Source of the DNA: Candidatus Latescibacterota bacterium
GTDB taxonomy: Bacteria; Latescibacterota; UBA2968; GCA-2709665
DNA: 64,000 nt
Direction: 5' to 3'
Assembly: GCA_965219455.1 (NCBI GenBank)
Contig: OZ244744.1
Location: forward strand, 768,001-832,000
In this document: positions 1 to 64,000 of the stretch, piece after piece
How positions within the stretch are numbered: the first letter of the stretch is position 1
How the letters are laid out: each line of letters begins with the position of its first letter
Notes under the pieces: generated by a model
The model's input: the letters and a program-made list of their open reading frames with translations, nothing else
Told to the model about the DNA's origin: nothing
Databases searched by the model: none
Made by a program: the position numbers and the translations under genes

Positions 1-544
1 CTTGGTAATCCGGATTCCCGCCTTCCGAGTCACTGAATTCTTTCGTCTTTGCAAACACCTTCAACGCTTCATCGTACGACCCTTCCGCGATCAGATGCGC
101 ACCAAGAAACCAGTACGTAAACGCCAGCTGAGCGTCGGTCGGATCCAATTCATGCAGTTGCCTTACGCTGTACCGGGCAAATTCAATGCCCTGCCGCATC
201 TGATCGGGCGAAATCTTAACGCCCGGCTCGTCCCAGCCAATCCAGGTGAAGGACGCGGCGTTGGTGGCCATCCTCTTGGCGGCGAATCGGCGCGCTCTCG
301 CTAAATTGTCGTCGATGCCGTCGTGTCCGGATGCCGAAGCCAGACAAAAGCGGATGCCCTCTTTGGCGAAGTGGGTTACCTGCTCCGCGGACTTCGCCTT
401 CCAATAACAGTCGAGCACCAGGTCAACGAATGCCTGGGCGACGCCGGACTCATCCGCGAGTCCAAGCACGAACTCGCTGGCGGCGTAGAGGTCCTTTTCT
501 TTGGTGAGAGACTGGACCGTATCGAAAATCTCCTCGCGCGTCAC
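1..544 (-). CDS. Hypothetical alpha-helical (TPR-like) protein, runs off the left edge of the window
   Basis: Not in the ORF track. Manual translation from GTG at 544 is open to position 1: MTREEIFDTVQSLTKEKDLYAASEF...NAASFTWIGWDEPG...YWFLGAHLIAEGSYDEALKVF. The C-terminal part has a TPR-like pattern, and the gene lies directly downstream of polX on the same strand. Confidence 0.75.
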   Translation of the reverse strand, partial: MTREEIFDTVQSLTKEKDLYAASEFVLGLADESGVAQAFVDLVLDCYWKAKSAEQVTHFAKEGIRFCLASASGHDGIDDNLARARRFAAKRMATNAASFTWIGWDEPGVKISPDQMRQGIEFARYSVRQLHELDPTDAQLAFTYWFLGAHLIAEGSYDEALKVFAKTKEFSDSEGGNPDYQ

Positions 545-597
545 GGGATCCCGCCTTTGCCTCTAATCACAGCTAATCATACCTTAATCATAATCAA

Positions 598-2310
598 TCA
601 CAGTCCGGTTGCGCACCATGCCAGAAAGCCATCCAAAGGCATCGCGTTCAGTACATCCGCGGCCGTCAGGCCGCCCTTTCTGCCCACGCCCAGACCGTGC
701 TCCATCTGCTCCAATCCCTCCACACTGTGGGCATCGGTGTTGATGGCGATCTTCACCCCCTTTTCCCTCGCGTATCCGATATGCCGCCAGTCCATATCCA
801 GCCGTCGTGGATTGGCATTCAGCTCAATGGCCGTATTGGCCTCGGCCGCGGCGTCGATGACAGCGTGGTGATCCAGCGGATAACCCTCGCGCGAAAGCAG
901 CAATCGCCCCGTGGGATGACCCAGAATGTGCACGTGGAGATTCCGCACCGCGCGCACGATCCGTTCGGTCGCCTCAACCTCCGTCATACCGAACCTGGAA
1001 TGCACCGACGCCACGACGACGTCGAACTGTTCCAGAAATTCGTCCTCGAAGTCCAGCCGCCCGTCGCCCAGTATGTCCACCTCGATCCCCTTCAACACAC
1101 GGATGTCCTGCAGTTCCCCGTTGACGGTGTCAATTTCCTCCCACTGGGCACGAACCCGTTCCTCGGTCAGGCCGTTCGCGTAGGCCGCCGCCTTGCTGTG
1201 GTCGCATATCGCGATATATCCGTATCCCAGGCCGGCTGCCGCACTCGCCATCTCCTTCACGTCCGCCCGGCCGTCGCTGTGCCGTGTATGCACGTGCAGC
1301 GTCCCGATCAAATCGGCGCGTGATACCAGCCTGGGAAGCGCCCCGCACCCGGCCAGCCGGACCTCGTCTTCCCCCTCACGAAGCTCCGGGGGTATTTCGG
1401 ACAGACCCAGCGCTTCGAACAGCGCCGCCTCGTCCTCGCAGGGGATTCGACGATCTTCTCCGTCAAACAGTCCGTGTTCGTTCAACTTCAGGCCCCGCTC
1501 CTTCGCTCTGTCGCGTACCCGCGCAACGTGCGCCTCGCTGCCCGTAAGATGATGCAACGCACACGGGAACGCCTCATCATGTACCATCCACAGATTCGCG
1601 CTCATGCCCGACTGCAACATTACACTCAACCGCGTCTCACCCTTTTCCACAACTTCGTCCACTTCTCCGTACCGCACAAATGCCCCGGCCAGCCCGTCCG
1701 GATCCGTTGTTCGCGCCACCAGATCCACGTCCCTGTTCGTTTCCGTGCGCCGCCGAATCGTTCCGGCCACGGCCAACCGGTCTGCCTGGTCCTCCAGAAA
1801 AGCCCGAATGGCCTCCGCCTCTTCGCGAGCGTTATGACACAGAAACTGTCCCCGGTGCTTCTGCATATACTGAATTCCGTGCGCGATCCGGTCGGCAGTC
1901 TTCCTGCCGAATCCGCTCATCGCCTCCAATTCTCCGGAATCGCATGCTCTGGACAACGCATCTATGTCCATTATGCCCAGTTCTTCGTAAATTGCGCGCA
2001 CTCGCTTGGCCCCCAGACCGGGAATTTCCGTCATCTCCATCAACCCTTCGGGTACGGACGCCTTCAATTCCTCCAGACCCGGCAAACGCCCGGTCTCCAC
2101 GAGTCCGGTAATGCGTCCCGCCAGTCCCTTGCCGATTCCTCTGACCGAATCCAGCTTCCCCTCGGCAGCCAGCGTCGCCACGGGTTCCCGCAGCGACTCG
2201 ATACCCCTGGCCGCATTGGTGTACGCCCGTATGCGAAATCCACCCTCGCCGTTCAACTCCATCAGTGTCGCCATCTCCTCCAGGATTTCCGCGACCTCCC
2301 GGTTGTCCAT
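598..2310 (-). CDS. polX: DNA polymerase X family / PHP 3'-5' exonuclease (PolX), non-canonical polymerase site
   Basis: N-terminal FRIRAY and HhH motifs (GIGKG, PGLGAK, GFGRK), palm motif GTIRR...DVD, and PHP motifs HVHT, CDHS, GIEVD, SVHS, GHPTGR, NTDAH. GGAGG precedes the ATG at 2310. Confidence 0.95.
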   Translation of the reverse strand: MDNREVAEILEEMATLMELNGEGGFRIRAYTNAARGIESLREPVATLAAEGKLDSVRGIGKGLAGRITGLVETGRLPGLEELKASVPEGLMEMTEIPGLGAKRVRAIYEELGIMDIDALSRACDSGELEAMSGFGRKTADRIAHGIQYMQKHRGQFLCHNAREEAEAIRAFLEDQADRLAVAGTIRRRTETNRDVDLVARTTDPDGLAGAFVRYGEVDEVVEKGETRLSVMLQSGMSANLWMVHDEAFPCALHHLTGSEAHVARVRDRAKERGLKLNEHGLFDGEDRRIPCEDEAALFEALGLSEIPPELREGEDEVRLAGCGALPRLVSRADLIGTLHVHTRHSDGRADVKEMASAAAGLGYGYIAICDHSKAAAYANGLTEERVRAQWEEIDTVNGELQDIRVLKGIEVDILGDGRLDFEDEFLEQFDVVVASVHSRFGMTEVEATERIVRAVRNLHVHILGHPTGRLLLSREGYPLDHHAVIDAAAEANTAIELNANPRRLDMDWRHIGYAREKGVKIAINTDAHSVEGLEQMEHGLGVGRKGGLTAADVLNAMPLDGFLAWCATGL

Positions 2311-2339
2311 AACCTCCTCCATGATCAGGTTGCGGCCGC

Positions 2340-2915
2340 CTATTCCGGAGCCGCGACCCGGGTGCTTCCCACGTCATCCAGCAGACGGTTGTTCTTTTGG
2401 ATATAGTACGGGGTGAGGACAAAGGCAATCATATTCACCAGCAGGCTCAGAATCGCCAGGACCTCGTGCAGGATGGAATAAAACGACCGGCCGGCCTCGC
2501 CACCGCTCCACAGCAGGTCCGCGTGCGCCCCGCCGCCGATCATCGCGGTAACCATAATCAGTAAGATACCGAACGTCAGAAGGTAGAAAAAGCTGCCTTT
2601 GAATGCGCGAGCCCGGGCCAGAAACTCCGGGGCCAGACCACGCTCCCGCACCTCGGCCTTGATCGCCGAACCCGTTCCCATAAAATAAAACATCGTTGTC
2701 GTCTGCGTCAGGACCGTCAGGAACGCGGCCAGAAGCCCCACCTTCAAGTGGGCGCCTACGGAAACCGACATCCAGCCAAAACGGGCCGCGTAACCCATGC
2801 CGAAGCTGACCAGCAACAATGGAATATTCACAACGAGCATGCCCAGAATGGCCGCCTGCATCGTTGTCGATTTAACGCCTTCTGAAGCACCTGGCCGTTC
2901 TGACTCGGTTCCCAC
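2340..2915 (-). CDS. Hypothetical integral membrane protein (about 4 TM helices)
   Basis: Four hydrophobic segments; GGAGG RBS before the GTG; co-oriented with polX. Confidence 0.75.
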   Translation of the reverse strand: MGTESERPGASEGVKSTTMQAAILGMLVVNIPLLLVSFGMGYAARFGWMSVSVGAHLKVGLLAAFLTVLTQTTTMFYFMGTGSAIKAEVRERGLAPEFLARARAFKGSFFYLLTFGILLIMVTAMIGGGAHADLLWSGGEAGRSFYSILHEVLAILSLLVNMIAFVLTPYYIQKNNRLLDDVGSTRVAAPE

Positions 2916-3043
2916 CGTTGACCTCCCGCTAACGAATCCTGAACAGAATACACCCGCCCGCGAAGCTCCGAAACCGGCGCAAACCCCTCATGTTTTCGGT
3001 GGACATTTGGGTTGCAGGCTTTATTTTCTAGACCGTTCGCTGG

Positions 3044-3072
3044 AATATAGATAGAGAAGGCAACCCCGTCAA
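3044..3072 (-). promoter_or_regulatory. Putative sigma70 promoter for the membrane protein/polX unit
   Basis: TTGACG-N17-TATATT on the minus strand. Confidence 0.5.
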
Positions 3073-3103
3073 CTTCCACGCCAGACGCCTCAGGATACCA
3101 CCC

Positions 3104-4132
3104 ATGGCGAAAAAGCTGAATATCGCAATTGCCGGACTGGGCCGGGCCGGATGGTCCAAGCACTTCAACGATCTCAAAGAAGCGCCCGATTTCCAACTCG
3201 TCGCCGTAATCGATCCGCTACCGGAACGTCTCGAGGAGGCAGCCGCTCTTTCCGGTTGCCGGACCTACACGACCACGGGCGCTTTCTGGAGAAAAGAACG
3301 CCCCGACGTTCTGGTTGTCGCCACCCCCACGAGATTTCACGAACGGCATGCCCGAAAAGCACTCCGTGAAGGCTGTCACGTTATCCTCGAAAAACCGATG
3401 ACCACCACCCTCAAGTCGGCCGACCGTATTGTCGACGAAGCACAACGGCACGGCCGCCGCGTTCTCGTCTACCAGCCGCATCGCCTTTCTGCCGAAACTC
3501 AGATACTCAAAGGGATCCTCAATATCGGGATTCTTGGTCCGGTCTACCTCATCCGCCGGTGTCTGACGCGTTACGTGCGCCGCAACGACTGGCAGAGCCT
3601 GCGCAAACACGGCGGCGGCATGCTGAACAACTACGGCGCACACTATATCGACCAGTTGCTCTACCTTTCCGACGCCACGCCCGTTGCCGATATTCGATGC
3701 AATCTCTGGGCCGTTGCGACGCGCGGAGACGCGGACGACGTGGTCAAAGTCTGGCTGAAGACCGAGGGAAATCAGCTCCTTGATCTGGAAATCAACCACG
3801 CGGCTGTCCTGCCCCATTCACCATGGCACATTTGCGGGCGTTACGGAACCCTCGTACAGTCGGAGAATGCCTTCCATATCCGGTATTACGACCCCGACCG
3901 GGCGCCGGAACTGGAAGTGTTCGACGGCGCGGCGCCAGGGCGCAGCTACGACAACCGGGATCGGCTCCCGTGGCAAGAAAAGACCGTGCCGATCCGTCCC
4001 GATGCGCAACTCGACTTTTACACAAACATCTACGAGACTTTCGCGCGAAATGCAGAGCCCCATGTCAAGACCCATGAATCCCGCGAATTGATTCGCGTTA
4101 TCGAACAATGCCGGAAACGGGCTGTTTTCTGA
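3104..4132 (+). CDS. Gfo/Idh/MocA family oxidoreductase
   Basis: Rossmann motif IAGLGRAG, ATPT..H, LEKP, GGGML..YGAHYID. Confidence 0.92.
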   Translation: MAKKLNIAIAGLGRAGWSKHFNDLKEAPDFQLVAVIDPLPERLEEAAALSGCRTYTTTGAFWRKERPDVLVVATPTRFHERHARKALREGCHVILEKPMTTTLKSADRIVDEAQRHGRRVLVYQPHRLSAETQILKGILNIGILGPVYLIRRCLTRYVRRNDWQSLRKHGGGMLNNYGAHYIDQLLYLSDATPVADIRCNLWAVATRGDADDVVKVWLKTEGNQLLDLEINHAAVLPHSPWHICGRYGTLVQSENAFHIRYYDPDRAPELEVFDGAAPGRSYDNRDRLPWQEKTVPIRPDAQLDFYTNIYETFARNAEPHVKTHESRELIRVIEQCRKRAVF

Positions 4133-4142
4133 AAGGAGACCG

Positions 4143-5207
4143 ATGCGTAAATCTTCACGTGCTTTTCTCGAAGCCATGCTCAATGCGCCGGGTCCATCCG
4201 GGTACGAAGGACCCGTACGTGAAGTCTGGACGGCGGAAGCGAAGAAATACGCGGATAAAGTCACCGTTGACGCGCATGGCAACGCGATTGCGGTACACAA
4301 CGCCAACGGCAGCCCGCGAATCATGCTGTCCGGACATATGGATGAACTGGGGTTTCAGGTCAATCATATTGACGACGACGGATATATCTACGTCAATACC
4401 ATCGGCGGCTTCGATACCGGCATCATCCCCGGCAGAAAAGTCCGTATCCATACGTCATCAGGACCCGTACCGGGCGTGTTCGGCAAGAAACCGGTCCATC
4501 TGATGACGGAGGACGACCGCAAGAAAACGCCCGGCGTCCACGAACTCTGGATCGACATCGGCGCGGGAGACCGGAAGGAGGCCGGAAAAGTCGTCGACAT
4601 CGGCGACCCCATCACCTACGATCCCAATTTTGAAATCATCCGTGGAGACCTGGCCGTTTCCCGCGCTTTCGACAACAAGATGGGCGCGTACGTCGCCGCA
4701 GAGACCCTGCGCTGCGTTGCCCAGTCCGGGAAAACGTCCGAAGCCGCCCTGTTCGCCGTCGCCACCGTACAGGAAGAAATCGGCCTGCGGGGCGCAAAGA
4801 CCAGCGCCTACGGTATAGACCCGCACCTCGGCATCGGCCTGGACGTTGCCTGCGCAACCGATCATCCCGACGTCGACAAACGTCGTGACGGCGACCTGAA
4901 ACTGGACGCCGGCCCCGTTATCGCTCGCGGCGCCAACATCAATCCGGTCGTATTCAAACGCCTCGTGGCCGCTGCACGAACAGCCGATGTGCCTTATCAG
5001 ATCGAAGCCGCCTCCGGCGGAACCGGAACCGACGCGAACGCAATACAACTCACCCGCGCCGGCGTGGCAACCGGCCTTGTCAGCGTGGCGCTCCGTTATA
5101 TGCATACTCCCGTGGAAATCCTCTCGCTCAAAGACCTGGACCGAACCGTGTCTCTGCTTACGGAATTCATCCTGGCAATCACCCCGAGAACCCGATTCAT
5201 ACCGTAA
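4143..5207 (+). CDS. M42 family metallo-aminopeptidase
   Basis: GPSGYE, GHMDELG, AFDNK, VQEEIG, GTGTD, RYMHTP motifs. Confidence 0.93.
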   Translation: MRKSSRAFLEAMLNAPGPSGYEGPVREVWTAEAKKYADKVTVDAHGNAIAVHNANGSPRIMLSGHMDELGFQVNHIDDDGYIYVNTIGGFDTGIIPGRKVRIHTSSGPVPGVFGKKPVHLMTEDDRKKTPGVHELWIDIGAGDRKEAGKVVDIGDPITYDPNFEIIRGDLAVSRAFDNKMGAYVAAETLRCVAQSGKTSEAALFAVATVQEEIGLRGAKTSAYGIDPHLGIGLDVACATDHPDVDKRRDGDLKLDAGPVIARGANINPVVFKRLVAAARTADVPYQIEAASGGTGTDANAIQLTRAGVATGLVSVALRYMHTPVEILSLKDLDRTVSLLTEFILAITPRTRFIP

Positions 5208-5230
5208 CCTGTTGGGAAGCCGGAGGCACT

Positions 5231-6088
5231 ATGAAACTCTCCTGCACGTCCGTAATGTTACCACGCTGGGACCTGGACCTTACATTCGACAAACTGGCTG
5301 AACATGGGTACGAAGGCATCGAACTTCGCTGCCGCTACAACCCTGGAGACGATGACGAGGATCCCTCATTCTGGGGCCGTCACCTTTCCGGCGTCAACCC
5401 GGACAACATTGTTCACAAGGCCGAAGCGATCCGGGCCGCCGAAAGACGTACCGGCATACAGGTAATCGCCCTGGCCCCCAACGTCACGTTGGAAGATACC
5501 GACGTCGTGGAAAAACTGTTCCGCGGCGCCGCCACGCTGAACCCGGACAATCCGCCCATGATCCGCATCGGCGCTCCCCGGCACGACCGCACGCAGCCCT
5601 ACTGGGCACAGTTCCTCAACGCACGAGCGGGTTTCGCGAGCCTCGTTGAAACCGCGCGGCAATACAACGTCAAAATTCTCTATGAAATTCACGTGGGCAC
5701 CGTCGCCGTCACCTGTTCGCGGGCCATCGAACTGCTGCGAGACCTGGACCCGGAACGTATCGGCGCGATATACGACATACCGAACATGCTGCGCGTGGGC
5801 CTGGAAGACACCAGGATGGGCATGGAACTGCTCGGCCCTTATCTCGCCCATTGCCACATCGGCAATGGGCGACCCGTCACCACCGGCCGCGATCGCCTGG
5901 GCGCTTTGGATTGGGAATGGGACTTCGCCGACCTTCGGGAAGGCATTGCCGACATCGGCCAGATCATCCGTGACTTCAAAGACGTCGGTTACGCCGGCTA
6001 TCTCTCACTGGAAGACTTCGGGCCCGGCGACGACGATACCAAACTTGGCGAACAGGGCGAGTACTTGAGGCGGTTGCTAGACGCTTGA
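5231..6088 (+). CDS. Sugar phosphate isomerase/epimerase family (xylose isomerase-like TIM barrel)
   Basis: GYEGIEL, YEIH, YDIPN, HCHI, YLSLE motifs. Confidence 0.88.
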   Translation: MKLSCTSVMLPRWDLDLTFDKLAEHGYEGIELRCRYNPGDDDEDPSFWGRHLSGVNPDNIVHKAEAIRAAERRTGIQVIALAPNVTLEDTDVVEKLFRGAATLNPDNPPMIRIGAPRHDRTQPYWAQFLNARAGFASLVETARQYNVKILYEIHVGTVAVTCSRAIELLRDLDPERIGAIYDIPNMLRVGLEDTRMGMELLGPYLAHCHIGNGRPVTTGRDRLGALDWEWDFADLREGIADIGQIIRDFKDVGYAGYLSLEDFGPGDDDTKLGEQGEYLRRLLDA

Positions 6089-6252
6089 TCTACACCAGAC
6101 AAGACTCCGGGGCCGCTCCCCAATCTTCGCGGATATCCCGTATGACCGCACGGGTCCTGGTCCCGTTGCGGATCGGAACGGATTGATCGCGGAATACCTG
6201 CAGTGGAATTCACGCAAGGTGTTAAGCCCATCTTGTAGAGGAGCACCTGCGA

Positions 6253-7509
6253 ATGGAAAAGCGCAATTCCGATACGGACCGCATCCGGGTGGGTATCATC
6301 GGTGTCGGCAGGGGACAGAGCTTCGCCCGGGGCGCGACCGACGCCGTAGGCATGAAACTCGTGGCGCTATGTGATACCTGGAAGGAGAGACTCGAACAGG
6401 TCGGTAGAGAATACGGGGTGGCCACGTACACCGACTACGACCGTTTCCTCGAACATGAAATGGACGCGGTCATCCTGGCGAATTACAGCCATGAGCATGC
6501 ACCTTTCGCCATCAAGGCCCTTCGGGCGGAAAAACACGTGATGAGCGAAACCGCGGCGTGCAAGACACTCGCCGAAGGGGTTGCCCTGTGCCGCGCCGTG
6601 GAAGCAAGCGGCAACATCTACATGTTCGCTGAAAACTACCCTTTCTCCTCGGCAAACCAGGAGTTGCGCCGCCTCTACCGCAGCGGAGAGATCGGAAACG
6701 TCACCTACGCCGAAGGCGAATACAACCACGCCGCCGAAGAGAACTGGCGCCTGGGCATCTCTCCGGGCCTGAACCACTGGCGCAACTGGATCCCGCCCAC
6801 CTACTACTGCAGCCACGCGCTCGCGCCCCTGATGTGCGTCACGGGTACCATGCCCGTTTCCGTCAATGCGCTGTCCATTGTTGAAGAACCCACCCAATCT
6901 CCCCACCGGGTGCGCGTGGGAGATCAGGGCGGTCTGATACTGGTCCGGATGGACAACGGCGCCGTCTTTCGAATTCTGGGCTTGCAGCTCAGTTCCATCC
7001 ACCGCGTGCGCTACGAAATTCACGGCGAACGGGGTCTCATCGCCACCGCCGAGCCCAACCACTGGAGTTGCGTCCGTATTCACCATGAAGATTGGCTGCG
7101 CGACAAAGGCCAGCCAGCGGACCGCACCTACACCGCCGACTGGCCCGAACGCGGCGACCTCGCACGAAGGGCCGGCCACGGGGGCGGGGACTTCTGGACG
7201 AATTTTCACTTCGCGCGCGCCATCCGATCGGGCCGCCAGCCCTATCTGAACGTGTACCGCGGCGTCGCCATGGCCGCCGTCGGCGTGCAGGCCTGGCGCT
7301 CCTGCCTGGAGAGCGGCGCTCCCTATCCGGTTCCCGACTTCCGCAGGAAGACAGCCTGCAGACCCTACGTGGAGGACCACTGGTCGCCCTACCCAGAAGA
7401 CACCGGGCGCGGCCAGCCCCCTCCCAGCACGCGGGGTTACGTGAAACCGGGCCAGGATGCCATCCGAGGCGCCCGCGCTCGATGGCGCAGGCTCGGGTAC
7501 GACGGCTGA
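6253..7509 (+). CDS. Gfo/Idh/MocA family oxidoreductase
   Basis: VGIIGVGRG, AENYP, AEGEY.H, GHGGGD motifs. Confidence 0.9.
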   Translation: MEKRNSDTDRIRVGIIGVGRGQSFARGATDAVGMKLVALCDTWKERLEQVGREYGVATYTDYDRFLEHEMDAVILANYSHEHAPFAIKALRAEKHVMSETAACKTLAEGVALCRAVEASGNIYMFAENYPFSSANQELRRLYRSGEIGNVTYAEGEYNHAAEENWRLGISPGLNHWRNWIPPTYYCSHALAPLMCVTGTMPVSVNALSIVEEPTQSPHRVRVGDQGGLILVRMDNGAVFRILGLQLSSIHRVRYEIHGERGLIATAEPNHWSCVRIHHEDWLRDKGQPADRTYTADWPERGDLARRAGHGGGDFWTNFHFARAIRSGRQPYLNVYRGVAMAAVGVQAWRSCLESGAPYPVPDFRRKTACRPYVEDHWSPYPEDTGRGQPPPSTRGYVKPGQDAIRGARARWRRLGYDG

Positions 7510-7649
7510 CGCGGGAATTGCTACCGCACGACGGCGATTCTTCCTGCAGCCCACCTGCCATCCGAACCGCGCATGGCTTCCGTGCGCCGGTATAAACGAC
7601 GGCGTCAATTCCCCATTCCGAGGGACCGTTCAGGCTGCCTGGAATGGGC

Positions 7650-7678
7650 TTGACTTGCTCAGAATTCGAACATAGGTT
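7650..7678 (+). promoter_or_regulatory. Putative sigma70 promoter
   Basis: TTGACT-N17-TAGGTT upstream of the 2-hydroxyacid dehydrogenase gene. Confidence 0.35.
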
Positions 7679-7743
7679 GTGGTACTCGAACAGTACGTAA
7701 ACGCCTGCCCACCCGAATTCTCTCATCTGCTGCCCTATCCGAA

Positions 7744-8760
7744 ATGTCCAGCCGGAATCTAGACGTCGTTATCACGGACTTCATCTCCAATCCCGATCTC
7801 GAAAGGGAAATCCTCTACGACGTCGCCGGTGTCCGGGTTCTGAATGCAACCACGGAAGCCGAACTCGCCGGCAGAATCGAAGACGCCGACGCCATCATTG
7901 CGTATCACTATATCGCGGTTTCCGGAAGCACCCTCAGACGCCTGCGGCGGTGTAAGGTCATCGCCCGGGGCGGCGTCGGATTCGACAATGTTGACGTCGC
8001 CTGCGCCCGAGAACTGGGCATTCCGGTTTGCAACGTGCCCGACTACGGAACCGAAGACGTGGCCGATGCGGCCGTCGGCATGGCGGTTTCAATGATCCGG
8101 GGCGTCGCGTTTCTCAACTCCCGTCTGCGCGCTTCCCTGGGACCCTGGTCCCCCTCCCAGGCGGCGCCTCTGCAACGCATCCGTGGCAGCGTATTCGGAA
8201 TCGTCGGCCTGGGACGGATCGGCACCGCCGCCGCACTGCGCGCGAAGGCGTTGGGCATGGATGTGTGTTTTTACGACCCCTACAAGCCGGACGGATACGC
8301 CAAGGCCCTGGGCATACGACGCGTGGAAACCCTGGAGGAAACCCTTGGCCAGGCCTTCACGCTCAGCATCCACTGCCCGCTTACCGACGAAACCCGCCAC
8401 ATAATCAACGCCGAAGCCATCGCTCTGATGCCAGAAGGCGCATACCTTGTGAATACCGCCCGCGGCGCCATCGTTGATACGTCGGCGATCCCGGACGCTG
8501 TTGCATCCGGCCGTCTGGCGGGCGCGGGAATCGACGTATTCGAATGGGAACAACCCGAAGAAGACGATCCGCTCATCGAGGCCTGGCGCAACCCCGGCCA
8601 CCCCGCGCACCATCGCGTGCTTATCACGCCCCATTCGGCCTTTTACTCGGAGCAGAGCCTGACGGATCTGCGCGTCAAGACCGCCGAAACCTGCAGACGG
8701 GCTCTGCTCGGTCAGCCGCTTAGAAATATCGTCAACCCCCCGACCATCACGCGACCATAG
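7744..8760 (+). CDS. D-isomer-specific 2-hydroxyacid dehydrogenase (C-terminal binding protein-like)
   Basis: GVGFDNVD, NVPDY, GLGRIG, HCPL, NTARG, TPHSAFYS motifs. Confidence 0.92.
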   Translation: MSSRNLDVVITDFISNPDLEREILYDVAGVRVLNATTEAELAGRIEDADAIIAYHYIAVSGSTLRRLRRCKVIARGGVGFDNVDVACARELGIPVCNVPDYGTEDVADAAVGMAVSMIRGVAFLNSRLRASLGPWSPSQAAPLQRIRGSVFGIVGLGRIGTAAALRAKALGMDVCFYDPYKPDGYAKALGIRRVETLEETLGQAFTLSIHCPLTDETRHIINAEAIALMPEGAYLVNTARGAIVDTSAIPDAVASGRLAGAGIDVFEWEQPEEDDPLIEAWRNPGHPAHHRVLITPHSAFYSEQSLTDLRVKTAETCRRALLGQPLRNIVNPPTITRP

Positions 8761-8822
8761 CCGTTTGGTCGTCGAAGGTCCAAGCGGCGAGGACGTGAAG
8801 GCGGCAGGGACCCAACGTCACC

Positions 8823-10343
8823 ATGCAATCTGATCAGAACATCCTCCTGCTCACGGACGGCCCGGGCGGCACCATAGGGGCCGATCTGGACATTCTTTAT
8901 CCGGACAGGGTCAAACGCCTGGACTTCGTGAATGACGGACACGACGCAGGCGTTCTCGGTCAGCATGAATTCGTAATCACCGTGGTGAATGACGGACGCA
9001 ACCTGCGGATGCTGGACTACAACGCCGTCACCGCATTCGCGGAATCCGGGGGGCAGGTCATCTCCTGCCTCTTCGAGTACGCGCGCAGCCGCGGCCTGCA
9101 TTTCAGCAAAACCCACGTGCACGACCGCATCCGTCCCGGGATGCGAATCGAGGTTGAAAGCGACGCGACCCGGGGCTATTCGGTCGGCGATACCGTCTGG
9201 TGGTACGGAACCGTCACCAGCGCCCCGGATCAGAGCTATGCCAACCAGATGTTCCAGCGTCAGATCCTGGGCATGGAAACCTCCCCGGACGTCGCCGTTC
9301 TGGGCATATCCAACCTGAACAGCGGCGCCGTCATGCTGGAAGAAAGCGTTGGCGACGGCCGCATTGTGGCCATGGACCTCGCGTCGCCGGTGCGCCCATG
9401 GTACAATTCCTGGGGGAGCACGAACAAGTATCTTTTCCTGGGCAACGTCGTCAACAACGCCGTTCGTTACGGCAGACACTATCCGGAACGCCTTTCCTAC
9501 GATGGATTTGTCAACCTGATGTTCGACACCGTGGAACGGTACCCCGACCTCCACCTGGAGGATGAAGGTCGCTCCAGCGACGGCAGGCCGATCTATTCCC
9601 TGAACGTCGGCGATGAATCCAACCCCACAATGTTTTTCGGCGCCGCCATACACGGCTGGGAATGGGAGAACTCCTACGGCCTTCTGCGCCTTGCGGAAGT
9701 TCTGTGTGAGAATCCGAACGTGGAAGGGTTGAACACCAACGAACTGCATTTCAAGATGCTGCCGGTGCAGAACCCGGGCGGATTCGATCGCTTCACCCGC
9801 CAGAACTCCCGGGGTGTCGACCTGAACCGCAATTTCGACTGCAACTGGGACGCCTTCCACTATGCGCAGGACGTGCGGACGCCCTGGGACTACAATTACA
9901 TGGGTACGGAACCCGCATCCGAGAGGGAGACCCGGATCATCCAGCGCCTCATCGACCGATGCCGGCCGCTCTGCGTGATCGACTTCCATACGGCCGACTA
10001 CATTATGATGCTGCCCCACAAGGGAGACGGGGAGCTGCTTGCAGCCATTCATGCGGACATCCGAGATCGCCTGAAAAACCGTTACCTGACTCAGAAGCCG
10101 TACGCCGGCGCGTACCAGCAGGTCAACATGGATCGCATCACCGATTTCCGTCCGCCCGAACCCTATTGCATCTCCTATGCGGCCGAACGCGGCACGCCCG
10201 CCGCCTTCCTCATCGAAATGTCCGGTAATCGCGACGACGTGCACGCCCTCGTCATGAACACGGACACGGTCGTCGAAGTCTGCCTCGCGGCCGTCAAGCA
10301 GTGCCTGCGAACCAGAATCTCGCGGCCCGGACACGAACGTTAA
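8823..10343 (+). CDS. M14 family zinc carboxypeptidase-domain protein with ~220-aa N-terminal extra domain
   Basis: HGWE (HxxE), RQN..GVDLNRNF, ASERET, DFH and a C-terminal IE motif. Confidence 0.85.
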   Translation: MQSDQNILLLTDGPGGTIGADLDILYPDRVKRLDFVNDGHDAGVLGQHEFVITVVNDGRNLRMLDYNAVTAFAESGGQVISCLFEYARSRGLHFSKTHVHDRIRPGMRIEVESDATRGYSVGDTVWWYGTVTSAPDQSYANQMFQRQILGMETSPDVAVLGISNLNSGAVMLEESVGDGRIVAMDLASPVRPWYNSWGSTNKYLFLGNVVNNAVRYGRHYPERLSYDGFVNLMFDTVERYPDLHLEDEGRSSDGRPIYSLNVGDESNPTMFFGAAIHGWEWENSYGLLRLAEVLCENPNVEGLNTNELHFKMLPVQNPGGFDRFTRQNSRGVDLNRNFDCNWDAFHYAQDVRTPWDYNYMGTEPASERETRIIQRLIDRCRPLCVIDFHTADYIMMLPHKGDGELLAAIHADIRDRLKNRYLTQKPYAGAYQQVNMDRITDFRPPEPYCISYAAERGTPAAFLIEMSGNRDDVHALVMNTDTVVEVCLAAVKQCLRTRISRPGHER

Positions 10344-10426
10344 CGGCCGATTGTAAACCCGGAACCATCAGCAGGCTCCTTTCCGTGCGGTAAAAAGGGG
10401 CCGAGACGTTTCAAAGGAGGCCCACC

Positions 10427-11431
10427 GTGAAAATCACCGACATCGACCTCTTCGAAGTCGAGATCCCGCCCATTCCGCCCATTGCCAGATACCATCCCAA
10501 AATCTATTCAATCACACTTTGTCGCGTCCATACCGACGGCGGCATCGAGGGCATCGGCGAATGCCAGGGCGAGCCGGCCCTATTCGCGGAAAGAGCCGCC
10601 GCGCTCACCGGACAGGACCCTCTCTCCCTGGATCCGTTTGCACAGCCCGACCCCTTCGCCTGCGCGCTCCTGGACATCGCCGGACAGGCCTACGGTATTC
10701 CTCTCTACCGCTTTTTCGGAGAGAAAGTCCGCAACCGCATCCCCGTCTCCTACTGGTCCTGCGCCATGCAACCCGAGGAGACGGCGGCCGAAGCCGAGGT
10801 CGGTGCAAGAATGGGCTTCACCAACCACAAACTCAAGGCGCGCCCCTGGAACATCGTGGAAACCGTCCGCCTCATTAAGGAAGCCGCGGGGCCCGAATAC
10901 ACCGTCGGCGTAGATCCCAATACCGCGTTTCAGCGCCCCGGCGTCGCCGCACGTCTTGCGGGAGAACTTGAACCGTTCGGTACGGTCGCCAACTTCGAAG
11001 ATCCCGTACTCAAGAATAACCTGGACTGGTATCGCCTCCTGCGCGAAAAAACCCATATTCCCATCGCGTTACACCTTGGCGCGCCGGGAGACGTGCTGAA
11101 AGCGCTGAAGGCCGAATGCATCGACTACGTCAACCTGGGGGGGCCGGCTCAGCAGGTGAAGAAAGCCGCCGTCCTCGCGGAGGCCGACGACGTCCCCTGC
11201 TGGGTGCAGATGGGCGGCCTGTGCCTGGGCGTCCTCGCCGCCTATTCGGTGCACGTCCAGGCAACCGTTCCCAATGCCACCCTGCCATGCGACGAACTAC
11301 CGTTCACCCGCGTGGCCGACGTTGTGAACGGCGCCCTGGTCGTAGAGGACGGACACTTCATTCTGCCCGAAACGCCCGGCCTCGGCGTGAAGCTGGATAT
11401 GGCGACGGTAAACAAGTACCGCACCGGCTAG
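10427..11431 (+). CDS. Mandelate racemase/muconate lactonizing enzyme family (enolase superfamily)
   Basis: N-terminal capping domain (TDGGIEGIGE, ALLDIAG), KLK, VDPN, FEDP, PGLGV. Confidence 0.9.
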   Translation: MKITDIDLFEVEIPPIPPIARYHPKIYSITLCRVHTDGGIEGIGECQGEPALFAERAAALTGQDPLSLDPFAQPDPFACALLDIAGQAYGIPLYRFFGEKVRNRIPVSYWSCAMQPEETAAEAEVGARMGFTNHKLKARPWNIVETVRLIKEAAGPEYTVGVDPNTAFQRPGVAARLAGELEPFGTVANFEDPVLKNNLDWYRLLREKTHIPIALHLGAPGDVLKALKAECIDYVNLGGPAQQVKKAAVLAEADDVPCWVQMGGLCLGVLAAYSVHVQATVPNATLPCDELPFTRVADVVNGALVVEDGHFILPETPGLGVKLDMATVNKYRTG

Positions 11432-11489
11432 TGTTCCGTCCCGGAAATTTCTCACCCTTCGGCTATCTATTTCCACGACAGAACGCCAT
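11428..11489. mobile_element. Short internally deleted MITE-like element (same family as 46808-47008)
   Basis: Left end CTAGTGTTCCGTCCCGGAAATTTCTCACC matches the reverse complement of the right end of the 46.8-kb element. Right end CTATTTCCACGACAGAACGCCA matches its other end. It overlaps the TAG stop of the upstream gene. Confidence 0.65.
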
Positions 11490-11515
11490 TCGTCAACCGC
11501 AATCGGAGGAAAACC

Positions 11516-11854
11516 ATGCTCCAACTCGCACAAACCGTCCTGGCGCTGTACGGCCTCCTGCTGATCGCGGGCGGCATCATGGGCAAGTTCAAATCGGATA
11601 GCTCAGTTTCGCTTTTCGCGGGCGGCATCAGCGGCCTGGTCGCGCTCTACGCTTACTGGACCGGAAGGACCGATCCCGCGACGGGGTTGCTCATCGGCCT
11701 GATGCTCTCCCTGCTCCTTACCGGGATTTCGTTGAGTCGATTCATCAGGACCCGAAAGCTGATGCCGGCGGGATTGTTGCTTATCGCCAGCATCCTGACG
11801 GCCGCGCTTGTGTCATATTCGCGAAATCAGCTCGCCGGGACCGTTTCCGTCTGA
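11516..11854 (+). CDS. TMEM14 family small membrane protein
   Basis: YGLLLIAGGIMG..K..S..SL.AG.ISG and RF..TRK.MPAG signature. Confidence 0.88.
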   Translation: MLQLAQTVLALYGLLLIAGGIMGKFKSDSSVSLFAGGISGLVALYAYWTGRTDPATGLLIGLMLSLLLTGISLSRFIRTRKLMPAGLLLIASILTAALVSYSRNQLAGTVSV

Positions 11855-11872
11855 ACCGTGAGGACCACGACC

Positions 11873-13075
11873 ATGAAGATCACCGAAATCCAGGTCCGGG
11901 AAGTCTCGGTTCCACGCATCTACACGACACATGCCGCGGATCCGCAGGGCCTCCAGCCCGGGGAAGACCTCAGCCGATCCAGATATCAGATCCTCGAATT
12001 CTTCACGGACACGAACCACGTCGGATTGGGCGAAGTCCCGGACATCGCGGACAGGATGAATCCCCTCCGGGCCAACGACCTGCGCGATCTCCTTTTGCGT
12101 GTGTTGAAAGACGGTGATGTCGCCAACAGAAACGCCCTTCTCGCCCGCGTCGCCGCGGAACTGCCGGCCGGCATTCACCCGGAACTCCGGGGTCTCACCC
12201 TGTTCGGCGTAGAGATCGCTCTTCTGGACCTTGCCGGAAAACACTACTGCGCCCCCCTTTATGAACTCCTGGGCGGGCGCCGTCGCGAACGGGTTGACGT
12301 CTGCTGGGTGGCCTATATGCGACGAGCCGTCTCGCGGGACGAAGAGCTCAACGCGCTTGAAGATGAAATCAGCACCAAGGTCTCCCAGGGACTTCGGGCC
12401 TTCAAGCTCAAGGTCGGAGAGGATCATTCACGCGATCTGGACCGCATCGCGCGAATCCGGCAGGTGGCTGGACCCGAGGTCTATCTCAGAGTCGACGCCA
12501 GCGGCGCGTGGGAGGAGGACGAGGCCATTGAAAAAATCCGGGACATGGCCGCCGCAGGCGTCGACGCCTGCGAGACGCCGGTGGTCGCCGTAAACCGCGC
12601 CGTTGCCAACGACAATCCCGAACGAATCAACGAAAATGCCGATGAAGCGGCCTGCTCGCTCGCCCGCGTTCGTAAACAGACTCCCATCCGGATTATCGAA
12701 CACGTGGCCGATCTCAACGATGGCTTCTCAACGGCTCTCGTACGCCACCGGGCGGTTGACGTCTTCAACGTCATCCCCTCCCAGGCCGGCGGCATCCTGC
12801 GCAGTCAACGCCTGATCCATGTCGCGCAGACAGCCGGAATCCCCGTGCTATTGGGCAGCACCGTGGAGATGGGCCCGGGCACCGCCGCTTTTGTCCACCT
12901 CGCCGTGGCTTCACGGAACGTCACCGTCCCCTCCGACCTGGTTGGCCCGGGCCTTCTGGTGGACGATATCTGCACAACACCGTTCAGGTACCGGAACGGC
13001 GCGCTCGAACCCTTCGAGGGACCCGGCCTGGGTGTTGAATTGGACGAAGAGAAGATGAATCAGTGGGCGGTCTGA
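11873..13075 (+). CDS. Mandelate racemase/muconate lactonizing enzyme family (enolase superfamily)
   Basis: EIALLDLAGK, PLYELLGG, FKLKVG, RVDAS, CETP, GPGLGVELD; GAGGA RBS. Confidence 0.9.
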   Translation: MKITEIQVREVSVPRIYTTHAADPQGLQPGEDLSRSRYQILEFFTDTNHVGLGEVPDIADRMNPLRANDLRDLLLRVLKDGDVANRNALLARVAAELPAGIHPELRGLTLFGVEIALLDLAGKHYCAPLYELLGGRRRERVDVCWVAYMRRAVSRDEELNALEDEISTKVSQGLRAFKLKVGEDHSRDLDRIARIRQVAGPEVYLRVDASGAWEEDEAIEKIRDMAAAGVDACETPVVAVNRAVANDNPERINENADEAACSLARVRKQTPIRIIEHVADLNDGFSTALVRHRAVDVFNVIPSQAGGILRSQRLIHVAQTAGIPVLLGSTVEMGPGTAAFVHLAVASRNVTVPSDLVGPGLLVDDICTTPFRYRNGALEPFEGPGLGVELDEEKMNQWAV

Positions 13076-13090
13076 TACCACACGCTGCAT

Positions 13091-13519
13091 TCATGAGGAT
13101 GCAGATTCCCGGACGCCGAAACCCAACCCCTCGTCTTCACAGAACTTTCTCAATTTACGTATCGCGCCGCCCACCTGCCGCCCCCCGCGCGTAATGCCGA
13201 ACAGGTGCTGGCTGACCACGCGCCGGGAGATCCCCATAATCCCGGCAATTTCCCGCTGCGTCTTGCCGTGGCAGAAGTACAGCAACGTCGCCTCTCTCTG
13301 TTTCTCCGTCAGGCAACCCGGTACCGCCTCGAGAATCCGGAATGTCACTTCCGCAACCCGGTCCTCCCACGCGTACCGCAGACGTCGATCATCGCCCGAC
13401 TCAAACCAGAGACCGTCCTCGCCAGACATCTTTTCCAGTTCGCACTGATTCAGCCGTACTTCCCAGAAATCGGAATTGTACATTAACTCAATCATATCCT
13501 CCGTGTGACGATGAGCCAC
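13091..13519 (-). CDS. Stand-alone sigma-70 region 4-like HTH protein
   Basis: LTEKQREATLLYFCHGKTQREIAGIMGISRRVVSQHL...AIRKLRK. No recognisable region 2; the start codon is uncertain. Confidence 0.8.
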   Translation of the reverse strand: MAHRHTEDMIELMYNSDFWEVRLNQCELEKMSGEDGLWFESGDDRRLRYAWEDRVAEVTFRILEAVPGCLTEKQREATLLYFCHGKTQREIAGIMGISRRVVSQHLFGITRGGRQVGGAIRKLRKFCEDEGLGFGVRESASS

Positions 13520-13533
13520 ACCTGTGGGTACAC

Positions 13534-13566
13534 AAAAAGCCGCGGGGACAAACCCTACCCGCGGCT
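13534..13566 (-). terminator. Intrinsic terminator / attenuator upstream of the sigma-region-4 gene
   Basis: AGCCGCGGG-loop-CCCGCGGCT stem followed by a T-tract on the minus strand. Confidence 0.7.
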
Positions 13567-13609
13567 CCGGAGGGGCAATCGAGTTACAAACAAAACGGCT
13601 GTGAAACCG

Positions 13610-13663
13610 TCAGAAACGCTCAGGAGGCGGATAGGTTACGTGGAAGATTGCGGTCAGCCTCAT
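13610..13663 (-). CDS. Putative 17-aa leader peptide MRLTAIFHVTYPPPERF
   Basis: GGGAGG RBS 7 nt upstream of the ATG. Lies between a TATAAT (13751-13756, minus strand) and the terminator. Confidence 0.4.
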   Translation of the reverse strand: MRLTAIFHVTYPPPERF

Positions 13664-13782
13664 TTTTCGCCTCCCTTCTGCAAATACAAAGAAGGGTGAA
13701 AACTTCACGCGCCATCCGGCGCAATCAATACAATTAAATCGGGCGCTTGCATTATACACATTTGCGGATGCACTTTTCGATG

Positions 13783-15117
13783 CTAATCGTCGTCCTTTGC
13801 GCTTTCCAATTGCGACTTTCGCCTTCTCAACGATTCCCACCAGTCCATCAGTTCCCGGATCCGCTGCTCGTATCCCCGATCGGAGGGACGATAATAGGCC
13901 CGGCCCTCCAGATTTTCCGGCAAATGGCTCTGCGCCGCGAACCCGTCGGGATCGTCGTGTGCGTAACGATATCCCCGTCCGTATCCCAATTCCTGCATCA
14001 GGCCCGTTGGCGCATTTCTGAGGTGCATCGGCACGGGCAGATTCGGCTGTTCCACGACATCCTTCCGTGCTTCACCGTAGGCCTCGTACACCGAATTGCT
14101 CTTGGCTGCAGTGGCCAGGTAGACGGCTGCGTGCGCAATGGCCAGGTCGCCCTCGGGGCTGCCCAGAAAATCGTACGCGTCCTTTGCGGCCAGCGCAATC
14201 GAAAGCGCCCTGGGGTCCGCGTTCCCAATATCCTCCGACGCGAACCGGACCATCCGCCGCAGGATATAGTGCGGGTGTTCGCCCGATTCCATCATACGCA
14301 CCAGCCAGTATAGCGACGCATGCGGATCGCTGTCCCTCAGGCTCTTGTGAAGCGCCGAAATCAGATTATAGTGTTCCTCGCCGCTCTTGTCGTACAGAAA
14401 CGCCTTGCCGCCCATCGCCGCCTTGACAGACTCCGCTGTCAACCGTTCGCCCGTCCCCACCGATGCCGAGGCCATTTCCAGCACGTTCAGGGCGCGGCGG
14501 GCGTCCCCCTCGGCCGCGGTCGCAATGACCTCAAGGGCATCCTCGTCGGCGGTCGCCTCCGGCAGCCCGCGCCCGTCGCCGGCAAGCGCGGTATTCAGAA
14601 TTTCGCATATTGCCGGGACGTCCAGCAGATTCAATACAAATACCTGCGTCCGCGAAAGCAACGCCGCGTTCACCTCAAATGAGGGATTTTCGGTCGTGGC
14701 CCCGATCAGATTAATGGTGCCGTCTTCGACATGCGGTAGAAATGCATCCTGTTGCGCCCGGTTGAAGCGGTGAATCTCGTCGATGAACAGGGTGGTCCGC
14801 CTCCCCAGCCGGCGTTCCCCTTTTGCGCGCGCGACGACCTCCCTCACCTCCTTTACACCGGAGGTGACTGCGCTGAACGCTACAAACCGACTCTCCGTGG
14901 ACTCGGCCACGAGACGCGCCAGCGTGGTCTTACCCGATCCGGGCGGTCCCCAGAAGATCATCGAAGGCGCCCGGTCGTCTTCAATCAACTTGCGAAACGG
15001 AGCTTCCGGCGCCGTGAGGTGATCCTGCCCGCGCACCTCATCCAGGCAGCGGGGTCTCATCCGGTCTGCAAGCGGCGCCTCCGGTTCCAACGCGGCAAAC
15101 AGGTCATCCCCACCCAT
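13783..15117 (-). CDS. rarA: Replication-associated recombination protein A (RarA/MgsA AAA+ ATPase)
   Basis: PLADRMRP, WGPPGSGKTT, FIDEIHRF, GATTENPSF, SALHKS, ASEDIG, VPMHLRNAPT. Confidence 0.97.
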   Translation of the reverse strand: MGGDDLFAALEPEAPLADRMRPRCLDEVRGQDHLTAPEAPFRKLIEDDRAPSMIFWGPPGSGKTTLARLVAESTESRFVAFSAVTSGVKEVREVVARAKGERRLGRRTTLFIDEIHRFNRAQQDAFLPHVEDGTINLIGATTENPSFEVNAALLSRTQVFVLNLLDVPAICEILNTALAGDGRGLPEATADEDALEVIATAAEGDARRALNVLEMASASVGTGERLTAESVKAAMGGKAFLYDKSGEEHYNLISALHKSLRDSDPHASLYWLVRMMESGEHPHYILRRMVRFASEDIGNADPRALSIALAAKDAYDFLGSPEGDLAIAHAAVYLATAAKSNSVYEAYGEARKDVVEQPNLPVPMHLRNAPTGLMQELGYGRGYRYAHDDPDGFAAQSHLPENLEGRAYYRPSDRGYEQRIRELMDWWESLRRRKSQLESAKDDD

Positions 15118-15388
15118 ACTTTCTCCTCGGCCGGGTCGACAGCGATTTCAACTTTCGCACAAGGACCCTCTCGTTTACGCGGTAAGCGAATATCTCTTCG
15201 CCGTTGACGTGCACCACCGGGACCCGCTCGTTGTATTGCGCAACCAGTTCCGGATTACCGTCGACGTCGACGATCTCAAACCGAAACGAGACACGCCGCC
15301 CGGCCGCCTCGATGCGCCTTTTCGCGATTTCACACAAATGGCAGTCGTTTCTGGAATAAAGACTGACCACGGGGAGGTTATCGGACAT
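15104..15388 (-). CDS. Glutaredoxin-like protein (DUF836-type)
   Basis: CHLC motif and VPVVHVNG; overlaps the rarA start. Confidence 0.88.
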   Translation of the reverse strand: MSDNLPVVSLYSRNDCHLCEIAKRRIEAAGRRVSFRFEIVDVDGNPELVAQYNERVPVVHVNGEEIFAYRVNERVLVRKLKSLSTRPRRKYGWG

Positions 15389-15462
15389 CGGAAATGACCA
15401 CGTGTTTGCCGCCTCGAAAACAGGCGGAGGAAATGGTACGATGAAGGACAGGATCCGGGAAA

Positions 15463-15491
15463 AAGTTAACGTGAAACCCGGCACCCGTCAA
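15463..15491 (-). promoter_or_regulatory. Putative sigma70 promoter for glutaredoxin-rarA
   Basis: TTGACG-N17-TAACTT on the minus strand. Confidence 0.45.
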
Positions 15492-15675
15492 GCGGAAAGG
15501 GCACGTCGATCCCGGCCCTGATTTCTCTTGTCCCCCATCCGATAAACCATATCTTTAGGCGCCCCGACCCACCGGGGCCTTGCCACGGGAGGCTCCCCGG
15601 GAAGCCATCGACAATAGGGCGTTCCCGTTCCACGGCCGGATCTGACAGCAGTAGAGCGTATCGGAGAACCCTGAA

Positions 15676-17835
15676 ATGGGCGAGGCGGAAATTCGCGACC
15701 GTTACGGGTGGGCGGAAATCGACCCCGCCGAACCGGTGACGGCCGGCGCCACGGGTACCTGGAGAATCATCTATCACGCCGGCAGATACGGCGTGGATGA
15801 CGGCGGCGTCATAAAAATCGCCTGGCGCGACGTGAGCGACTGGCAGGCGCCCCAGTTCGCCGATCCGGCCGCGCCCGGGTTCGCCTCGGTATCCACCACG
15901 GGACCCGCGTCGCTGGGCCCCGCCTTTGAGAAGCAGCGCTACGTGCGGCCGTGGCGCTTGTGTACCACCATCGACGTCTTCGACGACTCTCTTTCCGAAG
16001 GCGACACGGTCACCCTCACCCTGGGTGACACCTCCGGCGGATCTCCAGGCGTCCGCGCGCAGACGTTCTGCAAGGAACGATTCGAGTTTCGTGTGGCGGT
16101 CGACTGGTGCGGCACCTGGGTCTACGTGGAAGTGCCCTCGCCCGCGGTGCCAATCATCAGCGGCGGTCCACACAAGCTGGTAGCCCTCTGCGCCTCGGAA
16201 ACCCACCCCGGGGAATGCGCCTGGGCCGGCCTGAAGGCCGAGGACGTCTGGGGAAATCCATGCCGGGACTACACCGGCGAAGTCATTGTGGATGCCGACG
16301 GCCTTACCGGGCTCCCGGAGACGTTCCGATTTCGACCCGACGACCTCGGAACCCGTCGGTTTGAAAACGTCGTCGCGCCCATAACCGGGGTTTTCCGCAT
16401 CCGGATCGAGGACAAATCCCTGGACCTGAGAGCGGAAAGCAACCCGCTCCGTTGCGTTGAATCCGGGAAAGGGTACCGGCCGTACTGGGGCGACCTGCAC
16501 GGACAGAGCGAAGAAACCGTGGGGACAAACCCCGTGTCGTCGTACTTTCGTTTCGCCCGGGAATCCGCCTTTGTCGATTTTGCAGGGCATCAGGGTAACG
16601 ATTTTCAAATCACCGAAGCCGTCTGGGAGGAAATCCAACACCAGGCGAATATCCAGAACGATCCCGGACAATTTGTCGTCTTCGTCGGCTACGAATGGTC
16701 TGGAAACACGCCGGTCGGCGGCGATCACAACGTGTATTATCCGGGCGACACCGGTCCCCTGCACCGCTCCAGCCATGTCCTGATTCCGGACAAATCCGAC
16801 GACGATACGGATTGCCTGCACGTAACCGACCTGTACAAAGCATTGAAGGGCACGGACGCCCTGCTTGTGCCGCACGTGGGCGGCCGCTACGCCAATCTGG
16901 ACTGGCACGACCCCGAATTCGAGCGCCTGGTGGAAGTCTACTCCGAGTGGGGCGAATTCGAATGGTTCCTCAAGTGGGCCCTCGAAAACGGCTATCGGGT
17001 TGGATTCACCGCAGGAAGCGACGACCACAAGGGCAGGCCCGGCGCCGCGTACCCGGGCAGCGGCTCCTTCGGGGTTTACGGGGGCCTCACGTGCGTCTTC
17101 GCAACCGAACTCACACGACGCGGCCTGTGGCAAGCTCTGAAAGCCAGGCGCTGTTATGGCACCACGGGCCAGCGGATCCTGGTGAACGTCACCGCCGACG
17201 GGCACCCGATGGGCTCTGACTTTCAGGCGTCGGGTCCGCCTGAAATCGCCGTTGACGTGATCGGCACCGCACCCATCGAACGCGTGGAAATATTCAGAGG
17301 CCTGAACCCCGTATACAGCTTTCCCGAGACAATACCCCGCGAGAAAGACAGGATCCGCATCGCCTGGTCAGGCCAGCGAATCCGTGCGCGCAATCGCCTG
17401 GTTCGCTGGGATGGCTGCCTCACCCTCAATCGGGGACGCATACGCCACGCCGAAGGATATGCCTTCGATTCGGCGTCTGAAGGGATTCAGGCAGTTTCAG
17501 ACCATTCCGTGACGTGGAAGTCCGTAACGACGGGTGACGCCGACGGTGTCATACTTACCCTTGACGCCCCGCCGGAGGCTACCATCGACTTCAGGACGGA
17601 CATCCTGTCCCATTCTCTCACGCTTCAGGAAATCGCAGGGGGGCCTGTCCGGATTCCCGCGGGCGGAATCGACATCGCCGTTGTCTTCGAACAGGCGCCC
17701 GACGGCGCCAGGCACGAAGCAAGCTTCACCTACCGGGAGTCCGAACTGCCAGGTGGCTGTCATCCGTACTGGGTGCGGGTGACCCAGACCGACGGTGCAA
17801 AAGCCTGGACAAGCCCCATATATGTCACCGTGTGA
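15676..17835 (+). CDS. DUF3604 domain protein (PHP-like metallohydrolase fold)
   Basis: YWGDLHGQS, GYEWS, GGDHNV, PHVGGR, VEVYS.WG, GSDDHKGRPG, RRCYGTTG, YWVRVTQ.DG..AWTSP. Confidence 0.85.
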   Translation: MGEAEIRDRYGWAEIDPAEPVTAGATGTWRIIYHAGRYGVDDGGVIKIAWRDVSDWQAPQFADPAAPGFASVSTTGPASLGPAFEKQRYVRPWRLCTTIDVFDDSLSEGDTVTLTLGDTSGGSPGVRAQTFCKERFEFRVAVDWCGTWVYVEVPSPAVPIISGGPHKLVALCASETHPGECAWAGLKAEDVWGNPCRDYTGEVIVDADGLTGLPETFRFRPDDLGTRRFENVVAPITGVFRIRIEDKSLDLRAESNPLRCVESGKGYRPYWGDLHGQSEETVGTNPVSSYFRFARESAFVDFAGHQGNDFQITEAVWEEIQHQANIQNDPGQFVVFVGYEWSGNTPVGGDHNVYYPGDTGPLHRSSHVLIPDKSDDDTDCLHVTDLYKALKGTDALLVPHVGGRYANLDWHDPEFERLVEVYSEWGEFEWFLKWALENGYRVGFTAGSDDHKGRPGAAYPGSGSFGVYGGLTCVFATELTRRGLWQALKARRCYGTTGQRILVNVTADGHPMGSDFQASGPPEIAVDVIGTAPIERVEIFRGLNPVYSFPETIPREKDRIRIAWSGQRIRARNRLVRWDGCLTLNRGRIRHAEGYAFDSASEGIQAVSDHSVTWKSVTTGDADGVILTLDAPPEATIDFRTDILSHSLTLQEIAGGPVRIPAGGIDIAVVFEQAPDGARHEASFTYRESELPGGCHPYWVRVTQTDGAKAWTSPIYVTV

Positions 17836-17941
17836 ACCTGTTCCCGACGACCGCGTCAATATTCACAAGGATGCGCCCGACTCGTTCACGAACGGCGCAT
17901 CAGGTTCCTGCAACCGAAAATCGACATATAGAAAAAAACCC

Positions 17942-17970
17942 TTGACCTGCACCCGACCGCCTTATATTAT
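17942..17970 (+). promoter_or_regulatory. Putative sigma70 promoter for ggt
   Basis: TTGACC-N17-TATTAT with an upstream A-tract. Confidence 0.55.
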
Positions 17971-18020
17971 CGAACCCGTGTACCCACGAACCTCGAGCGT
18001 TTGAAGGGGGGACGTTATAA

Positions 18021-19610
18021 GTGTCAGCCACATTTGAGGAGGCCGCTGTCGTCGGCCAGCCCGAAGCCGACGCCGCAGCCGTCAACATATTAAAAAAGGG
18101 AGGTAATGCCGTTGATGCAGCCGTCACGGCCGCCCTGCTCGCCTGCGTGGTCACGCCGCACCACACGGGAATCGGCGGCTACGGTGGCGCTCTCATGATT
18201 TATATGAACGGGGAGATCGGCTGCATCGACTTCAACACCGTCGCTCCCGGGGCCGCCACGAGCAGAATGTTCCAGGTTGCCCGGTCCGACGGACGCTTCG
18301 GGTCGTTGGTCAGGAGTCGGGCCAACGAGATCGGCTGTCTCGCGATTTCCGTACCCGGCGTACTCGCCGGCCTGGCCGCGGCTCTTGAAAAATATGGCAA
18401 AATACAGCTGGATCAGGCGCTTGCTCCGGCCATTCGGGCCTGCAAGAACGGCTTTCGGGTTTCGCCCGAGTACGCGGACGCCGTCGGAGCGAACGAAAAA
18501 CGCATCCGCACGTTCCCGGACACCGAAAGGCTGCTGCTGGTCGACGGTTCGCCGCCAACTACCAGTGACAGGGCAGCCAATCCGAGTTTGGGGCGGATCC
18601 TCGAACAGGTCGCCAAGAACGGCATCGATGAGTTCTACCGGGGAAGAATCGCAGGCAGAATTGTCAAATACATCCAGGAAAACGGCGGCATACTGACGGA
18701 AGACGACTTCGCGAACTACCAGGCCCGCCACGTCGAACCCGCCCACACCTCGTGTCTGGGTTACGACCTATACACCGCTCCCCTTTGTTCCAGCGGCCTC
18801 ACCGTACTTCAAATGTGCCGCGTTGCCGAAGTGGCCGAACTGGATCTCTGGGCTCGCGACGCCGCGCGGCTCGCCCACGGCATGACCGAAACCATCCGCG
18901 CCGCGTGGCTGGACCGCTACCGGTATTTCGGTGACCCCGGATTTGTCAAGGTGCCGCTCGAAACCCTTACGTCAGATATTCAGATCGGAGCAACGGGCCG
19001 TGAGATCGCAGATCACGTGTCGGAAGGCACACGCGGGCAGGCGCTGTTACGCCCGCTCTCTTACGGCGGCACGACCCACATCTCCGTCGTAGACCGCGAC
19101 CGCAATATGGCTTCCCTCACCCTTACACACGGTCCCGGTTTCGGCTCATTTGTCACCGTCCCCAGAACAGGACTGATCATGAATGCCGGCATGTCCCGCT
19201 TCGACCCCGGCTCCGGCCTGCCCAACTCTGTGGACGCGGGCAAGTCGCCCATCAACAACATGTGCCCCATGCTCATACTCAGCGACGGCGAACCCATGAT
19301 GACACTTGGCGCGTCGGGAGGCACCCGCATCCCGTCCTCCCTGTTTCAGGTGCTCGCACGGCGTCTGGTGCTCGATGAGGACCTGGACTGGGCGGTCAGT
19401 GCGCCAAGAGTGCACTCCGAAGGCAACGAATGGGTCACGCTGGAAGAAGGGTTCGGAGAAATCGCGCCCAACTACCTGAAGTCGGAAGTCAAATACACGC
19501 TGGGCAGGGGCAGCGCGGCCGCCCACGTCAGAGCCATCGAAATCACCGAGGACGACGAACTTCTCGCCACGCTCGATCCCAGAATCCGGGGCAAAGAAAA
19601 AGGGATTTGA
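18021..19610 (+). CDS. ggt: Gamma-glutamyltransferase family protein
   Basis: GGNAVDAAV, GIGGYG, VPG..AG, nucleophile motif TTHISVVD, GASGG.RI, APRVH. Confidence 0.92.
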   Translation: MSATFEEAAVVGQPEADAAAVNILKKGGNAVDAAVTAALLACVVTPHHTGIGGYGGALMIYMNGEIGCIDFNTVAPGAATSRMFQVARSDGRFGSLVRSRANEIGCLAISVPGVLAGLAAALEKYGKIQLDQALAPAIRACKNGFRVSPEYADAVGANEKRIRTFPDTERLLLVDGSPPTTSDRAANPSLGRILEQVAKNGIDEFYRGRIAGRIVKYIQENGGILTEDDFANYQARHVEPAHTSCLGYDLYTAPLCSSGLTVLQMCRVAEVAELDLWARDAARLAHGMTETIRAAWLDRYRYFGDPGFVKVPLETLTSDIQIGATGREIADHVSEGTRGQALLRPLSYGGTTHISVVDRDRNMASLTLTHGPGFGSFVTVPRTGLIMNAGMSRFDPGSGLPNSVDAGKSPINNMCPMLILSDGEPMMTLGASGGTRIPSSLFQVLARRLVLDEDLDWAVSAPRVHSEGNEWVTLEEGFGEIAPNYLKSEVKYTLGRGSAAAHVRAIEITEDDELLATLDPRIRGKEKGI

Positions 19611-19734
19611 CGAGCCCGGGAGCACTCATCGCTCGATCCGGAGACGGCTACAGGCGCCAGAGGGTTGCATTGGTAACCCGAATTTCCGGAAAAAATGACA
19701 GCAAATACTTGAAAAACAAGGATATGTGTCCCGA

Positions 19735-20859
19735 ATGAAGACATTTCCCTTTGGCAGCGGCCGTCCCGACCCGACGTCCTTTCCCAATCGGGGCCTGGCA
19801 GAAGCCGCCATGCGCATTCTGCCGGAGCTGGGCGATGAACTGGCCTGTTATCCCGGTTCGCTGGGATACGAACCTCTCAGGAAACTGATGTCTCAGAGGT
19901 TCGCGCACCGGGAAGGCGTTGCCCTGCCCGTCGATCAGGTTGTCCTCACCACGGGCTCCATGCAGGCGGTTACGCTGATGGCGCAGGTATTCGTCGAGTC
20001 GCCCGGCGACGTGATTGTGCTCGAGGAATACTCATACTCGGGCACCCTGGGCGCCTACCGTAAAGAAAAGGCGGAACTCGTCGGCATCCCGTTGGATGAG
20101 TACGGCATGCGGATGGACGCCCTGGAAGGAACACTGGGCGACCTGGTTTCCCGGAACAGAAAACCGAAATTCATCTACACTCTGCCAACCTACCAGAACC
20201 CCACGGGTTCGATTATGCCGCTCGGCCGGCGGCGTGAACTGCTGGCCATTGCAGGCCGTTACGGTATACCGGTGGTTGAAGACCACTGTTACGCCGACAC
20301 CGTTTACGAAGACGATCACCAACCCGCCCTGTGGACACTCGAGCATGAGACGCCGGTGATCCACATCGAATCCCTTTCCAAAATCCTGGGGCCTGGAGTC
20401 CGTCTGGGTTATCTTGCAGCGCCTCGAGATCTGCTCGACCAGATTCTTCAGTATCGGCGGGACGGAGGCACAAGCGCGCTCAGCGCCGCCATCGTCTGCG
20501 AATATTTCAGAGAGAAACTCTGGCCGCACGTAGACAGGATCAACGCCATCGTCAGGGAAAAACGCGATCTGATGTTTCACGCGCTGTTGCGTTTCCCGGA
20601 CGCTTTCGAGTGGTTCAGCCGGCCCAAGGGCGGTCTCTTTATCTGGGTCAAGTTGCCCGACGCCACCGACACCGTTGCCTGTGAACAGCTTGCCGAGTCA
20701 ATGGGCGTCGACTACGCGTCCGGCAAAGCCTTCCACGTGTACAATATGGACGTGCCGTACATCCGACTCGCGTTCGGTTTTGCAACACACGACGATATCC
20801 GCAAGGGCATACCAATTCTGGCCGACTGTATTAGAAACAGCCGGAAAACGCCGGCTTGA
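19735..20859 (+). CDS. PLP-dependent aminotransferase class I/II (2-aminoadipate transaminase/MocR-type catalytic domain)
   Basis: G.PD, TTGS.QA, YQNPTG, VED..Y, SLSKILGPGVRLG, GGLFIW. Alternative start at GTG 19726. Confidence 0.9.
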   Translation: MKTFPFGSGRPDPTSFPNRGLAEAAMRILPELGDELACYPGSLGYEPLRKLMSQRFAHREGVALPVDQVVLTTGSMQAVTLMAQVFVESPGDVIVLEEYSYSGTLGAYRKEKAELVGIPLDEYGMRMDALEGTLGDLVSRNRKPKFIYTLPTYQNPTGSIMPLGRRRELLAIAGRYGIPVVEDHCYADTVYEDDHQPALWTLEHETPVIHIESLSKILGPGVRLGYLAAPRDLLDQILQYRRDGGTSALSAAIVCEYFREKLWPHVDRINAIVREKRDLMFHALLRFPDAFEWFSRPKGGLFIWVKLPDATDTVACEQLAESMGVDYASGKAFHVYNMDVPYIRLAFGFATHDDIRKGIPILADCIRNSRKTPA

Positions 20860-20896
20860 ACGCATCACTCGCAGCCCGTACGGAGGAGGTCCTGGA

Positions 20897-21691
20897 TTGA
20901 ATACACATGCCACGGTGCCCCGACCCGCGCCAATTCCCGGTGTCAGGCACCTGATCGCCGTAGCCAGCGGCAAGGGCGGCGTGGGAAAATCCACCACGGC
21001 CGCCAATCTCTGCGTGGCGCTTGCACAGCAGGGCGCCGCGGTGGGTCTCATGGATGCGGACATCTACGGTCCCAATGTTCCCATCATGATGGGCGTAAAC
21101 GAAACACCGGACATAGACGCGAACGGCGGCATTGTTCCCCTTGAACGTCACGATGTAAAAATGATCTCCCTGGGTCTGATTACCGAAGCGGGCGCCCCGG
21201 TGATCTGGCGCGGTCCGATGCTGGCCAAAATGGTGATACAATTCCTCCGGGACGTAGCCTGGGCGCCTCTGGACTTTCTTGTCATCGATCTGCCGCCTGG
21301 AACGGGCGATGTCCAGCTGACCCTGATTCAATCCGCCCGCCTGGACGGCGCCGTTATTGTCACAACGCCGCAATCCGTGGCGCTCGAGGACGTACGTCGC
21401 GGCATCCAGATGTTCAACACGGTGGACGTCCCGGTTCTTGGTATCGTCGAAAACATGAGCGTGTACATATGCGGCAACTGCAATACTCAAACCGACATCT
21501 TCGGGCAGGGCGGCGGCAAAGAAATGGCTGCGGAATATAGCGTGCCGCTTCTTGGCGAAATCCCTCTGGACATGCGGATACGCAGGGGCGGAGATACCGG
21601 CGCTCCAATTACAGCCTCCGACCCGGATTCCCCGATCTCCCGGCGTTACGTCGAAATCGCGTCAAGCGTCAGAAAGGCCGTGGAAAGATAG
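20897..21691 (+). CDS. apbC: Mrp/NBP35 family Fe-S cluster carrier ATPase (ApbC), lacking the N-terminal DUF59 domain
   Basis: SGKGGVGKST, DADIYGP, WRGPM, DLPPGTGD, ENMS..CxxC. TTG start after GGAGGAGG. Confidence 0.93.
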   Translation: MNTHATVPRPAPIPGVRHLIAVASGKGGVGKSTTAANLCVALAQQGAAVGLMDADIYGPNVPIMMGVNETPDIDANGGIVPLERHDVKMISLGLITEAGAPVIWRGPMLAKMVIQFLRDVAWAPLDFLVIDLPPGTGDVQLTLIQSARLDGAVIVTTPQSVALEDVRRGIQMFNTVDVPVLGIVENMSVYICGNCNTQTDIFGQGGGKEMAAEYSVPLLGEIPLDMRIRRGGDTGAPITASDPDSPISRRYVEIASSVRKAVER

Positions 21692-22096
21692 CGTTTCGGA
21701 CAATCATCCGGTGCAGCGGAATCCCGCGCGCGCCGGCCCTCCGTAAGTCGTGGAATCGTCCGTACAGGAAACAGGATAACCCGGGCGCAAACGGACGGTG
21801 CGTCCGGCCTGAACTTCCCGGTACCAGACCAATATACGGACCCCCGCTCGCCTGGGCCGTCGAATTTATGACGGCCCAACGGCTTTTTACGAAACATCCG
21901 GGCTGTCTGGGGAGTCAAAGACTGTGGTAAATTTCACCTTGAACAGGCGCCGCCTGAACGGATGGTAAAATAGAAACCCGGGAAAGGGCTCGGAAACCGT
22001 AACCGGGCCCACGCCCGCTAACGTTCCCGCCGCACGAGGTCCTCAATTGCACTTGCTGCCGCGGGATGGCCGCATATCGCCCACAAGGATTTACGG

Positions 22097-23293
22097 ATGA
22101 CGGAAATACGGATTTCAAAATATCTTGTTGTACTGGCCGCGGTTTTTGCCGGCTACGCACTCACGGGGTGCGGTGGCGATAAAGCCAAGGGAGAAAGTAA
22201 AACCGAAGCCGCGGCCGATTCCACAAAGGTCGACTCGACGGCGGTAGACACGGCCAAAGTCTCAAAGAAGAAAGAGAAACAGACGCCGGAGGGCGTGCCC
22301 GTAAAGATTCATCGCGTTCAACAAGGGCCGATTTCCTCATACATGGTTTACAACGCAAAGGTCGAGGCCAAAGAGACCGTGGACGTTTACGCCCACGGAA
22401 CCGGGCTCGTCAAACGCGTGCTGGCCGAAGAGGGCGATCGGGTCGAAGTGGACCAGGTCCTCGTCCACCTTGTCGACCGCGAACTGAAGCTCTCTGAAGC
22501 GGAAGCCAAAATCGCATACCTTAAATTGGAGAGCAACTTCAAACGTCGCAAGGAAATCTATTCCAAAAACCTGCTCTCCAAACAAGACTACGAAGGTGAC
22601 GGATTCGACCTGGAACAGGCCAAAATTCAGTGGCAACGCGCCCAACTCAACCTGGATCACGCGTTGGTCCGATCTCCTATAACCGGGGTCGTGGCCGAAC
22701 GGATCGTGAAATTGGGCGACCGTATCGGACCGTCAACCAAGCTCTATGTTCTGGTCAACATGCACAACCTGATATCCAGAGCACACATACCCGGGGGAGA
22801 ACTGCGTAACGTCTCGGTCGGACAGCTCGCCCGCATCACGACAAATCTCATGCCCGATGTTAATTTTCCCGGTCGCATTATTCGCATCAGCCCGGTTGTC
22901 GATCCGAACAGCGGCACCTTCAGGGTAACACTGGCAATTGACGACGACGCCGGCAGCTTGCGTCCAGGGATGTTCGTCACGACGCGGATCGTTGCCGCCA
23001 CCCACGAACAGGCTTTTCTGGTGCCCAAACGCGCCATCGTCTACGATGACGGGCATCCTCATGTGTTCGTGGTTCAGGACAGCACCGCACGTAAAGTTCA
23101 GCTCGAACTGGGGTTTGAAGACACCGAAAACCTGGAAGTTCTCAGCGGCGTCTCGCAGGGCGACAGCATCGTGGTCGTGGGCCAGAATGGCCTCAAGGAC
23201 CTGGCCAGAGTCCGGGTGATCGAGGGCAAAGGCCTGCGCATTCCGGCCAAACCGGATACCACGGAGCAAAAGGCCCGGGAAACCCAGGAATAA
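22097..23293 (+). CDS. RND efflux periplasmic adaptor subunit (lipoprotein)
   Basis: Lipobox LTGC, SPITGVV, ISPVVDP.SGT, LRPGMF, VPKRAI. Confidence 0.93.
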   Translation: MTEIRISKYLVVLAAVFAGYALTGCGGDKAKGESKTEAAADSTKVDSTAVDTAKVSKKKEKQTPEGVPVKIHRVQQGPISSYMVYNAKVEAKETVDVYAHGTGLVKRVLAEEGDRVEVDQVLVHLVDRELKLSEAEAKIAYLKLESNFKRRKEIYSKNLLSKQDYEGDGFDLEQAKIQWQRAQLNLDHALVRSPITGVVAERIVKLGDRIGPSTKLYVLVNMHNLISRAHIPGGELRNVSVGQLARITTNLMPDVNFPGRIIRISPVVDPNSGTFRVTLAIDDDAGSLRPGMFVTTRIVAATHEQAFLVPKRAIVYDDGHPHVFVVQDSTARKVQLELGFEDTENLEVLSGVSQGDSIVVVGQNGLKDLARVRVIEGKGLRIPAKPDTTEQKARETQE

Positions 23294-23367
23294 GGCACAC
23301 ACCGAGGTAGTAACGGCCCAGGTGCGCCCGCTGCGCGTCGACGCGGCTGATTGAGGACTCAGAAAAT

Positions 23368-26300
23368 ATGGTTGACGACTCCGCAGGCGCCGATTCACGA
23401 AATTCCCTTTCCCGATCCAGGACGCAGATCTCCCGCACTTTCGAAATAACCACCCGCAGGCCGGTGGCCATTTTTATGGTCGTCCTCGCCATCGCGGTCT
23501 TCGGCTATATTTCCTACCAGCAGCTGCCGCTCACCCTGATGCCGGACATTTCCTACCCCACCCTCACGATCCGCACGGACTATCCCGATACCGCGCCCGA
23601 GGAAGTCGAAAACCTGATCTCAAGGAAAATAGAACAGCGGCTGGGGGTTGTCAACAATCTGGCGAGCATTGTATCCATTTCCCGTGCCGGGATGTCGGAC
23701 GTCATCCTGGAATTCGGCTGGGGCACGGATATGAACGACGCGGTACAGACCGTGCGGGAAAACCTGGACCGGCTGGGCCTGCCGCGGGGCGTCAATAAAC
23801 CGCTGATATTGCGTTACGATCCCACGCAGGATCCCATAATGCGTATCGGTCTCTACGGCGATGCCGATTTATATGCGCTCCGGCTTATTGCCGAAGAAGA
23901 AGTCAAGCAGGCGCTGGAGGCAATGAAAGGGGTCGCCGCGGCCCGCGTCCACGGCGGCCTCGAAGAAGAAATCCGTGTCGAAATCAACGAACGGCGACTC
24001 TCCCTGATAGGGCTCGGCATCGGCGACATCAACCGGCGCCTCCGCGAAGAGAACGTCAACCTCGCCGGCGGCAGTCTGTTGGACGGGCAGACCCAGTACA
24101 TGGTTCGCACCCTGAACGAATTCCGGACGGTCGACGAAATCCGCGATCTCGTCATCGGACAGAAAAACGGCGCAGACATCCGGCTCAAAGACGTCAGCGA
24201 CATTGTCCGCAGCCATAAAGACCGTGAGATCATCACCCGTGTAAACGGCGTGGAGAGCGTGGAAATCGATATCTTCAAAGAGGCCGACGCAAATATCGTC
24301 GCCACCGCGCAGCGGGTTCGGGATCGATTGTTCGGCACGCGCGAGCAACTGGCCTATGTGAAACGACTCAAAGCCGGAGAAATCAAACGGGCCGAGGCCA
24401 CGGACCGGCGCGCCCAGGTGCGGCAGTTTGTCCAACTCAAGGAAATGACCGGCTTTATCGCCTTTTCCCTGCCGGAAGGACTGCGGGTGGAAGTACTGTC
24501 CGATCAGTCACAATTTATCAAACGATCAATCGACGAAGTCAAACAGACAGCCATAATAGGAGGCATTCTTGCCATCCTGGTGCTTTATGTCTTTCTGCGA
24601 AATCCCTCACATACCGGCATCGTGAGCCTGGCTATCCCGATCTCGATCGTCGCCACGTTTGCTCCCATGAAAATATTCGACGTCTCTTTAAACATTATGT
24701 CTCTGGGAGGCATGGCGCTGGGTATCGGTATGCTTGTCGACAACTCCATTGTCGTGCTGGAGAGCATCTTCCGGTGCCGGGAAGAAGGAGACGACATCGT
24801 TACGGCAGCGGTCCGAGGCACCGGCGAAGTCGGGGGCGCTGTCTTTGCCTCCACGCTCACCACGGTCGCCGTCTTTTTTCCGATTGTCTTCGTCGAAGGC
24901 GTGGCCGGCCAGGTCTTTGGCGATATGTCCCTTACCGTGGTCTTTTCGCTCGTGGCGTCACTCGCTGTCGCACTCTTCTTCATTCCGATGCTGGCTTCCC
25001 GCCAAATCCGGATCGCCGGATCCGGCAGCGGACGCACCGGCTCGTCCGTCGGCGACATGTTCAACTCGGAATTGCTGCAGTTCAAGTCCCTCGCCCGGCT
25101 CAAGAAACTTGCAGGCGACCGGTCACGGACACGCCTTCCGGCCCTGGTGCTTAAGGCCCTCGTTTATGTGCCATGGCTGGTTATGGAATTTATCTGGCGC
25201 ACACTCTGGGTCCTGCTCGCGATCCTGACTGTCATTCTGAAGGCGGTCTGCGTGGTCCTGGCCCCCATCCTGTATTTTCCCGTTGCCGCCCTTGTCCTGA
25301 AGATCCGGAAAAAACCCGCGCATGCCTGGCGAGACCTATGCGCGTGGTCCAAAAACCCGACCCCGTTCGGATCCGGAATTGCACAGGCCATCTGGCACGA
25401 CCTGCTGGTTTTCAACGCCCCGGTCCTGCTTGGCGAAGGCCTCGCGGGCTGCGTGCGATGGACGTGGAGCGCCGGCAGACGCACGTGCAAATGGCCGATG
25501 CGCGGTCGGGGTCTCGCTATTTTCCTGCGTGTTCCTGCGGCCTTCGCGGGCGTTCTTTCTCTTTGCCTGCTCCTCGTGCTCGGGCCTGTCTACTTCGTTC
25601 TGCGATATATCATCTTCCAGACGGTATCCCTGTCGGGCAAGCTGCTGATCCTGCTTCTGATGGTTACCTTTCCGGCCGGAGTGACGGCCGTGGCGCTGTT
25701 GGCCGCCATCGCCATACCCCTGCTCACGCCCGTTATTCACGTCTTTGAAGTCGGCTTCGGCGCCATCAACCGGGTCTATCCTTCCGTCATCCGCTGGGCT
25801 TTGCAAAACCGCCTCACCATCATCGTCATGGCCATCCTGCCACTCTTTCTGTGCTGGTACGTCCTGGTACCCCGCATCGGCCGTGAACTCATCCCGGCCG
25901 TTCACCACGGTGAATTCGACCTGGAACTCTCCATGCCGGTGGGTACGCCCCTGGAACGCACCGAGAAGACCGTAGCCGATGTCGAATCGAGGATTCTGAA
26001 CGAAACTGGCGTTGCACGGATTGCGACCATCGTGGGCGTGGACAAAACCTCAATTTCCACCTCCGACCAGGGAGAACATACCTCGAGGGTCACCATCGTT
26101 GTCTCCGACGAAACTGCAAACGGCGCCGACGACCTGGACCGGCTCTGGCAAGACGTCAGCACGTATCCAAAAAGAGTCTGGGCTGGCATTTCCGGCAATA
26201 CGTTGCTGGCGAAACGCGAGTCCGATCTCATGACCCGGTTACGGGACAGTCTGGGCGATATCCCACAGGTTACGGTCGACTTCTCACGTCCGGCCCTGTT

Positions 26301-27369
26301 TACTTTCAAAACGCCGGTAGAGTTGGAAATCCGAGGCTACGACCTCGGCATTCTCGCCAGTCTGGGGCGGAACGTGGAACGCGCCCTTTCGGGAATTCCC
26401 GGGTTATACGATGTGAAATCCAGTCTCCAGCGTGGGAGTCCGGAAGTACAGATTGTCTACCGCCGGGACCTGCTGGCCTCCTATGGCCTCAATCTGCGAA
26501 GCGTAGCCACCCTGGTTCGAGAAAAAGTGCAGGGTGACGTGGTCACCCGGTTCCGGGAGGCCGACCGCCACATCGATGTTCTGGTTCGCGTAGACGAAGC
26601 CGATCGATCCGGCGTGTCCGATCTGAAACGCCTGGTGGTCAACCCCGACGGCGAGGCCCCCATCTACCTTTCCGCCGTCGCCGATATACAGGTACGGGAG
26701 GGCCCCAGCGAGATCCGGCGCATCGACCAGCAACGCGCGGTGCTGATATCGGCCAACGTCGCCGGTATCGATCTGGGAACCGCAACCGTACTGATCCAGC
26801 AGGCCCTGGAGGATATCGACATTCCTGCAGACGTATCCTTTGTCATCGGCGGCCAGAACCGGGAAATGCAGACCTCGATGCAAAGCCTGATCTTCGCTCT
26901 GTGTCTGGCAGTCTTTCTGGTTTACATCGTCATGGCCTCCCAGTTTGAATCCTTTGTCCATCCCTTTGTCATCATTTTCACGATTCCTCTGGCGCTGATC
27001 GGCGTTCTTCTCACCCTCTTTGTTACCGGTATCTCGTTCAGCGTCGTGGTTTTCCTGGGTCTGATCATGCTGGCCGGAATTGTCGTCAACAACGCCATCG
27101 TCTTTGTCGACTACATCAACCATCTGCGCGCCAACGGCCGATCCAAGGCCGACGCGATCGTACAGGCCGGCTCGGTGCGGCTGCGCCCGATCCTGATGAC
27201 AACCGCAACCACCGTACTGGGACTCTTGCCCATGGCTCTGGGTCTGGGCGAAGGCTCGGAGATCCGAACTCCCATGGCCATCACCGTGGTTGCCGGCCTC
27301 ATCAGTTCAACCGCGCTCACGCTTATTGTCATCCCAACCGTCTATTCGCTCCTGGATCGAGGGGATTGA
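23368..27369 (+). CDS. RND efflux transporter permease (AcrB/AcrD/AcrF family), unusually long (1333 aa)
   Basis: RRPVA, PDISYP, APEEVE, GMLVDNSIVVLE, ASQFES, GIVVNNAI, RLRPILMT. Confidence 0.95.
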   Translation: MVDDSAGADSRNSLSRSRTQISRTFEITTRRPVAIFMVVLAIAVFGYISYQQLPLTLMPDISYPTLTIRTDYPDTAPEEVENLISRKIEQRLGVVNNLASIVSISRAGMSDVILEFGWGTDMNDAVQTVRENLDRLGLPRGVNKPLILRYDPTQDPIMRIGLYGDADLYALRLIAEEEVKQALEAMKGVAAARVHGGLEEEIRVEINERRLSLIGLGIGDINRRLREENVNLAGGSLLDGQTQYMVRTLNEFRTVDEIRDLVIGQKNGADIRLKDVSDIVRSHKDREIITRVNGVESVEIDIFKEADANIVATAQRVRDRLFGTREQLAYVKRLKAGEIKRAEATDRRAQVRQFVQLKEMTGFIAFSLPEGLRVEVLSDQSQFIKRSIDEVKQTAIIGGILAILVLYVFLRNPSHTGIVSLAIPISIVATFAPMKIFDVSLNIMSLGGMALGIGMLVDNSIVVLESIFRCREEGDDIVTAAVRGTGEVGGAVFASTLTTVAVFFPIVFVEGVAGQVFGDMSLTVVFSLVASLAVALFFIPMLASRQIRIAGSGSGRTGSSVGDMFNSELLQFKSLARLKKLAGDRSRTRLPALVLKALVYVPWLVMEFIWRTLWVLLAILTVILKAVCVVLAPILYFPVAALVLKIRKKPAHAWRDLCAWSKNPTPFGSGIAQAIWHDLLVFNAPVLLGEGLAGCVRWTWSAGRRTCKWPMRGRGLAIFLRVPAAFAGVLSLCLLLVLGPVYFVLRYIIFQTVSLSGKLLILLLMVTFPAGVTAVALLAAIAIPLLTPVIHVFEVGFGAINRVYPSVIRWALQNRLTIIVMAILPLFLCWYVLVPRIGRELIPAVHHGEFDLELSMPVGTPLERTEKTVADVESRILNETGVARIATIVGVDKTSISTSDQGEHTSRVTIVVSDETANGADDLDRLWQDVSTYPKRVWAGISGNTLLAKRESDLMTRLRDSLGDIPQVTVDFSRPALFTFKTPVELEIRGYDLGILASLGRNVERALSGIPGLYDVKSSLQRGSPEVQIVYRRDLLASYGLNLRSVATLVREKVQGDVVTRFREADRHIDVLVRVDEADRSGVSDLKRLVVNPDGEAPIYLSAVADIQVREGPSEIRRIDQQRAVLISANVAGIDLGTATVLIQQALEDIDIPADVSFVIGGQNREMQTSMQSLIFALCLAVFLVYIVMASQFESFVHPFVIIFTIPLALIGVLLTLFVTGISFSVVVFLGLIMLAGIVVNNAIVFVDYINHLRANGRSKADAIVQAGSVRLRPILMTTATTVLGLLPMALGLGEGSEIRTPMAITVVAGLISSTALTLIVIPTVYSLLDRGD

Positions 27370-27407
27370 CACGCCTGGGTCAGGATCTGGCGGGCGGCAT
27401 ACACGCG

Positions 27408-27437
27408 CGCATAAGGCGCCTCGATGCGCCTTATGCG
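27408..27437. repeat. Perfect 12-bp inverted repeat downstream of the RND permease
   Basis: CGCATAAGGCGC-ctcgat-GCGCCTTATGCG with no U-tract. Confidence 0.6.
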
Positions 27438-27575
27438 AACCCACGGCGCGTTCCCGTCAATTCGGAACCTCCGCGGAAAATCAAGCTCTTCATTCTCGGA
27501 AGTTTTCGCTTTCCTTTTCTCCTGAATTCTGTTTTCTTTGTAATTCGTCATCCGCGACGGCAAGCAATTTACCGG

Positions 27576-27602
27576 TAACTTTTTCCGTTTTACGTTGTCT
27601 AA
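27576..27602 (+). promoter_or_regulatory. Possible ECF (sigmaE-like) promoter upstream of tolC
   Basis: TAACTT-N16-TCTAA resembles the GAACTT-N16-TCTRA consensus. Confidence 0.35.
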
Positions 27603-27702
27603 ATGAATGACCGACATCCCGCCGGTCTGAAGCAAACCAATTGTTCCCGTTTTTCCAGGACATCGAAAGGGCTGTGAAGAGATGAATTCAGGAGTGCCCT
27701 GT

Positions 27703-29079
27703 ATGTCACGTATGCTGAGAACCGCGCTGCTGGTCACCACTGCCGCGGTCATTTCTTCGCCGGTCGCGGCCGAGGAAACGGCATCCAGAGAAATGCACCT
27801 CAGTCTCTCCGAATGCGTCGAAATCGCTCTGGGCAACAACCCTGCGATTACCCTATCCCGCTTCTCGCGGGAGGTCGCTGTCGCCCGGATCGACCAGAGT
27901 CGAAACGCCTTCCTTCCATCGCTGAGCAGCAACTACGGAATTTCGAGAAGTGTCACGGGCCCACGGGACGGGGCTATTTTCGATCAAACAACGCAGACAA
28001 TCATCACCACCCTGGGCGAAGACCGTGTGGGTGGGGCCCAATCGGTGGGGTCGAGTATGAGCCTTACTATTTTCAACGCTGCCAATCTTGCCAATCTATC
28101 GGCCAGCAAGAAGACTGCGCGGGCGGCGGAAATGGACCTGTCCGGCAGCCGCCACCAGACGGTTTTTGAGGTAAAACAACGTTATTTCATCCTTCTCCAG
28201 CAAATGGAGCAGCTGGAACTGGCGAAAGAGCAGGTCAGCGTTTCGGAAGAGACCCTCCGCCGCGAAAATACGCTGTATGAGATCGGCTCCTCCACCATTT
28301 CGTTCGTCTTCGGCGCCGAATCTCAGTTGGCTCGTTTTCGCGTTGAACTCATCGCCAGGGAAAACGACGTTGCCACTGCCCGCTCACTGCTGGCGTTTTC
28401 CCTCGGACTCAGTCCCGACGTTAACATCTATCCAACCGAGAAGACGTTTTCGGTTTTGCCCCCGCCCATCACCTACCAGGAGTCGTTGAGGCGGGCGCTA
28501 AAGGGGAATCCCGAGATCCTGGCGCAAAAACACAGAATGCTTGCCAGCAGGGACCAACTGAGAGCCACGAAATACAGCGTGCGTTTCCCGAGCATTTCCG
28601 GAAGCGCACGGTACGGCTGGCAGTTGAACCGGGGGGAGAGTTTTGCGGGCGTGGAAGATCTCTTTGTCAAGAACTACTCGTACAGCGCGAGCATCAACGT
28701 CAGCCTCCCGATTTTCAACAGATTGAATACCATAAACGAAATCAAGATCCAGAAATTGGAGTACCTGAGAAGCCGGGAGCAACACGACCAGGCGAAACGC
28801 CAGAGAGAGATGGACATCAAGCTGTCGTTCCTGAACCTCGAACGTCTTCGCCAGAGCATCGCCGCGAACGAAGCCGCCGTGAAGGCCGCCGAGGAAGTCT
28901 TCAGGCTTGAGGGCCAGCGTTACAACCTGGGCGGCGGCACTTTTCTCGAACGACAAACAGCTCAATTTCAACTATTTACGGCCCAAAATCAGCTTGTTCA
29001 GGCCAGGTTCCAATACCAGATTGAATTGGCCCAGTTGGAACAGCACGTAGGAGGACCCCTTGTTCAGACCGGGGAATGA
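27703..29079 (+). CDS. TolC family outer membrane efflux protein
   Basis: Signal peptide, LSL.E.V..AL.NNP, two OEP repeats, VSLPIFN. Adjacent to the RND genes, with an AGGAG RBS. Confidence 0.92.
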   Translation: MSRMLRTALLVTTAAVISSPVAAEETASREMHLSLSECVEIALGNNPAITLSRFSREVAVARIDQSRNAFLPSLSSNYGISRSVTGPRDGAIFDQTTQTIITTLGEDRVGGAQSVGSSMSLTIFNAANLANLSASKKTARAAEMDLSGSRHQTVFEVKQRYFILLQQMEQLELAKEQVSVSEETLRRENTLYEIGSSTISFVFGAESQLARFRVELIARENDVATARSLLAFSLGLSPDVNIYPTEKTFSVLPPPITYQESLRRALKGNPEILAQKHRMLASRDQLRATKYSVRFPSISGSARYGWQLNRGESFAGVEDLFVKNYSYSASINVSLPIFNRLNTINEIKIQKLEYLRSREQHDQAKRQREMDIKLSFLNLERLRQSIAANEAAVKAAEEVFRLEGQRYNLGGGTFLERQTAQFQLFTAQNQLVQARFQYQIELAQLEQHVGGPLVQTGE

Positions 29080-29121
29080 ACGGAACATCCGGTAAAGTTG
29101 ATTCGTATTGCGGAGGATTAT

Positions 29122-29586
29122 ATGGACAGTTGTAAACAGGCTTGTGCGCTCGCCATCGCCGTCGCCACACTTTTCGTCTCGGCGGTACCGTCGCAGGCGC
29201 AGGAGAAAACGAAGGACTTCCTCTACTCCAAGAAACTCTACGGAGCGCTGTCACTCGGGGCAAGCATCTGGTTCTTCAAGGAGGCGCACGACGCCAGGAA
29301 GGACGCGAACAACGCATACGAGAGGTACAGAACCACAACATCCTCCCAGACGGCTGGAGACCTTTACAACGAAAGCAAATCCGGCGACACCAAAGCGCTC
29401 GTCCTGATTGGCCTGGGTGCAGGTACCCTGGCGTACTCGGTCCATCTTTTTCTTTCGGATGAAGAAGAGGACCTGCCGCCCCCCGAAAAGAGAAACAACA
29501 TGGTCGAAATGAGAGGCATAGGCCTGGCCGTGAATGGAGACCTCAACGGCAGGGGCGTCCGATTGAACCTCAACAAAGCATTTTAG
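29122..29586 (+). CDS. Hypothetical exported/membrane protein
   Basis: GGAGG RBS, signal peptide (AxA), two hydrophobic segments, and a C-terminal beta-strand ending in F. Confidence 0.75.
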   Translation: MDSCKQACALAIAVATLFVSAVPSQAQEKTKDFLYSKKLYGALSLGASIWFFKEAHDARKDANNAYERYRTTTSSQTAGDLYNESKSGDTKALVLIGLGAGTLAYSVHLFLSDEEEDLPPPEKRNNMVEMRGIGLAVNGDLNGRGVRLNLNKAF

Positions 29587-29808
29587 CAACGACCTCCGCT
29601 CTCACGCGCCCCCTTTCGAGACCTCCTTGTAGCGGAAAAGTGGGCCGCCGGACGGGGCCGCAGCAGATACCATGCGCAAGTCCTCTACTGTGAATAGCCG
29701 CTGCGATTCCTATCTCCCGTCCTCGCGCGATCTCGCTCCGCGTAGTCTAGTCCATCGTTCCAAGCATAAGCCCACCCGCCGAACGATCGCCGCTTTGAAT
29801 GGAACGGT

Positions 29809-30096
29809 ATGTTCGATTGGGATCCAGCCAAGGCAGCGAGCAATTTACGGAAGCACACGGTCAGCTTCGAACTCGCCGCCACGGTCTTCCGGGATCCGCT
29901 CTCGCAGTCAATTCCCGACGAGGATCACAGTGAGTTCGAGGAGCGCTGGATAACCATGGGTTGCGCTCAGGACGGTCGGCTGGTGGTGGTGTGTCATACT
30001 GATGCCGAGTCAGGCGACCGCGAGACATTGGTGCGGCTCATCTCGGCGCGCGTCGCCACCCCTAACGAACGTCGTCAATACGAGTCTGGCGAATGA
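29809..30096 (+). CDS. brnT: BrnT family type II toxin (ribonuclease)
   Basis: FDWDPAKAASNLRKH.VSF..A..VF.DP, HS..EERW..G, LVVVCHT, RLISAR.AT..ERRQY. Confidence 0.92.
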   Translation: MFDWDPAKAASNLRKHTVSFELAATVFRDPLSQSIPDEDHSEFEERWITMGCAQDGRLVVVCHTDAESGDRETLVRLISARVATPNERRQYESGE

Positions 30097-32014
30097 AGAC
30101 AGAATACGACTTTTCGAAAGGCGAGCGCGGTAGATTTTTCCGCGAGAATGCCAAGCTGAGCTTTTCCGCTTTCGACGAGAAACCGAATTGGATCGGCCTC
30201 ACAGGGCAGATCGCTAAGTTCATTGTCGAGGAGGCGGAAAGAACTCTCGAATCGTACCGCGCGCAGCCACGTCTAGTAACCGAGCATGCCAACCTCGAAC
30301 ACGATACCGCTCATGGTGGATATGCCCATCGGCAATTGTTCGAACTCGTTCAGAACAGCGCGGACGCCTTGCTCGACGCGCCAAAAGGCAGGAGCATCCT
30401 GATCCGCCTGACGAAACGCTTCCTCTACTGTGCCGACGATGGAAAATCTATCGACGAGGACGGAATCGTGGGTCTAATGTTCGACCGCATGTCGAGCAAA
30501 CGGAACACCCCCGCGATCGGAAGGTTCGGTAAGGGTTTCAAATCGGTCTTGAGAGTAACGGATGCTCCCGAGTTCTACAGCCGGTCTGGTTCGTTCTTGT
30601 TCAACAAAACGCGCTCGGCGAAACGAATAGCGGACGTCGCGCAAGCCGAAGGATACCCTGTGCTGCGTTTGCCCGAACCGATCGATCCCTACAATGAGAG
30701 TGATACCGACGCGGAAATGCAGGAACTGATGAGTTGGGCGACGAACATCGTCCGCCTGCCGCTAGAGCCCGGTGTGCATGACGACCTCGCCCAACAGATC
30801 AGAGACTTTCCGCCCGAATTTTTGCTTTTCGTCGATCATGTCCGTTATCTGACCCTTGAGGATGGGGAAGTTTCCCGGAGCTTCATCTTGCAGGATCGGC
30901 AGGGGGAGTTTCATCTCGATACCGGCGAAGGGACTTCGCGTTGGCGGCTTTTCAAAACAACCCATGCGCTTTCTTCCGAAGCACGGAGCGACTGGGGCTT
31001 GGACGAAGGCAGCGGCAACGTGCCGATCTCGTGGGCGGCACCGCTGGATCGATTGGATCGCCCCGGACATTTCTGGGCGTTCTTCCCGACCAAGACCGCA
31101 AGCCTCCTTGCCGGTATCCTGAATGCGCCATGGAAAACCAATGAAGATCGTCAAGATCTGCTGCCTGGACCGTATAACGACGAACTGATCGAAATGGCGG
31201 CACGGCTGATAGCCGACGAATTGCCAAGACTCGCGACTCAGTTAGACCCTGCTTGCCATTTGGACGCACTGCCTCGCAGACAAGAGTCTGGTGACTCGGA
31301 GCAGAGTGTTCTGCTTCGCAACCGTTTGTTTGCCCATCTGCGCAAACGAGAAATCGTACCCGATCAGAAAGGAAAGTTGCGCACCTAGGGGGAAATCTTA
31401 TATCCCCCCAGGAAATTGACCGACGCCTCGGACAAGGCGCCATTTATGCGCTGGTCAGCGTATCCGGGGCGACCATCGAATTGGCTGCACCATGAAGCCC
31501 TCACGCGCAACGGTCTCGCTAGCATCGACCGGTTGTTTCCCTCGCGTTGGCAGGGAGACTCAGCGACCGCACCCAGGGCCACAATCGCCGAATGGTTAAG
31601 TTCGCTCGTGAGAGACCGGAAGGCGGACGAAGCTGTCCAAGCTTCAATGGCAGCTATCCAGACGGCCGCGAACATTCCACCTGATATAAGGTCTCACGAA
31701 GTACTTGGCGACATCGTCCTGACGGCAAGCGGCCATTGGCGATCCCCCGACCCGGAACAGCTCTTTCTGCCTCACGAGTCGGAAAATGGCCACGAGTCCG
31801 TGAAACCGACGTTGTGTGTCCACCCGAAACTGGCGTCGGACCATAATACGCTCGCAGGGCTTAGGAAATTGGGCCTTAGACCGCCGTCCCCGGAAAGGAG
31901 ATTCCGCTGATCGGCGGCGGCGACCGCTGCCTGATCCTCAACGTTCGAGACAACATCGAGAACTTCGACCGGAAGCTTGCCTTCACCGAGTTGGATTGGC
32001 TTTGGGCCTTATAG
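30093..32014 (+). pseudogene. BrnA-like antitoxin N-terminus fused to a sacsin-like GHKL ATPase (probable SF2 helicase fusion), disrupted
   Basis: Starts MKTEYDFSKGERGRFF, then GHKL motifs ELVQNSADA, ADDG, IGRFGKGFKSV. In-frame TAG at 31386-31388; the same frame continues to 31910. A 37-aa helicase-like C-terminus (GGGDRCLILNVRDNIENF...LDWLWAL) follows in another frame at 31901-32014. The 431-aa ORF 30093-31388 could still be expressed. Confidence 0.75.
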
Positions 32015-32276
32015 ACACAATCTTGAGTCCCCTCCGAAAAGGGCGGCTATGAAGGTTTCGTGTTATCCCTTTACTGTCCGAGAACCGTTGGAATTTTAGA
32101 CATGACGTTTGAAAAATAGCCAAATGGGCGCCTATGGACACACGTGCTGTTAGCCCTAAGATAACCGAGTATTGATGTTGCTGAGCAAATTGGCGTTCTT
32201 GACCTATGGTGTGGTTGATTGTTGTATCAGTGTTGCGTGTTTTGGCCGCGAATTTCCTGCCGCGATCCATGCAATC

Positions 32277-32308
32277 GAAAGCCGATATCCTGCGATGTCG
32301 GCTTTCGC
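32277..32308. terminator. Strong hairpin, possible terminator at the right edge of the island
   Basis: CGAAAGCCGATATC-ctgc-GATGTCGGCTTTCG, a 14-bp stem with one G-U pair. Confidence 0.45.
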
Positions 32309-32514
32309 GTTTCCGTAACCGGAGCTTTTCACCCTCGCTCATTCGGCTGGTTTGCGTTTTGAACACCGTCACCCGGTTGGGAAGCCGCGATGTTGAAATG
32401 GGCTATTGACGGATTGACGGCGAGTTCTTAATGTTCCGAGTGTAGACGCCACGCTTTCCCCGATTCTACCGTCGCGAAACACGGATCGGACGGGACACTG
32501 GGATAGGGTTTCCA

Positions 32515-32676
32515 ATGCGCCTGCTTGCTCGCACCCTTCAACTTGCCGGTCTCATCTATATGGGGTACGGCCTTTTTGTCGGCCTGTACGAAGAGGACAT
32601 CGGCCGGGAGGTACGCTTTGCAGTCATCGGCGGTCTGATGTTCGTGGCTGGCTGGCTGCTGCAGAGACGCGTCTGA
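32515..32676 (+). CDS. Small 53-aa two-TM membrane protein
   Basis: Below the ORF-track cutoff. MRLLARTLQLAGLIYMGYGLFVGLYEEDIGREVRFAVIGGLMFVAGWLLQRRV has two hydrophobic helices, an acidic loop and basic termini. Confidence 0.7.
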   Translation: MRLLARTLQLAGLIYMGYGLFVGLYEEDIGREVRFAVIGGLMFVAGWLLQRRV

Positions 32677-32757
32677 ATCGGAATATTCGGGCTGGCCACC
32701 GATCGGATATCTTAATTAAAATCGCCGTTAACGCGCGGCGCCCCCGTCTGAAATTGC

Positions 32758-32786
32758 TTGACAAAGTGAAGCCCGGAACCTAACCT
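32758..32786 (+). promoter_or_regulatory. Putative sigma70 promoter
   Basis: TTGACA-N17-TAACCT. Confidence 0.55.
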
Positions 32787-32907
32787 CAACAGAGACGTCA
32801 CCGGTAGTTCGGGACCGGCTGAATCGCGGACACCGAATTTAGCGTTAGCTACAACGCCATCCGCTACCCGCCGAGCCCGAAGCCACCGGACTGTTGCAGA
32901 ATGGAAT

Positions 32908-33384
32908 ATGAATTCGCCGAAAAAGGAGACCACTCGCGTGGCCAGGCAACGACGCAGACAGATGTCGGTTCTGTTTATACCCGATGACGGTTCGCGCACT
33001 GTGGTGTTCAAACTCGGTTACTGGACGCTAAGGGCGGCAGCCGGCGCACTCATGCTGCTGCTCACCATGCTGGTCCTGGAATTCGCCTTTTTCTGGAAGA
33101 TTCAGGAGTGGAGACAGTCGGCACAGACACTCAAGGAAGAAAACAGCAGGCTGAACGCGGAAGTCGCCCGCGTTGAAGAACTGGCGCTCACGCTGAAGCG
33201 AATCCAGGAAACCGATCAGAAACTGCGCCAGATGCTGTTGCCCAATGCCGGATTGGCGCCGGCCGCCTATCCGAATCCAATGTCATCCGGACGCCAGGCG
33301 GAGAATGGAAGTGAAGGTGTGTCCGTCGCCAACGCAGCGAAGCGCTCTTCCGGGTCCCCTCGCGATTCAGTAGACGCCAGATGA
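32908..33384 (+). CDS. Membrane-anchored coiled-coil protein resembling the N-terminal half of M23 peptidases, with no catalytic domain
   Basis: SVLFIPDDGSRT beta-hairpin, TM helix and coiled coil; upstream of bactofilin. No HxxxD/HxH motifs. Confidence 0.7.
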   Translation: MNSPKKETTRVARQRRRQMSVLFIPDDGSRTVVFKLGYWTLRAAAGALMLLLTMLVLEFAFFWKIQEWRQSAQTLKEENSRLNAEVARVEELALTLKRIQETDQKLRQMLLPNAGLAPAAYPNPMSSGRQAENGSEGVSVANAAKRSSGSPRDSVDAR

Positions 33385-33516
33385 ATTCGGGATATCCCGA
33401 TACATTCAGTTGGATTCTTCAGTCGTCTCACCGGGCCAACTGTCCGTTCCGGGGGAGCCCCAAACCCATAAGACAATCTTCCTGAACAAGGGGAACACTC
33501 ACAAGCGGACATAGGC

Positions 33517-33939
33517 ATGTTAGGGTTCAAACAAAAGCTGGAAAAGGAAGCCATCAAGACGGTGATTGGCAAAAACACAGTTATGGAAGGTTCTTTTAAT
33601 ACCGACGAGAGCGTCAGGTTGGACGGAACGCTCAAGGGCGAGTTGCACGCCTTGGGCACCCTCGTCATCGGGCCTTCCGGAAAGGTCGACGCCACAATCG
33701 TTCGCGTCAGGGACGCGGTGATTGGCGGTAAGGTCACGGGCAGACTGGAGGCCGAGGGATGTGTTAAGCTGGAAGCCAGTGCCGTTTTCACGGGAGACAT
33801 CGCCGCACGCTCGATTATTGTGGAAGAAGGAGCCATCATCAAGGGGAAGTGCGCCGCCGGAGACGAAAATCAATCATCAAGGGTGGTTGACACACAGGAG
33901 TCCCTCCCTGCCGAAACAGAAGAAGAAACGTCGAACTGA
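33517..33939 (+). CDS. Bactofilin (polymer-forming cytoskeletal protein)
   Basis: TVIGKNTVMEG...RLDG.LKG...LVIG.SG.V...IGG.V.G...GDI...VEEGA.IKG beta-helix repeats. Confidence 0.93.
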   Translation: MLGFKQKLEKEAIKTVIGKNTVMEGSFNTDESVRLDGTLKGELHALGTLVIGPSGKVDATIVRVRDAVIGGKVTGRLEAEGCVKLEASAVFTGDIAARSIIVEEGAIIKGKCAAGDENQSSRVVDTQESLPAETEEETSN

Positions 33940-33974
33940 TCGTCAGGCGCATCCAAAGACTACGGTTCTACATG

Positions 33975-34020
33975 AAAAACAGGCGTTCGCGGTTCCTATC
34001 CGCAAACGCCTGTTTCATTT
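33975..34020. terminator. Bidirectional intrinsic terminator between the convergent bactofilin and hflX genes
   Basis: AAACAGGCGTT...AACGCCTGTTT stem flanked by A and T runs. Confidence 0.7.
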
Positions 34021-34093
34021 GGCCGGGTTCAATCTCCAACGTCCCAATCCGGCGTCCGGTCCGAATTTCGGCCGGACCGGCACGATCTTCAAT

Positions 34094-35395
34094 TCAACGC
34101 TTAATCCGATACCTTCCGCCCGGCAAGATCCGCCTGGCGTTTTGAAGGCTCAGCTTGATCTCCAGAAACACATCGTTTCCCTCATAGGCCGTACTTAGAA
34201 TTTCGCCCACACGATACAGATCCGAAAGGAGCTTTCCTTCCGCCTGAGGAATGCGCAAATGCATCACCGTACGCTCGCCCTCGAGACGGTCGTAAATCGC
34301 CCAACGCAGATCGTCCAACCCCCGGGCCTCTTGTGCCGAGATCCAGATGCCGTCGGGGAATTCGGCCTGCAGACGCCTTTGCATTCCCGGGCCGTGAAAC
34401 CGATCGATCTTGTTGAAAGCCATCAACGTGGGGAACTCCGCAATACCCAGTTCCTGGAGCGTTTCATACACTGCCGCAATCTGCTCCTCGCACTTGGGAT
34501 GGCTCACATCTACAACATGCAATAACAGGTCCGCATCCATAGCCTCTTCGAGGGTACTCCTGAAGGAGGCAACAAGGTGATGAGGCAGCTTCCGTATGAA
34601 CCCGACCGTGTCGGTAAGTAAAATCTCCCGATTGTACCCCAGATATACTTTGCGGGTCGTTGAGTCCAGCGTTGCAAACAAGCGGTCTTCCACCAACACG
34701 TCGGCACCGGAAAGCGCGCGCATCAACGTTGATTTTCCGGCATTTGTATAGCCGACCAGGGAGATACGGAATGTATCCGTACGCTGTTTGCGCCCCAGTA
34801 CGCGCCGCCGGGCGATCCTGTTCAACGCTTTGGTCAATGTCCCGATACGACTCCGCAGCGCCCGGCGGTCCACCTCCAGCTGAGTCTCTCCCGGTCCCCG
34901 CGTTCCTATTCCGCCCGTTGTCCCGCCGTGGCCGGCCTGGCGCGACAGATGCGTCCATTGACGCGTCAGACGCGGCAGTAGATAGTTGAGCTGTGCCAAT
35001 TCCACCTGGGTCTGGGCCTCGTGGGTTTTCGCGCGACCGGCGAAAATATCCAGAATCAGTCGGCTCCTGTCGATCACGTTGACTCCCGCCAGTTCCTCCA
35101 GATTCTTGTACTGGGCAGGTGACAGGTCGTCGTCGAAAATCACCACCTGCGCATTCAGCTGCCTTACGCGGAGCGCCAGTTCCTCAGCCTTGCCCCGACC
35201 AATAAAAAAAGCCGGATCGATGCTTTCTCGCTTCTGCACCATCCGGTCCACAACCTGCGCGCCCGCCGTATCAGCGAGCAACGCAAGTTCATTCAACGTG
35301 TCGTCTGTATCCCAGGATGAATTGCCAGGAAGCGCCATCCCCACCAGAATTGCACGTTCCACTTCCCTGGTTGTGATTATCTCATGCACTGCCAA
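34094..35395 (-). CDS. hflX: GTPase HflX
   Basis: LILDIF, QVELAQL.Y.LPRL, GPGETQLE, GYTNAGKST, LFATLD, DTVGFI, NKID. Confidence 0.97.
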   Translation of the reverse strand: MAVHEIITTREVERAILVGMALPGNSSWDTDDTLNELALLADTAGAQVVDRMVQKRESIDPAFFIGRGKAEELALRVRQLNAQVVIFDDDLSPAQYKNLEELAGVNVIDRSRLILDIFAGRAKTHEAQTQVELAQLNYLLPRLTRQWTHLSRQAGHGGTTGGIGTRGPGETQLEVDRRALRSRIGTLTKALNRIARRRVLGRKQRTDTFRISLVGYTNAGKSTLMRALSGADVLVEDRLFATLDSTTRKVYLGYNREILLTDTVGFIRKLPHHLVASFRSTLEEAMDADLLLHVVDVSHPKCEEQIAAVYETLQELGIAEFPTLMAFNKIDRFHGPGMQRRLQAEFPDGIWISAQEARGLDDLRWAIYDRLEGERTVMHLRIPQAEGKLLSDLYRVGEILSTAYEGNDVFLEIKLSLQNARRILPGGRYRIKR

Positions 35396-35443
35396 TCAAT
35401 AAATCTCCTTCCGAGCAGGCACAGGCGTACCGGGCGCCACACC

Positions 35444-36220
35444 CTATTTTCGAGATTCGGATTTTCGGTCCGCCCTGGGCGAAAGCGCCCGGAGCTGATC
35501 CCGAAGCTGCGCGGCTCGTTCAAAATCTTCAATGGCAACAGCCTCGCTGAGTTGCTCTTTGAGGTCCTGAAATAGAGGCCTGGGCCGATCCTTGCGAATC
35601 TCTTCCGCCCATTCCTTCAAAAATACGACCTCTTCGCTGTCTTCCACCAGGTCGGGCCGGTCGTAATCTTTAAAAAAGCCCTGGATCTCTTCGATACCGT
35701 TGTTGATTTCACGGAGCGCCCGATCGAAATTCTCCGCCTCCAATTCCTGCAGAACGACCGCACGCACGCGATGCCCGATCACGAAGGGTCTGTATTGCTC
35801 GAGAACCATACTATCCTCTTCTTCACGCGCGTATTCCTTGACAAAATCGAACATGTCGAGATTTCGCTGAGCGTCATCCTGGGCAAGTCGATATTCTCCC
35901 AGTTCCAGAAAGCTGATCCGCCGATGGTAATACTGGAGCCCTTCAACCTGAAGTGCAAGGCAAACGTCGGGATCGAGGTTAAATGACTTCGAATCCCTCG
36001 ACGAAGACCCCACTTTTGCCTTGTAGTAGTGGAGCAACGACTCATGTCCGTGAGGACGCTGCCCGTCCGGGCGGCCGGCGACGTCCATCTGCAATATCCC
36101 CATCTCCACCCGGAGTTGGATTTTTTCCTTGTCATCCCTCCCCTTTATTCTCCTGACACAGAGTTTATCGGGCTCGTATGGCCAGCTATCGAGAAGAGGC
36201 TGAATGTCATCCATCCCCAT
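35444..36220 (-). CDS. UvrB/UvrC motif-containing protein
   Basis: IQLR..MG.LQM...GRPDG, EG.QYYHR and a C-terminal AVAIEDFERAAQLRD motif; GGAGG RBS. Confidence 0.85.
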   Translation of the reverse strand: MGMDDIQPLLDSWPYEPDKLCVRRIKGRDDKEKIQLRVEMGILQMDVAGRPDGQRPHGHESLLHYYKAKVGSSSRDSKSFNLDPDVCLALQVEGLQYYHRRISFLELGEYRLAQDDAQRNLDMFDFVKEYAREEEDSMVLEQYRPFVIGHRVRAVVLQELEAENFDRALREINNGIEEIQGFFKDYDRPDLVEDSEEVVFLKEWAEEIRKDRPRPLFQDLKEQLSEAVAIEDFERAAQLRDQLRALSPRADRKSESRK

Positions 36221-36351
36221 AGGCGTCATCCTCCGGATTCCCACCTGAGCTTGCAATAGAACCGTTATGCCGGGTCCCTCTGTGATTTTACCACAACGCC
36301 TCCCCGTTGTCAAGGTTTTTGACCCTGTAAATCCAGCAAGCACAGACCGCC

Positions 36352-37647
36352 CTAAAGTGCTGCAACGACCGATTTGACCGCTCCACGCACCAGGTTCAAC
36401 TCTTCCTCTCCATGGGTCAGTCCCACGTACCAGCGGCCATCGGGCAACAATTGAACGCCCGCCTCCAGCATGCCTGTCCGGAATCGCGTGTACAGCGCCA
36501 TATCCGTCGCTTTCAGGTCCCGATATTGCACGGGCAGAGACACAACGCCAAAATGAACGTTAAAGACCGTGCCCACTCCCGAAATGCAGACCGGGATTCC
36601 CCGTGTAGCCGCGGCCGCTTCAATCGCCTGGCGAATCGCATACCCATGCGCATGCATCTGGTGAAAGAGCCGGGGATTGGCGCTCAAGATCCTGACCGTC
36701 GCAAGCCCCGCGGCAAGATTTACCGTGCTACCGTTATAAGTTCCCGCGTGGATCGTCGCACCGTCCCGGAGCACGTCGAACATCATCCGGGACCCCGCCA
36801 CCGCGGAAAGTGTAAAACCTCCGGCCAACGCCTTTGCGTAGACCGAAAGATCGGGGATAACGTTGAAATATTCCCGTGCGCCGCCCAAGGCAAGACGAAA
36901 CCCGGTAATGACCTCGTCAAATATCGAAACCGCGCCATTGCTTCGACAAAGTTCGACCATCCCCGTCAGGAACCCATCTGCAGGCATGATGGATCCGGAG
37001 TTGGCCAGCACCGGCTCGGTGATCACCGCTGCAATCTCCGCACCTCGTTCGGCGAACAGGTTTTCCAATAGGTCCAGGCGGTTCCAGGGCAGCGAGATTG
37101 TCTCCGCGTACTCGGCCGCCGGCTGTCCGCCGCACGCGCCTACCACCCTGGGGGCCTCCGGGCTGCCAAGGGCATCGTCGGATTCGTGGTAACTCACCAG
37201 TATATTATTCAACCATCCGTGGTAATGCCCCTCGAATTTGACGAACTTGGTCCGCCCGGTTGCCGCACGGGCAAGCCGCAGCGCCGCCTGAACGGCCTCG
37301 GAGCCCGTATTGGAAAAAATAACCTGGTCCACGCCCGGCAGCGTCTCCACCAGCAGTTTCGCAAACGCGACCTCTCCCGGATGCTGGGCGCCCAGGGTGT
37401 ATGAATTCTGAACCGCCGCCGTCACCGCCGCGTTCAACTCCGGGTGATTCGATCCCAGGATCAACGGCCCCCACGCCAGTGTATAGTCCAGCAATCTGTT
37501 CCCGTCCACGTCAACGTAGTACGGCCCCTCCGCACGCTCAAAGAATAGCGGCGGCGAGGTCACGGCGCGCCTCATCCCCGAAGACACCCCCATCGCGAGG
37601 TAACGGGAACTCGCTTCATAAAGCGCTGTGGATCGAACCGTATTCAT
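36352..37647 (-). CDS. Class III PLP aminotransferase (glutamate-1-semialdehyde aminomutase-like)
   Basis: DVDGN..DY..WGP.ILG, NTGSEA, KFEGHYHG, FDEVITGFR, AKALAGG, HAGTYNG. Confidence 0.9.
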   Translation of the reverse strand: MNTVRSTALYEASSRYLAMGVSSGMRRAVTSPPLFFERAEGPYYVDVDGNRLLDYTLAWGPLILGSNHPELNAAVTAAVQNSYTLGAQHPGEVAFAKLLVETLPGVDQVIFSNTGSEAVQAALRLARAATGRTKFVKFEGHYHGWLNNILVSYHESDDALGSPEAPRVVGACGGQPAAEYAETISLPWNRLDLLENLFAERGAEIAAVITEPVLANSGSIMPADGFLTGMVELCRSNGAVSIFDEVITGFRLALGGAREYFNVIPDLSVYAKALAGGFTLSAVAGSRMMFDVLRDGATIHAGTYNGSTVNLAAGLATVRILSANPRLFHQMHAHGYAIRQAIEAAAATRGIPVCISGVGTVFNVHFGVVSLPVQYRDLKATDMALYTRFRTGMLEAGVQLLPDGRWYVGLTHGEEELNLVRGAVKSVVAAL

Positions 37648-37678
37648 CGTGGATAATCCTCTCCATGCATCGGTCTGC

Positions 37679-37844
37679 TAACAGTCCGTTGATAAAGTCG
37701 CTCTGCAGGCGAGGCCGAGTCATTGTGACCGAAGACAAGGCGCGCGACCGCGTCGAATCGGGGGATTCGGGCAGGGAGTGCAACGCAGTAATTCGGCCAC
37801 AAGGGCCGGACGCAGCCCGGATGGACTTTTTCAACGGGCTGCTA
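37679..37844. mobile_element. MITE-like non-autonomous element (~166 bp)
   Basis: Terminal inverted repeats TAACAGTCCGTTGATAAAGTC / TAGCAGCCCGTTGAAAAAGTC (18/21 identical), no coding capacity, nested internal stems. Supplies the stop codon of the upstream gene. Confidence 0.7.
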
Positions 37845-40469
37845 AGGTTCCACTATTCTGGGTTTGATGTCACACGTCGGACATACCCGCCGAAGATGGT
37901 CCCGCCGCGCTTTCCAGACCTCTATTGCCGGGACGAAGATCGAGTCGGCCCGGCCAACTTTTCCACGACGCTGCTTGCCTCTGCGATCCAGGGCCCTGTT
38001 CAGTTTCCCGGGCGGCACCGGACACAGCGTTGATCTGAACGCCAGCCCCTTGACCAGGCGCACGCCGCCGTCGGGCATCACAACATGGTAGGGATTGCCA
38101 AACGGGTCGATGCAGCCGCAGGGCACCGATAGCTCGGCCACGTGGTATGCCGTTGTGGCATTGTGGTCGACCCCCAGCAACACGACGTACCCGTTCCCGT
38201 GAACGAGTTGACCGATGGGGCTGTCCGTCGTCCACAATCCCTTTTTGCCGTGGTCCCTGCAAAGGGCCTCGGCCCTGGGCCCCACGGCAGCCACCGCGTG
38301 TGTGGGATGGTCGCTTCTAACCGCATCCGGGCGCCGCCAGAACGCATCGGGAATCGCGCCGTTCGTCGTCGGCGTCGTCATCGGATTGTATACCTGTGCG
38401 GCCCGATGGTTAAACGACGGCATCATCAGTGTGCCCCGCTTTCCGATCACCGCCAGCAAAGCCTCGATCACGGTATCCGCGCCACCCACCACGTGTCCGA
38501 TCGATGACAGGGAACTATGCACCATCACGTCCATGCCCCGCGCCAGTCCCAGCGCCCTGAGGTCCGCCACCAGGCCCGCGCGCGTCACCTGCTCCGATTT
38601 CTGAATGAGCTCTACGTACCCCAGTTCAGCGTGGGCCTCGAAATAAGCGATCACCCGCTCCACCTTCACCGCGCTCCCGGTCTCGCACGCCACGGCCTGC
38701 GAAATCTCCTGGAGCGACCGATTGCCGTCCGCCCAGAACAGTGCCCAGGGCGAAAGCACTTTCCCGCCAATGCGCCTGGCGATCTCAGGCGGCGTGTTCT
38801 CCCCGATGGGCGACAGGAAACGGGTACGCCTCGGAATCCGGTCATCGCCCTCATAATGTCTGCGACGACGGCGCCTCTTGCCCTTCACCGCGGTCTCCGC
38901 GGCTTCCCGGACCTCGCGCTCGCAGTCCATGAATCGCCTCAGGACATCCGAACGGCTCCCTCCCCACATCCAGCGATGAAGCTTCTGCAGATTCACCCGA
39001 TGCTGCTCACGCTCATATTCCACCTGCGCAACGGACAGACTCCCCCGCCGCACCCGCTTAATCGTCCGCGCGGTCTCCGTTGCGGCCACGTCGACGATTT
39101 CCTTGGTGCCCGCATCCGCCAGCCAGTACAGATAGCCCGCCATTGCCGTTGCGCACGCCGCCAACCCCACCGTGCTCATCAGACTCGGCGTATCGGCGGA
39201 TGAATGATAAGCATCGAATCCCCGGCCCGATTTCCGGTGGTGAGTGGTGAGCCAGGGGCACGGGAATCCATACTTCGGATCGCCAATCAGCGTATCGGAC
39301 GTGGGTTGAAACGGCTCCATAAACAGACGATACCCAGGATTTCGCACGCGGAGCGTTTCGGACAGGATAGCCTCGCCCAAACGGTCCACAAAGCCGGCCG
39401 ACATCGGGATCGTCGCATGCCACTCGAGCCGGCCGCCGCATACCGAAGGCCTGCTTCCCACCGTATCGATAACGACACCCGCAAGGGGCGTTTGCAGGCG
39501 CTGCACGTCTTCCATGTATTTGAAGAACCCGTGACATTCGTAGGCGTTCATCAGACGGATCGTGCGTCGGGGCCGAGGCAGCGCGCCGCCCTCGATCAAC
39601 GCCTCCAGAATGCGTGCGATTTCCAGGCAAAGCGCCACGCCCGATGCATTGTCGATCGCGCCCGGCTCCGAGCTGTGCGCGAGCGCCCACACTTCATCCT
39701 GAGGGTCCTCCGCGCCCCGCACAATCCCGCTCACCAGATCGTGAGTACCCTGGTAGTGCCGAATATCCACTTCTGTCCGCACCGTAAGGGTGCCGTGCTT
39801 CAGGAGCAGCCGCCGCAACCGTTTTCCCTGGTTCTCAGATAGCACCAGGCCGACCATCAGAAATGCCGCGTCCTGAATCGGCACACCGCCCCACCCGAAT
39901 TTCGTCCACGCGGTCGCGTTGGGCAGATTCGGCACCGGGTTATCGGTAACCACCCCGGCCGCGCCGGCTTCCGCGAAGGATCGCAACGCGCCGCGCGGAT
40001 CCATTCGCGTCAGCACCACCTTCCCGGCCAACCCGTCCCGTGGAATTCGACCCAGGGCCTCCTTTGAATCCACGACTGCCAGTTCGTTGTCCATTCCGCC
40101 GGGCGGCGTGGCATCGCTCCATTGAATCACGTGCCAGGGGTTCTCCTTGTAGTCCAGAATTCGCGTCTTGACCGGACGAATCACGTCCATTGTCGCAGAA
40201 CGCACATCCGCGGCCTTATGAATGATCCATCGCCCCGAGCCGATGGAACCTCCCGTCCGCATGGTGTGGACTTCCGCCTTCGCGCCAGACTCCTCGTAAC
40301 GGCGGACCAGAAACTCCGTGGTCTCCGAAAAACGATCGAATGAGTTCCACCGGTCAGTTGCCACAACGGCACGCACATCCTCCAGAACCCGTCTACCGTC
40401 AGTTTTTCCGTGCAAAAGGGGCAACACCGTTTTACAAAAGTCAGCGACCGAACCAGGCGCACCGTACAT
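37842..40469 (-). CDS. Fusion: M28/DUF4910-like metallopeptidase (PA domain, winged HTH) plus AAC(3)-family N-acetyltransferase
   Basis: AHSSEPGAIDNASG, AYE, IDTVG, YHSSADT and WADG.RSL..I, then VMVHSSLS.IG.V.GG, GTL.MP.F, RS.HPTH, LLGV..TAYHVAE from about 38588. Confidence 0.85.
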   Translation of the reverse strand: MYGAPGSVADFCKTVLPLLHGKTDGRRVLEDVRAVVATDRWNSFDRFSETTEFLVRRYEESGAKAEVHTMRTGGSIGSGRWIIHKAADVRSATMDVIRPVKTRILDYKENPWHVIQWSDATPPGGMDNELAVVDSKEALGRIPRDGLAGKVVLTRMDPRGALRSFAEAGAAGVVTDNPVPNLPNATAWTKFGWGGVPIQDAAFLMVGLVLSENQGKRLRRLLLKHGTLTVRTEVDIRHYQGTHDLVSGIVRGAEDPQDEVWALAHSSEPGAIDNASGVALCLEIARILEALIEGGALPRPRRTIRLMNAYECHGFFKYMEDVQRLQTPLAGVVIDTVGSRPSVCGGRLEWHATIPMSAGFVDRLGEAILSETLRVRNPGYRLFMEPFQPTSDTLIGDPKYGFPCPWLTTHHRKSGRGFDAYHSSADTPSLMSTVGLAACATAMAGYLYWLADAGTKEIVDVAATETARTIKRVRRGSLSVAQVEYEREQHRVNLQKLHRWMWGGSRSDVLRRFMDCEREVREAAETAVKGKRRRRRRHYEGDDRIPRRTRFLSPIGENTPPEIARRIGGKVLSPWALFWADGNRSLQEISQAVACETGSAVKVERVIAYFEAHAELGYVELIQKSEQVTRAGLVADLRALGLARGMDVMVHSSLSSIGHVVGGADTVIEALLAVIGKRGTLMMPSFNHRAAQVYNPMTTPTTNGAIPDAFWRRPDAVRSDHPTHAVAAVGPRAEALCRDHGKKGLWTTDSPIGQLVHGNGYVVLLGVDHNATTAYHVAELSVPCGCIDPFGNPYHVVMPDGGVRLVKGLAFRSTLCPVPPGKLNRALDRRGKQRRGKVGRADSIFVPAIEVWKARRDHLRRVCPTCDIKPRIVEP

Positions 40470-40514
40470 TCTGATTCTCCATCGTAAGATTGGAATCTGT
40501 GGACGTTTCAACCA

Positions 40515-41570
40515 TTACGTCATGGTACCGTTTTCCGACACGGGCACGCCCAGTTCTTCGGCCACGGAACGAATTTCCGACCAAGTCGCCTCCTCCACGA
40601 ACACCCCCTCCGCCTCCCGCTTCCTGCGGGTCTCCGTCTCGATCTCTCCCGGTACATAGATCTGGTCCACACCCGGCATCGTCGGCGACGACCTCACCCA
40701 ATCGATGAGGTCCCGCACCTCCGACTTGAAGTCGTCCACGTCGGCGAAACTCTCGATCTTTATTGCCAATGCCAAGAATCCGCTCCCGCCGCGCGTGGGC
40801 GTCTCCGTACTGCACCCGGCCCAGGAAAGGCCGCCCGCGATGGCGTCGATCATCATCGCCAGGCCGTATCCCTTGTGGCCGGCGGGTCCGCCGAGCGGCA
40901 ACATGGCCGCGTCTCCGGCGTAGAAGACCTCCGGATCGGTCACCGGGTTTCCGTGTCGGTCCACCAGCCAGCCTTCCGGCACGGACTGCTTCCGCACGCG
41001 GCAGATGTCGATCTTGCCGCCGGCCACGACGCTTGTCGTTATATCCAGCGTCATCGGCGGCCCGTCTGCCGTGGGGACGCCAATCGCAATCGGATTGGGC
41101 GGCAGCCGCCGGCCGGTACCTCCGAACGGCGCCGCGAACCGTCCGCCTCCGTTCAACATTAATATGCCGATACAGTCTTGCTCTGCCGCGATAGCGGGGA
41201 AATCGCCGAGACGGCCGATATGGCCGGACCGATGGACCGCAACCGCCCCGATCGTGTGTTGAAGGGCGCGGTCCACCGCCATACGCATGGCCAGATTGGC
41301 CACCACGATGCCGATCCCCCCGTCGGCGTCAATGGTCATCGAAACAGGCGTCTCCCGAACCACCTTGTGGCCTCCGGCGGGCTTGATTCCACCCGCCTTC
41401 ACCCCGCGCGCGTAGCCCGGCATCCGGATGATCCCGTGGGAGTCGTGCCCCACCAGATTCGCATCTACAAGATGATCCGTAACGATCCGCGCCTGATTTT
41501 CGGGCAGCCCGGCGGCCTCGAAGATCGCATATGCGCACTGTCTGAGGTTCAGATGTGACAAGATCGGCAT
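40515..41570 (-). CDS. Ldh_2 family oxidoreductase (malate/L-lactate/sulfolactate dehydrogenase-like)
   Basis: ANL.GHDSHG, HIGRLG, PNPIA, LPLGG..GHKGYGL, YVPGE.E. Confidence 0.93.
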   Translation of the reverse strand: MPILSHLNLRQCAYAIFEAAGLPENQARIVTDHLVDANLVGHDSHGIIRMPGYARGVKAGGIKPAGGHKVVRETPVSMTIDADGGIGIVVANLAMRMAVDRALQHTIGAVAVHRSGHIGRLGDFPAIAAEQDCIGILMLNGGGRFAAPFGGTGRRLPPNPIAIGVPTADGPPMTLDITTSVVAGGKIDICRVRKQSVPEGWLVDRHGNPVTDPEVFYAGDAAMLPLGGPAGHKGYGLAMMIDAIAGGLSWAGCSTETPTRGGSGFLALAIKIESFADVDDFKSEVRDLIDWVRSSPTMPGVDQIYVPGEIETETRRKREAEGVFVEEATWSEIRSVAEELGVPVSENGTMT

Positions 41571-41603
41571 TGACTCTCTCCGAAAGATGTGGTTTGCATC
41601 CGT

Positions 41604-43574
41604 TTAATGGATGTACCGCTCACGCAAGAACCGTGTAATCTCGGAGACGGTCATCTCCGTGCCACGAATAGCATCGTGGACGCGAAATTGCCACGGCTCC
41701 GGGCCCAGCGCCGCCCGCCATTTCCGGATCGCGGCCACGTTGGCCCCGCCGGCCCTCTCAAGCGAGTCCAGCGCCGCATCAAGCTGTGCCTGTACGTCGG
41801 GGTCGGCCAGTTCGCGTGTCGCCACCTGCTCCGCAACGTGATAGATGCAGCGGGCGAGTTCCACGTAGGTCATGACGACGCGAGTCTCATTGACACAATC
41901 CGGGCGCTCGAATTCAGAAGCAATCTCCATTGCCCGGCGGCACGTGTCCACTTTTTCCTCAAAAGCCTCTGCACGTTCATAGTACCGGAACATGCCCTCG
42001 CCGAGATACGGTCGCTGTTTCCGCCGAATCATCTCGACCGCCTTTCCCCAGGAATAACAGATCGGAAAATCCGAGTCGTAGACATCAAACGCCACGGGCC
42101 CTATCCGTTCCGACCATTCCCCGAATGCCTCGGCATCGGCATCGCCTTCCCTCGTGGCCCACGCGATGGCGAACTCCTTCACACTCCGTCCGTTCAAATT
42201 CCACGAATACTCCGCCAGGGCCGCGACATTGAACCCGCACGTCTCCTTGCCCAAGGGCACCCACGCCATCATTCCGTAGGCCCCGCTGTATTGCCGCCGT
42301 ACAAGCTGGCCCACATAGTCCCGGATCCGATGCGGGGACGACTGCGGTAACTTGAACTCGGGGGTTTCCACACGTCCGTTCGCGGTGATCGGCACGTCGT
42401 AGCTGGCGATCCATCGACCCTGCGAAGCATGGTAATCCAGCAGGGGGTTGGCCGTCAGGTCTCTGGGCAGGTTCATCACGCGCTCCATTTCGGTGGCGCA
42501 GGCGCGCTCGATTTTGACTTCCGGCGGCAACTCCGCTACAACACGGTAATCCCGCTCCGAGGTCGTGGTGGACAGAAACACGCGAATGTTGAAACCGGGA
42601 TACCGCGGGCGAATGCGCCTCCAGGCTTTGACAAACGCCCTGGATTCAAGCACAAACTGCCCGTGGGCCGTGCAATCGTCACATTCACACTGCGCGGGCC
42701 GCTCGCTCAGCCAGCAGCCCACCTCGGGTGCGCCCTGGGAGGCGATATCCGCCATCCACTCTGCCAGTATATCCACCAGCCGGGGATTGGACGCGCACGG
42801 CGCCCGATGCTGATTGCCCTCCTTGTGGGCGAAATATCGCCCTGCCAGCGCGCCGTCGCCCTTGCCCGCCAACTCTGGATAGGCGCGATACAGGCCGCGG
42901 TCGTGCAGAAAATTCAAATGGGTGATAAGCGGCACATAGTGAAATCCGAGCAGGCGCGCCTCTTCCATAAGCGCCGAATCGATACGGGCGCTGTTCGGTT
43001 TCCCCCGCACCACCGTCGACAGTTCCGTGGAGTCCATTTTTCCATAGTTCAATTTCATCGACGCCATCCACGGAATCCATTCCTCCGGCGGTGGAAAGTT
43101 CCACATGCCGCGTTCGTCCATATCCGGCCAATCGGTCACTGAAACGAGCGGAATGCGGATGTTGTCGGGCGCCCGCATCGGCTCCAGGAGTTGGCGAAGT
43201 GTCTGGGCCGCATACGAGATTCCGGGTTCAGACAACGCGGCCAGCACCAGGCGTTGCTGTCCCTCCGGCCTGATCGTATATGCCTGACCGCAATTCGGCA
43301 ACCCCTGCAACCGCTCCGCATCCGGCCCGCTATCCACCACCCCGATCGCGATCTCAAACGCGCCGCCGACGGGTTTTCCGCCCGCCGCGGTGGCGCACAG
43401 GCGTTCCAACATAGCTGCCGCATGTTTCTCGATCGCGCCCGCTCCGGGCCTCGCCACAACCGAAACCTCTTCGGGCCGGCATTCAACGTCACCCTCAAAA
43501 GTGATCTCGTGCGGAAGTGGCAACAGATACCGCTTCCATTGCTCGTAGCGTCTTTCCATCGCTTGTTCATCCAT
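41604..43574 (-). CDS. Protein with N-terminal GH20 zincin-like domain and uncharacterised TIM-barrel-like region
   Basis: LLPLP.E, AY.I, G..YAAQTLRQL, VTDWP...RG and a CECDDC motif. Confidence 0.75.
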   Translation of the reverse strand: MDEQAMERRYEQWKRYLLPLPHEITFEGDVECRPEEVSVVARPGAGAIEKHAAAMLERLCATAAGGKPVGGAFEIAIGVVDSGPDAERLQGLPNCGQAYTIRPEGQQRLVLAALSEPGISYAAQTLRQLLEPMRAPDNIRIPLVSVTDWPDMDERGMWNFPPPEEWIPWMASMKLNYGKMDSTELSTVVRGKPNSARIDSALMEEARLLGFHYVPLITHLNFLHDRGLYRAYPELAGKGDGALAGRYFAHKEGNQHRAPCASNPRLVDILAEWMADIASQGAPEVGCWLSERPAQCECDDCTAHGQFVLESRAFVKAWRRIRPRYPGFNIRVFLSTTTSERDYRVVAELPPEVKIERACATEMERVMNLPRDLTANPLLDYHASQGRWIASYDVPITANGRVETPEFKLPQSSPHRIRDYVGQLVRRQYSGAYGMMAWVPLGKETCGFNVAALAEYSWNLNGRSVKEFAIAWATREGDADAEAFGEWSERIGPVAFDVYDSDFPICYSWGKAVEMIRRKQRPYLGEGMFRYYERAEAFEEKVDTCRRAMEIASEFERPDCVNETRVVMTYVELARCIYHVAEQVATRELADPDVQAQLDAALDSLERAGGANVAAIRKWRAALGPEPWQFRVHDAIRGTEMTVSEITRFLRERYIH

Positions 43575-43717
43575 CGGCTTGTGTTTCCTGGCACTGAACT
43601 CAAATAGGTTGGCAGTATCGTCAAAAGGCCGGTATATGATTGCTACGGTGCACGGTAAAGTCAAGCCATAACGGCAGTCCGTACCGACGTCTGCCCGAAC
43701 CGATTCCAGGAAAACTA

Positions 43718-43746
43718 TTGACAGCCGGCAACCCGTTGGTTAACAT
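43718..43746 (+). promoter_or_regulatory. Putative sigma70 promoter for dut-ispH
   Basis: TTGACA-N17-TAACAT. Confidence 0.6.
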
Positions 43747-43785
43747 TATTTCATTGAGAAACCTGCCCCGAAAGGAAACGCGACG

Positions 43786-44232
43786 CTGGGCGAGCCCGTA
43801 AAGAAAATCCGAATTAAGAGAGTGGACGCTTCGCTCCCACTACCGCGCCATCAGACACCGGGCTCGGTCGGATTCGATCTGCTCTGCCGGAAGGGCGTTC
43901 TCGTTCCGCCGGGTGAAATTCGCCTTGTTCCAGCCAATCTCATCGTTGCAGTGCCCCCCGGGTATATGCTCCTGCTCGCCGCCCGCAGCAGCCTGCCGTA
44001 CAAAAAAGGCCTGATGGTACCGAATGGCGTCGGCATTGTCGATCAGGATTACCGGGGTCCCAACGATGAGATTCACATCCAGGTCTACAACTTTACGGAC
44101 CGTCCGGTGAGTGTCCGGCGCCGTGAGCGGCTCGCACAGGGCATCTTCGTCCGCATCGCCCAGGCCGAATGGGAGGAACCGGAACGCCTCGACGCACCAG
44201 ACCGGGGCGGATTCGGCAGCACCGGCATATAG
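43786..44232 (+). CDS. dut: dUTP diphosphatase (possible CTG start at 43786; alternative GTG at 43822)
   Basis: GFDL, ARSS, GIVDQDYRG, RLAQ, RGGFGSTG motifs. Confidence 0.95.
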   Translation: MGEPVKKIRIKRVDASLPLPRHQTPGSVGFDLLCRKGVLVPPGEIRLVPANLIVAVPPGYMLLLAARSSLPYKKGLMVPNGVGIVDQDYRGPNDEIHIQVYNFTDRPVSVRRRERLAQGIFVRIAQAEWEEPERLDAPDRGGFGSTGI

Positions 44233-44301
44233 CGTACCCTCGGGCGGGCGCCCGGGTTCTTTCAATCCCGTTTGTCAGTAATCACCGACACGAGTCGAAC
44301 C

Positions 44302-45525
44302 ATGGCACGCCAATTCAACATTCCTGACTTCTACAAGAGTCCCGTTATCTCACGTGTGAAGGCGTTCAGGCAGATGCAGGACACGCGCAAGCGGGATCTT
44401 TCGCCTTCAGTGCTCGACTTCGGTCCGGTTCGATTTCTGCTGGCCCGGCATTTCGGGTTCTGTTTCGGCGTAGAAAACGCCATCGAAATCGCTTACAGGA
44501 CTCTGGAGGAACACCCGGATCGACGCATCTTTTTCCTCAACGAAATGATCCACAACCCGAACGTCAACAACGACCTCCAAGACAGGGGCGTACAGTTCAT
44601 ATTCGACCCGTACGGAATGCAACTCATTCCATGGGATCACCTTGAACCGGAAGATATCGTCGTGGTACCCGCTTTCGGTACCACTCTGGAAATTCAAGAA
44701 GCCCTGGCCTCCCGTGGCATTGACGCCTACACGTACAACACGACCTGCCCCTTTGTGGAGCGGGTCTGGAACCGGAGCGCCAAACTGGGTGATTCGGGAT
44801 TCTCCGTGGTCGTACATGGAAACGACACCCACCAGGAAACCCGCGCCACCTTCTCCCACAGCATCCGAAACGCGCCCACGGTTGTGGTAATGGACCTGAA
44901 CGAGGCGTACATTCTTGCCGACGTCATCCGGGGCACGGCAGACCGAGATATATTTTTAGAACGCTTTGGACACAAGTGCTCGGAAGGCTTTGACCCGGAC
45001 CGCCACCTTCAACGCATCGGAATCGTCAATCAGACAACCATGCTGGCCACCGAAACACGGCATATCGCGAAAGTCTTGCGCGAAACCCTGGCGGACCGTT
45101 ATGGAGAGGCCAACATACAGAAACACTACGCCGACACCTCGGACACCCTCTGCTACGCAACCAATGAAAACCAGAACGCGACGTATGTCCTCGTCGAGCA
45201 GGACGCGGACGTGGCGCTCGTCGTGGGCGGTTACAACTCCTCCAACACGTCCCACATCGTGGAACTCTGCCGCGAACAGATGCCTACCTACTTTATCAAA
45301 GACGCGGATGAGATCCGCTCGGAATCCGTTATCCGGCATTTCGATCCGGCAACAAAAAAAGCCGCCGTTGCAACGGACTGGCTGCCGGACAATCGTCCCC
45401 TTACCGTGGCGTTGACGTCCGGCGCCTCGTGCCCCGACGCCATTGTAGATGCAGTGCTGTTGCGCGTCCTCTCCTTTTTCGACCCCTCGCGATCCCTCGA
45501 CGAAGTCCTCGCCTGCTACGCGTGA
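44302..45525 (+). CDS. ispH: 4-hydroxy-3-methylbut-2-enyl diphosphate reductase
   Basis: GFCFGV, IHNP, TTCPFV, NQTT, TLCYAT, VGGYNSSNT, TSGASCP. Confidence 0.96.
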   Translation: MARQFNIPDFYKSPVISRVKAFRQMQDTRKRDLSPSVLDFGPVRFLLARHFGFCFGVENAIEIAYRTLEEHPDRRIFFLNEMIHNPNVNNDLQDRGVQFIFDPYGMQLIPWDHLEPEDIVVVPAFGTTLEIQEALASRGIDAYTYNTTCPFVERVWNRSAKLGDSGFSVVVHGNDTHQETRATFSHSIRNAPTVVVMDLNEAYILADVIRGTADRDIFLERFGHKCSEGFDPDRHLQRIGIVNQTTMLATETRHIAKVLRETLADRYGEANIQKHYADTSDTLCYATNENQNATYVLVEQDADVALVVGGYNSSNTSHIVELCREQMPTYFIKDADEIRSESVIRHFDPATKKAAVATDWLPDNRPLTVALTSGASCPDAIVDAVLLRVLSFFDPSRSLDEVLACYA

Positions 45526-45546
45526 ACGGCCCGTTCAGTAAGCGGT

Positions 45547-46779
45547 TCAAATGGACGTCAACGGCCCGAGTGCGACCACCGCCGGTTCACCATCAAGAGG
45601 AAACCGCTCCAGATATTCGGCGATGCGTTCCGGCGTCACGGCGTCGATCTCGGCCAACTCTTCTTCCAGCGTTTTCAGCGGCGTACCGGTACTCAAACTT
45701 CCCACAATCTGCGAAAACCGCCGGAGCCCGTGCTCACCGCCGGTCACCAGGGCCGTCGCCTGCTTCGTCTTCGACCGGGCAAGGGCTTCTCCGTCCACTC
45801 CCCGCTTCAGTTCGTCCACTTCCTGCCGGACAATCTCCAGCACTCGCGAAACGTTTTTCGGATCAACAGAGACATATATGTAAAACAGTCCGGTATCGCT
45901 GAATCCGCAAAAATCCGCGGACGCCTCGTCAGCCAGCCCCTTCTGAATAACCGACCAGAACAGACGGCTATTACTGGCCGCGCCCAGATAGTGGGCCAGC
46001 AGATCGGAGGTCGTCGCCCATTCATCCGAATCGGGTGGCGCGGGATACGCCAGGGCGATATGCTCCCGGATCACGTTCGGGCGCTCCAGCACCCGTTTGG
46101 CTGGCCGAAATCCCGGTTCCATCTGCTCTCGAACCGCCTCGTGCGACTGCCACCCTCCACAATGAGTTTCAGCCGCACGAATCATTTCATCGCGATCGAA
46201 CCTGCCGGTAATCACAAACGTCATGTTGTCGGGCGCGTATCGCTTTTGGAAGTAATCCGCCATCTGCCCCCGGGAAATTGACCCGACCGTGTCCTCGGTG
46301 CCCAGTACGCTCTGCCCCAGCGGATGCCCCGCGAACGCTTCCTGTATCAGTTCGTCGATGATCAGCGCATCCGGCCGGTCACGATACATGGCGATCTCTT
46401 CCAGGATTACTTTTTTCTCCATATCGAACTGGTCTTCGGGAAGCGTCGACCGCATCATATCGGCCAGAATTTCCGCCGAATCCACGGCCCTTTCGCTCTG
46501 CACCCAGTGAAAATAGGCCGTGCCCTCCCACCAGGTATACGCATTCCACATCGCGCCCAGATCGTCGACGTCGAGGCTCAACTGTCGCCAATCCCGGTTG
46601 GCAGTGCCCTTGAAACACATATGCTCCAGAAAATGCGACACCCCGGCCAGTTCCGCCGGCTCGTCGCGCGAACCGGTATGCACGTAGAATCCCAATGCCG
46701 CCGAGTTAATCCTTGGAATCGACTCAAATACCAGTTGAAGGCCGTTATCGAGCATGTGGGTAGAAAACGGTGAGTGCAT
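45547..46779 (-). CDS. M16 family peptidase (pitrilysin-like), catalytic subunit
   Basis: HFLEH (HxxEH), NAYT, EK.VILEEI, SRLF. Confidence 0.93.
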   Translation of the reverse strand: MHSPFSTHMLDNGLQLVFESIPRINSAALGFYVHTGSRDEPAELAGVSHFLEHMCFKGTANRDWRQLSLDVDDLGAMWNAYTWWEGTAYFHWVQSERAVDSAEILADMMRSTLPEDQFDMEKKVILEEIAMYRDRPDALIIDELIQEAFAGHPLGQSVLGTEDTVGSISRGQMADYFQKRYAPDNMTFVITGRFDRDEMIRAAETHCGGWQSHEAVREQMEPGFRPAKRVLERPNVIREHIALAYPAPPDSDEWATTSDLLAHYLGAASNSRLFWSVIQKGLADEASADFCGFSDTGLFYIYVSVDPKNVSRVLEIVRQEVDELKRGVDGEALARSKTKQATALVTGGEHGLRRFSQIVGSLSTGTPLKTLEEELAEIDAVTPERIAEYLERFPLDGEPAVVALGPLTSI

Positions 46780-46807
46780 GGAAATCTCCTGGGAATGCCC
46801 GCCGGTT

Positions 46808-47008
46808 CTAGTGTTCTGTCCCGGAAATAGTTTGCCTGAATTCGGCCGTCGAGTCGCCCGGCTCGCAAGGCGCCTGAGCGAGGCGACCTGCGCAAGGTCG
46901 GCGAGCGAGAGGAACGCAGCGAGACGGGATGAATCGGCCTGCCTGTGCGGAAGCCCTGCACGCAGACAGGCGGAAGAATGGTGAGATATTTCTGGGACGG
47001 GACATTAG
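46808..47008. mobile_element. MITE-like non-autonomous element (~200 bp) between the two M16 genes
   Basis: Terminal inverted repeats CTAGTGTTCTGTCCCGGAAATA / CTAATGTCCCGTCCCAGAAATA (18/22 identical) with internal nested stems. Supplies the TAA stop of the upstream gene. Confidence 0.75.
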
Positions 47009-48252
47009 TACGCGTCCAGGGCCCTGGGTCCCAGCGTTACAAGCGTGGCGGGCGAGGGTGGAAAGGCAGCCAGATAGGCTGGCACCTGGTCCAGCGTCAC
47101 GTCGTCAATCCCCGCTGCAATCTGCTGAATCGAACGCGGCCGCCCGTCCAGAAACAAACCATCCATCATACTGCCCACGCGACCCTCCGGCAAATCGCCT
47201 GTTGTGAACAACTGGCCCTTCAGAACGGTCTTCGCCCTGTCGAGTTCGGCCTGTGTCACATCCTCCGCGACCCGCCCCACCTCCCGCCGGCACACGGCAA
47301 GGGTTTCATCCGCACGGTCAGCCGTAGTGCCGGCGTACAGCACAATAAGACCGCCGCCCCGGCGCGCCCGATAGGAGGCCGAAACACTGTAAGCCAGCCC
47401 CCGCTTTTCCCTCACCTCGGTGAACAGCCGGCTGGACCCGCTGCCTGAAAGCACAGCCACTGTGAGTTGGGCCGCATAGTAGAGTGCATCACCCCGTGGC
47501 GCGGCTCCAAAAAGAAGCCCGATGTGCGCCTGCTCGGACTGTTTGCGATGGTGCACGGTCCGGTCGGCCACAGAAAGTGGGTAAGGATCTTCGGGCGGAA
47601 GCCCGGATCTCTCCCAGTCGCCGAACGCCGCGTCCACTGCCCGGATCATCTCTTCCGGGTCCAGGCCGCCGGCCACTGAGATCAGGAGACGTGGCGGGCT
47701 GCAGAACCGCCCCCAGAAATCGCGCACGTCAGGCGGGGCAATAGTGGCAACCGTCGCGCCTTCACCCAGCGGATTGCGGCCCATCGGATCCCCTAACCCG
47801 GCCAGGTAAGTCATGTAGAGAACCTGGTGTGTCGGATTGTCTTCAAGGCGTTTCAGTTCCTCCAGGGCAAGCGTTTTCGCCACCTCAACCTGTTCATCGG
47901 GAAAGGATGCGCCGCGAAACACCTCGGCGTAGAGTTTCAGCCCTTGAAAATAATGTCCCGGCAACAGCTGTACCTGAAACTCGGTGAATTCCACGGTCGT
48001 CGCGGAGGCGCGTCGGGCGCCCAGGGAATCGAAGGCATCGTAAATCGAGCGCGCGTCCCGGGTCGGCGTACCCTTCAAAAGCGTTTCTTCGGCTACCCAG
48101 GCCAGCCCCAGCCGGTCGGAAGGGTCGTCTTTCGCCCCGAAGCCGAACCGGAAAGCAACCACAACGGATTGGGCGCCGGGCATGGACTCGGTGACGACTT
48201 CAATCCCATTCTTCAAGGTGTGTCGCTGTGGTTCGCATGAACGCATAATCAT
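47005..48252 (-). CDS. M16 family peptidase, non-catalytic partner subunit
   Basis: HxxEH is replaced by WVAEE; retains SSRLF.EVREKRGLAYSV. Confidence 0.9.
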   Translation of the reverse strand: MIMRSCEPQRHTLKNGIEVVTESMPGAQSVVVAFRFGFGAKDDPSDRLGLAWVAEETLLKGTPTRDARSIYDAFDSLGARRASATTVEFTEFQVQLLPGHYFQGLKLYAEVFRGASFPDEQVEVAKTLALEELKRLEDNPTHQVLYMTYLAGLGDPMGRNPLGEGATVATIAPPDVRDFWGRFCSPPRLLISVAGGLDPEEMIRAVDAAFGDWERSGLPPEDPYPLSVADRTVHHRKQSEQAHIGLLFGAAPRGDALYYAAQLTVAVLSGSGSSRLFTEVREKRGLAYSVSASYRARRGGGLIVLYAGTTADRADETLAVCRREVGRVAEDVTQAELDRAKTVLKGQLFTTGDLPEGRVGSMMDGLFLDGRPRSIQQIAAGIDDVTLDQVPAYLAAFPPSPATLVTLGPRALDAY

Positions 48253-48443
48253 CCTTCCATGAATTGGTCCTGCGCGAAGCCCGTATCCGTCTGGCAGATC
48301 GTGGAAAAAAGGAAGACGGAATATAGGTTACGGCGTGCGCAAGTGAAAGCAAAACATGGCGTCAAATTGCAAATTCCCCAACTTCAATACGTCCCCGGCC
48401 CCCACGGCCTGCCGCGCTGAGCCCCCACGTTCCATCTTTCCAC

Positions 48444-48472
48444 TTGACACAGCCCAACCCATTGGCTAATTT
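48444..48472 (+). promoter_or_regulatory. Sigma70 promoter upstream of the lysine riboswitch
   Basis: TTGACA-N17-TAATTT. Confidence 0.6.
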
Positions 48473-48487
48473 GTTTCTTTGCGAAAG

Positions 48488-48664
48488 GCAAGGGTAGAGG
48501 CGCAGGTTTTCAAGAGTACCCGGTGATAACGAGGCGTAACCTACGCATCGGCGAAAGGGAAAACCTGCCGAAGTCCCGAATCTGCTCCGCCGCAGAGAGG
48601 GGCTGGTCCACCTGGATAAAATCCGCTGGACTGTCACGGAATGTGCCGTGGAGTGCTCTCTTGC
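48488..48664 (+). ncRNA. Lysine riboswitch (L-box)
   Basis: GTAGAGGCGC...AAGAGTA...GAAAGG...GCCGAA...CTGG...GGACTGTCA...GGAGTGCT consensus segments, P1 GCAAGGG/CTCTTGC, directly upstream of dapA. Confidence 0.9.
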
Positions 48665-48686
48665 GCCATCCATGCTGGAACCTGCA

Positions 48687-48732
48687 CGGCCGGCCTTGCC
48701 TCCACCCCCCTCGGGAACCGGCTGTTTTTTTT
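48687..48732 (+). terminator. Riboswitch expression-platform terminator
   Basis: CGGCCGG...CCGGCTG followed by T8. CCTTGCCT (48694-48701) can alternatively pair with AGGCAAGG (48486-48493). Confidence 0.65.
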
Positions 48733-48784
48733 TACTCCCTGATGGGCAATCCGTTTCTCCCTATTTTTACCTGGAGGTGGCCCC

Positions 48785-49822
48785 ATGTTATTCAGCGGAT
48801 GTTACACGGCCCTCATCACACCCCTGGACCTCGACAAAGGCGTGGACAACCCCGGGCTGGAAAAGCTGGTGAATTTCCAGATTTCACAGGGTGTAAACGG
48901 TGTCCTGGCAGTGGGCACAACCGGCGAAAGTCCCACCCTCAACAGTGGAGAACACAACAGCGTCACGGAACGGGTCTGTGCCCTGGCCAGAGGGAAATGC
49001 CGCGCTATTGCAGGTACTGGCGGAAATTCAACGGAGGAAACCCTGCGCGCCACGGAGCACGCCGCGCACGCCGGCGCAGATACCGCCCTTCTGGTAGATC
49101 CCTACTACAACGGCCCCAGTTCGCTTGAAATCCGCCGGGAATACGTTGCTCCCGTTGCGGAAGCCTTTCCGGAACTCCAGATGGTCCCCTACGTCATTCC
49201 GGGCCGTTCGGGAACGAAACTGCTCCCGGAAGACCTGGCCGTTCTGCACCGGGACTACGGAAACGTCAACGCCGTCAAAGAAGCCACGGGCGACCTGGAA
49301 AACATGGCCCGGACGCGTGAAGTCTGCGGGGACGATTTCTACATTCTTTCCGGCGACGACGACATAACCCATGCGATGATGACCAACGCCCGCATCCGCG
49401 CAGTCGGCGTCATCTCCGTCATGTCCAACGTGGTCCCCGGACCCATACAGCGTTTCACGCAAGCGATCCTCAAGGGCGATATGGTTGAGGCGGATCGCCT
49501 GGCGGATGCGCTCAAGCCCCTCTTCGGAATGGTCACCATTCTGTCGGACGAAGAAACACCCTTCGGAACGACACAGGTTAAAGCCCGTAATCCCGTGCCC
49601 ATAAAGACATTGATGAATATTCTTGGCATGCCGGCGGGTCCGTGCCGGCGGCCGTTGGGCAGGATGAACCAGAGCGGCCTGATACAGGTCCTTGAAAACG
49701 CACGAACCGTGCAGGACAACAACCCGGAACTCTTCGCCCCCATCGAACAGTTTTTCAACGTGGATATTTCAAACCGTCTCAATGACGCCTCGATTCTAGA
49801 AGATCTCGCGTACGTAGACTAA
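48785..49822 (+). CDS. dapA: 4-hydroxy-tetrahydrodipicolinate synthase
   Basis: TALITP, GTTGESPTL, PYYN, Y.IPGRS, KEATG, LSGDD, NPVPIK; lysine riboswitch upstream. Confidence 0.95.
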   Translation: MLFSGCYTALITPLDLDKGVDNPGLEKLVNFQISQGVNGVLAVGTTGESPTLNSGEHNSVTERVCALARGKCRAIAGTGGNSTEETLRATEHAAHAGADTALLVDPYYNGPSSLEIRREYVAPVAEAFPELQMVPYVIPGRSGTKLLPEDLAVLHRDYGNVNAVKEATGDLENMARTREVCGDDFYILSGDDDITHAMMTNARIRAVGVISVMSNVVPGPIQRFTQAILKGDMVEADRLADALKPLFGMVTILSDEETPFGTTQVKARNPVPIKTLMNILGMPAGPCRRPLGRMNQSGLIQVLENARTVQDNNPELFAPIEQFFNVDISNRLNDASILEDLAYVD

Positions 49823-49846
49823 CCCGTGAATCCTGGAAGGAGTGGA

Positions 49847-51640
49847 ATGGGAACGACAAGAACCACAAACCGTAAGCTGCTGAACTGGGTAGAAGAAGCC
49901 GCGAAACTGTGTAAACCAAACAACATCCACTGGAGCGACGGTTCCCAGGAAGAGTACAATGATCTCGCCGGAGTTCTATGCCGGGCGGGCACCTTTGTAC
50001 GGCTGAACCCGGACCGACGCCCCAACAGCTTTCTTGCCCGGTCGGATGCGGGTGACGTCGCCCGCGTGGAAGACCGAACCTATATCTGCACGACGAACGA
50101 AGACGACGTCGGACCCACCAACAACTGGCGTGAACCCATTGAAATGAAACGCGACCTTAATGGCCTGTTCGCCGGTTCGATGCGCGGACGGACCATGTAC
50201 GTCATCCCCTTCTCCATGGGCCCCATCGGTTCGCCTACGTCCAAGATCGGCGTCGAAATTACGGACTCGCCTTACGTGGTCTGCAGCATGTACATCATGA
50301 CCCGAACGGGCGACCGGGTGCTGGACGCCCTCGGGGACGGAGACTTTCTGCCGTGCATGCATTCGGTGGGCGCCCCACTCGAGCCCGGACAGAAAGACGT
50401 CGCCTGGCCGTGCGACGCGGATCGAAAATACATCGTACACTTTCCCGAAGAGCCCTCCATCTGGTCGTACGGCTCGGGCTACGGCGGGAACGCCCTGCTT
50501 GGCAAGAAATGTTTCGCCCTCCGCATTGCGTCGACCATGGCCCGTGACGAAGGCTGGATGGCCGAGCACATGCTCATCCTGGGCCTCACCTCTCCCGAAA
50601 AAAGAAAACATTACCTCGGCGCCGCCTTCCCATCCGCGTGCGGTAAGACGAACCTGGCCATGTTGCTACCCACGGTCCCGGGATGGGAAGCCCGCTGTGT
50701 GGGCGACGACATTGCCTGGATGCGGCCGGGGGCCGACGGCAAGCTCAGGGCGATCAACCCGGAGGCCGGATTCTTCGGCGTCGCGCCCGGCACCAGTCTG
50801 GATACCAATGCACACGCCATGGCCGCCCTGACCAGGAACAGCATCTTCACCAACACGGCGCTCACACCCGAGGGCGACGTCTGGTGGGAAGAGATGACAG
50901 ACGATTCGCCCCCGCAACTGGAAGATTGGCTGGGCCGCCCCTGGACGCCGGGTTCGGGAGACAAGGCCTCCAATCCCAACGCCCGGTATACGGCCCCGGC
51001 CGTGCAGTGCCCCGTAATCGATCCGGAGTGGGAAAACCCCGATGGCGTCCCCATGTCCGCCTTCATCTTCGGCGGCCGCCGCTCATCGGTGGTTCCCCTG
51101 GTCTTCGAAGCGCTGAACTGGCGGCACGGCGTCTTTCTGGGCTCCATTATGGCGTCTGAAACCACGGCCGCCGCCGCCGGCGCCGTGGGTAAGCTGCGAA
51201 GAGATCCGTTTGCAATGCTTCCTTTCTGCGGCTATAATATGGGCGACTATTTCAGACACTGGTTTGAAATCGGCGCCAGGCTGGGCGACAACGCACCCAG
51301 AATCTTCTACGTGAACTGGTTTCGAAAGGACACGGACGGCAACTGGCTTTGGCCCGGTTTCGGCGAAAACAGCCGCGTACTCAAATGGATCTGCGGACGC
51401 ATTGAAGGTACGGCCGACGCGGTTGAAACCCCAATCGGGTACGTACCCACCCCCGACGCCCTGGATCTCAAAGGCCTGGATGTCCCGGATGCCCACGTGA
51501 AGGCGTTGCTTTCGGTGAATGCGAATGACTGGCGCGCCGAACTGCCCGATATCCGCGAGTTCTACGCCGGCTTTGGAGACCACCTGCCGCAGGAATTGCT
51601 GACCGAACTCAACGCCCTTGAGCAACGCCTCAGCGCCTAG
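49847..51640 (+). CDS. pckG: Phosphoenolpyruvate carboxykinase (GTP)
   Basis: [65 protein letters not shown]. Confidence 0.97.
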
Positions 51641-51751
51641 GTCGCGGATGCGGCGTGAAGCGAGGCGAATCGACCTGTCCCGGCGGGCGCACCGTTTTTT
51701 CTCGAACGATACGCCTCCTCTCCCGGTCGCGTTGTCCCCGGAGAATACCTC

Positions 51752-52558
51752 ATGACAAACATCGTTATCTGTGGCATCGCGGGCAAGATGTGCGGACGCA
51801 TCGCCCACCTGGCAATGGAAACCGACGATCTGAAAATCGTCGGCGGCGTGGAAGCGCGCGGCAACCCCGCCATCGGACGCGACATCGGCGAGGTTGTGGG
51901 CGCCGCGCTCACGGGTTTCCACATTGTCGACGACCTGGAGACGGTCGTTAAAAACGCCGACGTGGTCGTCGCCTTCACCGCGCCGCCGGAAGGGACACTC
52001 GATGCAGCTCGAATCGCCGGCGAAGCGGGAAGACCGATGGTCGTAGGCACTACAGGCATGTCGGCCCGGCAACTTACCGGATTTGAAAAGGCCCTGGAAG
52101 GCGTCGCCTGCGTGTTTGCCCCCAGCTTCAGCATCGGCGTGACCGTACTCACCAAACTGGTCGAAGACGCCGCACGTATGATGGGTGACGGGTACGACGT
52201 GGAGATCGTCGAGGCGCACCACCACTTCAAAACCGACGCCCCCAGCGGCACCGCCCTGGCGCTGGCGAATGCCGCGGCAACGGGTCTGGGCCGAAACCTG
52301 GAGGACGTGGCCCTCTATGGACGCCACGGAGAAGTCGGCGCGCGTACCGGGGATGAAATCGGCATCCACGCCATCCGTGCCGGAGACCTGGCCGGGGAGC
52401 ATACTGTCATCTTTGGCGGCACCGGCGAAATCTTCCAACTGGTTCACCGTGCGCAGAGTCGGGATTCCTACGGCGCAGGTGTTCTTCAGGCCATCCGCTA
52501 TGTCGTGAACTCGCCCACCGGACTGTTCAACATGCGGGACGTGCTTGGTATTGAATGA
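51752..52558 (+). CDS. dapB: 4-hydroxy-tetrahydrodipicolinate reductase
   Basis: G..GKM, VGTTG, EAHHHFKTDAPSGTA, RAGD..GEH.V.F. Confidence 0.96.
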   Translation: MTNIVICGIAGKMCGRIAHLAMETDDLKIVGGVEARGNPAIGRDIGEVVGAALTGFHIVDDLETVVKNADVVVAFTAPPEGTLDAARIAGEAGRPMVVGTTGMSARQLTGFEKALEGVACVFAPSFSIGVTVLTKLVEDAARMMGDGYDVEIVEAHHHFKTDAPSGTALALANAAATGLGRNLEDVALYGRHGEVGARTGDEIGIHAIRAGDLAGEHTVIFGGTGEIFQLVHRAQSRDSYGAGVLQAIRYVVNSPTGLFNMRDVLGIE

Positions 52559-52661
52559 AATTTATACGGCAATCGGCAGATAACAGACGGCCGGTCCGCC
52601 CGACGGCGGGTGGTTTACAGCGCCGTTTCACGTCTGGCACGATGTAAAGGGAGGCCCTAAA

Positions 52662-54602
52662 ATGGCAATCGAGATCTCCGCTGTGGAAGAAGCGATCAGA
52701 AACGGACAGACACTCGCCGCGGCGGACCAGGTACTCATCGACCCGCAGCCCGGCGCGCTGACCGGCCGCGTAGACGTACTCCTGTCCGCTATTCAGAATA
52801 GCGAGTGTCCCGCCGACGCGGTCTGCCGCACCCTGATCCGGCTCGGCATGAACTTCGTGGGGAGAGACGCCGAAATCGTCGGATACGGCGCGGAGGAAGC
52901 CGACCGCGCACTGGAGCAGGTCCTGGCCGCCATCGATGGTCTCGAAGGGGCCGTAATGGCGGACGTCGTGGCTGAATTCCTGGCCGACATGAAGTCCGTC
53001 AACCTGAGCGACAGCCTCTCCGGCCTTCTAGCGGAACGCATCGAATCGGACCTGAACAAAGCAAGCCCGGGCCGTTCTTTTCTGACGCTGCTCAAACGGC
53101 AGATGCGCAGCGGGGTCTACTGGAAAATGATCGGTGAAGACTACTGCAAATTCGGCAACGACTTCGCGCGCGGCCTGGAGTACCTTCGCCACTATGGGTT
53201 CTGCCAGGTGTCCACCAACCCCGTGCTGGCGGCCAAGGCCTTCGACGAAGACGGCACACTGGCCGAGCAACTCAAAGGCGAAGTCGACAAACACGATCGC
53301 TGGAAGCAAGACCCCGACGCCCACGCCGACGAGATCGCCATGGCGGCCACGCTCATCGCCCTCTGGCCCAATCTTTCCATTTTCCGGCCGCTCGCGGTAC
53401 ATACGGACCTCGAGGACTATATGGTCAGTTTCCAGCTCAATCCAAACATCGCCGACCGGGCCGAAGCCAGCATCGAGGATGCCCGAAATGCATACAGGGT
53501 GGCCGCCGACTACCTTGAAGGATACGACCGCCTGCTGGGCCTGGGAGATCGTTCCGGCCGGGTCAACCCGAACATCGTCTTCAAAGTCGCCGCCAGCCAC
53601 GAGGCCGCCCGCAAAATCACCACGACTCTCAACGGCAATGCCATTGGCTCCAACAACACCGTGGTCTACACCGTGGCCCAGGAAGTTCAGCTCATACTGG
53701 ACGCGTTCGAGGGCAAGGCGCACGCGGCGAAGGCGGGCGGGCAGGTTGTACGCACCTACGAAACCAACATGGGCGGCCGGTTTGTAAGCCACCTGCGGGA
53801 GGTTGAAGCCGAGAAGATCTTTCTCTCCGCGGCGGAAAGAGCCGGAGAAGACAAAGCGAATGAACTCCTTGACGCCCTGGCCGCCGAGCTGGACGCCGGG
53901 GACGCAGCCGACGGATCCTTTACAGACAAAGCGCGGGACGTCTGCAACTACAAGTTCCTCAAGTCCCTGGACCATCCCATCGTGCTCGGGGCTGCCGCGG
54001 CGGCCGGCCAGTCCGCGGACGCCATCCAGCTCCTGGAAGAAGATCTGAAAAAAGCGGGCACCCTGGTCGCCCGCCGGGTCTACTGGGTCTTCTTCAGCCC
54101 GGAAAACCGGCCGAAATGGGTCGCCCATCTTCGGGCAACCCACGGCGTTACGGACGACCAGGCACGATGGATCGTGGACTCCATGGACGTACTTCCGGCC
54201 TCCAAGCGTATTCCCGAAGACTCCTTCCACACGCTGGGCGCGTCCAACATGTGCAACACCGAATTTCCGAACCACGCCCGAGCCGTCCAGACGGCTTCCG
54301 AAGCCGAGGGCTTTAACCTCGAAGACTTCAGGGACGCGGTGCTGGATACCTACGAACCCGGCGTGGACCAGCGCCTGCGCGAACTTCCCGACTTCTGCCG
54401 TGGCTACGACCTGACGCCGTCTCTTAAAGACTTCCTGCAGAACGTCGTCGACATCGACGTGGCCGGCTGGCAGACCCGGGGCATGGAACCCGGCGACTGG
54501 CCGGACTTCGGCTCCGTACAGAAAACCAGCGCCGAGTTCCGAGCCGCCTACGACACCTTCGCCGCCAAATGCGTGGCCATCGCCAGGGAGGTCGCGGCCT
54601 GA
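52662..54602 (+). CDS. Transaldolase-family protein, unusually long (646 aa)
   Basis: GND, STNP.L, VSFQL.P, NIVFKV (Schiff-base Lys), N.T, MGGRF motifs. Confidence 0.75.
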   Translation: MAIEISAVEEAIRNGQTLAAADQVLIDPQPGALTGRVDVLLSAIQNSECPADAVCRTLIRLGMNFVGRDAEIVGYGAEEADRALEQVLAAIDGLEGAVMADVVAEFLADMKSVNLSDSLSGLLAERIESDLNKASPGRSFLTLLKRQMRSGVYWKMIGEDYCKFGNDFARGLEYLRHYGFCQVSTNPVLAAKAFDEDGTLAEQLKGEVDKHDRWKQDPDAHADEIAMAATLIALWPNLSIFRPLAVHTDLEDYMVSFQLNPNIADRAEASIEDARNAYRVAADYLEGYDRLLGLGDRSGRVNPNIVFKVAASHEAARKITTTLNGNAIGSNNTVVYTVAQEVQLILDAFEGKAHAAKAGGQVVRTYETNMGGRFVSHLREVEAEKIFLSAAERAGEDKANELLDALAAELDAGDAADGSFTDKARDVCNYKFLKSLDHPIVLGAAAAAGQSADAIQLLEEDLKKAGTLVARRVYWVFFSPENRPKWVAHLRATHGVTDDQARWIVDSMDVLPASKRIPEDSFHTLGASNMCNTEFPNHARAVQTASEAEGFNLEDFRDAVLDTYEPGVDQRLRELPDFCRGYDLTPSLKDFLQNVVDIDVAGWQTRGMEPGDWPDFGSVQKTSAEFRAAYDTFAAKCVAIAREVAA

Positions 54603-54846
54603 AGTCCCGCGAGACAAGGGGGCCGGACTGACGCGCCATGGTCATCCTCGACGGCGGCAGAGACGATCCTGCGGCTTGCTCTTTGACCCACCGACGTTCC
54701 ATTCAGACTTTTCTTCACAGACCGCTCGATCGCCACAAACCCACCGGCGGGACCGATTTTCAGACTGCAGGATCTTTATTCCCGGTGCGTATCGCTCATG
54801 TAAGGTCGCCGTCCGTTCAAACCGGCATACCGGGCCCACTTTCCGT

Positions 54847-56091
54847 ATGAACACGCCGACGATTACAGATCAGGATCCATGGATCCGGCAACTCGACGGA
54901 ACCGTTGACGAGTACAAGGACCGCATGGTGCAGGCCAGGCGGCATCTGCATGCCCATCCCGAGGTGAGCGGCGAGGAAACGGAGACCACGCGGTATGTGG
55001 AAGAACAGTTGCGGTCCGATGGCTTCCGTGTCCACACCGGCCCCACGGGCCGCGGGCTGATCGCCGAAACGGCCGGGAACGGGTCCGGGCCCAAAATCGC
55101 AATGAGGGCGGACCTCGACGCACTGCCCATACAGGACGCCAAAGAGGTAGACTATCGCAGCAACGTACGCGGGGTGATGCACGCATGCGGCCACGACGCC
55201 CATACGGCCACGGTGCTCGGCGCCGCCCTGGCGCTGGCTTCCGCCGGAGAATCCGGAATATTGCCCTGGCCCGTTTCGTGGCGGGCCATTTTTCAGCCGG
55301 CCGAGGAGACCAACCAGGGCGCCCTGGAAATGATCGAAGCCGGGGCGCTCAACGGTGTCAGCGCGATGCTCGCCCTTCACGTGGATCCCTCGCGCCCTGC
55401 GGGAACCATCGGGCACCGATCGGGTGTCCTCACCGCGCATTGCGATGAGATGCACGTTCTCGTCCGGGGGAGCGGCGGTCACGCGGCCCGTCCCTACGAA
55501 TCCCGGGACCCCATTGCAGCAGCCGCTCAGTTAATCAACGCACTCTACGTGACGGTGCCGAGGTCGCTCGACCCGCAACATACCGTGGTCCTCACGGTCG
55601 GCTCCATTGCAGCCGGGAAGCGCTACAACGCGATTCCCGATCGCGCGGTGCTCAAGGGCACCGTACGCAGCCTCGACAACGATGCGCGCCGCCTGGCCAT
55701 GGAACGTGTGCGGGAGATCGCGCAGGGGGTGGCGCGATTGTCCGGTACGGAAATTGAAATCACGTTCAAGCCGGGCCCTCCATCGGTCCTGAACGATCCT
55801 GGGCTAACCGATATGCTCCGTGAGTGCGCGGTCGATCTGCTCGGGGCCGACCGGGTTCAGTATATTGCGCAACCCAGCATGGGCGGCGATGATTTCGCCC
55901 ATTATCTCCAGCACGTTCCAGGCAGTCTCTTTCGCCTTGGATGTTCGGCCCCCGCGTCGGCTGGTCCAGGCCTGCACTCGCCGGATTTCGACATCGACGA
56001 ACGCGCCCTGGGCATCGGCGCGAAGATCCTTGCACGCGCCGTGGTCCGTTGGTCGGAACCGAAAACACACGACAGTGAGACCGCCCAATGA
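54847..56091 (+). CDS. M20D family amidohydrolase
   Basis: RRHLHAHPE.S.EE, RADLDALP, MHACGHD.H, FQPAEE, GGHAARP, LHSP.F. Confidence 0.93.
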   Translation: MNTPTITDQDPWIRQLDGTVDEYKDRMVQARRHLHAHPEVSGEETETTRYVEEQLRSDGFRVHTGPTGRGLIAETAGNGSGPKIAMRADLDALPIQDAKEVDYRSNVRGVMHACGHDAHTATVLGAALALASAGESGILPWPVSWRAIFQPAEETNQGALEMIEAGALNGVSAMLALHVDPSRPAGTIGHRSGVLTAHCDEMHVLVRGSGGHAARPYESRDPIAAAAQLINALYVTVPRSLDPQHTVVLTVGSIAAGKRYNAIPDRAVLKGTVRSLDNDARRLAMERVREIAQGVARLSGTEIEITFKPGPPSVLNDPGLTDMLRECAVDLLGADRVQYIAQPSMGGDDFAHYLQHVPGSLFRLGCSAPASAGPGLHSPDFDIDERALGIGAKILARAVVRWSEPKTHDSETAQ

Positions 56092-57215
56092 GCCAAATGG
56101 TGTTCAACCCCAGCCGGAAACCTACGGTCGGCGTGGAAATCGAGCTGGCGCTGGTGGACGATAGAACCATGGCCCTGTGCAGCGCCAGCGAGAGGCTGCT
56201 CGCCCGCGTACCGCCGCGCCTCGAGGGAACGATCAAGCCGGAACTGATGCAGTGTTACGTGGAAATCAATTCAGGTGTCTGTATGACGGTGCAGGAGATC
56301 GAGGCGGATCTCAAAGAGAAGCTGTGCGCGCTGGAAGCCATTGCGGATCGGGAGGGTGTACGGCTGTACTGGTCGGCAACCCATCCGTTTTCCACCTGGC
56401 GGGACCAGGAAATCACCCGCAACAAACGATACGCGGGCCTGGTGGACCTGCTGCAGGATACGGCTCGCCAACTGGTGACTTTCGGCCTGCACGTGCACGT
56501 CGGCGTGGATAGCGGCGACAAAGCGGTGATGATCTGCGAGTTTATACTGCGACACGTACCGCTCCTGCTGGCGTTGAGCTGCAACAGTCCATTCTGGGAA
56601 GGCCGGAACACGGGTGTCTGCTCATGGCGGTCCAAGATCATGGACGGCCTTCCCACCGCCGGTCTGCCGCCGCTGATGCGGAACTGGAGTGAATATGTCT
56701 GGCTGGTGAATCACCTCGTCGAAACGGGTTATATAGAGACCATACGGGAAATCTGGTGGGACGTTCGCCCCCACAACAAGTTCGGCACGGTCGAGATCCG
56801 CGTCTGCGATATTCCCGGCAACTTCCACGATACCCTGGGCCTCGTCGCGCTGATGCAGTCCCTCATCAAATACCTTTCCGACCACATCGACCACGGTATA
56901 TACCAGCACGACTGCCACCCGATGCTCATACGTCAGAACAAGTGGCGCGCAGCCCGTTACGGCCTCGATGCCCAACTTGTCGACGCCGACACCTACCAGC
57001 TACAGCCGGCGCGCGAACTCGTAAGACGTCTGGTCGATCAACTGAAGCCAACCGCCCGAGACCTGGATTGTGTTCCCTACCTCGAGCGGAACCTGGATAT
57101 GGCGTCCAGGCCGACCTGGGCGCAACGACAGGTGGAAATCCTTGAAAGAACAGGCGATGCCCAATCGGTGGTGCGGGAAATGGCCGCCGCTTCCCGCCAG
57201 ACGTCGCCGGCTTAG
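56088..57215 (+). CDS. YbdK-family carboxylate-amine ligase (glutamate--cysteine ligase 2)
   Basis: TVGVEIEL, ELM..VEI, THPF, FGLHVHVG, NSPFW, WWDVRP, GTVEIRVCD, NKWRAARYG; ATGA overlap with the upstream gene. Confidence 0.93.
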   Translation: MSQMVFNPSRKPTVGVEIELALVDDRTMALCSASERLLARVPPRLEGTIKPELMQCYVEINSGVCMTVQEIEADLKEKLCALEAIADREGVRLYWSATHPFSTWRDQEITRNKRYAGLVDLLQDTARQLVTFGLHVHVGVDSGDKAVMICEFILRHVPLLLALSCNSPFWEGRNTGVCSWRSKIMDGLPTAGLPPLMRNWSEYVWLVNHLVETGYIETIREIWWDVRPHNKFGTVEIRVCDIPGNFHDTLGLVALMQSLIKYLSDHIDHGIYQHDCHPMLIRQNKWRAARYGLDAQLVDADTYQLQPARELVRRLVDQLKPTARDLDCVPYLERNLDMASRPTWAQRQVEILERTGDAQSVVREMAAASRQTSPA

Positions 57216-57478
57216 CAGCCCGCCCGATCGCTTCCAACAAAAAGGCACACACCTTCCGGCATGCGCCTGTAATCCACATTCAAATGCCTGTCTTTTTCGA
57301 ACCATGAACGGACGGGGCGTTTCCTGTGACGCCTCCCTCCGTAATTCTTCGCGTCAGCGTCCCGGATTTATGTTCCCGCCCGCATTCCGTCAAAGCAGAA
57401 TTGGCAAATCGGGGCCAAACACAGCAGCTCGATTTGTGACACCGCGCGTGGGAGACAATGTCCAGCAAGGGCCCGGTA

Positions 57479-57925
57479 CTATCCCTCCGCGAGAGCCTGT
57501 TTGTAGGCCTTCAGCTTCTCTTTTACCCCCGCGTCCGTCTGTGCGATGATCTGCGCGGCCAGCACGGCCGCATTTCGCGCATTGTCGATCCCCACGCAGC
57601 CCACCGGTACTCCTGGCGGCATCTGCACGATTGCGTACAGTGAATCGATGCCGTTCAGCGCGCCCGAGGCGATCGGCACCCCGATCACGGGCAACGTGGT
57701 GTGCGCCGCCATGACGCCCGGCAGCGCCGCCGCCAATCCCGCCCCCGCGATTATGACCTTCAGACCGCGCGCCTCGGCAGTGCGCGCATATTCGCCAGTT
57801 CTTTCGGGATTCCGATGCGCGGACGACACGGTCATCTCGTATGCGACGCCCAGTTCATCCAGAACGGGCGTCGCTTTCTGCATGATCGGTTCATCGGACT
57901 TGCTACCCATAATTATGCCAACCAC
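57479..57925 (-). CDS. purE: N5-carboxyaminoimidazole ribonucleotide mutase
   Basis: [38 protein letters not shown]. Confidence 0.97.
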
Positions 57926-57997
57926 GATCCTCTTCCTCCTTTGTGATGATTTAACGACCTCTTCGTGATCCCGAAATCTCGCCGGAGTCGAAGCGCC

Positions 57998-59278
57998 TCA
58001 GACCTCCAGGTGCTCCAACGCCCGGTATCCGATATCCCTACGGTAGTACACGTTGTCGAATTGAATATTCCCGATCGCCTCGTAGGCCCGATTGACCGAA
58101 GCCCGAATATCCCGGCCGATGGCCGTGACACCCAGAACCCGGCCGCCATTGGTCACCGTCGTCCATTCATCGCGCGACGTGCCCGCGTGAAACACCATGA
58201 CGTCGTCCCGGGCTTCGGCCTCGTCCAGGCCGGATATCGCAAAACCCGTTTCGTGCTCGCCCGGATATCCTCCGGAAGCCAGTACCACGCAAGTCGCGGC
58301 CCGGTTGTCCAGTTCAATTTCCAGATCCTTGAGGGTGCCTTCGAATACGGCCTCGATGATATCCACCAGATCGGTCTTCAGCAGAGGGAGCACAACCTGC
58401 GCCTCCGGGTCGCCCATGCGGCAGTTGAATTCGATGACCCGGGGACCGCTTTCGGTAATGATCAAACCGCCGTATAGGATTCCCTTATAGGGCCGCCCTT
58501 CCGCGGCAAGCGCCTTCACCGTGGGAAGCATGACGCGTTCCAGAATGGTCTTTTGCATTTCCTGCGTCACCACGGGGGCCGGTGCGTAGGCGCCCATCCC
58601 GCCCGTATTGGGGCCGGTATCGCCCTCGCCGATGGTCTTGTGATCCTGGGACGGCACGATGCACACCACGTGTTCCCCATCGGTAAAGCCCGTAATCGAT
58701 GCTTCCTCACCTTCCAGGTATTCCATTAGCACCAGTTTTTCTCCTGCAGCGCCGAACTCCCGGTCCACCAGCACCCGTTCGACGGCACAGAGCGCCTCAT
58801 CCATCGAGTGGCACACCAGCGCACCCTTTCCGGCAGCCAGTCCCGCGGCTTTCAAAACAACCGGCGCTCCCCAATCCTTCACGAACCCCCGCGCGGTGTC
58901 CGCGTCGGTGAATGTTCGATACTGCCCGGTGGGAATGCCATATTTGTGCATGATGCGCAGCGCGAAGTCTTTATCGGCTTCAATCCGGGCCGCCCTCCGC
59001 GAGGGCCCGAACACCCGGAGGCCCACGGCCTCGAACCGGTCCGCAAGCCCGTTTGCGAGCGGGTCCTCGGGCCCGACGACCGTCAAATCGATACGCTCCC
59101 GCTGTGCAAATCCCACCAGACCGTCCAGATCGTCCACACCGATATCCACGCAGGTGGCCTGTTCGGCCATACCGGGGTTGCCGGGAGCGGCATAGATACG
59201 ACTCACCTTCGGACTCTGGGCGATCTTCCACGCAAATGTGTGCTCGCGGCCTCCCTTGCCCACAATCAACACTTTCAT
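57998..59278 (-). CDS. purD: Phosphoribosylamine--glycine ligase
   Basis: G.GGREH, PGNPG, VGPE.PL, GLAAGKG, QDHK, GPNTGGMGAY, EFNCR.GDPE, GGRVL. Confidence 0.97.
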   Translation of the reverse strand: MKVLIVGKGGREHTFAWKIAQSPKVSRIYAAPGNPGMAEQATCVDIGVDDLDGLVGFAQRERIDLTVVGPEDPLANGLADRFEAVGLRVFGPSRRAARIEADKDFALRIMHKYGIPTGQYRTFTDADTARGFVKDWGAPVVLKAAGLAAGKGALVCHSMDEALCAVERVLVDREFGAAGEKLVLMEYLEGEEASITGFTDGEHVVCIVPSQDHKTIGEGDTGPNTGGMGAYAPAPVVTQEMQKTILERVMLPTVKALAAEGRPYKGILYGGLIITESGPRVIEFNCRMGDPEAQVVLPLLKTDLVDIIEAVFEGTLKDLEIELDNRAATCVVLASGGYPGEHETGFAISGLDEAEARDDVMVFHAGTSRDEWTTVTNGGRVLGVTAIGRDIRASVNRAYEAIGNIQFDNVYYRRDIGYRALEHLEV

Positions 59279-59389
59279 CTGTCCGGAACCCCCTGTATAA
59301 GCAAGCGTGGACGTTCATTCCCGGAATTAGATTGCCGAAATTCGGCCGCCCGGCCAACAAATGACTCGTCCGGCGACTCCGGAAAGACC

Positions 59390-60124
59390 CTATTCCAACT
59401 CGTCTTCGGAACCATGCCCGATCAGCGTGCCCAGATCCTCGCCCTCCAGAATCCGGCGCATGGTCCCGCGCGTGTCGAAATCGAAGACATGGATGGGAAG
59501 CCGGTTGTCCCGGGCGAGAATCACCGCGGACTGATCCAGCGCGCCCAGATTTTCCCGCACAACGGTATCGTATCCAACGCTGCGGTACAGGCGCGCGTCG
59601 GGACTCCTGTTGGGGTCGTCGGTGTAGACTCCAGCCGTTTTGTGCTTCGCGAAAAGTATGGCATCGGCCCGAATCTCAAGCGCTCGCTGCACGCCGGGAT
59701 AGTCCGTTGTAACGTAGGGATTGCCGATGCCCCCCGCGAAGATCACGATATAGCCCTTTTCGATATGGTGGATGGCGCGCAGCCGGATAAAGGGTTCGGC
59801 GACCGCGTTAATCGGAATTGCCGTCATTACGCGCACCTCCGCGTCGCTCCTGGCGGTCATCACGCCCCGTAACATCAGGCTGTTGACAATGGTACCCAGC
59901 ATTCCGATGTTGTGGGCTTCGGACTCTTCGATGCCCCACTGTGCACCGAGCATCCCTCTGAAAATGTTACCGCCTCCGATCACGACACCGACACCGACGC
60001 CGAGCCTGTGAACGGCCAGGATCTCATCCGCTATGTACTCCAGCGCAACCGGATCAAATCCGAATTCCCTATCACCCGCGACGGCCGCGCCGCTCAACTT
60101 GAGGACAATTCGCCTGTATCTCAT
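59390..60124 (-). CDS. pyrH: UMP kinase
   Basis: RIVLKLSG, VIGGGNIFRG, GMLGT..N, GNPY.TTD, GVY..DP. Confidence 0.9.
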   Translation of the reverse strand: MRYRRIVLKLSGAAVAGDREFGFDPVALEYIADEILAVHRLGVGVGVVIGGGNIFRGMLGAQWGIEESEAHNIGMLGTIVNSLMLRGVMTARSDAEVRVMTAIPINAVAEPFIRLRAIHHIEKGYIVIFAGGIGNPYVTTDYPGVQRALEIRADAILFAKHKTAGVYTDDPNRSPDARLYRSVGYDTVVRENLGALDQSAVILARDNRLPIHVFDFDTRGTMRRILEGEDLGTLIGHGSEDELE

Positions 60125-60305
60125 AATTAACGTATACTCCGGGGTGCGGATAAGAAAAGACAGAGGATGAATATCGGGGGATATCGAGAATCGAAATGCG
60201 GACGGACAGTGAATCTCACGAATGCCGCGGGCGCCGGGGGACCCGACGGGGATATCGGGAGCCTGTGATCCGGAACGCTGCCCGGAGGCGCTGCCATACT
60301 GGTTT

Positions 60306-60333
60306 AATATAGATTCGTTGTGGCGCGTGTCAA
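60306..60333 (-). promoter_or_regulatory. Putative sigma70 promoter for pyrH-purD-purE
   Basis: TTGACA-N16-TATATT on the minus strand. Confidence 0.5.
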
Positions 60334-60678
60334 CGAAATTCAACTCCTCCCTGAATGCGCGCACTGAAGGCCGATTCTGACGACCGCCCCGCCGGATCGA
60401 CCTGCCAGCGCTCCGGAGGCGTGCAGGCCCGAAACCGCAGGATTTCCACGATCTCGATCCCCCGTCCGTGAGGCGAGCAGTTGCGTTTTTTCTTTCATCA
60501 TTCCCATATTTAGGTTAACTTGATTCGGTGATCGGAGCGGAATGCTTCCGAAAACCGGATGCGTTCCGGAATTCCGGTTGACGTGTACAAGTGGTTATAA
60601 TACAGCAATTTCCATAGCGAAGCCGGATATTCAGCCTGACCCTGTTTTCTCTCGAACACATCCCGTTATGGAGGTGAC

Positions 60679-61488
60679 ATGCCCCCCCGAAGAGTTCTCG
60701 TCACCGGCGTATACGGCCTTATACCCGGCGCCATTTACGAGCATCTGATCCGGTCGCCCGACACCTACGAGACCTACGCCCTCGCGCGCCGTCGCTATCC
60801 ATCCGACAGGTCGCCCGACGGGCGCGCGCTCGACATCCCCGACGACAAATTTCACCTGGCCGATCTTTCCGATATGCAGGCTGTGCAAAACGCCGTTAAC
60901 GGCATGGACACCGTCGTCCAGATGGCGGCGGATCCACGGCCTGAAGCGAGTTGGGACCACATACTGAACAGCAACGTGATCGGCGCCTACAACGTCTTCG
61001 AAGCGTGCCGCATCGCCGGCGTCAGACGGATCGTTTACGCCAGTTCGATCATGACCAACTGGGGCTATCAGACCGACGAACCCTACAAGGCCATTAGAGA
61101 ATGCCGGTTCGACGACGTTCCCGATCCCATACCCATCGTTACCCATAAGCACCCGACGCGGCCCACGGAACCCTATTCCGCCAGCAAGGTCTGGGGTGAA
61201 GCCCTGGCTCGAATTTACTCAAACGTACATGGGATCTCGTGCATTTCCCTGCGTATCGGGGCGGTCAACGCTGAAGACCGGCCGGCCAGCCCCGAACTTT
61301 CCGCAGTCTGGTGCAGCCAGCGCGACGTCGTGAAGATTACCGAACACTGCATAAACGCGCCGGACGATCTCCGCTTCGATATCTTCTACAGCATCTCCAA
61401 CAACAGGTTCTGCTGGGTGGACATGGATCATGCCAGTCGAATTCTCGGTTTTGTCCCCCAGGACAGCGCGGAAGATCACATCTCATAG
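60679..61488 (+). CDS. NAD(P)-dependent epimerase/dehydratase family (uronate dehydrogenase-like)
   Basis: VLVTG..G.I, N..G.YNVFEA, YASS, YSASK, LRIG; GGAGG RBS. Confidence 0.9.
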   Translation: MPPRRVLVTGVYGLIPGAIYEHLIRSPDTYETYALARRRYPSDRSPDGRALDIPDDKFHLADLSDMQAVQNAVNGMDTVVQMAADPRPEASWDHILNSNVIGAYNVFEACRIAGVRRIVYASSIMTNWGYQTDEPYKAIRECRFDDVPDPIPIVTHKHPTRPTEPYSASKVWGEALARIYSNVHGISCISLRIGAVNAEDRPASPELSAVWCSQRDVVKITEHCINAPDDLRFDIFYSISNNRFCWVDMDHASRILGFVPQDSAEDHIS

Positions 61489-61635
61489 CCGCGCCTATCG
61501 CCGTATCGCCTTACTTTCCGGAAACCGGGTAAGACGCATGCGGCGATTGCGTTCGCCGCACAAATCGTAATCCGATTTTACCCCTGACGCTTGAGTTCGG
61601 GCCGTAGTCGTCCGAATACTCGAGGAACTCATCCC

Positions 61636-62835
61636 ATGTCCAAGCTGCGTATGGCCGTTGCCGGTGTCGGCGCCGAGAAGGGCTCCCGTGCCAGGGGCTA
61701 CCTGGACACAATCCGGAAACTCGCGCATCTCTACGACCTCTGCGCGATCTGCGACGCCGGAGAAGAGGCCCTGCACGCGGCGGGCGAGTTGTTTGACGTT
61801 TCCGCGCGCTATACGTGTATCGAAACGCTACTCCAGGAACAGAGGCCGGATGTCTTTTTTGTCCTGCTCCCCACCGACGGCCAGACGGTGGCGGCGCTTG
61901 CCGGTATCGAATACGGCTGCCATATCATCACCGAAATCCCCTATGCGCTCACCCTGGACATGGGCGATGCAATCGACCGTGCGGCAAGTGCGAAAGGCCT
62001 GAAATGGGAAGTGGCCGAAAACGTCTGGCTCTGGCCCAACGAGCGACTCAAACAGAAAATCGCGCGGGCCGGCGTCCTGGGCAAGCTCACCCACGCCAGC
62101 CTCCGGTATCCCGCGGGCAGTTACCATGGGCTGAACGCCATCCGCACGATCCTGAACAGCAAACCCCGGCGCGCAACGGGTTATGCCCAGGCCGTAGAGG
62201 TGCCGCCCTACAAGAACTACGGCGGGGGGGACGAAACGACCCGCTGGTGGGAAAGCGGCGTGATCGAATTCGAAAACGACGTGGCGTGCATCTACGAAAT
62301 GCCCTCTACCCCCGGCGCGAATCCCGGTATGAACTGGGATATCGAAGGCATCAACGGCTACCTCTCGGGAGAAGCACTGACCCTCTACGAAACCGGGGGC
62401 CGCACCTATCCCATCCGCGAAATACACGAGGAAGTCGACGGCGAACGGATCCTCGCGAGCGTGCAGGTGGACACGGACCCTCCCATTGTCTGGAAAAATC
62501 CCTACAAACAGTATAGAGTCTCCAGCCAGGACGACGTGGCCAAAGCCGCCATCCTGGAGAGTCTGCACACCGCCGTCACCCGGAACACCATCCCCCAATA
62601 CGGTGCGGACGGCGGTCGGTTGGACTACGAAATGTGGGTGGCGCTACGCGAAAGCGCCGAAACCGGGGGCGGGTGGGTTGACTTCCCGCTGGCCGACGCC
62701 ACGAGCCTGGAAGAACGCATCCGCGCCGAATTCAATCGCTACTACGGCGGCGACCCCGTGGCCGACGCCCGAGAACTCATCAACGCACCCTTCGGCCGGC
62801 TCAGCGCCATGTGGACCGTAGCGGGCTGGCTGTAA
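61636..62835 (+). CDS. Gfo/Idh/MocA family oxidoreductase
   Basis: AVAGVG, AICD, TEIP, VAEN, SYHG motifs. Confidence 0.88.
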   Translation: MSKLRMAVAGVGAEKGSRARGYLDTIRKLAHLYDLCAICDAGEEALHAAGELFDVSARYTCIETLLQEQRPDVFFVLLPTDGQTVAALAGIEYGCHIITEIPYALTLDMGDAIDRAASAKGLKWEVAENVWLWPNERLKQKIARAGVLGKLTHASLRYPAGSYHGLNAIRTILNSKPRRATGYAQAVEVPPYKNYGGGDETTRWWESGVIEFENDVACIYEMPSTPGANPGMNWDIEGINGYLSGEALTLYETGGRTYPIREIHEEVDGERILASVQVDTDPPIVWKNPYKQYRVSSQDDVAKAAILESLHTAVTRNTIPQYGADGGRLDYEMWVALRESAETGGGWVDFPLADATSLEERIRAEFNRYYGGDPVADARELINAPFGRLSAMWTVAGWL

Positions 62836-62932
62836 CGTACGGAGTAACGGCACCGGCGGGCGGTCGAGACATACTCGTATCCTTTAACTTCCCGCGTTCC
62901 GGAGCCGTCCGTCAACCCGAAGGCGTTCGTCC

Positions 62933-63700
62933 ATGAATAGACCCGGCAGGCTGGCTTTCGTCACCGGCGCCGCCAGCGGCATCGGTAAAGCCATTGCGGA
63001 ACGGTTTGCCGCCGAAGGCCACCGCGTTATTGCCCTCGACCGATCGGAAGGCGCCCTTCAGGAACTGGCCGTATGTGGTTCCAACACCATCCCATGCGTC
63101 TTCGACCTGAACAACCTGGAGACCATCCCTGACCTGGTGGCCCGGCTCGCCAGAGAGCACGGAACCATCGATGTCCTTGTCAACAATGCCGGAGCCTGGT
63201 GCTACGAACCCGTTGTCGACATCCCCCTGGACCGATGGGAAGAAATCTATCGGATCAATACCACCGCTCCGTTCATCCTTACCCGGGAGGTCGCGCCCGG
63301 AATGATCGAACGCGGCGACGGCGTCGTCGTCAATATCGCCTCCCGCAACGCGATGGTCTCCAGTAAGGGCTCCGCCGCCTACGACTCCTCCAAGGCGGCG
63401 CTCGTCGCCTTTACCCGAACCGCGGCGGGAGAATTCGCGCCACACAACGTCCGCGTCAACGCCATCTGTCCGGGCGTCATCAACACGCCCGCGAACGACG
63501 ACCTGCTGGACGACACGGAGACCTTGGCCAACTATCTCAAGTTGATACCGCAGGGCCGCTACGGCGAACCCCATGAAATCGCAGGCATCGCGTACTTTCT
63601 CACCACCCCGGACGCCCGTTTCATTACCGGGCAGACGCTTGTTGCAGACGGCGGTCAGATGGCCTTCTCGGACTGGAAGAAGCTTTTTGACAAGCCCTGA
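62933..63700 (+). CDS. SDR family oxidoreductase
   Basis: TGAASGIG, NNAG, YDSSK, VNAICPG, ITGQ...DGG. Confidence 0.95.
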   Translation: MNRPGRLAFVTGAASGIGKAIAERFAAEGHRVIALDRSEGALQELAVCGSNTIPCVFDLNNLETIPDLVARLAREHGTIDVLVNNAGAWCYEPVVDIPLDRWEEIYRINTTAPFILTREVAPGMIERGDGVVVNIASRNAMVSSKGSAAYDSSKAALVAFTRTAAGEFAPHNVRVNAICPGVINTPANDDLLDDTETLANYLKLIPQGRYGEPHEIAGIAYFLTTPDARFITGQTLVADGGQMAFSDWKKLFDKP

Positions 63701-63793
63701 CGCACCTCAGGGGGCCGACCCCCCTGCGGGACCCTCGGGCGCCGCACCGGTGGATCCCACGCAACGATCGTTCGACGCGGAGAGAGGACTGAT

Positions 63794-64000
63794 ATGAGCC
63801 ACCCACAATTCACCGGCAGAGTCGCAATCGTCACCGGCGCCAGCAGCGGCATCGGCAAGGCCGTCGCACTCGCCCTGGCGAATGAGGGCGCGTCGGTCGT
63901 TGCCACCTACAATAGCAACAAGGCCGGCGCGGACGCTCTCGAAGAAGACGCCTCCACGTCGGAAGGCAGCATCGAAACGGTGCGGACGGACGTCTGCAGC
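63794..64000 (+). CDS. SDR family oxidoreductase, partial (runs off the right edge)
   Basis: [33 protein letters not shown]; GAGGA RBS. Confidence 0.9.

Follow-up and report, generated by a model that had tools for sequence, protein, structure and literature searches.

The window analysed here is a 64,000-nucleotide stretch of a Candidatus Latescibacterota contig, and its forward strand carries an intact brnT gene of 95 codons (positions 29809-30096), encoding a 95-aa putative RNase toxin of the RelE/ParE superfamily. The product matched the PF04365 BrnT_toxin profile over profile positions 1-77/77 (E = 1.6e-25; 89.7 bits, cut-off 34.5), and the closest solved chain was 7vd7_A, labelled 'toxin' (E = 2e-14). 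All 8 columns that are invariant across 43 homologs are kept in the window BrnT, and from this conservation a ribonuclease function is predicted. The dN/dS of brnT was 0.19 when the window was compared with a syntenic relative, locus L001. A promoter scan revealed one sigma-70-like site, the same number as in shuffled sequences, and none upstream of brnT; among the sponge RNA-library contigs that matched with 0 differences, none spanned brnT.

The first-pass annotation had proposed that brnT overlaps the next gene by ATGA, and the sequence indeed shows the stop codon of brnT sharing these bases with the following start codon at 30093-30096 on the forward strand (CGAATGAAGAC). Where related loci have a full brnT, the identical four-base overlap was found in 39 of 42. 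The toxin and partner genes are co-oriented, adjacent, and coupled through start and stop, which is the layout of a type II toxin-antitoxin system, and they leave no space for an intervening gene.

The frame after brnT opens with MKTEYDFSKGERGRFFRENAKL and represents the open 5' part of a broken GHKL-helicase gene, 431 codons followed by TAG (30093-31388, forward strand), recognized from the open reading frame list, PADLOC TmtA, and Foldseek. The GHKL ATP-binding motifs ELVQNSADA, DDG, and GRFGKGFKS occupy residues 80-162 (30330-30578, forward strand), where the profile NF047352, 'sacsin N-terminal ATP-binding-like', matched with E = 1.4e-15 (57.4 bits, cut-off 50). The sacsin-type motifs listed in the earlier annotation, ELVQNSADA, ADDG, and IGRFGKGFKSV, were located in this second frame. 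Residues E84, N88, D91, D115, G117, G143, and G146 were invariant in 34 homologs. The PADLOC TmtA profile PDLC03964 matched residues 38-448 (E = 4.5e-51), and the TmtA profile matches ended at approximately position 536 of 1538-1782. Foldseek matches of the N-terminal part included Hsp90/TRAP1, sacsin SR1 (5v44_C, TM 0.46 on target), SMCHD1, MORC2, and GyrB.

Damage to the ATPase/helicase gene and exchange with a relative

The gene is interrupted by an in-frame TAG at codon 432 (31386-31388, forward strand), seen in the translation and in contigs from two studies; this codon is ATG in L001 and encodes Ile in P0002 (96% identical). Alignment with a full-length homolog placed codons 433-605 in the same frame (31389-31910, forward strand), ending in a TGA that was created by a deletion (31908-31910). 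Residues 1-605 of the full-length homolog P0122 aligned without gaps in frame 1 at 78% identity, and its residues 1470-1504 were recovered by tblastn in frame 3 (31904-32008) at 83% identity. The final 36 codons that the gene originally had, with its stop (PLIGGGDRCLILNVRDNIENFDRKLAFTELDWLWAL and the stop codon; 31904-32014, forward strand; tblastn and translation) are out of frame, and the original stop codon ends at 32014, which is also the end of the stretch first noted.

The syntenic relative L001 keeps an intact gene of 1505 codons. A blastn comparison with L001 and a three-way junction alignment placed the junction of an internal deletion of approximately 2.6 kb at 31899-31925. The deleted part comprises the middle region and the entire helicase, approximately 864 codons, and L001 positions 7807-10432 are absent from the window. 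The stop and the deletion were reproduced with 0 differences in short-read contigs from two studies (X1 record 6, 30873-32100; X4 record 25, 31064-32100) and are therefore not assembly errors. Sponge RNA-library contigs also matched parts of the broken gene exactly, and X14 record 12 spans the deletion junction; DNA carry-over is possible in such libraries, from which neither strand nor transcription can be inferred. Because the helicase and the middle region are deleted and a stop codon lies ahead of the deletion, the window copy is a wreck and cannot work as a sensor-gated system.

Sliding identity in 100-base steps revealed a block at 29800-31500 that is 94-100% identical to L001, with flanks at 67-86%. 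The dS against L001 was 0.027 for codons 1-431 and 0.42 for codons 433-600, and codons 1-431 differed from L001 at 7 residues (dN/dS 0.26). To judge from this pattern, brnT and the N-terminal module (codons 1 to approximately 470) were recently exchanged between two species.

The N-terminal peptide and its association with brnT

Comparison of consensus sequences identified residues 1-25 of the second frame (MKTEYDFSKGERGRFFRENAKLSFS; 30093-30167, forward strand) as a putative antitoxin-derived segment. Across 57 helicase N-termini the consensus reads MKxEYDFSKGERGRFxRxxAxLxLP, and across 74 short antitoxins it reads MKREYDFSKAERGKFYRxxAxLxLP, with IYLD next. Among 43 sequences with identities to that of the window down to 35% over the first 60 residues, Y5, F7, and G13 were invariant, and E4, D6, S8, R12, and F15 were at least 90% conserved. 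In the predicted structure, residues 1-27 lacked secondary structure and had pLDDT values under 50, as would be expected of a segment that folds upon binding. Complex prediction for BrnT with residues 1-60 gave a score of 0.30 in each of two runs, where the mark was 0.32, without controls, and counts neither way.

The short antitoxins derive from 74 metagenome loci that matched only residues 1-25 to 1-34. The whole proteins are mostly approximately 66 aa (48-99) and read MKREYDFSKAERGKFYR..A.L.LP, then IYLD; a BrnT profile match lay upstream in 55 of 68 assessable loci, and their matches to RHH or CopG_antitoxin were weak and below cut-off. Downstream of the BrnT genes sampled from the phylum, 20 of 29 open reading frames had [EH]YD[FL] near the N-terminus, with varied C-terminal domains. 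At the level of sequence, these comparisons showed that the peptide corresponds to the N-terminal segment that precedes the ribbon-helix-helix (RHH) domain in the small antitoxins normally following brnT. The GHKL gene indeed starts, as had been proposed, with a peptide of the same kind as that on BrnT antitoxins.

The first reading had also held that the GHKL domain stands in place of the RHH part and that no separate BrnA is nearby. Consistent with the former, no RHH or PF14384 match was obtained at E<=0.1 in the peptide-bearing protein, in which the GHKL domain follows residue ~25. The latter is borne out by the absence of room between the two genes and by 0 matches to PF14384 BrnA_antitoxin across the whole 5.84-Mb genome. 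In Pfam and NCBIfam scans of the N-terminal 60 residues, the BrnT-type peptide matched no antitoxin family.

We assessed co-occurrence with brnT in 80 related genome loci, out of 557 genome matches; the long protein clusters numbered 1252. The listed full-length homologs are 1071-1561 aa long (most ~1500), with the GHKL domain N-terminal and Pfam matches to ResIII, DEAD, and Helicase_C at approximately 1085-1470. The latter occupy the place of a C-terminal PD-(D/E)xK nuclease (DUF3883), which was not found in the full-length homologs, and DUF3684 was absent from the Pfam matches at E<=0.01 of three of them. Among 120 homologs listed, 108 carried [EKQ][YF][DN]F[SAL] at position 4, 7 carried one-residue variants, and 5 had no peptide.

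The peptide was present in 57 of the 80 loci, with a full brnT in 42, a partial or broken brnT in 11, none in 3, and one unassessable at a contig end; brnT or a remnant thus lay directly upstream in 53 of the 57. All 23 peptide-less loci were free of brnT. No locus of the 80 had brnT without the peptide, and 14 had the peptide with a degraded or missing brnT, including 9 in which an intact helicase gene stands beside it. In these loci the toxin is never without its partner and the partner can outlive the toxin, which is the pattern of type II toxin-antitoxin pairs. A search for a third conserved gene found no neighbour family that reaches beyond 8 of the 80 loci; only brnT and the ATPase/helicase gene travel together.

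These counts confirm the expectation that intact homologs elsewhere keep both the peptide and an upstream brnT. A junction unique to one genome, which the first-pass annotation had named as grounds for abandoning its proposal, is ruled out, as more than 100 full-length homologs share it. The proposal of a sensor-gated toxin-antitoxin defence system stands in part: the fusion is conserved and co-occurs with brnT, but the window copy, with its deletion and stop, cannot act as such a system.

Internal deletions are common in the ATPase/helicase genes. Truncated peptide-bearing loci had a full brnT in 8 of 12 assessable cases, and a thirteenth, L016, is situated at the end of its contig. There were 175 clusters of proteins below 332 aa in length; among the 120 listed, 81 have the peptide at their N-terminus. 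The suggestion that the toxin enforces retention of the helicase gene fits these remnants, but the protection is limited to the 5' part of the gene. A pair that outlasts the helicase in remnants is also expected of a plain addiction module. Two further candidates were rejected. Truncations were considered to end at domain boundaries, leaving stable toxin-holding fragments; in the structural model, a cluster of ends at ~417-447 fits, after helix 403-416, but another at 272-293 falls inside strand 281-292. Readthrough of a conserved in-frame stop near W284 was dismissed on the one locus inspected, L122, in which TGG has become TAG, frameshifts follow, and the gene is a pseudogene.

Parallel cases and known systems

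Four Dehalococcoidia homologs (L073, L074, L075, and L080) carried another toxin/antidote pair. A profile scan of L073, L074, and L080 identified, ahead of W.GPDG, positions ~2-54 of the TIGR02684 antidote (E = 6e-8 to 3e-10), and the same antidote motif was recognized in L075 by pattern only. The segment corresponds to the first half of an antidote of the HigA type and occupies the same site as the BrnT-type peptide. A TIGR02683 RelE/ParE toxin lay upstream in all four loci, full in three and partial in one. Among seven PbeA homologs of the phylum sample, three had an N-terminal ELRPEYDLR extension, and upstream of these we found a full brnT, a remnant, and none, in one case each. The four PbeA without the extension had no brnT, so that the toxin was never alone across the seven PbeA loci as well. 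As sequence parallels, the RelE-type graft and the brnT-linked PbeA peptide independently favour the idea that an antitoxin element is tethered here.

All three extended PbeA belong to one genus. In a FastTree tree of the 80 rows, the phyla of the ATPase/helicase family were intermixed, and the association was clustered, with 3 changes sufficing for the peptide label. The clustering and the single genus of the PbeA cases indicate that independent events were few, approximately two of BrnT on the GHKL family, one on PbeA, and one of the RelE type.

[quoted passage not shown] BrnA carries a C-terminal RHH domain, as stated in the main text of a 2025 mBio paper (PMC11980606), whereas the partner in the window has only ~25 antitoxin residues, fused to a ~1500-aa enzyme, and lacks the RHH domain. 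The loss of this DNA-binding domain implies that the partner does not autoregulate.

Some defence ATPases keep a potentially toxic nuclease inactive: the EcoprrI restriction enzyme holds PrrC, and AriA holds AriB in PARIS. By analogy, the proposed logic would be the same here, with a harmful nuclease bound inactive and freed upon phage action; however, there is no sequence relation, and the contact there is between folded proteins, whereas here it would be made by a type II-derived antitoxin peptide. Toxin-antitoxin parts are also rewired through gene fusion in CapRel-type defence proteins. Unlike in such fused genes, the toxin is separate here, and only the toxin-side peptide of the antitoxin is fused, to the enzyme. 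BrnT-BrnA fusions, and the use of some toxin-antitoxin fusions in phage defence, are reported in the main text of PMC11980606, which contains 0 occurrences of helicase, GHKL, and sacsin.

Tiamat (TmtA) shares the GHL/GHKL ATPase: TmtA profiles cover about the first 420 residues, which have a sacsin/Hsp90-like fold. The main text of the Tiamat preprint (bioRxiv 10.64898/2026.09.30.754977) describes a Tiamat-like Type III-A with an SF2 helicase end, as in the full-length homologs here, whereas the PD-(D/E)xK nuclease and DUF3684 belong to Tiamat, and neither was detected by Pfam in these homologs. The main text contains 0 occurrences of 'BrnT' and mentions 'antitoxin' once, on PIN domains. For type IV restriction systems of the RtcR-associated CoCoNuT kind, BrnT-like genes are reported as immediate upstream neighbours (eLife 2024, PMC11090510). 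The BrnT passage of that paper resembles our case in a BrnT-like RNase gene upstream in the same direction, but the defence proteins differ, and the passage does not speak of an antitoxin peptide in the protein encoded downstream. Our literature search found no paper describing a peptide-tethered toxin on a defence ATPase/helicase.

Possible roles of the tethered peptide

What is left in the window derives from a module of two genes. In the intact module, brnT overlaps the 5' end of a gene for a ~1500-aa protein that starts with the peptide and the GHKL ATPase, continues through a long middle region, and ends in the SF2 helicase. If the peptide neutralises BrnT, as its counterparts suggest, the RNase would be held silent on the ATPase/helicase in intact relatives, at the N-terminus just ahead of the GHKL ATP-binding domain. 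GHKL ATPases undergo ATP-driven N-terminal dimerisation, and this may be the trigger by which enzyme activation makes the peptide release BrnT; alternatively, a phage that disables or degrades the enzyme may cause the peptide to let BrnT off. The freed RNase would shut down translation, whether to abort the infection or as a back-up. In the window, the relation left between BrnT and the 431-aa N-terminal fragment would be that of toxin and antitoxin only, which would explain the intact brnT and 5' part amid the decay of the rest.

We lean slightly towards this account, in which a defence ATPase/helicase carries a docked toxin by way of the antitoxin peptide tethered to it, and the window retains a toxin-antitoxin remnant. 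The intact arrangement is widespread in other bacteria, and it suggests that toxins are pluggable into defence motors. The 23 of 80 family members without the toxin count against docking, as the toxin is dispensable to the helicase. A broader and less probable version, which we advance tentatively, is that antitoxin-derived peptides serve as a general plug wiring BrnT and RelE/ParE toxins onto Tiamat-like GHKL helicases and PbeA as releasable effectors, with the ATP-driven rearrangement of the GHKL N-terminus as the switch. On that view, a single modular continuum would stretch from toxin-antitoxin modules to motor-type defence systems.

The docking account bears on the recruitment of toxin-antitoxin modules into phage defence and on signalling from large defence ATPases to their effectors. 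It offers a simple, genetically testable case, in which a 25-residue peptide is the sole link between an RNase toxin and a 1500-aa ATPase/helicase, and natural controls exist in members without peptide and toxin, in the other toxin/antidote pair at the same site, and in PbeA, where the same plug is present. Should the toxin be held by the peptide, effectors would be swappable onto defence motors, and the survival of many ATPase/helicase gene remnants would be explained.

The main rival is pure addiction, which we consider rather unlikely. An ordinary toxin-antitoxin module, with its antitoxin embedded in the 5' end of a defence gene, would stabilise the locus or propagate itself, and the helicase would have no part in sensing for the toxin or in its release. 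The full brnT in the window and in most assessable truncated loci, the many short clusters that begin with the peptide, and the 23 loci where the helicase functions toxin-free would all fit, and the recent exchange of brnT with codons 1 to ~470 is the behaviour of a selfish element. However, the benefit to the defence gene is weak, as the helicase is clearly not protected and internal deletions are common. Convergence on N-terminal docking is seen for toxins of two families that are unrelated, and likewise for two helicases without relation to each other, which is more than expected of one selfish insertion, and the autoregulatory DNA-binding half of the antitoxin was lost each time.

A constitutive nuclease subunit is a poorer explanation, with a small chance of being correct. 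BrnT, not kept inactive at all, would act in trans in place of Tiamat's PD-(D/E)xK nuclease, and the peptide would dock the RNase at substrates unwound by the helicase. This is compatible with the helicase at the position of the Tiamat C-terminal nuclease in full-length homologs, with the statement in the Tiamat preprint's main text that Tiamat-like proteins without the nuclease often obtain an effector from a neighbouring gene (bioRxiv 10.64898/2026.09.30.754977), and with the CoCoNuT passage on BrnT-like genes directly upstream (PMC11090510). However, the docking peptide is identical in kind to the BrnT-linked one of small antitoxins, which points to inhibition, and helicase-less remnants keep an intact brnT in living cells, so that the N-terminal fragment appears to keep the RNase harmless.

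It is very improbable that both window genes are dead, with brnT silent or non-toxic and the 431-codon frame an undecayed pseudogene. The TAG at codon 432, the 2.6-kb deletion, the lack of a detected sigma-70-like promoter upstream of brnT, and the lack of a 0-difference RNA-library contig over brnT, where the broken gene is partly covered, would be expected of an inert relic. They are opposed by the full profile coverage of brnT, its complete set of invariant residues, and its dN/dS of 0.19; by the 7 residue differences and dN/dS of 0.26 over codons 1-431; and by RNA-library contigs that match the remnant exactly, X14 record 12 across the junction, where DNA carry-over is possible. A chance fusion, in which a deletion joined brnA to a helicase gene and linkage preserved a functionless leftover peptide, has the visible damage of the window copy in its favour and is close to refuted by the conservation of the eight peptide residues at identities down to 35%, by the sharing of the junction among full-length homologs, and by its recurrence with other partners (RelE/ParE type and PbeA).

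A role in phage defence would fit the family resemblance to the TmtA and PbeA profiles and the patchy distribution of the ATPase/helicase gene: among 15 genomes of the genus, it was full-length in 3 and truncated in 2, and 10 had no match to the query. The family is common in genomes that, by the labels of genome and RNA-run records, point to sponge-associated bacteria.

The brnT gene and the damaged GHKL gene of the window

The first-pass annotation described a BrnT toxin paired with an antitoxin peptide fused to a sacsin-like GHKL ATPase, and this observation is correct. The brnT gene (29809-30096, + strand, 95 codons) matched PF04365 over the whole profile (E=1.6e-25), and in the sequence its stop overlaps the start of the GHKL frame by ATGA. 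The GHKL frame opens with MKTEYDFSKGERGRFFRENAKL, and its translation carries the motifs ELVQNSADA, DDG, and GRFGKGFKS. The frame matched NCBIfam NF047352 ("sacsin N-terminal ATP-binding-like") above the cut-off, and the PADLOC profiles of TmtA, the Tiamat protein, matched residues 38-448 (E=4.5e-51). When the 605-residue read-through was modelled with AlphaFold (mean pLDDT 79.4), residues 1-27 came out disordered, and the model retrieved Hsp90/TRAP1, the sacsin SR1 domain, SMCHD1, MORC2, and GyrB in Foldseek.

The window copy of the GHKL helicase gene is a remnant. Codon 432 is TAG, and the same frame runs on to codon 605. The full-length homologs among the matches listed comprise 1071-1561 aa, mostly approximately 1500, with ResIII, DEAD, and Helicase_C at about residues 1085-1470; aligned with the window, one such homolog matched through residues 1-605 in frame 1 and residues 1470-1504 in frame 3. 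In L001, the closest genome locus, which belongs to a Candidatus Latescibacterota MAG and is syntenic with the window on both sides, the gene is open over 1505 codons, the codon corresponding to 432 is ATG, and positions 7807-10432 are missing from the window. The TAG and the deletion junction were reproduced with 0 differences in contigs of two studies, and the window's genome contains no second copy of the GHKL gene. Because protein cluster P0002 (96% identical to the window product) shares the 605-residue end but has Ile at 432, the deletion is older than the nonsense change.

A 162-codon ORF directly 5' of brnT (29098-29586) shares only 73-85% identity with the syntenic part of L001 and has no match in Pfam or NCBIfam. 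The window's genome holds four further brnT loci (L081, L083, L084, and L085/L086; one frameshifted). Each has a different kind of partner: one is of the EYDFS type and has a long C-terminal part, one is a ribbon-helix-helix protein, one is DUF4415-like, and one belongs to an "EYRRGDL...NLVLLEPDIA" type.

Co-occurrence of the peptide with brnT and its identity with antitoxin N-termini

The junction is conserved beyond the window genome, which argues against an accidental fusion confined to it. The EYDFS-type motif stood at position 4 in 108 of the 120 long homologs among the matches listed; the remaining 12 had a one-residue variant (7) or a later start (5). From 557 relatives we kept 80 genome loci, in which brnT was called by using tblastn and a profile built from these loci. 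The peptide was present in 57, with brnT upstream full in 42, partial or broken in 11 (thus brnT or its remnant in 53 of 57), absent in 3, and at a contig end in 1; the 23 loci lacking the peptide had no brnT upstream, and brnT without the peptide occurred in 0 of the 80. These counts cover kin and are non-independent: in a FastTree phylogeny built on the ATPase region, only 3 changes account for the peptide label. A large clade of this tree comprises 51 peptide-bearing rows plus 1 peptide-less row, and a separate Acidobacteriota clade has 6. Of the 42 loci with full brnT, 39 retain the 4-base overlap. This asymmetry, in which the toxin is never alone and the peptide sometimes outlives it, is the pattern that a toxin and its neutraliser should produce.

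In P0051 (661 aa), the first ~30 residues of BrnT are fused straight to MKREYDF... and the GHKL domain, which looks like a deletion inside brnT. Just upstream of two peptide-less helicases (L043, 5404-5784; L054, 5345-5827) lie other toxin-like genes, by eye alone one PIN/VapC-like and one RES-domain-like.

In a metagenome scan, 74 loci aligned with the N-terminal segment alone (residues 1-25 to 1-34). Their short proteins, where whole, are mostly ~66 aa (48-99) and show MKREYDFSKAERGKFYR..A.L.LP, then IYLD and a helical region whose ribbon-helix-helix or CopG-antitoxin matches are weak and below the cut-off. Of the 68 assessable loci, 55 had a BrnT profile match within the preceding 450 bases and 13 did not; the other 6 of the 74 are at a contig edge. 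The 57 helicase N-termini and the 74 short proteins yield consensus sequences that agree, residue by residue, as far as the LP just before the ribbon strand. Since the ribbon-helix-helix part occupies all of the ~66-aa protein except the N-terminal 25 residues, we infer by elimination that those 25 face the toxin. Among 29 ORFs downstream of brnT in a BrnT-first sample from the phylum of the window, 20 carried [EH]YD[FL] near the N-terminus, with several different C-terminal domains behind it; of the other 9, 2 were degenerate and 7 were of other types.

Proposed working and relation to known systems

This analysis established the anatomy of the fusion, its co-occurrence with brnT, and the equivalence of the peptide with antitoxin N-termini. 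The peptide would neutralise BrnT, and in the intact protein a silent RNase would be docked through it on a Tiamat-like ATPase/helicase, to be freed when the ATPase/helicase is activated or disabled. N-terminal rearrangement upon ATP binding is known for Hsp90, GyrB, and MutL. Here the peptide sits immediately before that domain in the GHKL protein, and this placement suggests by analogy that such a rearrangement could be the release switch. The strongest competing reading is pure addiction with no signalling at all, and the data fit both readings alike. The first-pass interpretation, a toxin gated by a helicase sensor, is partly supported: the peptide-antitoxin identity, the conserved fusion to the helicase, and its co-occurrence with brnT hold, but the window copy is a remnant; because its enzyme is gone, a toxin-antitoxin relation alone can remain there.

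Tiamat is an ATPase/DNase, and "Tiamat-like" bacterial proteins have an SF2 helicase in place of the nuclease (bioRxiv 10.64898/2026.09.30.754977, October 2026); the main text of that preprint contains 0 occurrences of BrnT. Those proteins and the full-length homologs here alike combine a TmtA-type N-terminus with a C-terminal helicase. BrnT-BrnA fusions were catalogued in an mBio survey that covered RelE/ParE toxins (2025, PMC11980606); the words helicase, GHKL, and sacsin each occur 0 times in its main text. BrnT-like genes lie upstream of CoCoNuT systems (eLife, PMC11090510). Among the listed titles and passages from the literature on BrnT/BrnA, helicase defence, and tethered antitoxins in abortive infection, none described a defence helicase that bears an antitoxin peptide, and novelty is claimed within that scope only. 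The arrangement is akin to toxic effectors held by defence ATPases and to toxin-antitoxin parts re-used in defence.

Independent parallel pairings, exchange, and decay

Four Dehalococcoidia loci in the Chloroflexota branch of the helicase family (L073, L074, L075, and L080) carry a different N-terminal add-on (about 5520-6150 in each locus), which replaces the BrnT-type peptide at the identical junction point, in front of W.GPDG. In L073, L074, and L080, it matched positions ~2-54 of the 89-position antidote TIGR02684/PF21716 (E=6e-8 to 3e-10); L075 shows the same motif by pattern only. The matching TIGR02683 RelE/ParE toxin lies directly upstream (E=8.6e-38 and 2.5e-36), full in 3 of the 4 loci and partial in the fourth, where the helicase is truncated too. 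In another genus of the window's order (L119 of genome G018, 3989-6563, - strand), brnT precedes PbeA, a known defence helicase-nuclease. The PADLOC match of this PbeA (E=6e-197) begins at residue 68, and ELRPEYDLR lies within the ~67-residue N-terminal extension; a PbeC/DndD-like ATPase gene and a ParB-like gene follow. Among 7 PbeA homologs of the phylum sample, 3 have the extension (brnT full in 1, a remnant in 1, none in 1), and 4 have neither extension nor brnT. The neighbouring locus L098 holds a 298-aa ORF that is PAPS reductase-like by eye alone.

From the brnT start to about codon 470 of the GHKL gene, window positions 29800-31500 and L001 positions 5708-7410 share 94-100% identity in 100-base steps, compared with 67-86% in the flanking DNA; dS is 0.027 over codons 1-431 versus 0.42 over codons 433-600. 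Block identity and low dS point to a recent exchange of the toxin gene and N-terminal module between the two species as one block. On the tree, phyla are mixed, with Gemmatimonadota inside Latescibacterota and Binatota beside Acidobacteriota. Sponge-associated lineages are named in the record titles of many relatives, and the RNA runs holding parts of the stretch carry a sponge metagenome label. No third gene family accompanied the pair in more than 8 of the 80 loci. Within the window's genus, 15 genomes were compared: 3 had the gene full-length, 2 had it truncated, and 10 had no match with the window query.

Protein clusters numbered 1252 long, 338 of 332-1059 aa, and 175 below 332 aa, with out-of-frame tails in many of the shorter ones. 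Window-like internal deletions that spare the 5' part and the very 3' end occurred in L053, L059, L073, L077, and L078 and are several independent events; in other damaged loci, the 5' part alone remains. Among the listed clusters (P0002-P0121 and P0242-P0361), the ends of independently truncated forms concentrate around residues 272-293 (35 clusters; their median mutual identity is 60%), 417-447, and 600-612. In L122 (2104-2952), where the end falls at the invariant Trp-284, its TGG codon has become TAG, and frameshifts lie beyond it. Of the truncated peptide-bearing loci, 12 could be assessed, and 8 of these retain a full brnT.
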